DNA of 64,000 nucleotides from Octopus vulgaris (taxonomy: Eukaryota), in contig OX597828.1 of assembly GCA_951406725.2 (NCBI GenBank), forward strand, positions 35,092,001-35,156,000, in the 5' to 3' direction. Shown piece by piece: positions 1 to 64,000 of the stretch. The first letter of the stretch is position 1, and each line of letters opens with the position of its first letter. Position numbers and translations under genes: made by a program. The notes beneath the pieces were generated by a model that had not been told where the DNA came from, did no database searches, and was given only the letters and a program-made list of their open reading frames with translations.

Positions 1-61
<61 letters not shown>

Positions 62-91
62 TATATAATATATTATATATCATATATATAT

Positions 92-158
<67 letters not shown>

Positions 159-248
159 GACCTGTTATATATATATATATATATATATCGAAGCTTTTGT
201 GTTTCTAAAGCACACGATCTCAGATCAAATTAATGGAGTACATCTCCG

Positions 249-286
<38 letters not shown>

Positions 287-502
287 CAATTTTCTAAATG
301 AAAACAATTTTCTAATGCCAAATATGCCGAAATTAGACACATAGTCCATAACCATATAATTCATCCCAATACGCACGCTACTCGAAAAAGGTCGACAGAA
401 ATTTCTAAAAGATTCCATTATTACCATATCGGACCGATGTCAGGGTTAGTTCATAAGAACCCTCCCTTCGTCAGTGATAAATGTGGCAAAGAAATATGTG
501 TA

Positions 503-1345
503 TGTAGGTTTTCGTCACTGTTTACAGTTTTATAGTTATCTTTAAAAGAATTTTTAAACGTATCTTCTAGATGTAATTTTTGACGCTGAATCCGAATTTG
601 TTATTCATTTATTCCAGAAAATTTTTTCAAAAATGTTACGGGTGTTCAAAATTTAATAATTTTCAGAATTTTCAACCAATCAGAAAACAGCGCGTTCGCT
701 ACCTCTTCCATCATCAGGGTGTGGGATATCGGCATGTCAAAACGTGGAACTAGCTACAACAAACAAACCAGCAGGAGTTGCTAGAAATAACAGTTAACAC
801 ATTAAAATGTACACTAAGTTAGCATTAAAACATTCGTGGGAAAATTGAATGTTTTAAAGCTACGATCAAACCAACAGGAGTTGCTAGAAATAACAGTCAC
901 ATTGTTTAAAACAGACGTTTATTAGTTTAAAAGTTTCAAGAACGAAAGTTTACAATACACTCTAGGATTTTATAAAATTAATTATCTTTCTCATATAAAT
1001 TCACATAAATTCACAAAGATAAGAGTCAAGAACAGAACGATGTATTCCATACCAGCGTTTGTTTCCTACACCCCTTTTCCGCATGCGCAGCATCTTTGAT
1101 ACTGCGGAAGCAGAGTATAAAATACTCGCTTTTGGTTACTATGGAAACAGATGTGCGAAATACTCGCTTCTGATTGGTTACTCGCCCAGATTTTGAACAA
1201 TATAAAGACCGATAACTTTTTTTATTGTGGATTTATAGGGGAAATGAATTTCATTTTCATTTTCATAATTAGCATACAAAACTTAATCCATATACCAAAC
1301 TTGAGATCAATTTGAATAGAATTGTAAACAGTGGCGAAAACCACA
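503..1345. mobile_element. Non-autonomous DNA transposon (MITE-like) with terminal and subterminal inverted repeats; superfamily unassigned
   Basis: Left end GGTTTTCGTCACTGTTTACAGTT (507-529) is the reverse complement of AATTGTAAACAGTGGCGAAAACC (1320-1342) with 2 mismatches. Inner inverted segments AACCAATCAGAA / TTCTGATTGGTT and TGTTCAAAAT / ATTTTGAACA. No ORF. Confidence 0.6.
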
Positions 1346-1394
1346 AAGATCCCACACATACATGTACATACCCCCCCCCACACACACATATATA

Positions 1395-1470
<76 letters not shown>

Positions 1471-1678
1471 CGTATATATATATATATATATATAGTATAT
1501 ATATATTATATATATATGTAGCTGGAAGCGTATATAATTACGAACACCAGGACACAAGGGACATATATATATATATGTATGTATGTATATAATTGCAAAT
1601 TTGTTACATTCTTCTTTCTCCAAAAACGAATTTTCCTATTTGTTTGTATATATATATATAGAGAGAGAGAGAGATTTG

Positions 1679-1710
<32 letters not shown>

Positions 1711-2119
1711 TGTATGTATGTATGTATGTATGTATGTATGTGGGTAATGTCTCTATGTGTGTGTGTCTGCGTGCCTGCGGGCATGCATGTGTGTATGCAT
1801 GTCAGTCTGGTTAGATGATGGAGATTTGGAAAATGTTAGGATGGGAGAGTTTCAGCCCTTAGGTCAAGACAGTAATTATTTCAATCATTACTTTTGACCC
1901 CAGGATTGATTTTAAATAACTTTCACCTTTCATACCGGAAGAAGTCAAACGAGTCGCTCATTCTTTTTCTTTTTAGATTTATTTGTTTTACCTTTTTGCA
2001 TTCTTTTTTATTTATATATATATATATATATCATGCTTGCTATACACACAAACATACATGCATGCATACATAAATACGTACACACATACGTACATAAGTA
2101 CATACATACACACACACTT

Positions 2120-2160
<41 letters not shown>

Positions 2161-2205
2161 CACTTACACATATATACGTATATATATAAAGTATGTATTT
2201 ATATG

Positions 2206-2237
<32 letters not shown>

Positions 2238-2277
2238 CATATAAATACATACTTTATATATACGTATATATGTGTAA

Positions 2278-2329
<52 letters not shown>

Positions 2330-2544
2330 TCCCATTCAGTTCATACAATCTATCATTGCTTCCCACTAATACCATTATCCCATAGCTGTATAGATCTATA
2401 GTAATATGTCTATGGTGAAAATGATTAAATAAAAGACTAGTTTTAAATAATAACAAAGAACATCTTTTTACTGTGCCATGCTTGTATCTCGTACATACAC
2501 ATACATGTCTACCTGCCTATATATATATATGAGATCGCCATGTT

Positions 2545-2744
2545 GATTCGCTAGCTTCTGCACGCATTTTTATCCACTCCTTGTTTCTTTCCGTGTTTCT
2601 TTTCTGTGTTTCTTTCTGTTGAAGAGCGGCGGCTCGAAACGTAAAAGACTTGTTTTATTTATATTCCTGAGCGCCATACTAATACAATTGTTTGTTTGTA
2701 TTCCACCTGCCTTCGTCTTTTGTTTATTTTCATAAAGCTTCCCG

Positions 2745-2746
<2 letters not shown>
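2545..2746 (+). mobile_element. Dispersed repeat D copy 1, Penelope-like pseudo-LTR with minimal hammerhead-like motif
   Basis: Homologous to 5250-5432; contains TCTTT-CTGTTGA-A-GAGC-GGCG-GCTC-GAAAC-GTA-AAAGA; ends in (TA)n. Confidence 0.55.
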
Positions 2747-2798
<52 letters not shown>

Positions 2799-3199
2799 AT
2801 GTATGTATGTATGTCTGTATTTATGTGTAGTCTGATTATTTTGTAATGCTTTAAAATGGTGGCATTTATCAAACGTGTTCTATATATTCAAGGCCTTTGT
2901 TGATTGCACATTATACCATTATCGTTGAAGTGGACAATAATCCATGCTGTATTTATTTACATTTTCATAACCGCATTTAAACAACTGAATATTCGGTGTA
3001 AAATTAGTAGCGTTTTTTTTTCTTTTTTGCTGATGTCGTTTTGTTTTTGAATTTGGTTAAAAATTTCTTTCTAAACTATAATTTTGAATCAAAAATCCAA
3101 TTTGGGAAATGACAATCATTGTTTAATTAAATATAATTCACAATCAAATAATTCACTTTTTCTTTTTCTCACCCTGTTTTTTTCTTTCTGTTACCTATT

Positions 3200-3273
<74 letters not shown>

Positions 3274-3754
3274 ACCAATAAATTAAACGGAGAGATTCAA
3301 TTGATAATCCAATAATTAATTTATGTTATATTATAATGTAATATACCATTAAAAAGTCATTAAAAATCCAAAAGAGCCAACGATTTGTTCCGACTTATAT
3401 ACAATATGCCTTTACATGGATCTTAAATTTCACATATGTATATATATATATATATATATATATGCACAGATAAATAGATAGATAGATAAATACATACATA
3501 CATACATACGTACGTACGTAAGAACAAGCATTAACATGCACACTCGCGCGTGCACACACATACACTCACACACACACACAAACACAAATACACACGCACA
3601 CATGCATACACACGCCAGTTAAGGCATCGTCGGGCTGCAGTCCAACGGCGGTTTAACTAACGCAAACTTCGGAGTCACTATCAATAATATCCTTGTTTAA
3701 GAAGGTATGCGAGTGTGTTTGTATGAGTACATACATACATACTTACAGACATAC

Positions 3755-3849
<95 letters not shown>

Positions 3850-3864
3850 CATATATCTATATAT

Positions 3865-4079
3865 CAGCTGTAGAAATGAGTTGCGACGTCACTGGTGCCA
3901 AGCTGTATCGACCTTTGTCTTTCCCTTCGATAACACTGGTGGCGTAGAGAGGGGAGGCTGGTATGCATGGGCGACTGCTGGTCTTCCATAAACAACCTTG
4001 CCCGGACTTGTGTCTAGGAGGGTAACTTTCTAGGTGCAATCCCATGGTCATTCATGACCGAAGGGGTCTTTACCCTTTA
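3865..4079 (+). mobile_element. 3' fragment of an unclassified SINE/LINE
   Basis: GC-richer block between (TA)n runs, ending in hairpin GGTCAT-TC-ATGACC and a TTTACC-type tail, as retroposon 3' ends do. Confidence 0.4.
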
Positions 4080-4152
4080 TATATATACATATATATATAT
4101 ATGTATATATATATTGTGTATATATATATTGTACATATGTGTGTGTATGTGA

Positions 4153-4277
<125 letters not shown>

Positions 4278-4554
4278 TCTCTGAGCTCCCCCAGTGCTGT
4301 CAGCACAACAAGGAAGGGGCCTTCTCCAAACATTCTGATTGCTAGCCTTCCTCCTGGCTCCACTTGTAATTTTGGGTCGAGCAATACCCCGGTGTATTAC
4401 TTACGCAGTACTAAATACGAACACCAAGTTAACCCTACTTTAGACTGGTATTTAAGGAAGTTAACTTGTGCAGGAGCTTCTGGTACTTATTACTGGTATA
4501 ACTAGCTTGGAAATACTGCTTAAAGTAAGATATAAAATAAGGAAGATGAAGATA

Positions 4555-4964
4555 GGCGCAGGAGTGGCTGTGTGGTAAGTAGCTTGCTTACCAACGATAT
4601 GGTTCCGGGTCCAGTCCTACTGCGTGGCACCTTGGGCAAGTGTCTTCTACTATAGCCTCGGACCGACCAAAGCCTTGTGAGTGGATTTCGTAGACGGAAA
4701 CTGAAAGAAGCCCGTCGTGTATATGTATATATATATATATATGTACGTGTGTGTATATGTTTGTGTATCTATGTTTGTCCCCTTCAACATCGCTTGACAA
4801 CCGATGCTGGTGTGTTTACGTAACTTAGCGGTTCGGCAAAAGAGACCGATAGAATGAGTATTAGGCTTATAAAGAATAAGTCCTGGGGTCGATTTGCTCG
4901 ACTAAAGACGGTGCTCCAGCATGGCCACAGTCAAATGACTGAAACAAGTAAAAGAGTAAAGAGT
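4555..4964 (+). mobile_element. SINE family A, full length (tRNA-like head, CORE-like segment, internal microsatellite, RTE-like tail)
   Basis: A-box-like TGGCTGTGTGG, degenerate B box GGTCCAGTCC, CORE-like CACCTTGGGCAAGTG, tail GGTGCTCCAGCATGGCC..CTGAAACAAGTAAAAGAG; near-identical copies elsewhere in the window. Confidence 0.9.
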
Positions 4965-5009
4965 ATATCAAACTAGCATAAGGTTGATACTACTTACAAT
5001 TGGTTCAGA

Positions 5010-5140
5010 ACCATTCTGCTGAAAATCATATGACATATAGATAAGTTATATAAGAACTGTACAAAGCTGTCCAGTGCTGAATTACCCGGAATGGTACGGC
5101 ACGACATCAAAAACGTACTAAACCCTGCTATAATGCATGG
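5010..5140 (+). pseudogene. Highly decayed Penelope-like GIY-YIG endonuclease fragment
   Basis: Manual translation gives KLYKNCTKLSS, like the Penelope Y.N.T.LS motif; lies just upstream of repeat D copy 2 in the same orientation. Confidence 0.3.
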
Positions 5141-5249
5141 CACATATATATGTGGGAATTTACATAAAAACAAAAGACGAAGACGGGTGTGTAAACAACA
5201 AACATTTATTTATTTAACGCACGCACACACACATATATATATGCACATA

Positions 5250-5432
5250 GATCGCTGGCCACAACACATTCTTTATTTTCTCTCCTTGTTTCTTTCTGTG
5301 TTCCTTTCTGTCGAAGAGCATAGGCTCGAAACGTTAAAAACTTTTCGCTACACGAGCGTTATACTAATACATCTGATTGTTGTCTACACCCCCTGACCTC
5401 GTCTTTTGTTTTTATTTTTGTGAATTCTCCCT
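5250..5432 (+). mobile_element. Dispersed repeat D copy 2, Penelope-like pseudo-LTR
   Basis: Homologous to 2545-2746; contains CTGTCGA-A-GAGC-ATAG-GCTC-GAAAC-GTTA. Confidence 0.55.
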
Positions 5433-6050
5433 ATATATACACATATGTATAAATATCATATACACACATGTATACACACACACACATACACACACGCACA
5501 CACACACACACACATACACATACACATACAAACACACACAGGCATATATATACATATTGTCTTTCTGCATAGTTTCCATCTACCTTATTGCGCTCACCAG
5601 ATATTGATAAACCCGAATATATGGTAGCAGACACTCGTTCAAGTTGTACAATACCTTCGAATCCAAGACCGAGAGGATATGAAGGAAACTTTTTAATAAT
5701 CAAGCAGTCCTGCCTACATCCATATTTACGCACATACACACCCTCAAGCATATATGTGTACGTGTATGCGTGTGTGTATGCACGTGTGTGTGCGTGTGTA
5801 AGTAATTTATTGAAAGCTTAAACTTAACGCATCATTTCATTACCGTTACTAAGAATATATCGGTTCCGACCTTTTGAAAATTGGATCAAACAACAAGTTT
5901 ATGATAAGCATACAAAAATGGCAGACTGGATAAAATGAGTTAAGAATCTTACTGGTTAGTGTGATGACAATTATATAAACCAAAAATGATGTTACTCAAT
6001 GTCTCTGATTCTTTGTCTCTAATTGCATTGCCCTAAACAATTCTCTTAAT

Positions 6051-6276
6051 GGTCTGGCAGAAACGTTAGCACGCTGGGCGAAATGCTTAGCGGTATTTCG
6101 TCTGCTGTTACGTTCTGAGTTCAAATTCCGCCGAGGTCGACTTTGCCTTTCATCCTTTTGGGGTCGATAAATTAAGTGCCAGTTACACACTGGGGTCGAT
6201 GTAATCGACTTAATACCTATGTCTGTCCTTGTTTGTCCCCTCTATGTTTAGCCCCTTGTGGGTTATAAAGAAATAG
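6051..6276 (+). mobile_element. SINE family B (tRNA-like head, GAAATA tail)
   Basis: A-box-like TGGCAGAAACG, B box GAGTTCAAATTCC, body GCCTTTCATCCTTT..GGGGTCGATAAATTAAG, tail GCCCCTTGTGGG..AAAGAAATA. Confidence 0.9.
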
Positions 6277-7330
6277 GTAATAGGAAAACTTTAGTCTATA
6301 GATCTAACGAACAATTCACCAATAAAAATATGCAAAACAGAAAACGGTAATTCTTTTAAGACACGTTTTTATTAATATAGTCAATCATTCAGAAATTCAG
6401 AAAGAAAATTTACGGTGAAACTTTACAAATATTTTGGGCTAAATACAAAAGAAAAAAAAAAGGAAATCTTGTGACGTTTTAAATGAAATAAATATAATTC
6501 TTGAATATATTTTTAAAATATACGCCTAACGTTTCATACGAGGTTTTGCTGTACTTTCATTTTTATGTTTTTACAAGACATCCATTGATTTGTGAGCTGA
6601 AATATTTTGAAGGTCGATGCAATCACTACTGCAGAATGTAATACAGAATGTACCACAGATTTCAAGAATTGTCTCTAATTTTGGAACTGGATCACATCGA
6701 CACAAGTTCAATGAACTCAGAACTGAACACATCATATAAAGAGCCGGAATAAGGGACAAAAGCGAAAAGTATTTTATCCGATGCTCTAGTGAATCATCCG
6801 ATCGATATCTATATCCATACTTGTTTTAGGAGCCAATAAACCTCTTAAAAGAAACTCAAGACATTAAGGAAGAATGAAACGAAAGTTTTAGGCGCCAGTC
6901 TTACTGCTTTGCATATCAGTTCGTTCACAGGAAGTGCGTATTAATTATCAACCGCATTCTATTTACAAAGCGAAGTTGAACGCTTGCTTGTTTATTAAAG
7001 ATACATGTATGAACTTATTCACAATATTGTAACTTATCCACTTATCGTTGTCTCAGCAATTCATTTCAATAATTAATTAAAAGCACTGTCAATGAACGTG
7101 CTGATATGCAAATCAGTAAATTTGGCGCCAAATTTACTCGTCAAATTTTTTCGTACACAATCTGCAAGCTTCTTGTTATTTTTGTAGGATAAACACGAGT
7201 AGAAATTCGCAGAGAAATGAGTAATAATCTACCGAAACTAGTCGTGTTGTTCTCAGATTTGTTCTACGAAAAGGCAGCGAGAGCCCTGCGATTTAACACA
7301 TTCTATAATTACACGGCAATGTGCATATCT

Positions 7331-7500
7331 TTTATCTTTACTTGTTTCAGTTACTGGACTATGGCCATGCAGGAGCACCGCCTTGTAGAGTTTTAGGTGA
7401 TGATCAGATTGATGCTAGTGCTTATTTTGAAGTCTGATAATATTCTATCGCTACCTTTTGCCGAACCGCTAATGTATCGGGATGTAAATAAACCAACGCC
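7331..7500 (-). mobile_element. SINE A 3' half, degenerate
   Basis: Reverse complement of the family A tail and the GCGGTTCGGCAAAAG segment. Confidence 0.75.
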
Positions 7501-7630
7501 AGTATATATATGTGTGTGTGTGTGTGTGCGTGTGTGCATGTATGTGTAGGCTCGGGCACACACACAAACATACATATACACACACACATATATGTATAAG
7601 TGTGTGTGTATACATCTATGTATATGTGTG

Positions 7631-7690
<60 letters not shown>

Positions 7691-7719
7691 CATTTTTTAA
7701 TATTTAATCAGACCGTCAC

Positions 7720-8206
7720 CATTACCACTATTATCACCATTATCATTATCATTTTAATCATCACCATCACTGAGAACCATCTATATAACCATCTCTAGAA
7801 AATCGGCACCACCACCACCACCGCCGCCACCACCACCACCATTATCACCACCACCACCACCACCACTATCATCATCATCATCATCATCACCATCATCATG
7901 GTCATCATTCTCTTCGTCACATTGTCAGGTATTATTTGAACTTTATACTTCATGGCGTTGAAGGAAAAATAATTGTTGTTGCTGCTGCAGTTGTTGTGGT
8001 TGTTGTTGTTGTTGTTGTTGTATAGAGCAAGAATGTTTTTGTTGATTCCTAAATTAGAAATACCAGAAACAACTTCTTCTTCTCTCTGACCCAAAGAATT
8101 CCATTGCCAAGTGGAACTCCATGGCAACCAACCAGATGAACGTTGAACATCTCTAGCAACCGATTTCACTCCACATCTCTCTCTCTCTCTCCATCTTTCT
8201 CTCTCT

Positions 8207-8243
<37 letters not shown>

Positions 8244-8428
8244 TCTTACTTTCGCTCCCTCACTCCCGACCGCCATCCACACTTCACTCTTTCACTCATC
8301 CTCTGCCTTCTCCCCGCTCGATCCTCTCATATTCTCACACTCGCCTCGCACACAATTTCTTTCGATCCATCATTTTCACTCATCAAACTACGACACATAT
8401 ATTGTCATATGCCGGAGAAAGCAGCAGT

Positions 8429-8463
<35 letters not shown>

Positions 8464-8619
8464 TAGTAGTAGCAGTAGTAGTAGTGATGGTGGTGTCCTT
8501 CGTTGTAGTAGTGCTAGTGGTGTTGACGGTGATACTATAATTATTATTATTATTATCATTATTATTATTATTATTATTGTTGTTGTTGTTGTTGTTGTTG
8601 TTATTATTATTATTATTAT

Positions 8620-8670
<51 letters not shown>

Positions 8671-8943
8671 CATCTGGTGCAGTCGCAGCAAAGTGCAGCA
8701 AGAGAACAACACCACAGCAGCAACATCTGCAGCAATTCTAGCAGTAGCGACAAAGACTAAGAGAGAGAGAGAGGAGGAGAGAGAGAGAGGAGGAGAGAGA
8801 GAGAGAGAGAGAGAGTATGTCAATGTGTATATATGCACGCATGCGTGTGTGTGTGTGTGTGTGTGTGTGTGGTGCTAAAAATGTTCGTTGCAGCTGCAAC
8901 GGTGGGGGCGTGTTGAGTTAGATGCAGCAAAACAAAATATATA

Positions 8944-8976
<33 letters not shown>

Positions 8977-9104
8977 GAAAAGAAAAAACAAAAACAAAAG
9001 CAAGCAGGCAAATAAACAAATAAGCAAACAAAAATTTAGCAGCAACTGCCTGCAAATTGCAACAGTAGAAGAAGCAGCAACAGCAGCAGCAGCAGAAGCG
9101 ACAA

Positions 9105-9136
<32 letters not shown>

Positions 9137-9259
9137 AAATCTACAAACAGCAGTAACACAAAAAAAAAACAACAAAAACAAAACAGCATTAGCAACATTA
9201 GCAACACCAGGAACTTCAAAGGAAATAGTTACAGAATGAAAACTGCAGCGGAAGCAAAT

Positions 9260-9291
<32 letters not shown>

Positions 9292-9555
9292 AGGAAGGAA
9301 AGAAAGAAGGAAAGAAAGAAAGAGAGAAAGAAAGAAAGAACATAAATAAATAAAAAAAGACAAAGAAAAGAAGAAAAAAGATGCACCATTATCAACAACA
9401 ACAACAACAACAACTGTATTAGCAACATCAATGACAACGGTAACACAAGCACAAAAGCAACAACACCGGTAGCAGCAGCAGCAGTAGTTTTAATTATTGC
9501 TGTTGTTGTTGTTGTGGTGGTGGTGGTGGTGGTGGTAGTAGTGTTTGTGGCAATA

Positions 9556-9595
<40 letters not shown>

Positions 9596-9665
9596 GTTGG
9601 TGGTGGTGGTAGTAGTAGTTGTAGTAGTGGTGGTGGTGGTGGTGGTGGTGGTAGTAGTAGTTGTT

Positions 9666-9697
<32 letters not shown>

Positions 9698-9737
9698 GGT
9701 GGTGGTGGTGGTAGTAGTTGTAGTAGTAGTAGTTGTG

Positions 9738-9779
<42 letters not shown>

Positions 9780-9928
9780 TTTCGTAGTGCAACAGCAAGC
9801 AATAGTGTCAACGGCGATAGCTGCACTGTACTGCAACTATTTTAGCAGCAGCTGCTGTCACAACAGCGACGACAACAACAACAGCGACAATAACAACAAC
9901 AACAACAACAATAGCAGCAACAATAGCG

Positions 9929-10004
<76 letters not shown>

Positions 10005-10594
10005 CACCGCCATTACCACCACCACCACCAAGAACTAATGTTTTATAGTAAGCCGAGAACAACAATAGGAATTACAAGAACATCGGTAATGACAACAACA
10101 ACAACAACAACATCGACATCAACAACAATAGTAGCTGTTATAATGATTGAATATCAACGTGGTTGATAGACTTGCTAGAAACAACAGCCGCATCTCTTTC
10201 AAAGTACATCGATAAGGGGAGGAAAAAGAGAGACACACAGACAGATAGACAGACAGACGGAGAAACGATAGAAACATCGGTCATGGCTGAAAGCCACTAC
10301 TGCATCGTTATTGTTGTCGTCGTCGTCGTCATCATCATCATCATCATCATCATCATCGTCATCATGTGTCTGATTGATCAGGGCTGACAACAACAACAAC
10401 AAATGCATTAAATAGAAGCTGCAAAAGTGGTTACATCATCATCATCATCATCATCATCGTCGTCGTCGTCGTCATCAACGTCACAACCATCATCATCATC
10501 ACAATCAATAAGAACAATAAATTTTCTACTACTACTACTACTACTTCTACTACAACTACTTCTACTGCTGCTGCTGCTGCTTCTGGTGCTGGTG

Positions 10595-10640
<46 letters not shown>

Positions 10641-10650
10641 AAATAATAAT
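7720..10650. repeat. Compound trinucleotide microsatellite island (CAC, CAT, GTT, AGT, AGC, ATT, AAC, CTA) with (CT)n, (GA)n and (AAAG)n
   Basis: Directly visible simple repeats separated by short unique spacers. Confidence 0.9.
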
Positions 10651-10654
10651 AATG

Positions 10655-11405
10655 ATCTTTTCTTATTTTGGCAAAAGGGTCGCAAATTTAAGAGGAGAGG
10701 CATTGTCATTTACACCGACCCCAGTACTCAGCTGGTACTTATTTCACTGACTCCGAAAGGGCGAAAGGCAAAGTCAATCTCGGCAGAATTTGAACTCAGA
10801 TCTTAAAGGTGGACGAAAATGACGCCAAACATTTTGTTCGACGCACTCAGGATTTCTGCCCGCTCGCCGCCTTAATAACAATAATCCTATCTACTACAGA
10901 CAAAAGACCTGGAATTTGGTCGGGGGCGGGGCGGAGGCTAGTCGATTATATCAACCCTAGTACATGACTGGTACTTATTGTATCGATCCAGAAATGATGA
11001 ACGGCAAAGTCAAACTCGACGGAATTTGAACTAAAGGCGGACGAAAAGTTGCTAACCGCTTTGTCCGGCTTGCAAACGATTTTGTTAGCTTGCATCCTTA
11101 GCATTGACAAAAATAACACTAAAATTAGCAACAACAACAATAATGACACCGCTAACAACAACAATAACAACAACAGGAACATTGTTATTTTTGTTGTAGC
11201 AATAAAAACAACAACAACGCAACAACATGAATAACGGAAGCCCTAATTGTTTCCAAAGTAGGCATAAGGCCAGGGATTTGCGGTGAGGGGAGGAGTTAGG
11301 TGATTAAATCGAAACAAGTACATGACTGGTACTTTATTATATATCAATCCCGGAGAGAGATGAAAGGAGAGAAGGACCTCGGCGGGATTTGAACTCAGAA
11401 CGTAA
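10655..11405 (-). mobile_element. Cluster of three degenerate SINE B copies (about 10655-10873, 10885-11100, 11245-11405)
   Basis: Each carries reverse-complement B box ATTTGAACT and the body motif CTGGTACTT..GAAAGG; same orientation. Confidence 0.8.
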
Positions 11406-11461
11406 CAGTAACAAAGATGATAATGACAACAGCGTGTTAACGAACGTAGGAGCTTCTTCGA

Positions 11462-11512
11462 GGTCGGTCGGGCGGTCGGTCGGTCGCTCGGTCGGTCGCT
11501 CGGTCGCTCGCC
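11462..11512. repeat. (GGTC)n / (GGTCGCTC)n repeat
   Basis: Visible tetra- and octanucleotide repeat, CpG-rich. Confidence 0.85.
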
Positions 11513-11759
11513 TTGCTGAAAATTTTAACTAAATCTTTCTCAAATCTTTATCGCTTTAGAAAAAAAAAATCTTTGGATAACATGATGCTGGCTAATCTGT
11601 GTCTAAAGAAAAAATACTGGTTGGGCACGGTTAGAATGTCTTTGTGCTCCCATCTAAAGAAGAACAACATCAACGGCATCAAAAGCAAACGTAGGAATGA
11701 CAGTAGTTATTTTGATATCAACAACCATAATGATAAGCATAACGCTAGCGATGACAGAA

Positions 11760-12135
11760 GCTTCCATAGCAACAGCGTAACAACAGAAACCATGGCAACG
11801 TCGGTAGAAACAGTAACCATGGCAACATCGATAACCACAGCTGACCATATAGAAAGAAAGCTAAGCACGACAACGCCTATAAGAACGGAAAGTATGACAA
11901 CTGCTGCAACAACGGTAACCATGGGAACAACGCTTAGATCAGTAACTATGACAACAGGTGTAACAGCAACCACCATGTTACAATGGTAGCATCAATAGCT
12001 ATGACAACAGAGTTAACAACAATAACCTTGGCAACAGCGGTAATAACAATAGCCATGGCAACAGTGATAACAAATGAAACATGGCAAGAACAGCTACAGC
12101 GGTAACCATGGTAACTGCGGTAACATCAGTAACAA
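11760..12135. repeat. Degenerate 27-bp minisatellite with consensus near GTAACCATGGCAACAGCGGTAACAACA
   Basis: Core recurs at 11787, 11813, 11915, 11942, 11995, 12021, 12048, 12076 and 12102, i.e. at multiples of about 26-27 bp. Confidence 0.75.
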
Positions 12136-12629
12136 CGGAATCTGATCTCAAAACATAAAGCCGGAAAAAAGCTGGCTAAGTGTTTTGTCCGGCGTGCTAA
12201 CGATTTTCCAACCTTTGGCTTCAAAATTTAGCACAAGGTCATCAAAATTGCATCGACCCCAGAATTCAACTGGTACTAATTTTAGGGACCCCGAATACAG
12301 TACGTAAAAGCAAGCTAAAATGCCGCAAAGCCTTTGGTCCGGCGCACCGTTTTAATATTATTGGTTGCTAAGTCATTGGTTGAACAACCCTGTTGAGACA
12401 CCCTCATAAGCTTATGTTGAGCGTGTGCAAAATATACACACAAACAAACTATTCAGCCATCCCATTCTTATATGCACGAAGTTCTCTTTAGAATCGTGGG
12501 TTCCTGGGTTCAGTTCCACTATGCAAGACCTTAATGTCTTCTGCCATTGGCTTTATAGCTTTCTAATCGATGTGTCAATACCAACAAATGAGAACATTCT
12601 CTCTAAAAGAAATGGAGAAACTTTCAAAA

Positions 12630-13466
12630 GGAAAGAACGCATGGACAAGTTCGTAGGGATGTTGAAGATGGGGCAGACAGAGAAAAAAGATGGCTATGAA
12701 TGACTGAAAGTGATTTAAAACCGGAAACGGAGGCTCTAATCTCTGCTGCCCAAGAGCAAGCACTAAGAACGAATTACATCAAATACAGAATAGACAACAC
12801 ATCAGAAAGTGATAAGTGCAGAATCTGTGGACAAAATGGTGAAACCGTATGGCATATTACCAGTCAATGTACGCCACTAGCCCAGAAAAAATATAAGAGA
12901 CGTCATGACAATATAGCGAGGATTATCCATTGGACGCTCTGTAACAAGTATGGACTTGACAGAGCAAAAAGTTGGGATGACGGCAAACCTGAAGGTATCA
13001 TCGAAAATAGAAATGCAAAGATCCTATGGGATCTTATGATTCAGTGCGACCATAAGATAGAGAATAGGAAGCCAGACATAGTCTTAATTGAGAAAGAAAG
13101 CAAACGATGCTGGATCATAGATATAGCATGCCCAGCTGACAACAAGGTATGCGATAAGGAAGAAAGAAAAGTCGAGAGATATGACAGGTTAGCTTGGGAA
13201 GTTAAGCAGTTGTGGTCGATGAAAAAAGGTGGTAGTAATACAAATGATTGTTGGAGCCCTGGGAATAGTGAGTAAAAATCTTGAGAAGTACATGGAACAA
13301 ATAGGGGCTGCAATAAGGGTGGATCACTTGCAGAAAGTAGCACTGCTTGGAACCACACGAATACTCTGGATGGTGCTCGAAAAATAAAGGGTGTTACCTT
13401 AGTTCACTGGTAGTGAACAGCTGGCACGCTAGTACATCTCCAGCGTTAGAAGCTGTGCAAAGGCAA
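12630..13466 (+). mobile_element. 5'-truncated R4/Dong-like non-LTR retrotransposon (zinc knuckle + restriction-like endonuclease)
   Basis: ORF 12700-13275: ETEALISAAQEQAL, CCHC knuckle CRIC..ETVWHITSQC, RRHD, KPDIV..IIDIACP, K..RY. A frameshift at the A-run near 13222 continues as VG(A)LG..LQKVALLGT. The 3' UTR abuts (AAT)n. Confidence 0.9.
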
Positions 13467-13469
13467 TGA

Positions 13470-13590
<121 letters not shown>

Positions 13591-13629
13591 AATCCTCTCT
13601 ATGCTAGGCACAAGGCCTGAAATTTGGGA

Positions 13630-13880
13630 GTGGGGTGCATTGGGAATTGTAAGCAAAGATATAGACAAATTGTTTAAGGAAATTAGAATAGAAGGTCGTG
13701 TAGAGCTTCTACAGAAAGTTTACTTCTTAGGGCCAGGAACGATATTATCAGGAGGGTTCTAAGCACTTGGAAGACGATTGGAAAGCTTGTGGATATCTCA
13801 GGCTACAGGTTGTGACCCGCTAGCCACCTAAATCCTTCCAGGAATAAGACCGAACCGGAGTCGAATCAATAATAACGATA
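13630..13880 (+). mobile_element. Short 3' remnant of a second R4/Dong-like LINE
   Basis: GALGIVSKDIDKLFKEIRIEGRVELLQKVYFLGPGTIL matches the GALG..LQK..LLG C-terminus; ends in AAT repeats. Confidence 0.75.
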
Positions 13881-14620
13881 ATAATAAAAGGTGACGATGA
13901 CGACGACGATGATAACGAAGCGACAATTTCAAGTTGCTCATTATGCACAAACTTCTCGACCAATTACAATTTTCGAGAAAATCCAGTCGACTTCAGATCA
14001 ATTGTATATTGAAATATATTGAACAAACGTGACCGTGATGTGCACATTTAGATGCATTTCTGCACGAATGGAATGCAGTTCTCATGTCGGTTCTCCACCA
14101 AGCATCCCGTCTCGACAAACACTGTCTAATGTGGTGGTGGTGGTGGTGGTGGTGGTGGTGGTGGTGGTGATGGTGGTGGTGATGATGATGATGATAAGAA
14201 GGATGGGGAGAAATTGGTGACGGGAGAGGAGGTGGATGATGACGAAGTCGACGATGGTAGTGAGGAGGAGGCGGAGGATAATGGGAATGATATGGAGACA
14301 GACGCGGAGGAGACGGACGGGGAGGAGACGGAAGGTGATAGTGATCATGGTGTAGATGATAATGATGATGATGATGATGAGGAGGAGGAGGAGGAGAAGG
14401 GGAAGAGAAGGAGGAGGAGGGGACAAGGAGGAGCAGAGGGGTCGATGACGAGGAGGAAGAGAAGGAAAGAGATAATGGTGATGGTATGAATGATGCTGAT
14501 AAGGATGATGATGAGGAGAAGGAAGAAGAAGAGAAGGACGTGGAGGTAAATAATAATGTTAATGATATGCAAGGTGAGGAGTAGGATGAGGCTGAGCAGG
14601 AGCAGAATGATGACGATATA

Positions 14621-14665
<45 letters not shown>

Positions 14666-15019
14666 TGGTGGTGGTGGTGGCAATGTAAAAGAAGTTGACC
14701 GTGATGACAACGGGAATAATGATGACACCACCGATAAACCGACAAACGTTTGTAGATGCGGGGGGGATGATGGAGGAGGAGGCAACAGCTGGCTACGTGT
14801 CTCTTAACGATGTGTTTAGTGTGCACACACAGAATTTTAATAGTGTTATGATGCTACGCCGTTTTGTCACATCTTCTCACTATCTTTAGAAGAAGAATAT
14901 ATTTAAATCAAACTCCATGAAAACTCGATACAAAGTGTTGTTGTTATATTTTGCTTTGTTCTGCTTGTTTGTTTTGTATTTTTGTTTTTTTTTTCCCCTA
15001 GCCTATCTCTTTGTCAATC

Positions 15020-15620
15020 TTAATTTGGGAGATGGCAGCAGATCTTTGTTTTACGAGCGTGAACGCCTCTTTCCAGTCCCAACAAGGAAGAAGCCCGATA
15101 TAGCAATAGGGTGTGAGACACGTAAGATAACACACCTTATTGAATCACCTGTTCTACATAAGAAAAATATTGATGCTGCTCAGGTTAAGAAAGGTGTGCT
15201 TTATGAGATGCGACAAGATGACTGTAAAGATACTGGATGGAATGCTGTACACTTTCCTGTAGAAGTTGGATGTAGCGGTTCTATTGGAACCAAGCTGAGA
15301 TGGTGGCTGCTAACAATCGGTGTCGATCAGCGTCAAGCAAACGCCATCTTGAAAAATCCTGTCAACAGTTGAGAGGGCCAGCCAATGGAAAGAGCTGAAA
15401 AAGGATGAAGAAACCTGGTTAGGGAAGAGATGTAAATGAATAAGGCCGGTACCTGTTTGCCTTATACCCCTTATATGGCAATTCAGAACAGCATAACTCC
15501 ACAATTCGAATGGTGCGGATGATCCCGAAATGGATTTACGATCAGATACTAATCAGTTGATTCAGTAGGCAGGGACTCGCATCAGTGAGGGGGAGCCAGT
15601 GTGCCAAAAGGGAGCGCATT
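15020..15620 (+). mobile_element. Decayed Hero-like (RLE-type) non-LTR retrotransposon 3' end
   Basis: ORF 14917-15372 includes LFP..KPDIAI..LIE.PV..NIDAA..K..Y..GW..FPVEVGCSG, the RLE motif set typical of Hero-clade elements. Confidence 0.8.
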
Positions 15621-15829
15621 CTTTTCTGGTGACCCCTGAAACCTACCAGCGTCCGGCACATAAAGGTTTGACAGGCAGCACCAGCACAAGCAAGCTGTTT
15701 AGAAGTCTTTTGAAAGATGACTTCGTAGGGATTTGAACTCGGAATGCACAGAGCCGGAAGACATACTACAAGATATATTTTCTCAAGCCCTAACGACCTT
15801 GGTACTAATGCTTTTTTTCTTTTTTAAGT

Positions 15830-15934
15830 CGAGTAATAATTTTCTCGGTCGCTTATGCCGAGCCGCTATTTAACAAGGACATAAACAAACCAACAACTGT
15901 CAAGCGGTGAGAGTGTGACAAACACAACACTAAT

Positions 15935-15997
<63 letters not shown>

Positions 15998-16354
15998 CAC
16001 ACAAACACACGCATACAGGGCTGACCCTGTATGCGTAAATCAAACCCATTTAATTCCAATGAATGAATTTAATAAAAGCATCTAAATATGAGACATCATG
16101 AAAATTGTTCAAACTGAAGTCCTTCTTCAGCAACACATTTTTGTCCATTCGAGTCGATACAGAATTACAAAAAGTATTTATGGAATTTTGATTTACTGGC
16201 GGGTGACTTCTGGCCAACTCTGTAAATGTTCACGACGGGCTTCGACATAGTTTCCGTCAACCAAATTCAATTACCAAGCATTGGTCGTTAGCACTGAACT
16301 CGAGACCAAGTGGCTGTAAAGCCAGCTTTTCAACCACACAGCCATTGCTGTGCC
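15830..16354 (-). mobile_element. Degenerate SINE A interrupted by a mariner-type MITE
   Basis: 3' part at 15830-15930, expanded internal (CA)n, 5' part at 16232-16354 (ACGACGGGCTT..AACCACACAGCCA). Confidence 0.7.
16016..16222. mobile_element. Tc1/mariner-type MITE
   Basis: Flanked by TA at both ends; ends CAGGGCTGACC versus reverse-complement CAGAGTTGGCC form an imperfect TIR; it splits an otherwise contiguous SINE. Confidence 0.55.
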
Positions 16355-16471
16355 ATTTTATATGACCATCTTATATAATCCGGCCTTCATTTTATTATTA
16401 GAGTTTAATTTGAGGGCGACATAGCTGAGATGTTCAGCAGGTCATTTAGTTAATGCTTAGTTATATCCATA

Positions 16472-16887
16472 AGGCGGCCAGCTAGCAGAAACGTTATGAC
16501 GCCGGGCGAAATGCTTTGCGGTATTTCGTCTGCCGCTACGTTCTGAGTTCAAATTCCGACGAGGTCGACTTTCATCCTTTCATCCTTTCGGGGCCGATTA
16601 AATAAGTACCAGTTACGCACTGGGATCGATATAATCGACTTTGTCTGTCCTTGTTTGTCCCCTCTGTGTTTAGCCCCTCGTGGGTAGTAAAGAAATAGAA
16701 ATAGGTATTTCGTCCGTCTTACGTTCTGAGTTCAAATTCCGCCGAGGTCGACTTTGCCTTTCATCCTTTCGGGGGTTGATAAATTAAGTACCAGTTACGC
16801 ACTGGGGTCGATGTAATCGACTTAATCTCTTTGTCTGTCCTTGGTTGTCCCTTGTATGTTTAACCCCTTGTGGGCAATAGGGAAATA
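16472..16887 (+). mobile_element. SINE B dimer (full copy + headless copy) in one TSD
   Basis: Second unit starts at GGTATTTC (16704); TSD AGTTATATCCA at 16459-16469 and 16888-16898. Confidence 0.9.
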
Positions 16888-17016
16888 AGTTATATCCACG
16901 TTGCTTCACGTCGTTCTTAAGGTTTGTGGTGTTTGACGGATTGACAAACATTTAAAGTCGTTTGACATCGCTGACGCCATTGACATCGTCATTCCCATCA
17001 TTATCATCATAGGCAT

Positions 17017-17063
<47 letters not shown>

Positions 17064-17159
17064 CCACCACTAGCATCGTCAATATTGTTTTCTTCATCGC
17101 CTCAATCATCATCATCATCATCATCATCATCATTACCATCGTCGTCAACTTTGTCGTCG

Positions 17160-17191
<32 letters not shown>

Positions 17192-17814
17192 GCCAACTGC
17201 ATTAAACAGTAGTAACAAGCAAGGCAAAAAAAAAACCCATTCCAATTGACAATACGAACAAAACAAAAACAAACAAATAAGAAAACAAATAAAGAAATAA
17301 AGAAAGAAGAAAGAAACAAGAACCAATATGTTATAAACATACATATAAAACATTCTTCAGATAAGCTGCGTAAAGAATTCGATTATAATCTCCAATTTTC
17401 ATTTGATTTTATCAATACACGTAATTCTTTCGTTATCGATCAAGTTTGCTGTATAAAGGATTTTACTGTTTCTCCGTCTTCACTAAATTTTCGAAATTAA
17501 CTTTAGCAAAAATCAGCGATTGATTTTTTTTACATATATATATGTATGTATGGATGTATGTATGTATGTTTTTTTTAAAAAAAAGAAGAAGAAAAAAGAA
17601 AAAGACGAAAGAAGGAATAAAGGAAAAAAAATAAAAGTTTATCTTTACACTAAAAATCATCAAATTTTCCTTTGTTTTAATGTATATATATATCTAGTAA
17701 TCTAATTGTACGACGTATAAGTATTTGCGTATGCGCGCTCGTGTACGTATGTATATATGTACGCATGGTTTGTGTGCATGTATGTATGTATATTTATACG
17801 TAAATACAATATTC

Positions 17815-17914
<100 letters not shown>

Positions 17915-18129
17915 GCACACACACACAAATATATATATATATATATATATATAAATATATATGTATGTATATCTGCATTTATGTATACACACACACACAC
18001 ACACACACACACGCACGCAGAAGCTTTTTACTTTTTATTGATCATACACACAGCTGAGGTTCTCTTTACCATTTTTTTCTTGCTGTTGGTTTTCACTTTT
18101 CTTTTATTAAATAGCATACTTTCAATCTA

Positions 18130-18132
18130 ATG

Positions 18133-18192
<60 letters not shown>

Positions 18193-18750
18193 GTAAGAAG
18201 AAGAAGAAGAAGAAGAAGAAAAAAGAAGAAGAAGAAGAAGAAAAAAGAAGAAGAAGAAGAAAAAGAAGAAATCTTTATTTAGCTCAGTTTGTTTCTATTG
18301 GTATAGTATTTGTTAGAGTTGTTGTTGTTTTCGACTTCGCACAAATCTAGGTGTTATAGAGAGAAAGAGAGGAGATCATTATACATATATCGATATTACA
18401 AATGTATCGATCCAAGTTTTTAATGATGCTCTATTTTCTTCTTCTTCTTTTTCTTCTTCTTCTTCTTCTTCTTCTTCTTCTTCTTCTTCTTCTTCTTCTT
18501 CTTCTTCTTCTTCTTCTTCTTCTTCTTCTTCGTCTTCTTCTTCATTCATTCATTCTTCTTCTTCGTTATCGTCTTCATTCCTCGTTTTCATTCATTTATC
18601 ATCACCTTCTTCATGATCTCTTTCTTAATCTTTCTTCATCTTCATTTTCTTCTTCTTCTTCTTCTTCTTCTTCTTCTTCTTCTTCTTCTTCTTCTTCTTC
18701 TTCTTCTTCTTCTTCTTCTTCTTCTTCTTCTTCTTCTTCTTCTTCATTCA
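18130..18750. repeat. (AAT)n-(AAG)n tract followed by long (CTT)n tracts
   Basis: Visible simple repeats at 18130-18270 and 18437-18745. Confidence 0.9.
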
Positions 18751-19461
18751 TTCATTCATTCATTCATTTTTCTTCTTGCTTCCATTCTTGATGTTTTTTG
18801 TTGACAGACAGAACTGCTGATGAATAAACAAAACCGGTAGATTGCCGAATGAGTGTACGATGCGCTATCATATCTCTAATAAGCTTATAGTTCCGAGTTG
18901 GAATTCTGCAGGTATCTTTATCTCTTATCCACCCGGGGTAGCTAAAATAAAGTATCAAATAAACTCTGCGGCTAGACAGCCTGATAGATTATACATCTGC
19001 CAACCTTAATAAAAAGAAAGGTTTCTGAGTTTTGTGGCTTGTATCAAAGTTAGAAAACATCATTTTTTACTAACCTAAATATTAGTAAATTCAACTTTAC
19101 ACAATTCTAGGTGTTATAGAGAAAGAGAGAAGATCATTATATATATATATCGATATTAGAAATGTATCGATCTAAGCTTTTAATGATTCTCTATTTCCTT
19201 AAACTGAAGCCCCTTCTCCCAATCCCTGTATGGTTCTTCCGACATCTTCTATCTTCAAGATGCCCCACCCTCACTCTAAAAGACTATGGACGTCTACACA
19301 ATGGTCAAATAGAACATCGAGAATAAAAATGTTTTGCAGTTTTTGTTTCGGCCCTTTACATTCTGAGTTCAAAGCATAATACACGGAGCAGAAACTACTC
19401 ATCTCCTACGAACATATAACCATGTTCTAAAGCGAAGTTACATAATCAAGAATATTTCTAA

Positions 19462-19678
19462 GGCGGTGAGCTGGCAGAATCGTTAGCATGCCGGGTGAAA
19501 TGCTTAAGCGGTATTTCGCCTGTTTTTACGTTCTGAGTTCAAATGCCGCCGGGGTCGACTTTGCCTTTCATCCTTTCAGAGTCGATAAATTAAGTACCAG
19601 TTGCGTACTGGGGTCGATCTAATCGACTGGCCCCCTCCCCCAAAATTTAGGGCCTTGTGCCTAGAGTAGAAAGGATTA
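19462..19678 (+). mobile_element. SINE B, alternative-tail subfamily
   Basis: Same head and body as other B copies; tail CCCCCTCCCCCAAAATTT.GGGCCTTGTGCCTAGAGTAGAAA. Confidence 0.9.
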
Positions 19679-20428
19679 TCATGGATGTTTTTAATTATAA
19701 TCAACCAGGAGTTCAAAGCTCGCCGTTCGTGACCTATTCAGCGACTTCGCGCCAAGGTCTGTTCTGAGTTTTTGACTAACAAACAACCGTTTGATTGTTT
19801 AACAATCAAATCAAAGTTTAGCTCATTAAAACCGATTATGTTATTCAACGGCTATACGATTGATTAAAAAAAAGTGATACTTATGCAACTGGATGGAATG
19901 CTAGTCCGTTGCAGCAATGTTTTCCCATAAATACAAGTGGAAAGTCTCGTTGTTGTTTGTTTAACATGATGTAAATCTGTAATCAAAGTTATTTCAATGT
20001 ATTTTCGGGCATAGCGTATTTAAGAGTCTTTGGATACGGAAAGAATTGGAGAAATTTATCATGAATCCTCACCTGAATGTTTGCAAAGTATTCGTGGGTA
20101 AACGATGATGTTAAACTGAAGCACCCTTAAGATCGCAGTATGCTTCCACCGACATCTACCTAATTTCTGTCCACAAGATCGCCGCTCCTGAAAGACTGTG
20201 GACGTCTACACAATGGTCAAATAGCAACGCAGTAGGATCAAATCCCAAATCACTTGGATTTTGTCTTTTACCATTGAAGTACAAAGCTTAAAATCTTGGG
20301 GAAGGGAACTTGTTGATTACGTAGACTCACTGATTAATTGGTAGTTATTTAAAGGACCCCGAAAGGATGAAGGACTAAGTAGAGCTCGACGGAATTTGAA
20401 CTCAGAACGTAAAGCTGCAAGAAATACC

Positions 20429-20656
20429 TATTTCTTTACTACCCATAAGGGGCTAAACACAGAGGAGACAAACAAGGACAGACAAACGGATTAAGTCGAT
20501 TATATCGACCCCAGTGCGTAACTGGTACTTAATTTATCGACCCCGAAAGGATGAAAGGCAAAGTCGACCTCGGCGGAATTTGAACTCAGAACGTAACGGC
20601 AGACGAAATACAGCTACGCATTTCTCCCGGCGTGCTAACGTTTCTGCCAGCTCGCC
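20429..20656 (-). mobile_element. Young SINE B (GAAATA tail), nested
   Basis: Near-identical to the other young B copies. Confidence 0.92.
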
Positions 20657-20672
20657 TTCCTCTTTTTTTTTG

Positions 20673-20785
20673 TGCTTACTGCACCTAGGTTTCCCAAGCG
20701 GTCACCCATCTAAGTACTGACTAGGCTCGACGTTGCTTAACTTCGGTGATCAGACGAGAACTTTCAACGTGATATGGCCCTAAGC
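20673..20785 (-). pseudogene. 5S rRNA retropseudogene, nearly full length with a small internal deletion
   Basis: Minus strand reads GCTTAGGGCCATATCACGTTGAAAGTTCTCGTCTGATCACCGAAGTTAAGCAACGTCGAGCCTAGTCAGTACTTAGATGGGTGACCGCTTGGGAAACCTAGGTGCAGTAAGCA. It has the 5S internal control region motifs and terminal helix GCTTA/TAAGC, and is followed by A9 rather than an oligo-T terminator. Confidence 0.9.
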
Positions 20786-20972
20786 AAAGAAACCTGCAAG
20801 AAATACCGCTAGTCGTTTCGTCCATCGTGCTAACGACTCCGTCAATTCGCTGCCTTCCAAATCCGCATCATTGAGAATCGAATGTCTTAACGATACAATT
20901 ATCTCTGCGACGCACATACCCTTAAACAAGCCGTAAAATCCTATAAATATTTCTCAAGGTTGGGGGAATATT

Positions 20973-21292
20973 GCTTTCAAATTTTGGCAATTTCAGGAAA
21001 GAGAGCAGTCAATTACATCGGTAGCAGTTTTCAACTGGTACCTGTTTTATTGACCCCGGAAGGATGAAAGGCAAAGTCGACCTCGACGGCATTTGAACTC
21101 AGAATGTAAAGCTACAAGAAATACCGCTAAGCGTTCTGCCTCTAGCGTGCTAACGATTCAGCCAACTTGCCGCCTTCCAAAACCACATCGTTGCAAAGCG
21201 AATGTCTTAACGACGCAATCATTTCTGCGGTGCACACACCCTTAAACAAGCCGTAAAATCTAATAAACAGTTTCCCAGGGTGTGGAATATTG
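20973..21292 (-). repeat. Second unit of a local tandem duplication (SINE B + about 115 bp flank), uninterrupted
   Basis: 21110-21292 aligns with 20794-20972, including non-SINE flank CCCTTAAACAAGCCGTAAAATC. Confidence 0.85.
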
Positions 21293-21479
21293 ATAATTTA
21301 ATCGTTATAGAGTTAAGCCAGATTATTTGCTGGATTTCTTCAGCATTTTCCTTCTTTGTTTTTCTTTTTTCTCTTCTGATTATTTATTTATCTCATCAAC
21401 TTTTATTATCTCAAGCTCGTGATGATATTGCAATCTTTTTTCTTATTTTAGATAATCTAACTTTTTACTCTATCGACCC

Positions 21480-22290
21480 CTCCTCACCTCTCTCTCCTTC
21501 TCTCTATCTCTCTCTCTCTTCTTTCTCCTCTTTCCTTTTATTTCTCTTCCTCAGTCTCACTTTCCATCTCTCTCTCTCAATTCTCTTCCATCTATCTCTT
21601 CACTTCTCTCACCTCTTTCTTCTTTCCTCTTCTTTCTTTATCGTTCTCTCTCTCTCTCTTCTTTCTTACTCTCTCGTTTCCCTTCCGCCTCTTCCTTTCC
21701 TTCTCTCTTTTTTTCGTCTTCTACCAATCCTTTTCTTCCTCTCTCTTTCTCCCTTTTTCTCTCTCTCTCTCTCCCTCTCTCTCTCTCTCCTATACTCTCG
21801 TTTCCCTTCCGCCTCTTCCTTTCCTTCTCTCTTTTTTTCGTCTTCTACCATTCCTTTTCTTCCTCTCTCTTTCTCCCTTTTTCTCTCTCTCTCTCTCCCT
21901 CTCTCTCTCTCTCCTATACTCTCGTTTCCCTTCCGCCTCTTCCTTTCCCCTTTTCTCTATCTCGTTCTTTCCTTCTCTTTCCCCCTCCCCTCTCTGCTTA
22001 CTCTTCTCCATCTTTCTCTACATTCCTTAATTCCCCCTCCCCACCTCTCATATATATTCTAGTTTCCATTCTTCCCAGTTCTTCCTTTTTTTATTTCAAT
22101 TTCCATTCATTCCTGCCAACACCTTTCTCTCCTTTTTTTCTTCTTCTTCCCGCTCTTTATCAAATCGATCTCAGTCTTCTGTCTCTCTCTCTCTCTCTCT
22201 CACACCACTCTTTCATTCTGTTACGTTCTCTCTCTCTCTCTTCATCTTTATTGTTTTCTTTCTTTCTTTCTTTCATTCTTTCTTTCCTTC
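21480..22290. repeat. Polypyrimidine (CT-rich) tract with an internal duplication of period about 124 bp
   Basis: CTCTCGTTTCCCTTCCGCCTCTTCCTTTCC occurs three times (about 21670, 21795, 21919). Confidence 0.85.
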
Positions 22291-22424
22291 TTCGTATCCA
22301 ATTCCCTTATTCAATAACCATACTGGAATTATTATACACTTCAAAATATTGTAATATTGAAGTTTCGCTGAATATCATATGCATCAAGTTGAAATCAGTT
22401 TAATACGACTTTTATTTCACTCAT

Positions 22425-22488
<64 letters not shown>

Positions 22489-22801
22489 TCACTCGAACTG
22501 AAAATCGTTTAAAATCCTCTTCTGTGTTTTTTTTCGTCAATTCACTACATTTTCCCTAAAAATAGCGTCTTTCATATATTTATTCCATCGTATTTCATTC
22601 AACCAATATTTTCCGATTCTTTTCACATTATTTCGTCCCTTTCAAATTTACTTTTTTTTTTATTTCGTTATATATTTTTTTTATGTCTGTTATATTTCAA
22701 ATCTTTTTTTTTTTTTTCTTAATAAAAAATAAAAATAAAAGGTTTCCTCAGAAATAACGTAATTTACCTAACAATCATCATCATTATCATCATCATCATC
22801 G

Positions 22802-22835
<34 letters not shown>

Positions 22836-23329
22836 TATTTTATACTATCCTTACCGTCATCCTTTTCTTTGAATTCTTTAAGGAACCGAAATAGCTACAC
22901 AATATTTTTGTGTTCCTATTGTATCTAAAGTCTGTGGAATTGTAAACAGAAAGAAGATGCGGAGTGGGAGCGAATTATTTAAACCATTCCTGAGAAAAAA
23001 AGTCTTTAATATTTAAATAAAATATCTTCCCTATTTTCTTTGTACGTTTTGAACATGGCTTGGCGTCTACTCTATCATTGTGATATCTATCTTATATCCA
23101 CACTTGTTCGTATATAACACGATGTAAATAAAAATATATATATACCTTAAATAATACCATGGCATTAAGACTTCACCTTTTTCACTTGCAAATTATGGAT
23201 CTCAGAATATAACAAGAATTAATTGTTCCTAAACTCTAAAACTAGTCGAAGATTACCATCTTATACTAACACTACACCGGCTCAGCGTGAGAGCAGAAGA
23301 AATTCGAGCTAAAATTAACGAGAATGGCT

Positions 23330-23560
23330 ATGAACTTAAGTATGGACTAGCTGTCCAAATCATAGGTTTTAAACTCAATCCAAATTAATTCTAGAAGCTA
23401 GAGTTGCTTCAAGTTGTTTTGACCTCATATAAATTTAGCTCTGCTCGTAAATGTGAATCGCGTCGATATAAACCTTATATCGAAGTAAGCAACGAAAACC
23501 AGTTGTATTTCAACCGGAGATCTAGTTGGTTCCAGATACTGACCAATTTCACACAAACAT
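23330..23560 (+). pseudogene. Very decayed Penelope-like endonuclease C-terminus
   Basis: YKFSSARKCE..I..SNENQL.FNRRS resembles the Penelope PY..C.LC..EK..I..LLN.RSE motif. Confidence 0.3.
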
Positions 23561-23814
23561 CTGGTTCTGCTGTGTTTTTAATGCAGTTCGTATTTTTTGT
23601 GTATTTCTTCTTTGCACGCGTTTCTTTTCTTTCTTTTTTTTTTGCGGATATTTTTGTCTTGTAAATGTTTAGGCTGAACATTAACTACATCAAGCTCATA
23701 ATCTGAGAGTCTTTGTATGGATCACAGACGCCGCTGAGGCAATTTCACTTCAAATGATTCACTGAGACTAATGTGTCTTTTAAGTTATCTTTAAACCAAG
23801 ATTAAGACATTAAC

Positions 23815-24075
23815 CCGAGTCAATTAGTGTTCAGCTACCAGCCCACGCTCCGTCGCTCGTCAGGCTGAGAAAGGTACACTGTCAAAGTAGCAATCACTCT
23901 CTGACAAGTTTATGGTCGAACCTGCAGTAGTGGAGGCCTCCGGCATTTCCGGTCCCCAAACCATATACCTGGTTACTGCTCTTCGAGTGGAGATGACTAC
24001 TCGCAAGTGAGAACCTCGTGAGTCAGAATAGCTGTTCCAGTGCAATTCCCTTGCCATTCTCTAGAGCAACGCCTT
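23815..24075 (+). mobile_element. CRE-like non-LTR retrotransposon RLE 3' remnant
   Basis: Manual translation ATSPRSVARQAEKGTLSK*QSLSDKFMVEPAVVEASGISGPQT..EPRESE*LFQCNSLAIL*SNA; homologous to 62575-62880. Confidence 0.7.
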
Positions 24076-24330
24076 TTCCGTTTTGCACACCGGGTAAAAT
24101 GCTTGGCAGCGTTTCACGTTCTGAGTTCAAATCCCGCCGATATTGACTTCCTCTTTCATTCTTGTGGGGTGCCAAAATTTAAAATCAGTTAAACAGGTAA
24201 TTGTTATCTGGAAACAAACGATCGTTTCCTATTGTTCTTGTTGATAATGTTCGGCTCCGAGTCAACCCTAAATGAGCAGATATATGATTAAAGGTTCCCC
24301 AGGCGTGACCACCCTGTCTTTTTGTAATCT

Positions 24331-24694
24331 CGGTTATGACGACGAAGGTTCCAGTTGATCTGATCGACGGAACAGCCTGTTCGTAAAATTAACGTGCAAG
24401 TGGCTGAGTACTCCACAGACACGTGTACCCTTAACGTAGTTCTCGGGGGAGATTCGGCGTGACACAGAGTGTGACAAAGCTGGCCCTTTGAAATACAGGT
24501 ACAACAAGAACAGGAAGAAAGAGAGAAAGTTGTGGTGAAAGAGTACAACAGGGATCGCCACCACCCCTTGCCGGAGCCTCGTGGAGCTTTTAGGTGTTTT
24601 CGCTCAATAAACTCACAACGCCCGGTCTGGGAATCGAAACAGCGATCCTACAACCGCGAGTCCGCTGCCCTAACCACTGGGTCATTGCGCCTCC
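24331..24694 (-). mobile_element. SINE family C (tRNA-Arg-like head), full length
   Basis: Reverse complement of the 30404 copy; TSD TTTTGTAATCT at 24320-24330 and 24698-24708. Confidence 0.92.
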
Positions 24695-24839
24695 ACATTT
24701 TGTAATCTAAGACCACATTGTCGAAAGTGTCCTTCCGTTAGTGTATGATTTGAAGCAATTAGCTGTTAATTTCAGCAAGTCTAATGAGATGACTCTGCTC
24801 AATTTCTCTCAATGCGAGGAAGGTGTAGGGTAGGGTAGG

Positions 24840-25015
24840 GGCTACGCGCGCGCGCTTTGTAAGGAGGGTTAAAAAAGTAAGTGGTTGTCATGATAACAAA
24901 CGTTCGCGATAAAATTAAAATAAAATACTTATTTTTTCCCTTTGCAAAAATTAATTTTTCTAATTTAGATAGACATAATTGATAATTATGACGTCAGGTG
25001 TAGAAATCACGTGCT
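24840..25015. promoter_or_regulatory. Candidate cis-regulatory motif cluster (X-box-like, CRE, E-box)
   Basis: (CG)n at 24845, GTTGTCATGATAAC at 24884-24897, TGACGTCA at 24989-24996, CACGTG at 25008-25013; motif matches only. Confidence 0.3.
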
Positions 25016-25109
25016 GAAGATGGGAATAGTTCTTATTGACGAGATTAAAAATTTTGCTTGCGAGAGAAAAGGAGGGGGGTTCGAATCAGAACTGGGAATT
25101 AGAGAATAA

Positions 25110-26130
25110 GATGAGGATGATGATGATGATGATGGTAATGATGATAGTTGTAGTAGTGGTGGTGGTTTGGGATCGAGTAGCGTTGGAGGCAGTCTGCATA
25201 ATACTGATAACAGTTAAGTAGTAGTAGTAGTAGTAGCAGCAGCAGCAGTAGTAGTGATGGCGGCGGCAGTGCCGGTGGTGGTGGTGGTGGTGGTGGTGAT
25301 GGTTGAGGGTACAGGAAGGCTTGAAAATAGAACAATTTAATTGCGACGGTTATAGTATGGCGGAGAGTGTTGCTGTTGTTGTTGTTGTTGGTGGTGGTGG
25401 CGGTAGTGATAACTCAGCTTCAATGTCACAGCTGTTGTTTAACCATGGTGACGGCTGTAGTAGTAGTAGTAGTAGTAGTAGGAGGAGGAGGAGGAGGAGG
25501 AGGAGGAGGCGGGGAGGAAAGGTTAATGACAACGATAATCATGATGATGAGGAGGTGGAGGAGGAGGAGGAGGATGTCGATGATGATGATGTTGATGATG
25601 AGGAGGAGGAGGAGGATGTCGATGATGATGATGATGATTATGATGATGATGTCGATGATGTCGATGATGATGATGATGATGGTGATGATAATGATGATGA
25701 TGGGAAGTTTAAATTTGTGGCAATTCTAGCCGAGATCAACTTCTGGGGTGACGAGAAGTGGATGCGGCGGGGAAGGGGCATTCTTCGTCACTCAAGAAAA
25801 ATATCGATTCTTGTTGTTGTTGTTGCTCTTCTTCTTCTTCTTCTTCTTCTTCTTCTTCTTCTTCTTCTTCTTCTTCTTCTTCTTCTTCTTCTTCTTCTTC
25901 TTCTTCTTCTTCTTCTTCTTCTTCTTCTTCTTCTTCTTCTTCTTCTTCTTCTTCTTCTTCTTCTTCTTCTTCTTCTTTCATGGCACGAAAAGTGTAAGCA
26001 TAAATTCTGGCGGGAAGCAACGTTCCATTAAAAAATCCCACTTTTCTTTGCAAATGAAATTTAAGAAAGTCCATAAGGGTTTGATGATGATGATGATGAG
26101 GAGGATGACGACGACGATAATAATGAAGAG
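25110..26130. repeat. Compound trinucleotide island including (CTT)n of about 150 bp at 25828-25976
   Basis: Visible GAT, GTA, GGT, GAG and CTT runs. Confidence 0.9.
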
Positions 26131-26156
26131 GAGGACGGCTATTATAGTAATAAAGC

Positions 26157-26505
26157 TATCTCCTATAGGCACAAGGCCTGAAATTAGTGGGGAAGGGGTC
26201 TAGTCGATTACATTGACCCCATTGCTTGACTGGTACTTATTTCGTCGACCCGAAAGAGGTAGGATGCAAAGTCGACCTCGGCAGAATTTGAGCTCAGAAC
26301 GTAATGACGGACGAAAAGCCGCTAAGCATTTCGTCAGGTGTTTTAACGATTCTACCAGCTCGCCGCCTTAATGGTTTCAGATTTTGGCACAAAGCCAGTA
26401 ATATTTAGCGGTGGGTGGGTGGAATCTTTTTACATCGACCCCAGTGCTCAACTCCTATTTACTTTATCGACCTTAAAGGGACGAAAGGAAAAGTTGACCT
26501 CAATG
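26157..26505 (-). mobile_element. Two SINE B copies (26157-26370 full, 26372-26505 partial)
   Basis: Reverse-complement head, body and alternative tail motifs. Confidence 0.8.
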
Positions 26506-26509
26506 GCAA

Positions 26510-26768
26510 AGGCAGAATCGGTAGCGCGCTGGACGAAATGCTTAGCGAGCTGGCAGAAACGTTAGCACGCCGGGCGAAATACGTAGTCGTATTTCGTCTG
26601 CCGTTACGTTCTGAGTTCAAATTCCGCCGAGGTCGCCTTTGCCTTTCATCCTTTCGGGGTCGATTAAAAAAGTATCAGTTACGCACTGGGGTCGATATAA
26701 TCGACTTAATTCGTTTGTCTGTGTTTAGCCCCTTGTGGCTAGTAAAGAAATAGGTATTTCGCCCGTCT
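26510..26768 (+). mobile_element. Young SINE B nested in an older SINE B head
   Basis: Old head to ..GAAATGCTTAGCG (26547), new copy 26545-26752, host resumes GGTATTTCGCCCGTC at 26753. Confidence 0.85.
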
Positions 26769-26989
26769 AAGAGGTATTCTGCCCCCAGTAGAATTATTAT
26801 TGTTGTTGTTGTTGTTTTAAAATGCTTAGCGGCATTTCGTCCCTAGCTACGTTCTGAGTTCAGATTCCGCCGAGGTTGACTTTACCTTTCATCCTTTCTG
26901 GATCGAAGTAATTGTCTCATCCCCCCCACCAAAAAATTTCTGCCCGTGTGGCAATATTTGAAGCCATTATTATTATTATTATTATTATT

Positions 26990-27450
26990 GAGTGAGAGAG
27001 CAATGCATGTCATCAGAGTGACACTCGGGTAAAATTTAGGAAGCCCAGTATACCCATCATGACTACCCATCTGAAAAAGGTACACCAGGCACATGCATCA
27101 CAACAATATGTGCGTAAAATGGTGATCTCATGGGGCCCAGTTAGAATTTTCTCCAGGTCAAGTAGCCCATCCTCGCAAAAGGTCCCTGAATAAGAGTTGT
27201 TTAAGGATGTTGAACAAAACACCCTTGTTTTGAAAGTGAATTATCCAAACCTCAAAGAATTCCTCTTAACACATGACTATGAAGATCCCCCACTACTTCT
27301 GCTCCACTAAGGGACATACTCAACTGGTTACGGTCAAACAACTGACAAGCAAATCTGTGGTATTGAGCAGAATATTTGCTGTAGCCCATCTTTTATACCA
27401 AGACAAAACAATGTACATGATAACACTTTCAATCACTTAAAATCAGAAGC
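26990..27450 (-). mobile_element. Probable 3' end of another non-LTR retrotransposon with (AAT)n tail
   Basis: Decayed reading frame (GYSKYSAQYHRFACQL..ILKQLLFRDLL) followed by a UTR-like stretch ending in (AAT)n on the minus strand. Confidence 0.4.
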
Positions 27451-27454
27451 CACA

Positions 27455-27640
27455 ATTGCAAAATGCCTGACGGCATTTCGTCTGTCATTACGTTTTGAGT
27501 TCAAATACCGCCGAGTTCGACTTTGCCTTTCCTTCTTCGAGGGTCAATAAAATAAGATTTAGTTGAATTCTGGGGTCGATTTAATTGACTTATCCTCCTT
27601 CCCCGGAAATAGTTGGCCTTGAGCCAAAATTTGAAACTTG
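27455..27640 (+). mobile_element. Degenerate SINE B (a further internally deleted copy lies at 26820-26965)
   Basis: GAGTTCAAATACCGCCGAG..GACTTTGCCTTT..GGGGTCGAT. Confidence 0.75.
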
Positions 27641-27649
27641 TTATGATTA

Positions 27650-27790
27650 TCATTATTATTATGTGATGACGACTCACACCATATATTCAAGAACCCTGCG
27701 AAGAATCTTTGCAGTTACAGGCAATGCTGATTTTTGTAGGTGTTCCACCTTCACACCTGCACCGATGTTTTTCAGCCATGTTGGTAGTTG
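27650..27790 (-). mobile_element. Tiny R4/Dong-like LINE 3' remnant
   Basis: LPTWLKNIGAGVKVEHLQKSALPVTAKILRRVLE; AAT-like tail. Confidence 0.75.
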
Positions 27791-27849
27791 AGTGCTGATA
27801 TTATCCTCCTCCTCCTCCTCCTCATCATCATCATCATCATCGTTATTAT

Positions 27850-28345
27850 TGTATGTTCGACTTTTGCTTTGCATTTGTACAACTTGGCTCCAAGTTTCAC
27901 CCAGAGACCTCAAGAGACAGCAAGTTAGAGGTTCATGTTGGTGTTATGCCTAGGGTGTCGTATATTTGGTTTTCTACATAGTGTTGTTCTAGAGAATGTT
28001 TAAAAAAACCATAAGAAAATTATGTGTTTGTTTTAAAACTTGAGATTACATAGAAAGTATTTTACGTAGGATATGGGCAGTTCCTATGAGCACTATCTTT
28101 TGAATTTCTGTCATTTGGGGTTTCCTGGTATCTGAGCTAGATAGCAATCAGCCCCTTTCGCTATCATTTCTAGGGCACCTATGACAACAGGTATTGTTTT
28201 AGTTTTCAGGTTCCACATTTTGCTAATTTCTATTTCAAGATCTTTATACTTGCTCAGTTTTTGGTAGGTCTTCACAGATACGTTTATGTCGATTCGGGCA
28301 GTCGTATCAATGAGGAGGTATGATTTTTGTTGAGAAGGCATGATT
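27850..28345 (-). mobile_element. R4/Dong-like LINE 3' remnant between AAT-type repeats
   Basis: LLID..KLSKYKDLEIEISKMWNLKTKTIPVVIGALEMI; (AAT)n on the 5' side (28352-28426) and AATAAT/GAT repeats on the 3' side. Confidence 0.85.
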
Positions 28346-28349
28346 TTTG

Positions 28350-28427
<78 letters not shown>

Positions 28428-28682
28428 GTGAGGTTTCGTAACAGGTTAGTGTGAAAAGGTAAAATGTAAGATCGATTAAACGAATGCAATGTAATGAAGA
28501 GAATATACTAGAATGAATGCTGACGTAATCATAATATAGTTTGAAGGAACACACACATACACACATGTATGTATATATGTGTGTATATATATTCACGTGT
28601 ACTTATATATACATATATGTCCATATATATCCATATATATAAGCTTCTAAATGCATACATACGTGTGTGCATATATACATAC

Positions 28683-28719
<37 letters not shown>

Positions 28720-28952
28720 AACCACACGCATATATATGTATACGCATATATATATACATGTATACTCATATATATGAATAGATGTATATATTTATGTACA
28801 TTTTTTAATGTGTTTGTGTTTGTGAGTGTGTGTGTGTAGTATATATATATGTGTGTGTTTGTGTGTGTATTTGTATATGTATATGTACGGATATATATAC
28901 AGATGTATAGAGATATATGTGTGTAGATACATATATACATATATATATAAGC

Positions 28953-28984
<32 letters not shown>

Positions 28985-29565
28985 ACATTTTCATATATAT
29001 ATACCTGTGCGTGTACTTGTAAGAAGGCATAAATGTCGTGTGTGTGTGTGTATGTGTGTGTGTGTGTGTGTGTATGCGTGCGCACCAGCGTAATCTTTTC
29101 TTCTTTTGGGGGAGGTTAGGGGCTGGCGATGTAGGTGAAAACGGTTCCTTTGTTCCAAGGCGAGCTAACTCATCTCATTTATTTTATAAGACATGTTTTG
29201 TTGACTAGTGTTGTTTAAAATCCAATTTAGTCGGTCTTAGATGGTCTTTGTTGCGATATCAACTAAATTTGATTGGAAATAAGTTACTGGAGTGATCTAA
29301 TCGATTCATTCAAGACCTGCATTCTCCTCTCGACCGTTCGTTTATTATATGCGTACTCTTATTACATCGGCCATGACACTCCAATATTATTGTATTATCT
29401 GAGGAGCATCGCATACCGTTCCATATACACCCTTCAGCGTTTGCCTCTCTTTCTCTCTCTCTCCCTCTCTCTCTCTCTCAATGTATGTTTGTCTATCATT
29501 GTACCCCTGCCTGTCGAGCTTTCTCTCTCCCTCTGTCTCTCTCTCACTGTCTCTGTCTCTCGCTG

Positions 29566-29647
<82 letters not shown>

Positions 29648-29866
29648 TACGTCAATGAAGAGCCATTAATTGGAATTTTGTCATATTGCTGCTTTGAAAG
29701 AGTATGTTTAATGCTCAAGAACACACACACACAGAAATATATATGTATATATATATTATATACATTCACACACCCATATATATATGAAGAGATAGAGAAA
29801 GAAAGAGTGGGAGGGAGGGGGAGAAAGAGAGAGACAGAGGCAGCCAGACAGACAAATAGACAGGCT

Positions 29867-29947
<81 letters not shown>

Positions 29948-30403
29948 CCTTGTACTTTAAACGTGCTCTCTCTATATATATGCACACATACATACGTACA
30001 GACATACAGACATGAATGCATACATACATACATACATACATACATACACACATGCATACATGAATGTATACATATACATACATACATACATACATACATA
30101 CATACATACATACATACATACATACATACATACATACATACATACATACGTACGTACGTATGTACATATATTCATGTAATTTACATATAAATGACAAATC
30201 TATAGTAATAGAACTTTTCATTAAAGGCTCCATTTATCCATTCATTCCTTTTTCTTCCCTTCTTTCCTTCCTTCCTTTCTTCCTTCCTTTCTTCCTTCCT
30301 TCCTTGCTTCGTTATTCATTCTTTTTTTTTACTTCAGTCCTTCGTTCGTTTTCTCATTACTGAAACAAGACATTGTACATAGTGAGGTTACCCGAGGTAT
30401 ATC

Positions 30404-30787
30404 GGAGGCGCAATGGCCCAGTGGTTAGGGCAGCGAACTCGCGGTCGTAGGATCGCGGTTTCGATTCCCAGACCGGGCGTTGTGAGTGTTTATTGAGCGA
30501 AAACACCTAAAAGCTCCACGAGGCTCCGGCAGGGGATGGTGGTGATCTCTGCTGTACTCTTTCACCACAACTTTCTCTCACTCTTACTTCCTGTTTCTGT
30601 TGTGCCTGTATTTCAAAAGGTCGGCCTTGTCACTCTCTGTGTCACGCTGAATATCCCCGAGAACTACGTTAAGGGTACACGTGTCTGTGGAGTGCTCAGC
30701 CACTTACACGTTAATTTCACGGGCAGGCTGTTTCGTTGATCGGATCAACCGGAACCCTCGTCGTCGTAACCGACGGAGTGCTTCCAC
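30404..30787 (+). mobile_element. SINE family C, full length
   Basis: tRNA-like head GGCGCAATGGCCCAGTGGTTAGG..ACTCGCGG..GGTTTCGATTCC (TCG in the anticodon-loop position); TSD ACCCGAGGTAT at 30390-30400 and 30792-30802. Confidence 0.93.
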
Positions 30788-31876
30788 ACACACCCGAGGT
30801 ATGATCTTAGGGTTGTAGTGGTTGATAAAGTGGTTACTATTGATCGTCCGAAACTTCTTTGTTCAGGAGGTACATTAGTCTGTATTAGTCACCATGTGAC
30901 TGAAGTGTACAGCTTTGGAGCCAGATGGCGCTGTTGATTGCTTGAAAGATGTAGCGAGCTTATGTGTTGCAATATAAGTTGTGTTGTGTTGTGGATATTT
31001 ACTTCGTCTGTAGCTTGGGACATTGGTGTTTGTCTCCCCAAGATGGGACGAACACCCAACGTCTGAAACTACAGACTTCAATAATTGTTGAGACATATCT
31101 CTTTCAACATGAAAGCAAAGGTAATCTGGTTACCCCACGAATGAAGAACATTCATACACCAATATGGTGTTGAACACTCATTCTCCCTGTTCGATGTTAA
31201 CGTAACACGTCGCGCGCGCACATTATTTTTAAACAAGAATAGTATTGGTTTCAGGTCTTTTGTTAAAGAGTAAGAAATATATACTCTGCATTAAGTACTG
31301 CGTAACCCTTCAGTTTCAACGTAAAAGTGTTCATAATATAACTTGACATAAAAAAACATACATTAATACATATATAGAATTCTCTTTGACTTTAGCTAAT
31401 TTTGGATAGTCTTGAAACCGTTGTGTTAACATGTATTTTCGGATATAATTCATTTGAATGGCATTTCCTGTATCTAAATATGTCGATCCAACAGAAACGA
31501 TCATCGGCTTTGTATGGTGAATTCTACAATGAAAGGTGTGATTTTCTCCATCCGTATTTTTGTTGTTATATATATGTGGTGGGAGTGAGGAGTAAATACA
31601 TAGAGATTATTAAATCCGAACTGGGTCTTGTCAGCACTCCTGCGAATACTAGTTAAAGAATGTATGGAAATGGACAGTTTCCTTTAAAGGGCACCATTCA
31701 TAAAGATTTAAATTCCATGTATAATAAATTAGTTGCAGAGTAGAATATAATAAGTCCAAGAATGGAATTTGGGGAATCACAGTTATTCCTTAGTTACGTG
31801 CGTTTCAATAATACATGGTAGATATATTCCACTTTTCATGAATGTAAGTATGAATTAAAATATTAATGATTTTATA

Positions 31877-32274
31877 TTCTCGTGTACTCTAGGCACAAAA
31901 CCCGAACGCTTTGGGAAGGAGGCAAGTCGATTAGATCGACCCCAGTACGCAACTGGTACTTAATGTATCGACCTCGAAAGGATGAAAGGCAAAGTCGACC
32001 TCGGCGGAATTTGAACTCAGAATGTAAAGACAGACGAAATATTTATTTCTTTACTACCCACAAGGGGCTAAACACAGTGGGGACAAACAAGGACAGGCAC
32101 ACGGATTAAGTCGATTACATCGACCCCAGTGCGTAACTGGTACTTAATTTATCGACCCCGAGAAGATGGATGGCAAAGTCGACCTCGGCAGAATTTGAAC
32201 TCAGAACGTAACGGCAGACGAAATACGGCTATGCATTTCGACCGGCGTGCTAACGTTTCTGCCAGCTCGCCGCC
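31877..32274 (-). mobile_element. SINE B dimer (young full copy + headless alternative-tail copy) in one TSD
   Basis: Junction at about 32034-32044 (minus: GAAATAAATATTTCGTC); TSD TAATGATTTTATA at 31864-31876 and 32275-32287. Confidence 0.9.
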
Positions 32275-32684
32275 TAATGATTTTATAATATTATATCGTA
32301 TGTGATTCATATAAATTTCATCAGAGAGGGTTACAAAGCAATACAATATACGCTTGGAAAATTCTGGTATTTATAGTTAATGTATTACGAAAGATGGAGG
32401 AGCAGCCAGTAGGTCGATTGACAACATACACACATCCACGATGTCAAGGGATGCGGAGCTGGGACAGTAGAGCTCCTTTGGCAGATCATGAGGACCAGAT
32501 ATTAAATATAGCAATTTAAATAGGGTACTGTAAATGTGCTTTTGAATCGATTAGTTCTTATCTTGTTTTAAGTGGGTATTTTTTTAATTATTTATCTTGA
32601 GTACTAAGACTCACATGACCGGTGACTCGGTTTCCACGATATCCCAACAGCCTCCGGAACTGGACGCCGGTCCGATGCAGAAGT

Positions 32685-32862
32685 CAAGGCCAACAATTTT
32701 GAAGGGAGGGGCAATCAATTACATCGACTCCTGTACTTGACCGGTACTTTATTTTATCGAACCTGAAGAGATGAAAGGCAAAGTTGAACCCAGTAGGATT
32801 TGAACTCAGAATGTAAAAATCCGGAAGAAAAGTCACTAAGTATCTTGTCCGGCGTGCTAATA
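32685..32862 (-). mobile_element. Degenerate SINE B
   Basis: GATGAAAGGCAAAGTTGA..ATTTGAACTCAGAA..CGGCGTGCTAA. Confidence 0.75.
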
Positions 32863-32971
32863 ATTTTTTTTTATTCATTAGATTGGTCATAAAGGCCTTA
32901 CAAAGAAAGAAAGCTGCGGGCTGGAAGAAGACATAATGAAATGAAATGTTAAACGATATGATAATAAAGGA

Positions 32972-33201
32972 GGCGGCGAGCTGGCAGAAGCGTTAGCACC
33001 CCGGGCGAAATGCGTAGCCGTATTTCGTCTGCCGTTACTTTCTGAGTTCAAATCCGCCAAGGTCGACTTTGCCTTTCATCCTTTCGGGTTCGATAAATTA
33101 AGTACCAGTTACGCACTGGGGTCGATGTAATCGACTTAATCCGTTTGTCTGTCCTTGTTTGTCTCCTCTGTGTTTAGCCCCTTGTGGGTAGTAAAGAAAT
33201 A
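32972..33201 (+). mobile_element. Young SINE B monomer
   Basis: Full head to GAAATA tail; TSD GATATGATAATAA at 32955-32967 and 33202-33214. Confidence 0.93.
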
Positions 33202-33282
33202 GATATGATAATAATGAAGGCAACAGCAACGCCCGCCGATTGTTGTTTACCCGAGCACATTGTTCTTAATAAGTACCATATC

Positions 33283-33386
33283 TGAGGCAACAAACCTCTT
33301 ACATAGTTCAAAGTAAAACATCAATGAGGCAATAAACCTCTTACATTTACAACACAAAAGCCATTGTGGGGCAAAAACCTCTTACA
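33283..33386. repeat. Three 21-bp direct repeats with 42-bp period
   Basis: TGAGGCAAYAAACCTCTTACA at 33283 and 33325, with a more degenerate third copy at 33367; spacers diverge more. Confidence 0.75.
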
Positions 33387-33489
33387 CAAGTGCTAACAAT
33401 TTTGCTACCACGCAGCCTTAGTTCTTGTCTTTACTTAGTAAAAATAAAGTAAGATCTCAGGACATGACAACCTCATAATGCTGGTTACT

Positions 33490-33670
33490 TGATTTTTTTC
33501 ACCGAGATCACAACATTCCCTTTGACGGGAAGCTAGTTCGTTATAATATAAATGAAGCAACGTGAGACGAAGTATTTTGCTCATAGCCACAGCGCACCGC
33601 CCGTTCCATAAATCGAAATCATGATCTTGCTATAGCGTGTGTAACACGCTAACCACTAAGCTACGCGCTT
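33490..33670 (-). mobile_element. Old CORE-type SINE related to family C
   Basis: Minus-strand head GCGCGTAGCTTAGTGGTTAGCGTG, B-box-like TTCGATT, CORE-like TGAGCAAAATACTT. Confidence 0.55.
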
Positions 33671-34654
33671 GTCTTTAGATACTGAAATTTCTATTCTGAA
33701 CGCAGAGAACCAAATAGCAGAAAAAACGGATATTTAGTGTCAGCAACGATGCGTAGAACACGAGAATTCTATTGAGGGTGATAACAACATCTAACAATCT
33801 GCCCAGCAGCGTACTCACAATATTTCCTAGAAATAGAGCGATGATATCCATAGGAGATAATAAATATCTGGATGGCTTCAATTAATCTAAATTTAATTTA
33901 ACAATATCGATCTAACACGAAGATTCCTGCGGTTCATATATATTGGTTGAGTCTCCTATTTCTGGTTTCCCAAATTTGATACACATCGATCTCGGTTTTC
34001 GAATTACCTTTGGTCAGTCAACCGGACAGTAACCATTCATCACCTGGTCACTAACAGAAATGAAAGAAAAAAAGGAGGGAAAAGGGGGGGTGTTTCTTAT
34101 TTGAGCCTTACTAATTTTAACTAGCTCGTTAACACGGATACTAAACAGAGTGACGAAGGAAACCTCTGCCTGCTTATTTCACTTGCTAGAAATAACAGCA
34201 AAATTTACTTCGGTTCAGATGTTGATATACTGAAACGAAAAAGGATAATGTAGTGCTGTGTATATGCTGCCTCTTTAAACAAGGCTGGATGGTCATAGTT
34301 GGAAAGATTTTTGGTCAGGTTTTGATTCGACCAGTTTTGAACTGAGAGTAACACAACGGAATTAACAGCTTCGATAATGTTATATTCATATATCACTATA
34401 CCACTATATCCACCCATCCATCCATCCATCAATCCACCCACCCATTCATCCATCCATCCATCCACCCACCGATCCATCCATCCATTCATATATATTTATA
34501 ATTATGTGCATGTATACACATCCATCCAACCATACATACATACATGCAAACATACATACATACATACATACATACATACATACATACATACATACATACA
34601 TACACATCACACATACATTTATACACACACGCATAACCTACATATATACGTAAA

Positions 34655-34913
34655 TAGCTGTAGCTCAGTGGTTAGGAGTATTCGGCTCGCGATCGTAAAA
34701 TTGTGAGTTCGATTTCCGGCGGCGCGTGGTGTCTTTGAGCAAGACAATTTATTTCTCTTTACTCCACTCCACTCACCTGGCAAAAATGAGTAGTACCTGT
34801 ATTTCAAAGGGCCAGTCCCGTCACACTTTATGTCACGCTGAATCTCCCTGAGAACTACGTTAAGGGTCAGCGTGTCTGTGGAGTGCTCAGCTGGAACACT
34901 CGTTGTCGTAACC
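34655..34913 (+). mobile_element. Older SINE C subfamily (further copies at about 44520-44700, 51350-51637, 63337-63658)
   Basis: GCTCAGTGGTTAGG..GAGTTCGATTTCC head, TGTCTTTGAGCAAGACA segment, shared GAGAACTACGTTAAGGGT body. Confidence 0.8.
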
Positions 34914-35238
34914 ATCTGAAATCCAGAACGCACGCACGCACGCACACACGCACACACACACAAACACACACACACACACACACATACACACACAAACACA
35001 CACACACACACGCACACACACACTTACAAGCGCACATTGATATAAAAACACCTTCAAACTGAGCACAAGACAGAAATCGTGGAAGCCCGGTGGATGTGTT
35101 GTACCAAAGAATTATGTTATGTGTACACGTGACTGAAATACACCAATTCAATGAGTAATATTGATCGTCGAAACCGACGGAGGTCCATGTTGCTTTACAT
35201 CTAAATATAAGTTTCTTTGTAAGTAAATATATTCGCAT

Positions 35239-35279
<41 letters not shown>

Positions 35280-35860
35280 CTTATATCCATGAACATGTTT
35301 GTACATGCGTATTGACATATGTGTGTGTGTGTTGTTAGATTAATACCGGCACATACATAAGCGCATATATTATAATATATATATATATATATGTATATAT
35401 GTATATATATGTGTGTGTGTATACAGACACACATACATATATACGTAAATACATAATACACACACACACATACATATGCCTATAGATATAGTTATCAGTT
35501 TTATATGGCAGCAATCACACTTCACAAACTGTTTGCCCACCAGCGATGTATTGGAAGATATTGAAGACAACTAAAGTGCTTCAGAAGATGGACCGGTGTT
35601 AATCGATCCACTTCTTCGTCGTATTTATAGAATGAAACGAACGCCTTGTCTGTGGGACATGGGTTAATTAATGTTACGCCATATTGAATGAGAGACCGGC
35701 GTTTTTGCCTTATATAACAGACGTTGAAGCAGTTATAGATGTACGAAGATACAAATGTATGTCGATCGATACGTATAAATCACATACAGAGAGATGTAAG
35801 CATTCATGCATATGTAAAACATTCATGCATATGTAAACACACACAGCCCCCCACACGGAC

Positions 35861-35901
<41 letters not shown>

Positions 35902-35932
35902 GAGAGAGAAGTATTATACGTACATTACAGAC

Positions 35933-35980
<48 letters not shown>

Positions 35981-36131
35981 CATTATACGTACATTACAGA
36001 CAATACGTACATTACAGAGAGGGAGACACTTGTTCTTTGGCAAGAAAGTCTAGGCCCTTGCCTCACTTTTGAGGTTTTACAACTAATACATTGTACACAT
36101 GCATACATACATACATACATACATACATACA

Positions 36132-36167
<36 letters not shown>

Positions 36168-36379
36168 CTGAGTGATATTCCGTTTTTAAGACCAAACTTG
36201 TGTGTATGTGTTCATATACATACATATCAGTTATACATATATATATATATATAACTCTGTGTGTGTATGTGTGTGTACGCGCGTGGGTATACATAAATAT
36301 GTATACGCACATATATATGTGTATGTATATGTGGCCAATTAACTGGCAGAAATAGCAGCTAAGTCTATCAGAAACATTG

Positions 36380-36424
<45 letters not shown>

Positions 36425-36728
36425 TTTAATTCAAATTGCTTTAAAACGGATTTATATAAGAAGACTAGGGGCGATTTCAAGCGGATATTATAAACCTAGA
36501 AATATTATGTAGAAATCAAGGCGGGATAGTCATGGCTGGAAGGATTTCGTTGTGGGTCTGCTCGTTCAGGAATAACATAGAATTAAACAGCAGTAGCTAT
36601 AACCGATTCCATTACCACTTCCATCACAACCACCACAAATAGCAACAATCCTCAACAACAACCACCTCTACCACAACCACCACCACTACTACTACAAGTT
36701 CACAAACTCTTCTTTGATATATACACAC

Positions 36729-37318
<590 letters not shown>

Positions 37319-37998
37319 ATATATATATATATACACACTCACAAACACACACACACGCTCACAAACACACGCACACATTGACCCTTTTAATGACTTCTCT
37401 TCAGCCCAACCCCAAACACACACCCAAACCTCTATCAAAATCCCCAGGCCAAAACCAGACCTAAACCCCACAAACCAAATTCTACATTCTACACTTAGGA
37501 ATGATTGACATAGTTACTTTAGAATGGTTCCTCTAAAGTAATATATCAAGGAATTAGTTGATGGTCATATTTTATTCATACGAACCAGCACAGACATTAA
37601 GCAAAGCTAAATGAAGTAATATCTATTTCGCTTCTTGGGCCCTATCGCTTCTCTTGCCTCTCAGGCTAATACGGAAACTTAATTTTCTTTCTATTATTAT
37701 TTATTGTTTTTGTTTATTAGTATTTTTATTTTTATGCATTTCTTTTCTTTATGGCAGCGAAACGAAAAGAAGAAATGGGAAGAGGGAGAGTGAGAGGAGG
37801 TCACGCGTATATGTTATTATTACAAGACTCCCGTTCAATTATTCAGTAACGTTTATAATTAAATCATGATTCTTAACGTGAAACTTAACTAACAAACCTT
37901 TACCGAGCGAAAAAGCCGAACAGATATTGCATTTCAAAATTAACATCGAGAGCCCCAACCACATGCACAAACATAGAGAAATACGTACAGACACTCAC

Positions 37999-38049
<51 letters not shown>

Positions 38050-38384
38050 TGCGTGTGTATTATACATGTGTATATATATATATATATGTGTGTGTGTCTG
38101 TGTGTGTATGCACGCATTTACATTTATATATGTATTTATGTATGTATTTATGTACGTATTATGTATGTATGTATGTATGTATGTATGTATGTATGTATGT
38201 ATGTATGTGTGTGTGTATGTATGTACGTACAATGTATATATGTATATATGTATGTATGTGTGTGTGTATGTATGTATTATGTATGCATGTACGTACGTAC
38301 TATGTATGTGTGTATGTATGTATGTGTGTATGTCGGACGTTTTGGCTGAAAATTACTCAGAAAAATTACCCATTGAACGAAAGT

Positions 38385-38386
38385 AC

Positions 38387-38422
<36 letters not shown>

Positions 38423-38657
38423 CAGCAGCAGCAGCAGTAGTAGAAGAAAATGAAGAAGAAGGAGAAGAAGAAGGAAAAGAAGGAGAAGAAGGAGGAGGAG
38501 AAGAAAAAGAAGAAGAAGGAGGAGGAGGAAGAAGAAGAAAAAGAAAAAGAAGAAGAAGAAGAAGAAGAAGAAGAAGAAGAAAAAGAAGAAGAAGAAGAAG
38601 AAGAAGAAGAAGAAGAAGAAGAAGAAGAAGAAGAAGAAGAAGAAGAAGAAGAAGAAA
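38385..38657. repeat. (AGT)n-(AGC)n-(GAA)n compound microsatellite
   Basis: Visible simple repeats. Confidence 0.9.
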
Positions 38658-38990
38658 CAATATATGATTAATTAACAACTTCGTTATTCTACGCAGTGTC
38701 CTGCATTGTTTTAATTAGCAAATATTCCGGTTGTCTTTGAGGTAGTAAAATTGAAACCAGGCTGGAACAATTCAACGGAAAATATTCCTGCATAATTTCC
38801 GTTAATTATATTTCTACATCTAACGGTAAGCGAGAAACTGCGAATTCACGTCTTACACTTTCATATATGTCTTCCATCAAGGTACCAGGGAAAAAAACAA
38901 CCCCGCTCCTCCACAAAGCATTACCAATTTCAGATTTTTATCCAAGAATGTGTACCTAAAGATGACCTAAAACGAATTGACTGGACTATT

Positions 38991-39382
38991 TTATCTTTTA
39001 CGTGTTTCAGTCATTATAGTGCCACCATACTGGGGCATAGTTCTAAAGGGTTAGTCGAATAAGTTGCCTTTATACTTCTTTTTCTCTTAAACCCCTATTT
39101 TACTCTATCTGCCCCTATTGCCGAGCCGGCAACAGCGATGGTAGGGGACACATACAGGTTACGCTACATTAGACATGTTCAGAAATATGGATAAAAATAT
39201 AAATAAAAAACGGAAACAGGAACGTATTTCTGTAAGTGAATGCCAATTAAATTCACTCTAAAGGCTTTGGTCAACCAAAGGCTAGAGTAGAAGACATTTA
39301 TCCTAGGTGCCATGCAATGGAACTGAACCCCAAACCATGTGAATGAGTAGCAAACTTCTTACCACACAGGCACGCCCGCGGC
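38991..39382 (-). mobile_element. Degenerate SINE A
   Basis: Reverse-complement tail (TGTTTCAGTCATT) and head (CTTACCACACAG) recognisable. Confidence 0.7.
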
Positions 39383-40659
39383 TCCATTAGTTTCTCGAAA
39401 TGAAAAGATTTATATATTATATTGTTTAAATAATATAATTTAAATGGGTGCATTTAACGAGGGTATTTATGTATTACTACTCTAAGACCGAATGTGTCAC
39501 GCTGTCACATGGTTAGTTGAAGAGAGAGGCAAAAATCGAGAGAAAAAGAGGGAGAGAGAAGTGTTAACGACGCGAGGTATGGAGTAAGTAATTGCTATCA
39601 CATGGTTAAGTTAGTTGAAGTGAGAGGTATAGTGAAAGAGAGTTAGAAAAACAATGTTTAGCAGAGGTGGGGTGTTGTGGTGGAAAGGAAGACAGAGAGA
39701 TTGAGAGAGAGAGGGAGGAGGAAAGAGAGAGAGGGGGCAGTTATATTAAGAATGAGAGACAGAGAAAGAGAGTGGTGACGCTATTGCCAGCCAATGCATT
39801 ACGCTGTCACGTGGTTAATTCAAAGAAGAGGCGGAGTTCAGTGATGGGTGTAGGATTTGAACTCAGAATGCACAGAACAAGAACAGATGCCGCAAGACAT
39901 CCATTACGTTGTTCTAGCAATCTGATCACCCCGACTGAACAGGTGACTTTTTTCTCCCCGTAGATCTCGAAAACATCGAAGACGAAGGTGACAACGGTTG
40001 CGATTCGATCTCAGAAAAGAACACAGGAAACCGCGAACAAATACCGCGAGACATTTTGTCGATGGTCTAACGATTTCACCGATGCGTTGCCTGTGTTGTT
40101 TTAAGAGAGAAACAACCAAAAACAGAATCGAAGCCCGTTAATTGCACTTAATACAATAGAGTTTTCGGTTAGAATTTAAGATGAATGAATTAATAGGAAA
40201 AAGAATCATTTTCGAAGGTTTAATGAGAGAAGCTGAACATACTTAACCTAACAAGAGTAATAAATCGATTTTGGTAAAACGGCATTAAAGAAAGAGCAAA
40301 CCTATTAGACGCAGTTAAGAAGTAACGGTAAACACACACACACACACATCATACACAAACAGACAAAATAAACACACACACATAAACACATGTACGCTTA
40401 AACACATGTACACATATGCGTAGGCCGAGTTAAGTTTAATAATCTTTATTCATTGCCAGAGTAAACAACTTACAACAATACGTTAGACTTCGAGTTAAAA
40501 TAAAGGACGCCATTTTAAATATTCTTTTTTTTATTTTTATTTCTGTTTTTATTTAGGTTTTGTTTTTTCTCTAATTTATTTTGTTGCGTATATTTTTGTT
40601 GCGTTGAAAGCATGTCGGTGCTTCTATTAAATGTCAAATGATTGGTGTGTATATGCGAG

Positions 40660-40694
<35 letters not shown>

Positions 40695-40842
40695 GTGTGT
40701 ATGTATGTAAATATACACATACATATATATATATGCATATACATATATATGCGTATACACATATATACATATACATATATATACATATGCATATATACAT
40801 ATACATATATGTGTGTTTATATATATATATATGCACGTACAC

Positions 40843-40910
<68 letters not shown>

Positions 40911-41362
40911 GTTTATATACATACACATATATGTATACACGCACATGCACAAACGCGCGTACACGCACACATACATATACACATACATACACACAAACAT
41001 ATCCTTCTTTAAATCTTTATGAGTCTAAACCAATTCACCAATGTCTTCCAATATTCAGTCTTCAGAATTTTTGGCGCTAGAATACGAGCAGGAAATCCTG
41101 CAATCATATTTTATTTTAACATGGAAATGTATTTCCAGTGAAAAAACTTATCAAGTTGCCGGTTTGTGTTTTGTTTTTATCTATGTTTTATATAGTTTTC
41201 TTTCTTCATCTAAAGATAATTCTAGAGTGCAGGTGCTTGTCGAGAGCCATAGACAATTTGGCAAATTTTCCCTAACATGCAGCCGTCGAACTGTTTTCGA
41301 AACCCAATTGAAGTATATTTATTTCGCTTACATCCACACACGCACACGCACACGCACACACA

Positions 41363-41414
<52 letters not shown>

Positions 41415-42795
41415 AAGTTATAACAATTTAAATCGGTGGCACGGCAGAAATGAAACAGTACTATATTTGGTTCTGTGGTTCCAACAGCAATTCAAGGACC
41501 GATACAATAGTACCAGTCACGTACATAAATCGATGACGTTCGATGACTCAAGTCTAAGAGAGTGCCTGAATTTGCCTACCAGTCTTCAGGGATCGTTAAA
41601 AAAATAATAAATACCAGCTTTGTCGATAAAATTCTATAGATGAAGTCTAAAAGAAGGCCTAAGATCTTCCTATCAAATTTTGATGGAACTGATAACATAA
41701 GAACCAATAATGAAACGGGTTTGATTATTTTCTATTGCAAAAATCCCGCCAAGGGCCTGATATTATTTTACTATGGATAAATTGAAATTAGAGATTTTTT
41801 TAGTATTATATTGATGTCAGTTTCTTCTTTTTTTTTTGGTTATTATATATTTGATTTTGCATAATTGTTGTTATATTTTTTCATGGGAATTTTTTAACGG
41901 TGTAAGGTTGCTTGTTGAGTTAGATATTTTATTTCATTGGAGAAGTTGTGGTTTTAGAAGATTAGTTTGTTTGATTTCCAAGATCGGTATCCCTGTCAAG
42001 CTTTTACCAGCCATATAATGAGGCTGGTTAAGTTCTATGGCTCAATTCTCACCGAGAGAGCCAAGCCAGAAATTTCCCTATCAACTTTCAGCCAAGCCAA
42101 CGATGAAACGAGATCTAACCATTTACTGAAGTTGATAATTAAAACTAACCACAATATGTGTGGCCTGTTGAACTGTGTATGAAGTAATAAATAATTTAAC
42201 GGAATCCACTAATTTTATAATAATTATTATACAAACTCACTCTCTCTTTTACTTACTCTCTACTCCGTTGTGTTTCATTATTGATCATGTAATTAACACC
42301 TCTATGTTTCCTTTACACCATTCTCTCTTTCCCTATATCCCCTTCTCTCTCTCTCATTCACTTTAACTTTCACTTTCACTTTCCTTTCTTCTCTCTTTCT
42401 CTCTTCGCCCTCTTTCAATCCTTCCACTGATCTTAATCCTCATCATGTGTCATTATCTTTACGGTTATCGTTGGCGTCCTCCTAATTATAACTCTAATTA
42501 TTTTCGCTTTTATATCACATCTAGCTTTCCACTCTCTTTCTTCAGCCATCTTGCCAGTGATCCCTCCATCTCCCCACCCTCACTCTCACCATCTCTCTCT
42601 CTCTCCTCTCGCGCGCGCGCCCTTCCTCTCTCCATCAGTTTGTGTGTGCACGTATGACCGAATATGCAACTTATGTGTCAATTAGAATGCATATGTGTGT
42701 CAGAGTGTGTATGGTTTCATAAAGCCGTTAAGGCTTTCCCCTATTCCGCTTCCTTAGGTTCAGTATCTCTCTAACTCTCTCTCTCTCTCTTTCTT

Positions 42796-42836
<41 letters not shown>

Positions 42837-42917
42837 GTCTTGCCTGTCTTCTGTCTGCCTATCTGTCTGTCTGTCTGTCTATCTATCTGTCTGTCTGTCT
42901 CTCTATATATATATCTG

Positions 42918-43001
<84 letters not shown>

Positions 43002-43004
43002 AAT

Positions 43005-43038
<34 letters not shown>

Positions 43039-43144
43039 GTCTATCTATTTATCTACTTGTCTGTCTGTCCATCTATCTAACCATCTGTCTTTCTATCTGT
43101 CAGTCTGTCTATGTGTGCAGCCCTGTGTGGCTAATAAAGAAACA

Positions 43145-43210
<66 letters not shown>

Positions 43211-43255
43211 CCAGTCTATCTATCTGTCTGTCTACCTGTCTATCTATTTATCTAC

Positions 43256-43342
<87 letters not shown>

Positions 43343-43949
43343 CCTATCTATCTACATCCATTCATCTTTCTCCAACACCATCTGTCCCTCTATCTCTCAC
43401 TCTCTCTTTTTCTTTCTCACCCCCTCTCTCTCTCTCTCCTTTCACTTCTTTATATCTTTCTATATCTGACAACGTCTTGCGCATTATATTATTGTCTAAT
43501 TGTTATATTTACACATAACTCTGATCAAACATCTATTACCTAAGAGACGCTTCTAACAACATACTACCACTACCACCACCACCACTACAACCACCACCAC
43601 CACTACAACCACCACCACCACTACTGCCAAAATCATCCCCAACCTGCTCTAATAATGCCACCACCGCCGTCGTCGCCACCGCCACCACCACCGCCTTCGA
43701 TTCTACTTCTACGATGACTACAAACCGCCGAACAAGAATTTATAGATCCTTCATTGAATTGAATTCCTTTGATCTGAACATATTTGTCTATTACTCAGCC
43801 AACCTACCTGCATGTCAGCAGACATCTGAAACATCTTTGCTCACCTGTCTCCGTGTCTATTTATCTCTCTAGCTCATTATTTCCTTTATATATAGGTATG
43901 TATACACACATATATACAAATATATATATATATATATACTCATACAAAT

Positions 43950-43980
<31 letters not shown>

Positions 43981-44035
43981 TGTGTGTATATATATATGTG
44001 TGTGTATATATATATGTATATATTGTGTGTATATA

Positions 44036-44066
<31 letters not shown>

Positions 44067-44081
44067 TTGTGTGTATATATA

Positions 44082-44141
<60 letters not shown>

Positions 44142-44888
44142 CATATACAGCTACATATATGCATATATACATAAATATATACATATATAAATTGCGTAGA
44201 TGTGCGTGTGTGTATGAAACTAAATATACATATATATAATCATATATAGCTATATATATATGCATATATATACATATATATATGTATATATACACATACA
44301 AACATATACATACATATATTCATACACGCACGCACACACACACACACACACACACGGACAAATTGTTGAATGGTTAAGAAGATCGCTTTGAGACAGCGAG
44401 GACAGGCGTTCGAACTTATGGCGAAGTACCTTTGGCAAATCTAATTTTCTTTGGCCACGAGTCTACCCATTTCCTGTTACTGGAATTGGATTGACGGAAA
44501 CTGTGGAGAATTGATGGATTGTACCTGTAATTTAAATGACAATACATCCTTCTCACACACATTATGCTGAGATTATCCCGGGAGTTACGTTAAGTGTACA
44601 CCCCACATTGGAATGGTCAGCGACATACTCGCTAATTCAGGATCAGGTAATTCAGCAAATCGAACAACTGGATCCTCATCGTCGACGAACGACGGAGGTC
44701 CCTCATAAGACAGGATGGAATGATACACCACCACCCAACTCCATGCAAATATAATTATTATCTCAAATATATTTTTAATGTTGTGCTTTATTCTAATTAG
44801 ACTGCTAATGATGGATCATGCTTGGTAATTATAAACCTCCGCCTTATAAATCCTGGCTATGCTCATCCATCCATCCATCCATCCATCC

Positions 44889-44940
<52 letters not shown>

Positions 44941-45126
44941 ATCTATCTATCTATCTATCTATCAATCTATAGCTAGGTATCTTTCTCTCTCTATCCCCTT
45001 CTCTCTTTCTCTCTCTCTCTCTCTTTCCATCTTTCCTTCTCTTTCTCTTTTCTTGGATCTTTTTATCATAGAGCTTCAATCACAGACATAAGCCGGCACA
45101 TACATAAGCACATACATAAGCCGGCT

Positions 45127-45238
<112 letters not shown>

Positions 45239-45239
45239 A

Positions 45240-45800
45240 AATACAAAATGGGACAAGAACGCAAAACATCTAGGCAGGTGATACAAAAATGGGACAACAA
45301 AACATCAAGAAAGACGATACAAAGAAAACAAGGAGTTTTCTTTGTTTTCATTTGGAGTTTTCTTTCCTCAATCGAGTTCCAGATTATCTTTGCAATTTCG
45401 GCTCGTTATACTATACTTTTTTTGAACGAAGAAGGAAACAAATAGAGAAACGAGACAGGCAACATAAAGAACATTCCGTTCATCAGTTGTCCCCTATTTT
45501 ATCTACTCTGCGTTTCGAAGGTTGGGACGAGACGCGACTTCGTTAAAACAATCCTTCCCACAAAGCAAATTAAATAAAATTTGAGATTTTTTGCGGAAGG
45601 TTAATTTGGTAACAAAAACAGGACAGTAAGAACAAAACAATAAAAACAAACGGTGAGGGTTGTTAAGCCATAACGAGGTGAAGGGAGAACGCTGGAAAAA
45701 CGAGCTTTGAGAAGAGACATGCAAAAACACGTCTTGTCTTTAGGAAAGAAGTGGAAGAAAGAAAGATAGATAGCCGTTGGTCACGAGTTTGTAACGAGAG
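45240..45800 (-). mobile_element. Unclassified dispersed repeat F, possibly Penelope-related; homologous to 61270-61400
   Basis: ATACAAAATGGGACAAGAACGCAAAACAT..GACGATACAAA..GCAATTTCGGCT matches the reverse complement of 61285-61400. Confidence 0.5.
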
Positions 45801-46014
45801 AGTCAAGGAGGAAGAGTAAGAGAGAGAGAGAGAGAGAGAGAGAGCAGTGAAGGGGAGAGGAGAAGAATTAGAGAACGTATGGGAGAGAAAAACAGGGAAG
45901 GAAGAGGAACAAGAGAGGAAGATAGAATAGAGATAGTTTGTAGAGTGCGCATCGGAATTATTAAGATCAAACTTACTTGGAAATGGATGCGTGGCGTTCG
46001 ATCATATAATAATA

Positions 46015-46070
<56 letters not shown>

Positions 46071-46516
46071 TATATACACACATACATGTACATGCCTAAA
46101 TATACATACATACATGCATACATACATATATACATACATACATATATATATGACAGACCGACAGACAGATAGATAGATACATACATACATACATACATAC
46201 ATACATACATACATACATACATACATACATACATACATACATCCTGCAAGAGTACAAGGCATTTAGTGCATTCCTAACATTAACAAAAGAAAAAAGGAAA
46301 TGGATGCAATAACAAAAGTATCATATCCGAAATCCCACATTTTTTTTCGCCTTTCCATGACAGTTTCTAAGACGTTGCAAGCCTGCTGTAACGCGTCTAT
46401 GCCACATCCATTTTATGGATTCGATTCGGAACATTGCGCGAGTCGCTTTGGTTGAACGTATCAGGAACCGCCCTCATAAATATATATATATATATGTGTG
46501 TGTATATATATATATA

Positions 46517-46578
<62 letters not shown>

Positions 46579-46603
46579 TATATACATATACATATATATA
46601 TAC

Positions 46604-46634
<31 letters not shown>

Positions 46635-46635
46635 C

Positions 46636-46703
<68 letters not shown>

Positions 46704-47190
46704 TGCATATATTCATTTCCATACATGCATATATACACTTATATAATACATATTTATGTACACAGATATATATATGCATACATATACACACCACCCGCAC
46801 AAACGCACACCCACACACGTACACTCACACACACACTCCTCCCTCCCTCCCTCCCTCCCTCCCTCCTCTCTCTCTCATGTTTCATTCTTACCTATTCTCT
46901 CAGACGTTTGTTTTTTCGTAATGGTTTCTTTTTCTTCCGTTTATCTTCATTTTAACAGCATTTTTAATGACAGACTGTTGTTTCCATTCCAATTTTCTTT
47001 TCGTCTTACACATAAACAATAACCGAAAAGTTCAAGGAATCGGTAAACTAAGCCGCTACCTCATAATTTAATTTTTTTTTTTACTTTTCTTTTTTTTCTT
47101 CTAATAAACAACATTCCTGCCATCAAGGTAAGCATAAAATCTTCATTCCCCTACTTTCCCTCCCTCCCTCACCATCCCTTCTCCCCATCG

Positions 47191-47283
47191 CTCTGCCACC
47201 CAACCCCTCTGCCACCCAACCCCCTCTGCCACCCAACCCCTCTGCCACCCAGCCCCTCTTCCACCCAACCCCTCTGCCACCCA
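47191..47283. repeat. 17-bp C-rich minisatellite (CTCTGCCACCCAACCCC), about 6 units
   Basis: Visible tandem units; the minus strand is rich in G runs. Confidence 0.85.
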
Positions 47284-47571
47284 CCTCTCTTCCTCTCCAC
47301 CTCCTCCGTCTCTTCCTCCTCTCCCCCTTCTTCTCCCTTCACTGCCGTATTTTTCTATTAATTATCAGGAAATTCCTCAGGTTTTCTCTATTGAAGCTCG
47401 AAAAGCAGATTAGATAATGTCTATCTTCACTGCGAAATGAAAATGCACGAATCTGTATGAATCTGTCTGTTTATGTATGTCTGATATATACGATGTGTCT
47501 GTGTGTGTGTGTGTGTGTACGTGTGTGTGTGCTCATGTGTGGTACATGTGTAATATATCCGAGCGAGAGGA

Positions 47572-48162
47572 GCGGCGAGCTGGGAGAAACGTTAGCACGC
47601 CGGGCGAAATGCATAGCCGTATTTCGTCTGCCGTTACATTCTGAGTTCAAATTCCGCCGAGGTTGACTTCGCCTTTCATCCTTTCGGGGTCGATTAAATA
47701 AGTACCAGTTACGCACTGCGGTCGATATAATCGACTTAATTCGTTTGTCTGTCTTTGTTTGTCCTCTCAGTGTTTATCCCCTTGTGGGTAGTAAAGAAAT
47801 AGGTATTTCGGTTGCCGCTACGTTCTGAGTTCAAATTCTGCAAAGGTCGACTTTGCCTTTCATCCTTTCGTGGTCGATTAAATAAGTACCAGTTACGCAC
47901 TGGAGTCAATATAATCGACTTAATCCCTTTGTCTGTCCTTGTTTGTCCTCTTTGAATTTAGCCTCTTGTGGGTAGTAAAGAAATAGAAATAGGTATTTAG
48001 TCTGTCTTTACGTTCTGAATTCAAATTCCGTCGAGTTCGACTTTACCTTTCATCCTTTCGGGGTCGATAAATTAAGTACCGGTTGCGTAGTGGGGTCGAT
48101 CCAATAAACTGCTCCCCCCCTCCCCCAAAATTTCGGGCCTTGTGCCTAGAGTAGAAAAGAAT
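47572..48162 (+). mobile_element. SINE B trimer (one head, three bodies) in one TSD
   Basis: Units restart at GGTATTT (47802, 47992); last unit has the alternative tail; flanking direct repeat TATCCGAGC at 47556-47564 and 48164-48172. Confidence 0.9.
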
Positions 48163-48485
48163 GTATCCGAGCTAGAAAGAGGAAGAGTATTTAGGAATTG
48201 CTGAAATGAAATTTATCTTTTTCAATTGTTAACTTCCCAGTTTAACTAATGAAGTCACATTAAGGGGAAAGTACACGGGGTAAACATTATTTGTGACGAG
48301 AACTTCAGTTGGAGTATGAGCAGAAGAATTGTCAAAGAATAACAAAACCTTGCAAGCTGGCATCCAGTCCGTTTTCCCCGCAGTGGGTACGAACTCCTGG
48401 CACAAAATATGTGTAAAACCAATCAGGACAAAAATATCCCCGGTGATTCATTCCTTTTTGTTAGCATAATAAAGGACTGTTAATA

Positions 48486-48890
48486 GGCGCAGGAGTGGCT
48501 GTGTGGTAAGTAGCTTGCTAACCAACCACATGGTTCCGGGTTCAGTCCCACTGCGTGGCATCTTGGGCAAGTGTCTTCTACTATAGCCTCGGGCCGACCA
48601 ATGCCTTGTGAGTGGATTAGGTAGACGGAAACTGAAAGAAGCCCGTCGTATATGTATATATATATATGCGTGTGTGTGTCTGTGTTTGTCCCCCTAGCAT
48701 TGCTTGACAACCGATGCTGGTGTGTTTATGTCCCCGTCACTTAGCGGTTAGGCAAAAGAGACCGATAGAATAAGTACTGGGCTTACAAAGAATAAGTCCC
48801 GGGGTTGAGTTGCTCGACTAAAGGCGGTGCTCCAGCATGGCCGCAGTCAACTGACTGAAACAAGTAAAAGAGTAAAAGAGAAAAGAGAGT
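48486..48890 (+). mobile_element. SINE A, young, inserted in the Tigger DDE region
   Basis: Full-length family A sequence. Confidence 0.93.
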
Positions 48891-49340
48891 ATTTAAAAGA
48901 CCGAAGGCGCCAGCTTTTGGCCACCACAACAAGATTACATTGATGCGTGCCCACAGCATTAACACATTCTAGTAAAGATAATCTGTCAATAGCAGGCTTA
49001 ACTCCTATAGAAGCTCTCTCTTCACTGAACTCATCAATGAATTTCTCTCCCGTTTCGTGATCAACAGATGCTTTATCAGCACAAATCTTCAAATATTTAT
49101 TTTCTTAAAGTTCTGCAACCAGCCTGCTGAATATCCAAAGCTATCTTCAATTTTCGTCTCGCCATGATAACTTTTTCTCTTGTTTTATGATCAGCATTCC
49201 ATTAAGCGACATGCGTTCACCCCGAAACTGAGCACCAGAATGCGATCGAGATCTTAATTTTTCGCCCTATGTAGTCATGTTTTTCTGTTTCTCACTAACT
49301 TTTATTCACCAACTTTCTGTTTCTTCGGGGTTACATTTGT

Positions 49341-49752
49341 TCTCTTTTTTCTCTTTTACTTGTTTCAGTCATTTGACTGCGGCCATGCTGGAGCACCGCC
49401 TTTAGTCGAGCAAATCGACCCCGGGACTTATTCTTTGTAAGCCCAGTACTTATTCTATCGGTGTCTTTTGCCGAACCGCTAGGTGACGGGGATGTAAACA
49501 CACCAGCATCGGTTGTCAAGCAATGCTAGGGGGGCAAACACAGACACACAACACGTACACACATATATATATATATACATACATATATACGACGGGCTTC
49601 TTTCAGTTTCCGTCTACCAAATCCACTCACAAGGCATTGGTCGGCCCGGGGCTATAGCAGAAGACACTTGCCCAAGATGCCACGCAGTGGGACTGAACCC
49701 GGAACCATGTGGTTGGTTAGCAAGCTACTTACCACACAGCCACTCCTGCGCC
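49341..49752 (-). mobile_element. SINE A, young, inserted in the Tigger N-terminal region
   Basis: Full-length reverse complement of family A. Confidence 0.93.
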
Positions 49753-50107
49753 TTTGTCGTTGTTCTGACACAAACTTCTTTCCAACATTTTAACTTTCTG
49801 TGTTATAAGCATAAATGTCTTCCATCTTCTTTTCCATATTACCCATGCGAGTATCTCCAAACCTTTCCGACATTTGCAAAAATATCTTCATACCACAAGG
49901 CGGCAACCACAATGAGTAACGGGTGAAGGTGTTTCTGAGCCCACTGATAACACTAAACTGCCACCATGTGGCCAAATCACATGAGCATGGGGAACGCCAC
50001 CTAGAGTAAGTGAGGCCACGTGTTATGACATGTGATCTTACCCAGGCTTGGAGCGTTCACAGCAGGTGTACTTGGTGAAATACTTTACACGCGCACACAC
50101 ACACACA

Positions 50108-50154
<47 letters not shown>

Positions 50155-50287
50155 GCATACATATATATATTCATACATATACATACGCATATATGTATAC
50201 ATATGTATACATACATACATGCATACATATATATATATATGTATATGTATCATACGTGTGTGTATGCGTATATATATATATATATAT

Positions 50288-50326
<39 letters not shown>

Positions 50327-50559
50327 TAGATATATATATACAAACATATGTGTATACATACGAATATATATATATATATACATACATATATAATACACGT
50401 GCGCGCACACACCCACATTGATAATGTAGTCCTACATATGTCTTATAGGATGCTCATAGGTGCAATACTCCTCAGTTACGTTGACCCCGGAACTAAATAA
50501 CAACCTCCATGCCGTCCCTTTACTTGTTAGAAATAACAGCTACATCCCTCAAACCAGAT

Positions 50560-51175
50560 TATAAGACGTTTCGGCACTGCTGTTTTGACCCTGCCAATTT
50601 GGCGTGGCTGATTCGACGCTGACTTATTTGATATCGGACGTTTTTCTCCCGGCACATTTTGGCATTGTGAAAGTTTTGTTTCTATTCTAGTTAACAACAA
50701 ATTTGTAAACATGACTCCTAAACTGTTAAATTTCGTTTAGCTTTCTACTTGACTTTATACGTATAAAGCTTCATGAAATAATGACAAAACGCGGAAAAGA
50801 AATATTTTTCTAGCAATGAATTTCAGTACATCATTAACGAAGTAAACAGAGTGGCAGTGAATTTAAATTTTGACGCTGCCAGCAGAAAAATTGGTGAGAA
50901 AGAAACCTCGAACTGCACTAAATGACCCCGATTGGTACAAACGTCTGTGTGTGTGTGTTTGTGTGTGTACGTGTATGTTTGTGTGTGTGTGTACGTGTGT
51001 GTGTGTGTGTGTATGTGTGTGTGTATTTCTGTGTGCGTGTGTGTCAGTACTGCCTCCCGTGCCAAAAAGTACTGTCTCCAAAATAAAGAGGAAAAAAACG
51101 TCACCAAAATAGGTCCAGGCACCTATGACAAATGGCCAGCGCCAAAGCAGCTACGCCCACTCGTCTCATTCCACT
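50560..51175. mobile_element. Possible degenerate non-autonomous DNA element with short periodic subterminal repeats
   Basis: TTT(C/T)GGC-like units on the left and GCCAAA-like units on the right, in inverted orientation. Confidence 0.25.
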
Positions 51176-52164
51176 AAAATCACATCCTACCATCTTCACA
51201 AAGAAAAGGCGCCCCTGGATAATTCATGCCTAATAATCCCTTAACAGTTTAACAATGGTCCCTTATAATTCCAATTAGAGATTGAAACCTCCACCGTTAT
51301 ATTATGTTACTACTTGCCAACACCTTTACCCACAAGGCCAACAAAGATAAAGGGTAAGGGTATTCGGCACAGGATCGTGCGTTCGATTCCCGGAAGCGCA
51401 TTGTGTCTTTGAGCAACGCACTTTATTTCACGTTGCTCCAGTCCATTCAGGAGGCAATAATGAGTAGTACCTGTAATTCAAAGGGGCCAGCCTTGTTACA
51501 TTTTTTGTCATGAGAACTACGTTAAGGTTACGCCTGTCTGCGGAGTACTCAACCACTTGCACGTTAATTTCACGATCACGTTGTTCTGTTCATCGGACCG
51601 ACTACAACACTCGTCGTCTTCACCGACGGAGTGCCAGCATCCTTTAAAAAAGCAGGTGGTGAGTCATGCTTGGAGAGCCTTCGAGAATGTTTCCGTTCAT
51701 CAGGGTTGTCCTCGGGCTAATCAACAACAACAACAACAACAGCAACAACAACATTGTTGTCTCTTAATGAAAAACGTTGCAACACGTGAAGAATTATTCC
51801 ACTAGGTACCAAGTTCAATATCAACCTAAAACTAATTGCTTACCTTTGATTTCATCCCATTGCTATCCAAAAGATCGTTTATAGACATTAGCCACGCGCC
51901 ACTAAGTGTGGAGGTCGTTGGGCGGGTAGGTGGGTGGTTCGTTGGTTCGTTGGGTGGTTGGCTGGTCGGTAAAAGTTTCCCGAAATTGCCAAAATATCAA
52001 AAAGAAAAAGATAAAAATGCCAAACTCGAAGACAAAAATTCATAGTAAAAATTGAAAGGAAACAGAAAATTCAAAATAAAGCAAAAAACAAAAGAAACAA
52101 AGTATAAAGCTTCTTCCAATCGTCGTCTCTTCGCCAAATTGTTTAAAATGCAGCATGCAAAGCA

Positions 52165-53080
<916 letters not shown>

Positions 53081-53439
53081 TATTTGGTGGAGATATTGGG
53101 GTCTTAGTTATTTAGTTCGGGGTTAATTTTGTTTGTTTTATTATTATTATTATTATTAGTCCTGTTTTTTGTTTTTGGTTGTTGTTTTTTAAGGATGACG
53201 CTTTTTAAGTTAAACTTTGCGTTTCAATTTTTTCAATTTTTTTAATATACATTTTACTGCAACCTGTTTTAATTTCTCCCATGCAAAGCTCGCTGAAATA
53301 TCCCACGGGCAAAAAAAAAAGAAGTAAATAAAAATAATAAATAAATAAATAAATAGGTTTTGATGGGTGCAGTGGGGTTGGAGGGTGAGGGGCGGGAAAG
53401 GTGGGGGGATTCGGTTAGAGAGAAGTAATTAATAGAGAG

Positions 53440-53572
53440 AAACGAACGACGCAAAAACCACGCGAGATGATTGCGAGATTTCGCGTGGTTTGAAACGGAT
53501 TGGGGGCGCGCGTTCGTGTACGCATCATTGCCTCTGCGCCTGCGCCTGCACGTGCGTGTGAGCGAGCGGGTG
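53440..53572. promoter_or_regulatory. CpG-dense promoter-like patch with inverted repeat and NRF1-like motif
   Basis: AAACCACGCGAGAT / ATTTCGCGTGGTTT at 53455-53491; TGCGCCTGCGC at 53535-53545; CACGTG nearby. Confidence 0.35.
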
Positions 53573-53574
53573 GC

Positions 53575-55092
<1,518 letters not shown>

Positions 55093-55191
55093 ATATGTAT
55101 ACATACACACATATATACATGCATACATACATATATACATACATACATACATGCATATATATATATATATATAAATATATATACATACACA

Positions 55192-55396
55192 CACGGTGTT
55201 CAAAAAGTCTCTCCGCAGTAAGTATTTTATTGCAAAATAAATATTTATATGATGGTGTAATACTTCAAAAGTATATATTAGATTGATTGATTGATTGATT
55301 CTAGTTTCAGCTTATGAGCTGTGGCCATGCTGGGGCACCGCCATTAGACTTTACAAAATTTTTAAAATTCACTGCGGGGAGACTTTTTGAACACTC

Positions 55397-55398
<2 letters not shown>
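55192..55398. mobile_element. Tc1/mariner-type MITE with 28-bp TIRs
   Basis: CACGGTGTTCAAAAAGTCTCTCCGCAGT versus the reverse complement of the right end, CAGAGTGTTCAAAAAGTCTCCCCGCAGT. Confidence 0.8.
55283..55342 (-). mobile_element. 60-bp RTE-like 3' tail insertion inside the MITE
   Basis: Minus strand GGCGGTGCCCCAGCATGGCCACAGCTCATAAGCTGAAACTAG(AATC)n; ATTAGA repeated at 55277-55282 and 55343-55348. Confidence 0.7.
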
Positions 55399-55449
<51 letters not shown>

Positions 55450-55810
55450 CATATTGTATAATTATAAACAGGGCAAATTTTAGCCATTTCTCTGCAGACT
55501 GAAAAAATGATGAACAACCTTAATCAATTTTCGAACCTTATTAGTTTCTCTTCAGAGGCGTCTACAGCATTCGGACATATATATCATATCATGTTGCCTG
55601 GTCTTTTAGCTGGCAGTATATTTCAGCAGACGGGTAAAGAAACCATCAACTGTACATAAAGACCTCATCAAATGGTGGTGCTCCAGCATGACCACAGCCG
55701 CATAGCTGAAACGAGTAAAAGAGAGTATATATTCGACGAGATTTTGCACCCTGTCAGTGAATGTGCCGTTGTGAGTCTTAAACTAAATTTAAAATAACAA
55801 ACTCAACATA

Positions 55811-56220
55811 GGTACAGGAGTGGCTGTGTGGTAAGTAACTTGCTAACCAACCACATGGTTCCGGGTTCAGTCCCACTGCGTGGCATCTTGGGCAAGTGTC
55901 TTCTGCTATAGTCCCGGGCCGACCAATGCCTTGTGAGTGGATTTGGTAGACGGAAACTGAAAGAAGCCCGTCGTATATATGTATATATATGTATATGTGT
56001 GTGTGTGTGTTTGTGTGTTTGTGTTTGTCCCCCTAGCATTGCTTGACAACTGATGCTGGTGTGTTTACGTCCCCGTCAACCAGCGGTTCGGCAAAAGAGA
56101 CCGATAGAATAAGTACTGGGCTTACAAAGAATAATTCCCGGGGTCGATTTGCTCGACTAAAGGCGGTGCTCCAGCATGGCCGCAGTCAACTGACTGAAAC
56201 ATGTAAAAGAGAGTAAGAGT
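55811..56220 (+). mobile_element. SINE A, full length
   Basis: All family A modules present. Confidence 0.93.
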
Positions 56221-56668
56221 AACACAGAAATGCACCAACGAGACAGGGTTACTGCTGGTAGCATTTTTTTCTAAAAGCTAAGCATCTTTACGTTCGCTGA
56301 ACCGTGATAAATTGAATGAAGTTTATAAACCAGAGACACTGCGTGAGGGAAACGTTTTTAGTGGGATAAGCGGTAACACTCCATCACTCCGCACAAGAGA
56401 AAGAAAAAAAAATGAAGAGCAAAAAAACATAACAGAAAAAAAAAATACAAAGATAAAATGTCGATAGTCAGATATGTTATCCATTTTAGCAAAGAGAGAA
56501 AAAAAAATCCCATTAATAACTGTTTTGTTTTTCTTATGAAGGAATGTAGACAACATAGTAAAACTTGTAAACAAATAATGCAATTCAAGTCTTGGCAGCA
56601 TCGTTTCATTGCGAAACTATAGGAAGCCATGGTTTGCTTTTTCTGCTCGGTGGAGGTTGTATGTGTGT

Positions 56669-56721
<53 letters not shown>

Positions 56722-57879
56722 TATAACCGATGCGTTTGAGGGTGAAGCTTTCCAGGTGTTGCCGGTTTTTCGCTAGATATTTAATGATAAATGGTGAGAA
56801 AGGGTATCGTTTCGTACCCAGTGTGTTTTTGATATTAACACTCTGGCAACTTGACCTAAATTTTCCAGAGTAATTTTATGTATTCCATCATTTTTTTTTT
56901 AGGGGCATTTCATGTGTTTTAATAGTTTATAATCATAACTGATAAATCTATTTCGAAAATACGTTTGTGTTAAGTATTATTCTTTTATTCTCGTTTTTTT
57001 TTTTTTTTTTTTTTTTTCAGCATCTTTAATGTGGAATTTTGATGTTCCATTATCTTTTCCAATATTTTCTAGCGTTGGTAAGGGTATTATGGGTATCACA
57101 ATCAGGGCATAGATTTCTTTCATGTGTTGGTTAACACTGCTTTATGTTCTAAGTTTAAATCTCATCAGAATGATGAGGAGAGAAGGGCGGCTTTATTTTT
57201 CCCTTTTTACTTTTTTCCTAAGCTCTATAAAACAAAGGGCGTGTTTTTCTGAAGATCAAATATATCACATGACCACGTACAGACTTTATCATTGGCTCAC
57301 GTCGTTCGTTAATATCAATATATAGTAACATATTGAAGGATCTACGTTCGGTGGTCAGATCTCATTTTGGTCAACTTTGCGCTTAATCCCATCACCCGGC
57401 GGGGTGGTCGATATAAAAATAAATCTATACCGGTAATATAATGCAAATCGATCCGATCGATTATACCCCACCCCTTTCTCTTTCTTAGATTGTGTCAAGA
57501 AACGAAGTGTAAGTGGTGCTTTCCCTGCAAACCAGTCCACATGTCATGATTTCGACAACCAATGAACACCACCTCATCACTCTTAGTCTTTAACACCACT
57601 AACTCCCCGCCTACACTAAAAATATACGACTTTTATAACAAGTGACAAAGAAACTAAAGCTTTCTAGTTGCCATTTACCAGAGATGTTTGAGTGTTGTAT
57701 AAAATGCTACGCATTATTTTGCGACTCTCTACAGTCTGAGTTCAAATCCCATCCCGGAGAGAACTTTACTTTTTATCCTTTTTGGGACGATGGAAAAAGT
57801 ACCAATCGTAGTAGTGGGTTAATAGGAATGCTAGAAGGTTGAGCAAGGCGTTTTGAGGTATTTGTTCCGGTTGTTTGCG

Positions 57880-58110
57880 TTCTGTGAGCAACACGTGCAA
57901 TGATACCGGTACCAAGATGTTTCGGCCCAAATCGGCAGTCTTACTTTTCGTTAAACATTGGTGGGCTGGAGAAAGGAGTCTTGCATTCATGGGAAATTGT
58001 CACTCTTCCTCAAAAGATCTTACCCTGCCCTGCACATACAAATACAGCTGCATGCTCAATCTTGATTACTAGAGTATCTCCCTTACAACATATTACTGAA
58101 ATGTTTAAAC
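57880..58110 (+). pseudogene. Decayed Penelope-like RT-endonuclease linker fragment
   Basis: FGPNRQSYFSLNIG and, frameshifted, YKYSCMLNL resemble the Penelope WF.PP.S..TNIG and SYSCMPN motifs. Confidence 0.45.
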
Positions 58111-58158
58111 ACATATTGAACTATATAAAGTAATATAATAGTTATCTTATTTTAAATT

Positions 58159-58227
58159 TCCGACGTCATAAATATCTGAGGTCGTAAATATCTGATGTAA
58201 ATATCTTATGTCGTAAATATCCGATGT
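58159..58227. repeat. Short 16-bp tandem repeat (GATGTCGTAAATATCT-like), about 4 units
   Basis: TAAATATC recurs four times. Confidence 0.75.
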
Positions 58228-58244
58228 TATTATAAATTCATCTT

Positions 58245-58700
58245 GAGGCGGCGAGCGGGAAGAATCGTTACTGTACTGTGCAAAACGCTAAGTGGTATTT
58301 CTTCTAGGTTTACGTTCTGAGACCAAATACCGACGAGGTCGATTTTGACTTTCATCCTTTCGACGTTGATCAAATAAGTACCAGTCGAGCAAAGGGGTCT
58401 ATGTACTCGACTTATCCTCCCCCTAAAATTTCTGGCCTTGGGCCAAAATTTGAAATCATTATAAATTAGTCTTGAGGCGACGAGAAGGCAGAATCGTTGC
58501 CGCACCGGCCAAAATGCTTAACGGCATTTCTTCCGGTTGTGTACGGTTCGGTATGTTCTGAGTTCAAAAACTGGCGAATTCCACTCTGCCTTTTACCCTA
58601 TAGGGGTCGATGAAATAAACTGCCAGTTCAGTACAAATGTTGTTGTTTATCAACTAACCCCTTATTGCAGAACTTGTGCCAAATTTAGAATGGATTATAA
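58245..58700 (+). mobile_element. Two tandem degenerate SINE B copies (58245-58460, 58475-58700)
   Basis: Both start TCTTGAGGCG.CGAG and end near ATTATAAAT. Confidence 0.8.
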
Positions 58701-58762
58701 ATCCGTCTTGCCGGGATGATACCAAAATCATCAAGACGGAGACAACTTTTTAAGGTTTACGT

Positions 58763-59185
58763 TACTCTTTTACTCTTTTACTTGTTTCAGTCATTTGACT
58801 GCGGTCATGCTGGAACACCACCTTTAGTCGAATAAAATCGACCCCAGGACTTAATCTTTGGATGCCTACTACTTATTCTATCGGTCTCTTTTAGCCGAAC
58901 CGCTAAGTGACGGGGACGTAAACACACCACCATCGGTTGTCAAGCGATGCTTGGGCTGGGGGGGACAAACACAGACACAAACAACAAACACATACATACA
59001 TATATATATACATATAGATATGTATATATACGACGGGCTTCTTTCAGTTTCCGTCCACCAAATCCGCTCACAAGGCTTTGGTCGGCCTGAGGCTATAGCA
59101 GAAGACACTTGCCCAAGGCGCCACGCAGTGGGACTGAACCCGGAACCATGTGGTTGGGAAGCAAGCTACTTACCACACAGCCACT
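58763..59185 (-). mobile_element. SINE A, near full length
   Basis: Reverse complement of family A. Confidence 0.92.
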
Positions 59186-59386
59186 GGAATCCGAAAATAA
59201 TTCGAGGATCAAAACTCACAGAAGAAAAATAAAATAATACGAAATAAAAGGAAAGCAATGCATGAAAATATATAATTTTTAAAATAATGGGAGAGAAAAC
59301 GTGAACCAATGACTGGGGCTACCACACGAAAATCGGTTCATATTTTAATGTGCGTGCGAAGTGTGTGTGTATACACATACGCACAG

Positions 59387-59455
<69 letters not shown>

Positions 59456-59885
59456 ATATCTATTAATTACGGTTGCATATCGTCTACAGAGTGATTGCTT
59501 TCGATGGCCTGTATGGCTTGATGAGCTTAATATCCCGGGGATACTTTGTCATTAAATTTTAATTACTATAATTGCTAAGAAACATTCCTCATTTCCGGTT
59601 TAATACATTCCATTTTAACACCTCACCGCCCCTCCCACCCCCACCACCTTCACCACCCAAAAAAGCAAAAAAAAAAAACATGGTTCTATGGTTAAATAGC
59701 CGACACTATACGAGGGGCCTCGAACAAGGGCTTTTAACACAGCAACAATAACGACAACAATAAAAGAGGAGTCAATGCAACTCTATTTCTTTACCATCCC
59801 ACTTTATGTCACGTGACATCGTCTCCATTGTTTCGGTGGAAAGCCAGAGAAAATGCCTTCCGGTGCTTAATTACAAGGTTTTCAC

Positions 59886-59959
<74 letters not shown>

Positions 59960-60519
59960 CGAAAGAGAAGCTCTCTCTCTCTCTCTCTCATTCTTTCTCT
60001 CTCTCACTCATTTTCTCTCTTTCATTCTTTCTCTCTTTCTCTTTCATTCTCTCTCTCATTCTTGCTCTCTCTCATTCTCTCTCCCATTCTTTCTTTCTTT
60101 CTTTTTCTCTCTCTTTCATTCTCCCTCTCATTCTTTTTCTCTCTCATTCTTTCTCTTTCATTCTCTCATTCTTTTTCTCTCTCATTCTTTCTCTCTTTCT
60201 CTTTCATTCTCTCATTCTTTTTCTCTCTCATTCTCTCTCATTCTTTCTTTCTTTTTCTTTTCTCTCTCTCTCTCTCTTTCTTTCATTCTACCTCTCATTC
60301 TTTCTCACTCTCATTCGTTCTCTTCTTCATTCGTTCTCTCTCATTCTTTCTCTCTCAATCATTCTTCCTCTCTCTCTCATTCTCTCTCTCCATCTCTCTT
60401 TTCCCCTCTCTCTCTCTCTCTCCCTTCCTCTTTCCTTGGGACATTCCCACAAGATGACATTGGTGGTGATTATGATGTTTATGATGATGTCCACAATCAT
60501 CGCCGCCCTCTTGCGAATC

Positions 60520-60745
60520 CTTTCTAATATATACACAAGGCCTGAAATTAGGGAGAGGGCACAGCCGATTACATCGACCCCAGTACTAAATTAATGTGGT
60601 TGAGAAGCTTACTTTCCAACCATGTGGTTCTGAGTTCAGTCCTGCTGCGTGGCACCTCAGGCAAGTATTTTCTACTCTGACCTTGAATCAACCAATACTT
60701 CGTGAGTGAATTTGGTAGACGGAAACTGAAAGAAACTCGTCGTAC
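60520..60745. mobile_element. SINE B tail fragment (minus, 60520-60590) abutting a SINE A 5' half (plus, 60595-60745)
   Basis: Family motifs are recognisable in both parts. Confidence 0.7.
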
Positions 60746-60809
60746 AAATACGCACGCGCACACACACACACACATCCACACACACACACACACTCTCATG
60801 CACACATAT

Positions 60810-61051
60810 AATAGCTGAAGGATTAAAATTAATTACAGGACATACTAAGTATGTCTACCTGCTGGAAACAACAGTTAGAACTCTTATTTAAATCGCCGAA
60901 AAAGACACTGATAATAACTACGCCCGCAGACGGTTGATTTCTGTAGTTATTACCAATGTCTTCTTCGATTTAAAAAAGTGTTTTGACTGTTATTTCCAGC
61001 AGGTAGACATACTTAGTATGTCCTTTGATTAATTTTAATCCTTCAGCTATT
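60810..61051. repeat. Long inverted repeat (foldback / hairpin MITE), arms about 110 bp
   Basis: AATAGCTGAAGGATTAAAATTAAT..AGGACATACTAAGTATGTCTACCTGCTGGAAA is mirrored on the right arm; spacer about 20 bp. Confidence 0.9.
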
Positions 61052-61437
61052 GAATGCCTTTTTGGGCCTGTAATCGCCTATATTATCATTTATAGATTGT
61101 TACACTAGATAATAATAGAGTCAATAATGTCTTCGCAAATATTTTTTCCTGAATTATTTGCTCCGAATATATATCGTTTTTCTGTCCCAGTTTCGTATAC
61201 ATTCGATCCTTCTTCCAAGAAATCTAATGCTCGTAGATTAGTTTTTCCTCGGGGCTGGCCGGATCGGAGCGATCTCAAGATTAATCAGCCGAAATTGCTA
61301 CGATGATCCGGTTCTTGACTGAAGATTGAAGGCTTCGAATGTCCCGTCCGTTTTTTGTATCGTCTTCTAAATGTTTTACGTTCTTGTCCCAGTTTGTATT
61401 TTTCTACATAAAATAATATATATATATATATATATAT

Positions 61438-61474
<37 letters not shown>

Positions 61475-61613
61475 AAGAGAGAGAGAGAGAACAAATCGGC
61501 ATAAGTACTTTTTTTTTTTTAATTTTGTATTTTTGCCAATCCCCTGAGATACGGTGGCATAAACATACCAATACCTGTTTTCAAATAATGGTGTAACAAA
61601 GACAAACACAAAG

Positions 61614-61659
<46 letters not shown>

Positions 61660-61709
61660 TACGACGGGCTTCCATGCAGTTTCCATTTACCAAATTCCCT
61701 TGCAAGATA

Positions 61710-62269
61710 CGAGGTGACCCTTAAAAACAAAACCCACACATCTTTGAAAAAAACGACGCAGAGGCATAGATCGAGATGAACCGTGGTTCCAGCAAGATGG
61801 GCCACCATCCCACCCACGCATCAGATGACTCCTTAGCCAGGCTGAGCAAGGGATTTCATGAGAGACTGACCAGTAGGAAGTGTGACGTTGAGTGGGCACC
61901 ACATTCACCTGGCTTGCACCCACCAGATTTTTATCTGTGGAATTATCTCAAGGATAATGTTTACCAGAACAACCAGCAACCGATTAGGGAACTGAATGCA
62001 GCAATCACAGCAAAAATCAGGGAAATCCCCAAAGAGGAATGTGTTCCAGTAATTGACAATTTTGCGCGACCTATGCAAGTGTTTGCACGGCGTATGCCAT
62101 TTGGAGCATATTTTGAAAAGAACATGACTTTTATGCAAAGAGAATGATTGTGCACAGACAGAAGTTTAAGTCCAGTAAATTTCTTGAAATTTGCTGACCT
62201 TTGTAAGATTTAGTAAAATTTTTATGGGCTCTGTTTTTTTCTTTTTCTTTTTTTTTTTTTGTCACCCTG
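61710..62269 (+). mobile_element. Internally deleted Tc1/mariner element, DD41D (rosa/Visitor)-like
   Basis: TA-flanked ends CGAGGTGAC / GTCACCCTG; translation WFQQDG..(frameshift)..WAPHSPGLHPPDFYLWNYLKDNVY; 127 nt between the second and third catalytic Asp codons (41 codons + 4 nt). Lies next to a degenerate SINE A (61495-61705, minus). Confidence 0.85.
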
Positions 62270-62574
62270 TATTTATTAGTCCAATCTTTTCTTTAAAAGA
62301 AAATAAAACAGACGTGCAAGGTTTTTAAGAAAATTCAACTGCTATTTCTAGCAAGTCTAGAGATCACATTGAAGCTCCCTCATGGACTCCAACTTACGCG
62401 CAACAGAGTAATAATGTATTAAATAAATAAATAAATAAATACATGACGTGAAGCGGTTACAATGAAAGATTTAACCCACGACACTATCGACTGCATTGGC
62501 CTTCAGCTGTAGACAAGAGTTGCTTTAGAAAAACAAACAAAATTATTATTGAAGTACATGAGGAAGACTCCTCA

Positions 62575-62880
62575 TCTGGGTTGCCATGTGCCGTGACACC
62601 TTCTCTAGTGGCAACCTAGTGCGTTCATCTGCCAGCCTATGCTTCGTTGCTTATCAGACCGAGGAGGGCAAACTGTCGAAGTATCGGCCGCTTTCTCGGA
62701 GATTCGTGCTCGAGGCTGTGGCAGTGGAGACCTCAGGCCGTCTCGGGCCCCAGACCACATCCCTATTCACCATTATCGTAGTAGAGATGGCTGTCCGCAA
62801 ATGCGAGCCCCATTGGGACACAGTCACTGTTCTAGCGCATCTCCCTCATTATCCACCAGGACAGAGGTTCTCAAACTATT
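62575..62880 (+). mobile_element. CRE-like non-LTR retrotransposon RLE remnant
   Basis: WVAMCRDTF..EEGKLSKY..AVAVETSGRLGP matches the W-D-x-T-C-x-DT..K..KY..AVET.G motif set. Confidence 0.75.
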
Positions 62881-62888
62881 TGGGCCAC

Positions 62889-63119
62889 TATTTCTTTACT
62901 ACCCACAAGGGGATAAACACAGAGAGGACAAACAAGGATAGACAAGCAGATTAAGTCGATTATATCGACCCTAGTGCGTAACTGGTACTTATTTAATCGA
63001 CCCTGAAAGGATGAAAGGCAAAGTCGACCTCTGCGGAATTTGAACTCAGAACGTAGCGGCAGACGAAATACCGCTAAGCATTTCACCCGGCATACTAACG
63101 GTTCTGCCAGCTCACCGCC
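62889..63119 (-). mobile_element. Young SINE B
   Basis: Full-length reverse complement with GAAATA tail. Confidence 0.92.
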
Positions 63120-64000
63120 TTGTTGCTAAAGATAATATATCATGAATATTGTTGCGATGTGTAGGGGATCCTCCGTTAATATCGACGAAGAGCATTTGGA
63201 GGTTCTACTCATCGACTCCTTTACTCGTGAAATTATCATGAAAGATATTTGAGTATTCCGCAAACAAGAATACAATGAACGTAATTCTTCGGCCAAATCA
63301 GCTGGACTCCATTTGACAAGACTATTCCTGCAATGAAGGTGCGTGGCTCAGTGGTTAAGGTATTTGACCCATGATCGTAAAGATGGAAGTTCGATTCCCG
63401 GCGGCGCTGGGTTTCCTTGAGGGCAGACACTTTATTTCACTTCGCTCCAGTTCACGCAGCTGGCGACAATGAGTTGTTCCCGTAAGTAAAAAAAAGGCCA
63501 GCCTTATCATTTTGTGTCACGCTGAATCTCCCCGAGAACTACGTTAATGGTACACATGTCTGTGGGGTACTCAGCCACTTACACGTTAAATTCACGAGCA
63601 GGCTGTTCCGTTGACCGTATCAACTGGAACCCCTGTCGTCGTAACCGACGGAGTGCCAGCTTATATTCCAGAAAGAGAGAGACAGACAGAGACAGAGGGA
63701 GAGTAGAAAATGAGAGAGAAAACAAAAAATACCCCCAAATACTAGACTGATATTTAGTTATCGACTACGCACACACAAAAAAAAAAGTAAGACGTAACTA
63801 AAGAGGGTCTCCGCAGAATTAGAACTTGAGACATCCAGAACGAATGCTACATAAAATTCTATCCGATGCTCTAGCGATTCTGCCAAATCTGATGCCTCGT
63901 GTTAGGACGCGCCAAGTTATAAGAAAATGAAATTTAATCAACCAGTAATATCTACAAAGCCGGAAAATTTCCCAAACAATTTTAACATTTTACGTTCCTC

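What the first reader, a model, noticed from the sequence alone, without database searches (positions are those of the whole stretch)
20415..20807. 5S rRNA-oligoA-SINE chimeric retro-insertion inside one 14-bp TSD
Seen: CTGCAAGAAATACC at 20415-20428 and 20794-20807 brackets, on the minus strand, a near-complete 5S rRNA copy, A9, and a near-full young SINE B. Known: template switching during target-primed reverse transcription makes chimeras such as U6-L1, and 5S-headed SINE3 families exist. Inference: two Pol III transcripts were fused in a single integration, giving a unit with both type 1 (5S) and type 2 (tRNA) internal promoters, a possible seed of a new SINE family.
Basis: partly seen in the sequence, partly recalled or inferred. 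Interest (0 to 1): 0.7.

Follow-up and report, generated by a model that had tools for sequence, protein, structure and literature searches.

The report
One-off 5S rRNA–SINE fusion retrocopy
A copy of 5S ribosomal RNA and a young short jumping repeat sit joined inside one duplicated landing site in what is likely an octopus genome; they were likely fused when a reverse transcriptase jumped from one RNA to the other, probably a one-off accident of a known kind rather than a new mobile-element family.

Summary
Observation confirmed. One exact 14-bp duplication encloses an 8-nt linker, a full-span 5S rRNA copy (Rfam 73.6 bits), C+A9 and a full-length young SINE, all in one orientation. Earlier scan notes attribute that site to a Tx1-like LINE (not tested here). 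Contigs from public runs show the 5' junction in 3 of 4 runs, including a second organism label. The fourth, about 7% diverged, leaves the window exactly where an empty host would. Neither part has its own duplication, and there is no third target copy between them. Best reading (0.75): one target-primed insertion with a SINE-to-5S template switch. No second copy was found; a crude depth ceiling is 16-42 copy-equivalents, so a large family is unlikely. The 5S-A9-SINE junction itself was not seen in any listed contig. Known kind (5S/L1 chimeras; the proposed origin of HaSE3 and composite 5S-tRNA heads). The scan noted one-off 5S-SINE fusions before in two other genomes. Interest 0.3.

The parts
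20794..20807 (-). 5' copy of the 14-bp target-site duplication; part of the host SINE head
   Evidence: exact match to 20415-20428
20786..20793 (-). 8-nt linker between the duplication and 5S +1; resembles part of the target (and so the reverse complement of the SINE tail); likely a slipped or templated addition at the 5' junction
   Evidence: bridged by contigs of X1, X2, X3; origin inferred
20673..20785 (-). 5S rRNA copy, full span; 6-nt deletion near 20761/20762 that the X3 ortholog (and probably X2) lacks; internal control region lies downstream of the deletion
   Evidence: Rfam RF00001, 73.6 bits; records 8, 15, 24
20663..20672 (-). C plus A9 spacer: likely an oligo(A) tail on the 5S RNA or untemplated reverse-transcriptase additions
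   Evidence: other 5S contigs mostly continue into a short trailer and a T-run instead (loose ends)
20657..20662 (-). GAGGAA: variant SINE 5' end or purine-rich extra bases, like those before the head in window copies at 32971 and 47570
20429..20656 (-). full-length young SINE with tRNA-type A-box-like (20649-20637) and B-box-like (20585-20577) motifs; tail ends at 20429
20415..20428 (-). 3' copy of the target-site duplication
20808..20858 (-). 5' head of the older host SINE, interrupted by the insert
   Evidence: in-silico empty site aligns collinearly with the neighbour 20996-21299 at 239 of 314 columns
20299..20414 (-). 3' remainder of the host SINE; the first T4 run downstream of the 5S start lies just beyond it at 20293
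20996..21299 (-). tandem neighbour (same 5' extension plus SINE) with one unsplit copy of the target; a model of the pre-insertion state
   Evidence: 137 of 174 identical over the upstream part

Best explanation
A 5S rRNA copy and a full-length young SINE lie head to tail inside one 14-bp duplication within an older SINE, likely written in by one target-primed reverse transcription in which the enzyme likely copied the SINE RNA to its 5' end and then jumped onto the 3' end of an A-tailed 5S RNA. Steps: (1) Shown: the host SINE is split at the motif that commonly follows this family's tail. Inferred from earlier scan notes: the cut was made by a Tx1-like LINE that prefers this site. (2) Inferred: the SINE tail, which is complementary to part of the target, engaged the site and primed. 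(3) Inferred: end-to-end switch to 5S; the A9 is either an oligo(A) tail of a surveillance-marked 5S RNA or untemplated T added to the cDNA, or both. (4) Inferred: the 5' end was joined through an 8-nt slipped copy of target sequence, and gap filling made the duplication. (5) Shown by orthologs: the event is younger than the split from organism C and older than the split between A and B; the 6-nt deletion in 5S came later. The copy is likely inert or weakly transcribed and has left no detected progeny.
For: One exact duplication at the outer edges only. Longest word shared across the 5S part alone or the SINE part alone is 3 nt. No middle target copy, which stacking at this site would leave. 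Same orientation, as expected of template switching or ligation rather than twin priming (PMC13174262, passages). Host interrupted and collinear with its unsplit neighbour, 239 of 314 columns. X5 contig (15 differences in 201, depth 57) leaves the window at 20790; in simulation an empty host stops at 20790 under 4 of 4 scorings, SINE-only alleles at 20793/20794. The 5' junction is bridged in X1, X2, X3. Divergences of the two parts do not differ (4 of 107 vs 3-7 of 224; Fisher p 0.22-0.75). 6 of 10 young tails in the window are followed by the target motif, background 1.9%. Oligoadenylated 5S 3' ends exist in yeast (PMC3102002, passage).
Against: No listed contig in either read-laying run spans the 5S-A9-SINE junction or the SINE tail-duplication junction; only 32 pieces were shown and 3,244 withheld. 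So co-presence of both parts in the orthologs is not shown, only the 5S side. The letters of X5's unaligned tail were not printed, so 'empty' is inferred from where the alignment stops. A 2-bp GG micro-duplication round the SINE is formally possible. Human 5S/L1 chimeras are typically antisense and truncated, unlike this one. No Tx1-like LINE was recognised among the 121 ORFs listed for the window (read by eye, no family scan), so the enzyme is not shown. The divergence test has little power, and X1 may be the window's source.
Confidence: 0.75

Rival explanations
1. Sequential insertion: an A-tailed 5S retropseudogene inserted first and made the 14-bp duplication; the SINE later landed at the regenerated target (the 3' copy) with little or no duplication of its own.
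For: The SINE tail abuts exactly the motif that follows 6 of 10 tails in the window, and the 3' copy of the duplication recreates that motif. Earlier scan notes describe elements stacking at this site (unchecked). A9 looks like the tail of an independent processed pseudogene. The SINE side was not seen in orthologs.
Against: A second insertion at the site should leave a third target copy between A9 and the SINE; only GAGGAA is there. Four other window units carry clear 9-13-bp duplications. A 5S RNA lacks the target-complementary tail, so it would have to hit the same base unaided. Divergences of the two parts are not distinguishable.
Confidence: 0.13
2. The unit is one member of a small, young 5S-headed SINE family (a SINE3-type dimer) transcribed from the 5S internal promoter through the SINE and copied as a whole.
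For: Full-span sense 5S whose control region is not touched by the deletion. No T4 terminator for 492 nt from 5S +1, so a single transcript is possible. This SINE does travel as compound units: two dimers and a trimer lie inside single duplications in the window. Such families exist elsewhere (HaSE3).
Against: No second junction in the window or in the scan's index. Summed contig depth over 20652-20663 is only 42, 16, 18 and 21 times single-copy depth in X1, X2, X3, X5 and includes ordinary SINE heads; X5, which lacks this insert, shows a similar level (the tool warns that summed depth is no copy number). The commonest 3' loose ends of 5S contigs run into a trailer and T-run, not a SINE head (agreement only 0.45-0.68). 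Type 1 promoters depend on upstream signals (PMC3272025 passage citing Kapitonov and Jurka).
Confidence: 0.08
3. The two RNAs were joined before reverse transcription (RNA ligation), or the 5S part was patched in as DNA during repair at the 5' junction.
For: RNA ligation is an accepted route for U6/L1 chimeras and also gives same-sense parts (PMC13174262). The 8-nt linker could be genomic flank of a source 5S gene. A-tailed 5S genomic copies were not excluded as donors.
Against: The SINE part is full-length, so its RNA would start with a triphosphate, and an A-tailed 5S would end in 3'-OH: not the ends used by RtcB-type ligation (recalled, not tested). The 5S part starts at +1 and ends at the model's end, as an RNA template would. 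Almost no other contig depth covers the linker (86 vs 64.5 in X1).
Confidence: 0.04

Closest known systems
Small-RNA/LINE-1 chimeric retrocopies, including U6/L1 and 5S/L1 (PMC13174262: passages and section 10 read)
   Same: Two RNAs in one insertion flanked by one 7-17-bp duplication; small RNA at the 5' end; independent one-off events that usually do not propagate.
   Different: The 3' partner is a SINE, not a LINE; the 5S part is full-span and sense, whereas human 5S/L1 parts are typically antisense and truncated; an A9 spacer; insertion at a recurrent site inside another SINE.
5S-headed SINEs thought to arise by a SINE-to-5S template switch: HaSE3 (PMC3272025, passages) and the vertebrate composite 5S + partial tRNA heads (PMC4824008 section 9, citing Nishihara 2006); SINE3, OS, Ped-1, MEG-RL/RS/TR and 5S-Sauria listed in PMC10946416 Table 2 (passage)
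   Same: A 5S head placed in front of a tRNA-SINE; this locus looks like the proposed founding event.
   Different: Those are amplified families. HaSE3 replaced the tRNA head and the vertebrate ones keep only part of it; here both heads are whole and only one copy is known.
Crocodilian SINEU with Tx1-Mar (PMC4494074: abstract, sections 17 and 18 read)
   Same: Small-RNA sequences repeatedly added to the 5' end of a SINE by template switch, in a system that prefers to insert into another transposon.
   Different: Heads are U1/U2 snRNA, the target is a Mariner element, and the families are amplified; the Tx1 link here rests on unchecked scan notes.
Earlier scan notes e1-9077340 (5S-tRNA-SINE, other genome) and e1-9964047 (5S fragment + SINE, other genome)
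   Same: One-off 5S-SINE fusions read as template switches.
   Different: Other genomes; not checked here; no recurrent target site mentioned in the lines shown.

Membership tests
Chimeric retrocopy (template-switch type) | Both parts inside one target-site duplication | tested here: met
Chimeric retrocopy (template-switch type) | Parts in the same orientation | tested here: met
Chimeric retrocopy (template-switch type) | Parts present or absent together across orthologs | tested here: inconclusive
   X5 behaves as empty; X1-X3 show the 5S side; the SINE side was not visible in listed contigs
Chimeric retrocopy (template-switch type) | 5' part bounded like a cellular RNA (starts at +1, ends at the 3' end) | tested here: met
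   Rfam model positions 1-120
SINE3 / 5S-headed SINE family (SINEBase definition, PMC3531059 passage) | At least 60% identity to 5S rRNA over at least 60 nt | tested here: met
SINE3 / 5S-headed SINE family (SINEBase definition, PMC3531059 passage) | At least 100 interspersed copies | tested here: not met
   1 copy in the window; crude ceiling 16-42 copy-equivalents. Indirect: no whole-genome search was possible, and a family with a different spacer could escape the ceiling
SINE3 / 5S-headed SINE family (SINEBase definition, PMC3531059 passage) | Diagnostic changes shared among copies but not with the cellular gene | tested here: inconclusive
   Only one copy; its 6-nt deletion is private and later than the insertion
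SINE3 / 5S-headed SINE family (SINEBase definition, PMC3531059 passage) | Pol III transcription from the 5S internal promoter | not testable with these tools
   No usable RNA run was laid; promoter elements are present in sequence and there is no T4 for 492 nt
tRNA-derived SINE (the 3' part) | A and B boxes in the head; interspersed high copy number | tested here: met
   A-box-like (2 mismatches to a recalled pattern) and B-box-like (1 mismatch) motifs; 29 blastn matches in the window
tRNA-derived SINE (the 3' part) | Detectable tRNA fold or Rfam tRNA match | tested here: not met
   ARAGORN 0; Rfam no tRNA match to E 10. Common for SINE heads, so tRNA origin stays an inference
MetaSINE superfamily (the 3' part) | 66-bp Meta domain directly after the tRNA-related head | not tested
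   Resemblance is recalled only; the consensus is in a figure not held
Passenger of a SINE-targeting Tx1-like LINE (scan notes) | Insertion at one recurrent base of the SINE head | tested here: met
   Host split at the motif; 6 of 10 young tails followed by it vs 1.9% background. Some of the six are compound units and may not be independent events
Passenger of a SINE-targeting Tx1-like LINE (scan notes) | A Tx1-clade LINE sharing target and tail | not testable with these tools
   None recognised in the window's ORF list; genome not held

The most novel reading that the evidence does not exclude
The unit is the visible member of a nascent cephalopod 5S-headed SINE lineage with two whole Pol III promoters, born when a SINE-targeting Tx1-like machine switched onto 5S RNA, and now copied as a unit into SINE heads (up to a few dozen copies): the birth of a SINE3 family caught with its empty site still on record.
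Probability: 0.08. Interest if true: 0.62.

Novelty: new member of a known kind. Interest (0 to 1): 0.3.

Why it matters
As a one-off, it is a clean, datable example of the event long proposed to found 5S-headed SINE families (a switch from SINE RNA to 5S RNA), with both heads whole and an ortholog that behaves as an empty site. It also suggests that whatever enzyme serves the recurrent SINE-head site in this genome can switch to abundant small RNAs, as crocodilian Tx1-Mar is thought to have done for SINEU. It changes no principle. If further copies exist, it would be a SINE3 family in a cephalopod, which searches did not turn up in the listings.

Tried and rejected
Whole-genome search: no genome is held. 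Raw-read runs X21, X22, X23 laid only 10, 69 and 0 of 12.9 million reads each, none on the 5S or the unique flanks: no test of junction depth, zygosity or empty alleles. with X1 contigs was swamped by 413,254 SINE-matching pieces; its joints are repeat artefacts and were not used. Of 24 runs listed 7 were laid; no RNA run was laid, so expression is untested. ARAGORN and Rfam found no tRNA in the SINE heads or the 5' extension. Rejected: 'the duplication is only the family's usual tail continuation' (the distal bases match the host head, not the young family, and X5 fits an empty host). Rejected: 'a functional 5S gene with a SINE downstream' (no T-run after the 3' end, two unpaired positions in helix I). 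Rejected: 'the 6-nt deletion is a family marker' (absent in the X3 ortholog). Rejected: seamless nested insertion for the window's SINE dimers (the two would-be duplicated stretches differ). The 15-letter unaligned tail in the simulation is by construction and is not evidence; only the stop position is. Look-ups of earlier findings by sequence, near and relatives gave nothing. Supplements of the papers were not opened; Table S2 of PMC13174262 may hold sense full-length 5S chimeras.

Full report
Setting. The window is 37.6% G+C, rich in microsatellites and one abundant SINE. No call names the organism; 'octopus' comes from earlier scan notes on the same genome and from my recollection of the SINE. 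No whole genome is held.

Observation. Read on the minus strand the locus is: 14-bp word (20807-20794), 8-nt linker, 5S rRNA copy (20785-20673; RF00001, 73.6 bits, model 1-120, 6-nt gap), C, A9, GAGGAA, SINE (20656-20429), the same 14-bp word (20428-20415). The word has exactly two perfect copies in the window and a one-mismatch copy at 21112. Exact recurrence of a non-low-complexity 14-mer within 50-600 nt occurs at 283 of 50,483 positions. The SINE is full-length, 90-96% identical to 7 other window copies and 7 of 224 columns from their majority, the lowest of the 8. It carries A-box-like and B-box-like motifs (patterns recalled) but no tRNA call.

The target is an older SINE. Removing the insert and one copy of the word in silico gives a sequence collinear with the tandem neighbour 20996-21299 at 239 of 314 columns, and that neighbour has the word once. 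The cut site is not random: 6 of the 10 complete young SINE tails in the window are followed within 15 nt by the same motif, against 1.9% of random positions. The six are not all independent: three sit in dimers or a trimer enclosed by one outer duplication (16472-16887, 11 bp; 32275-about 31877, 13 bp; 47570-about 48163, 9 bp), which look like read-through copies of earlier nested insertions. The SINE tail is the reverse complement of part of the target. Several earlier notes on this genome describe a Tx1-like LINE and passengers inserting at one base of the SINE head; I tested only the SINE side of that claim. Because the first 7-8 nt of the 3' word are this common motif, the duplication needs outside support.

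Other individuals and species. Of 24 runs listed I laid 7. Three raw-read runs were no test (10, 69, 0 reads). Contigs of 4 runs were laid on 20640-20990 (32 pieces shown, 3,244 not). X1, possibly the window's source, has a contig over 20733-20990 with no difference, depth 64.5, against 69 for the left flank. X2 (another sample, same organism label) has 20760-20855 with no difference and 10 unaligned letters starting at the deletion site. X3 (organism B) has 20731-20990 with 3 differences and 6 extra letters. So the 5' junction is present in 3 of 4 runs, and the 6-nt deletion most likely arose after insertion (the extra letters were not printed; their place is inferred from X2's gap-free cover of 20760-20990). 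X5 (organism C) has a single-copy-depth contig over 20790-20990 with 15 differences that then leaves the window. Simulated alignments stop at 20790 for an empty host under 4 of 4 scorings, and at 20793 or 20794 for two SINE-only alleles. I read X5 as the empty site; its tail letters were not shown. The insertion is thus younger than a split of about 7% local divergence and older than one of about 1%. No listed contig spans the 5S-A9-SINE junction or the 3' junction, so co-presence of both parts outside the window's assembly is not shown.

One event or two. No word longer than 3 nt flanks the 5S part alone or the SINE alone. A second insertion at this site should duplicate the target again and leave a copy between the parts; none is there, though a 2-bp GG repeat cannot be excluded. 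The 5S copy differs from the depth-majority of 5S contigs at 3 listed places plus one seen in loose ends; 4 of 107 is not distinguishable from the SINE's 3-7 of 224 (p 0.22-0.75, low power). Other 5S contigs mostly continue into a short trailer and a T-run, so the A9 is not ordinary gene flank. Oligoadenylated 5S ends at and beyond the mature end are reported in yeast (PMC3102002, passage). Purine-rich extra bases also precede the head in 2 of 4 other window copies inspected, so some of the spacer may be enzyme-added. The 8-nt linker resembles part of the target and is read as a slipped copy made while joining the 5' end (inference).

One copy or a family. The junction has no second match in the window or the scan's index. 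Any contig crossing the junction must cover 20652-20663, where summed depth is 2,696, 264, 132 and 1,215 against single-copy 64.5, 16.3, 7.4 and 57.3: about 42, 16, 18 and 21 equivalents, including ordinary SINE heads and similar in X5, which lacks this insert. The tool warns that summed depth is no copy number, and a family with another spacer would not be counted, so this is a weak ceiling. It falls short of SINEBase's 100 copies (PMC3531059, passage). The unit could in principle be transcribed: the deletion lies upstream of the internal control region (positions recalled), and the first T4 is 493 nt from +1. But retroposed 5S promoters are thought to be weak without upstream signals (PMC3272025, passage). 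Expression was not tested.

Mechanism, committed. One target-primed reverse transcription at the recurrent SINE-head site, primed on the SINE tail, run to the SINE's 5' end and switched to an A-tailed 5S RNA (0.75). Shown: anatomy, split host, recurrent motif, 5' junction in 3 of 4 runs. Inferred: enzyme identity, order of templates, source of A9 and linker, emptiness of X5. Rivals: sequential insertion without a second duplication (0.13), member of a small family (0.08), ligation or DNA patch (0.04).

Comparison. It works like the small-RNA/L1 chimeras: of 253 human cases 10.5% involve 5S, 20 of 27 with 7-17-bp duplications, but those are typically antisense and truncated (PMC13174262 section 10). 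A SINE-to-5S switch is the proposed origin of HaSE3 and of vertebrate composite 5S-tRNA heads (PMC4824008 section 9); 5S-headed families are listed for fish, reptiles, insects and mammals (PMC10946416 Table 2 passage; PMC5786205 passages). Repeated small-RNA additions to SINE 5' ends in a transposon-targeting Tx1 system are described for SINEU (PMC4494074 abstract, sections 17-18). It meets the tested features of a chimeric retrocopy and fails the copy-number feature of a SINE3 family. Searches (listings and abstract starts, open-licence library only) showed no report of a cephalopod 5S-SINE fusion. The scan has noted similar one-off fusions in two other genomes and a three-RNA chimera in this one.

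Verdict. Real, well formed and datable, but a new member of a known kind. Interest 0.3; 0.62 if a family is found (probability 0.08).

Noticed in passing
window 16472-16887, 32275-31877, 47570-48163: SINE dimers and a trimer, each inside one outer 9-13-bp duplication, whose inner junctions are young tail followed by a SINE starting at the recurrent target motif: likely read-through copies of nested insertions.
   Followed up: partly
window 26533-26832: A young SINE plus a short deleted remnant with a (TTG)n-type tail, inserted with a 12-bp duplication into another SINE head about 12 nt upstream of the usual site.
   Followed up: partly
window 20429-20436 and 20417-20424: The young SINE tail is the reverse complement of part of its target, so tail and duplication form a short inverted repeat; young heads often read CCG or CTG where hosts read CGG at the target, possibly avoiding self-targeting.
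   Followed up: partly
window 20299-21299: Old tandem pair (76-79% identical) of a unit made of a ~110-nt 5' extension plus a SINE; the extension has no Rfam match and no other window copy.
   Followed up: partly
runs X1, X2, X3, X5 on 20673-20761: 495-1,032 contigs per run were laid, most on the 5S part, with summed depth of order 10^4 times single copy, varied 3' flanks after a conserved short trailer and T-run, and signs of two 5S types that may differ by a compensated pair in one helix. Suggests a large, heterogeneous 5S gene and pseudogene pool.
   Followed up: no
window 12700-13275 (+), 28111-28602 (-), 14890-15372 (+), 62562-62954 (+): Open frames that look by eye like C-terminal fragments of restriction-like-endonuclease LINEs (recalled resemblance, no family scan).
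   Followed up: no
window 61770-62147 (+): Open frame that looks by eye like a Tc1/mariner transposase C-terminal fragment (recalled resemblance).
   Followed up: no
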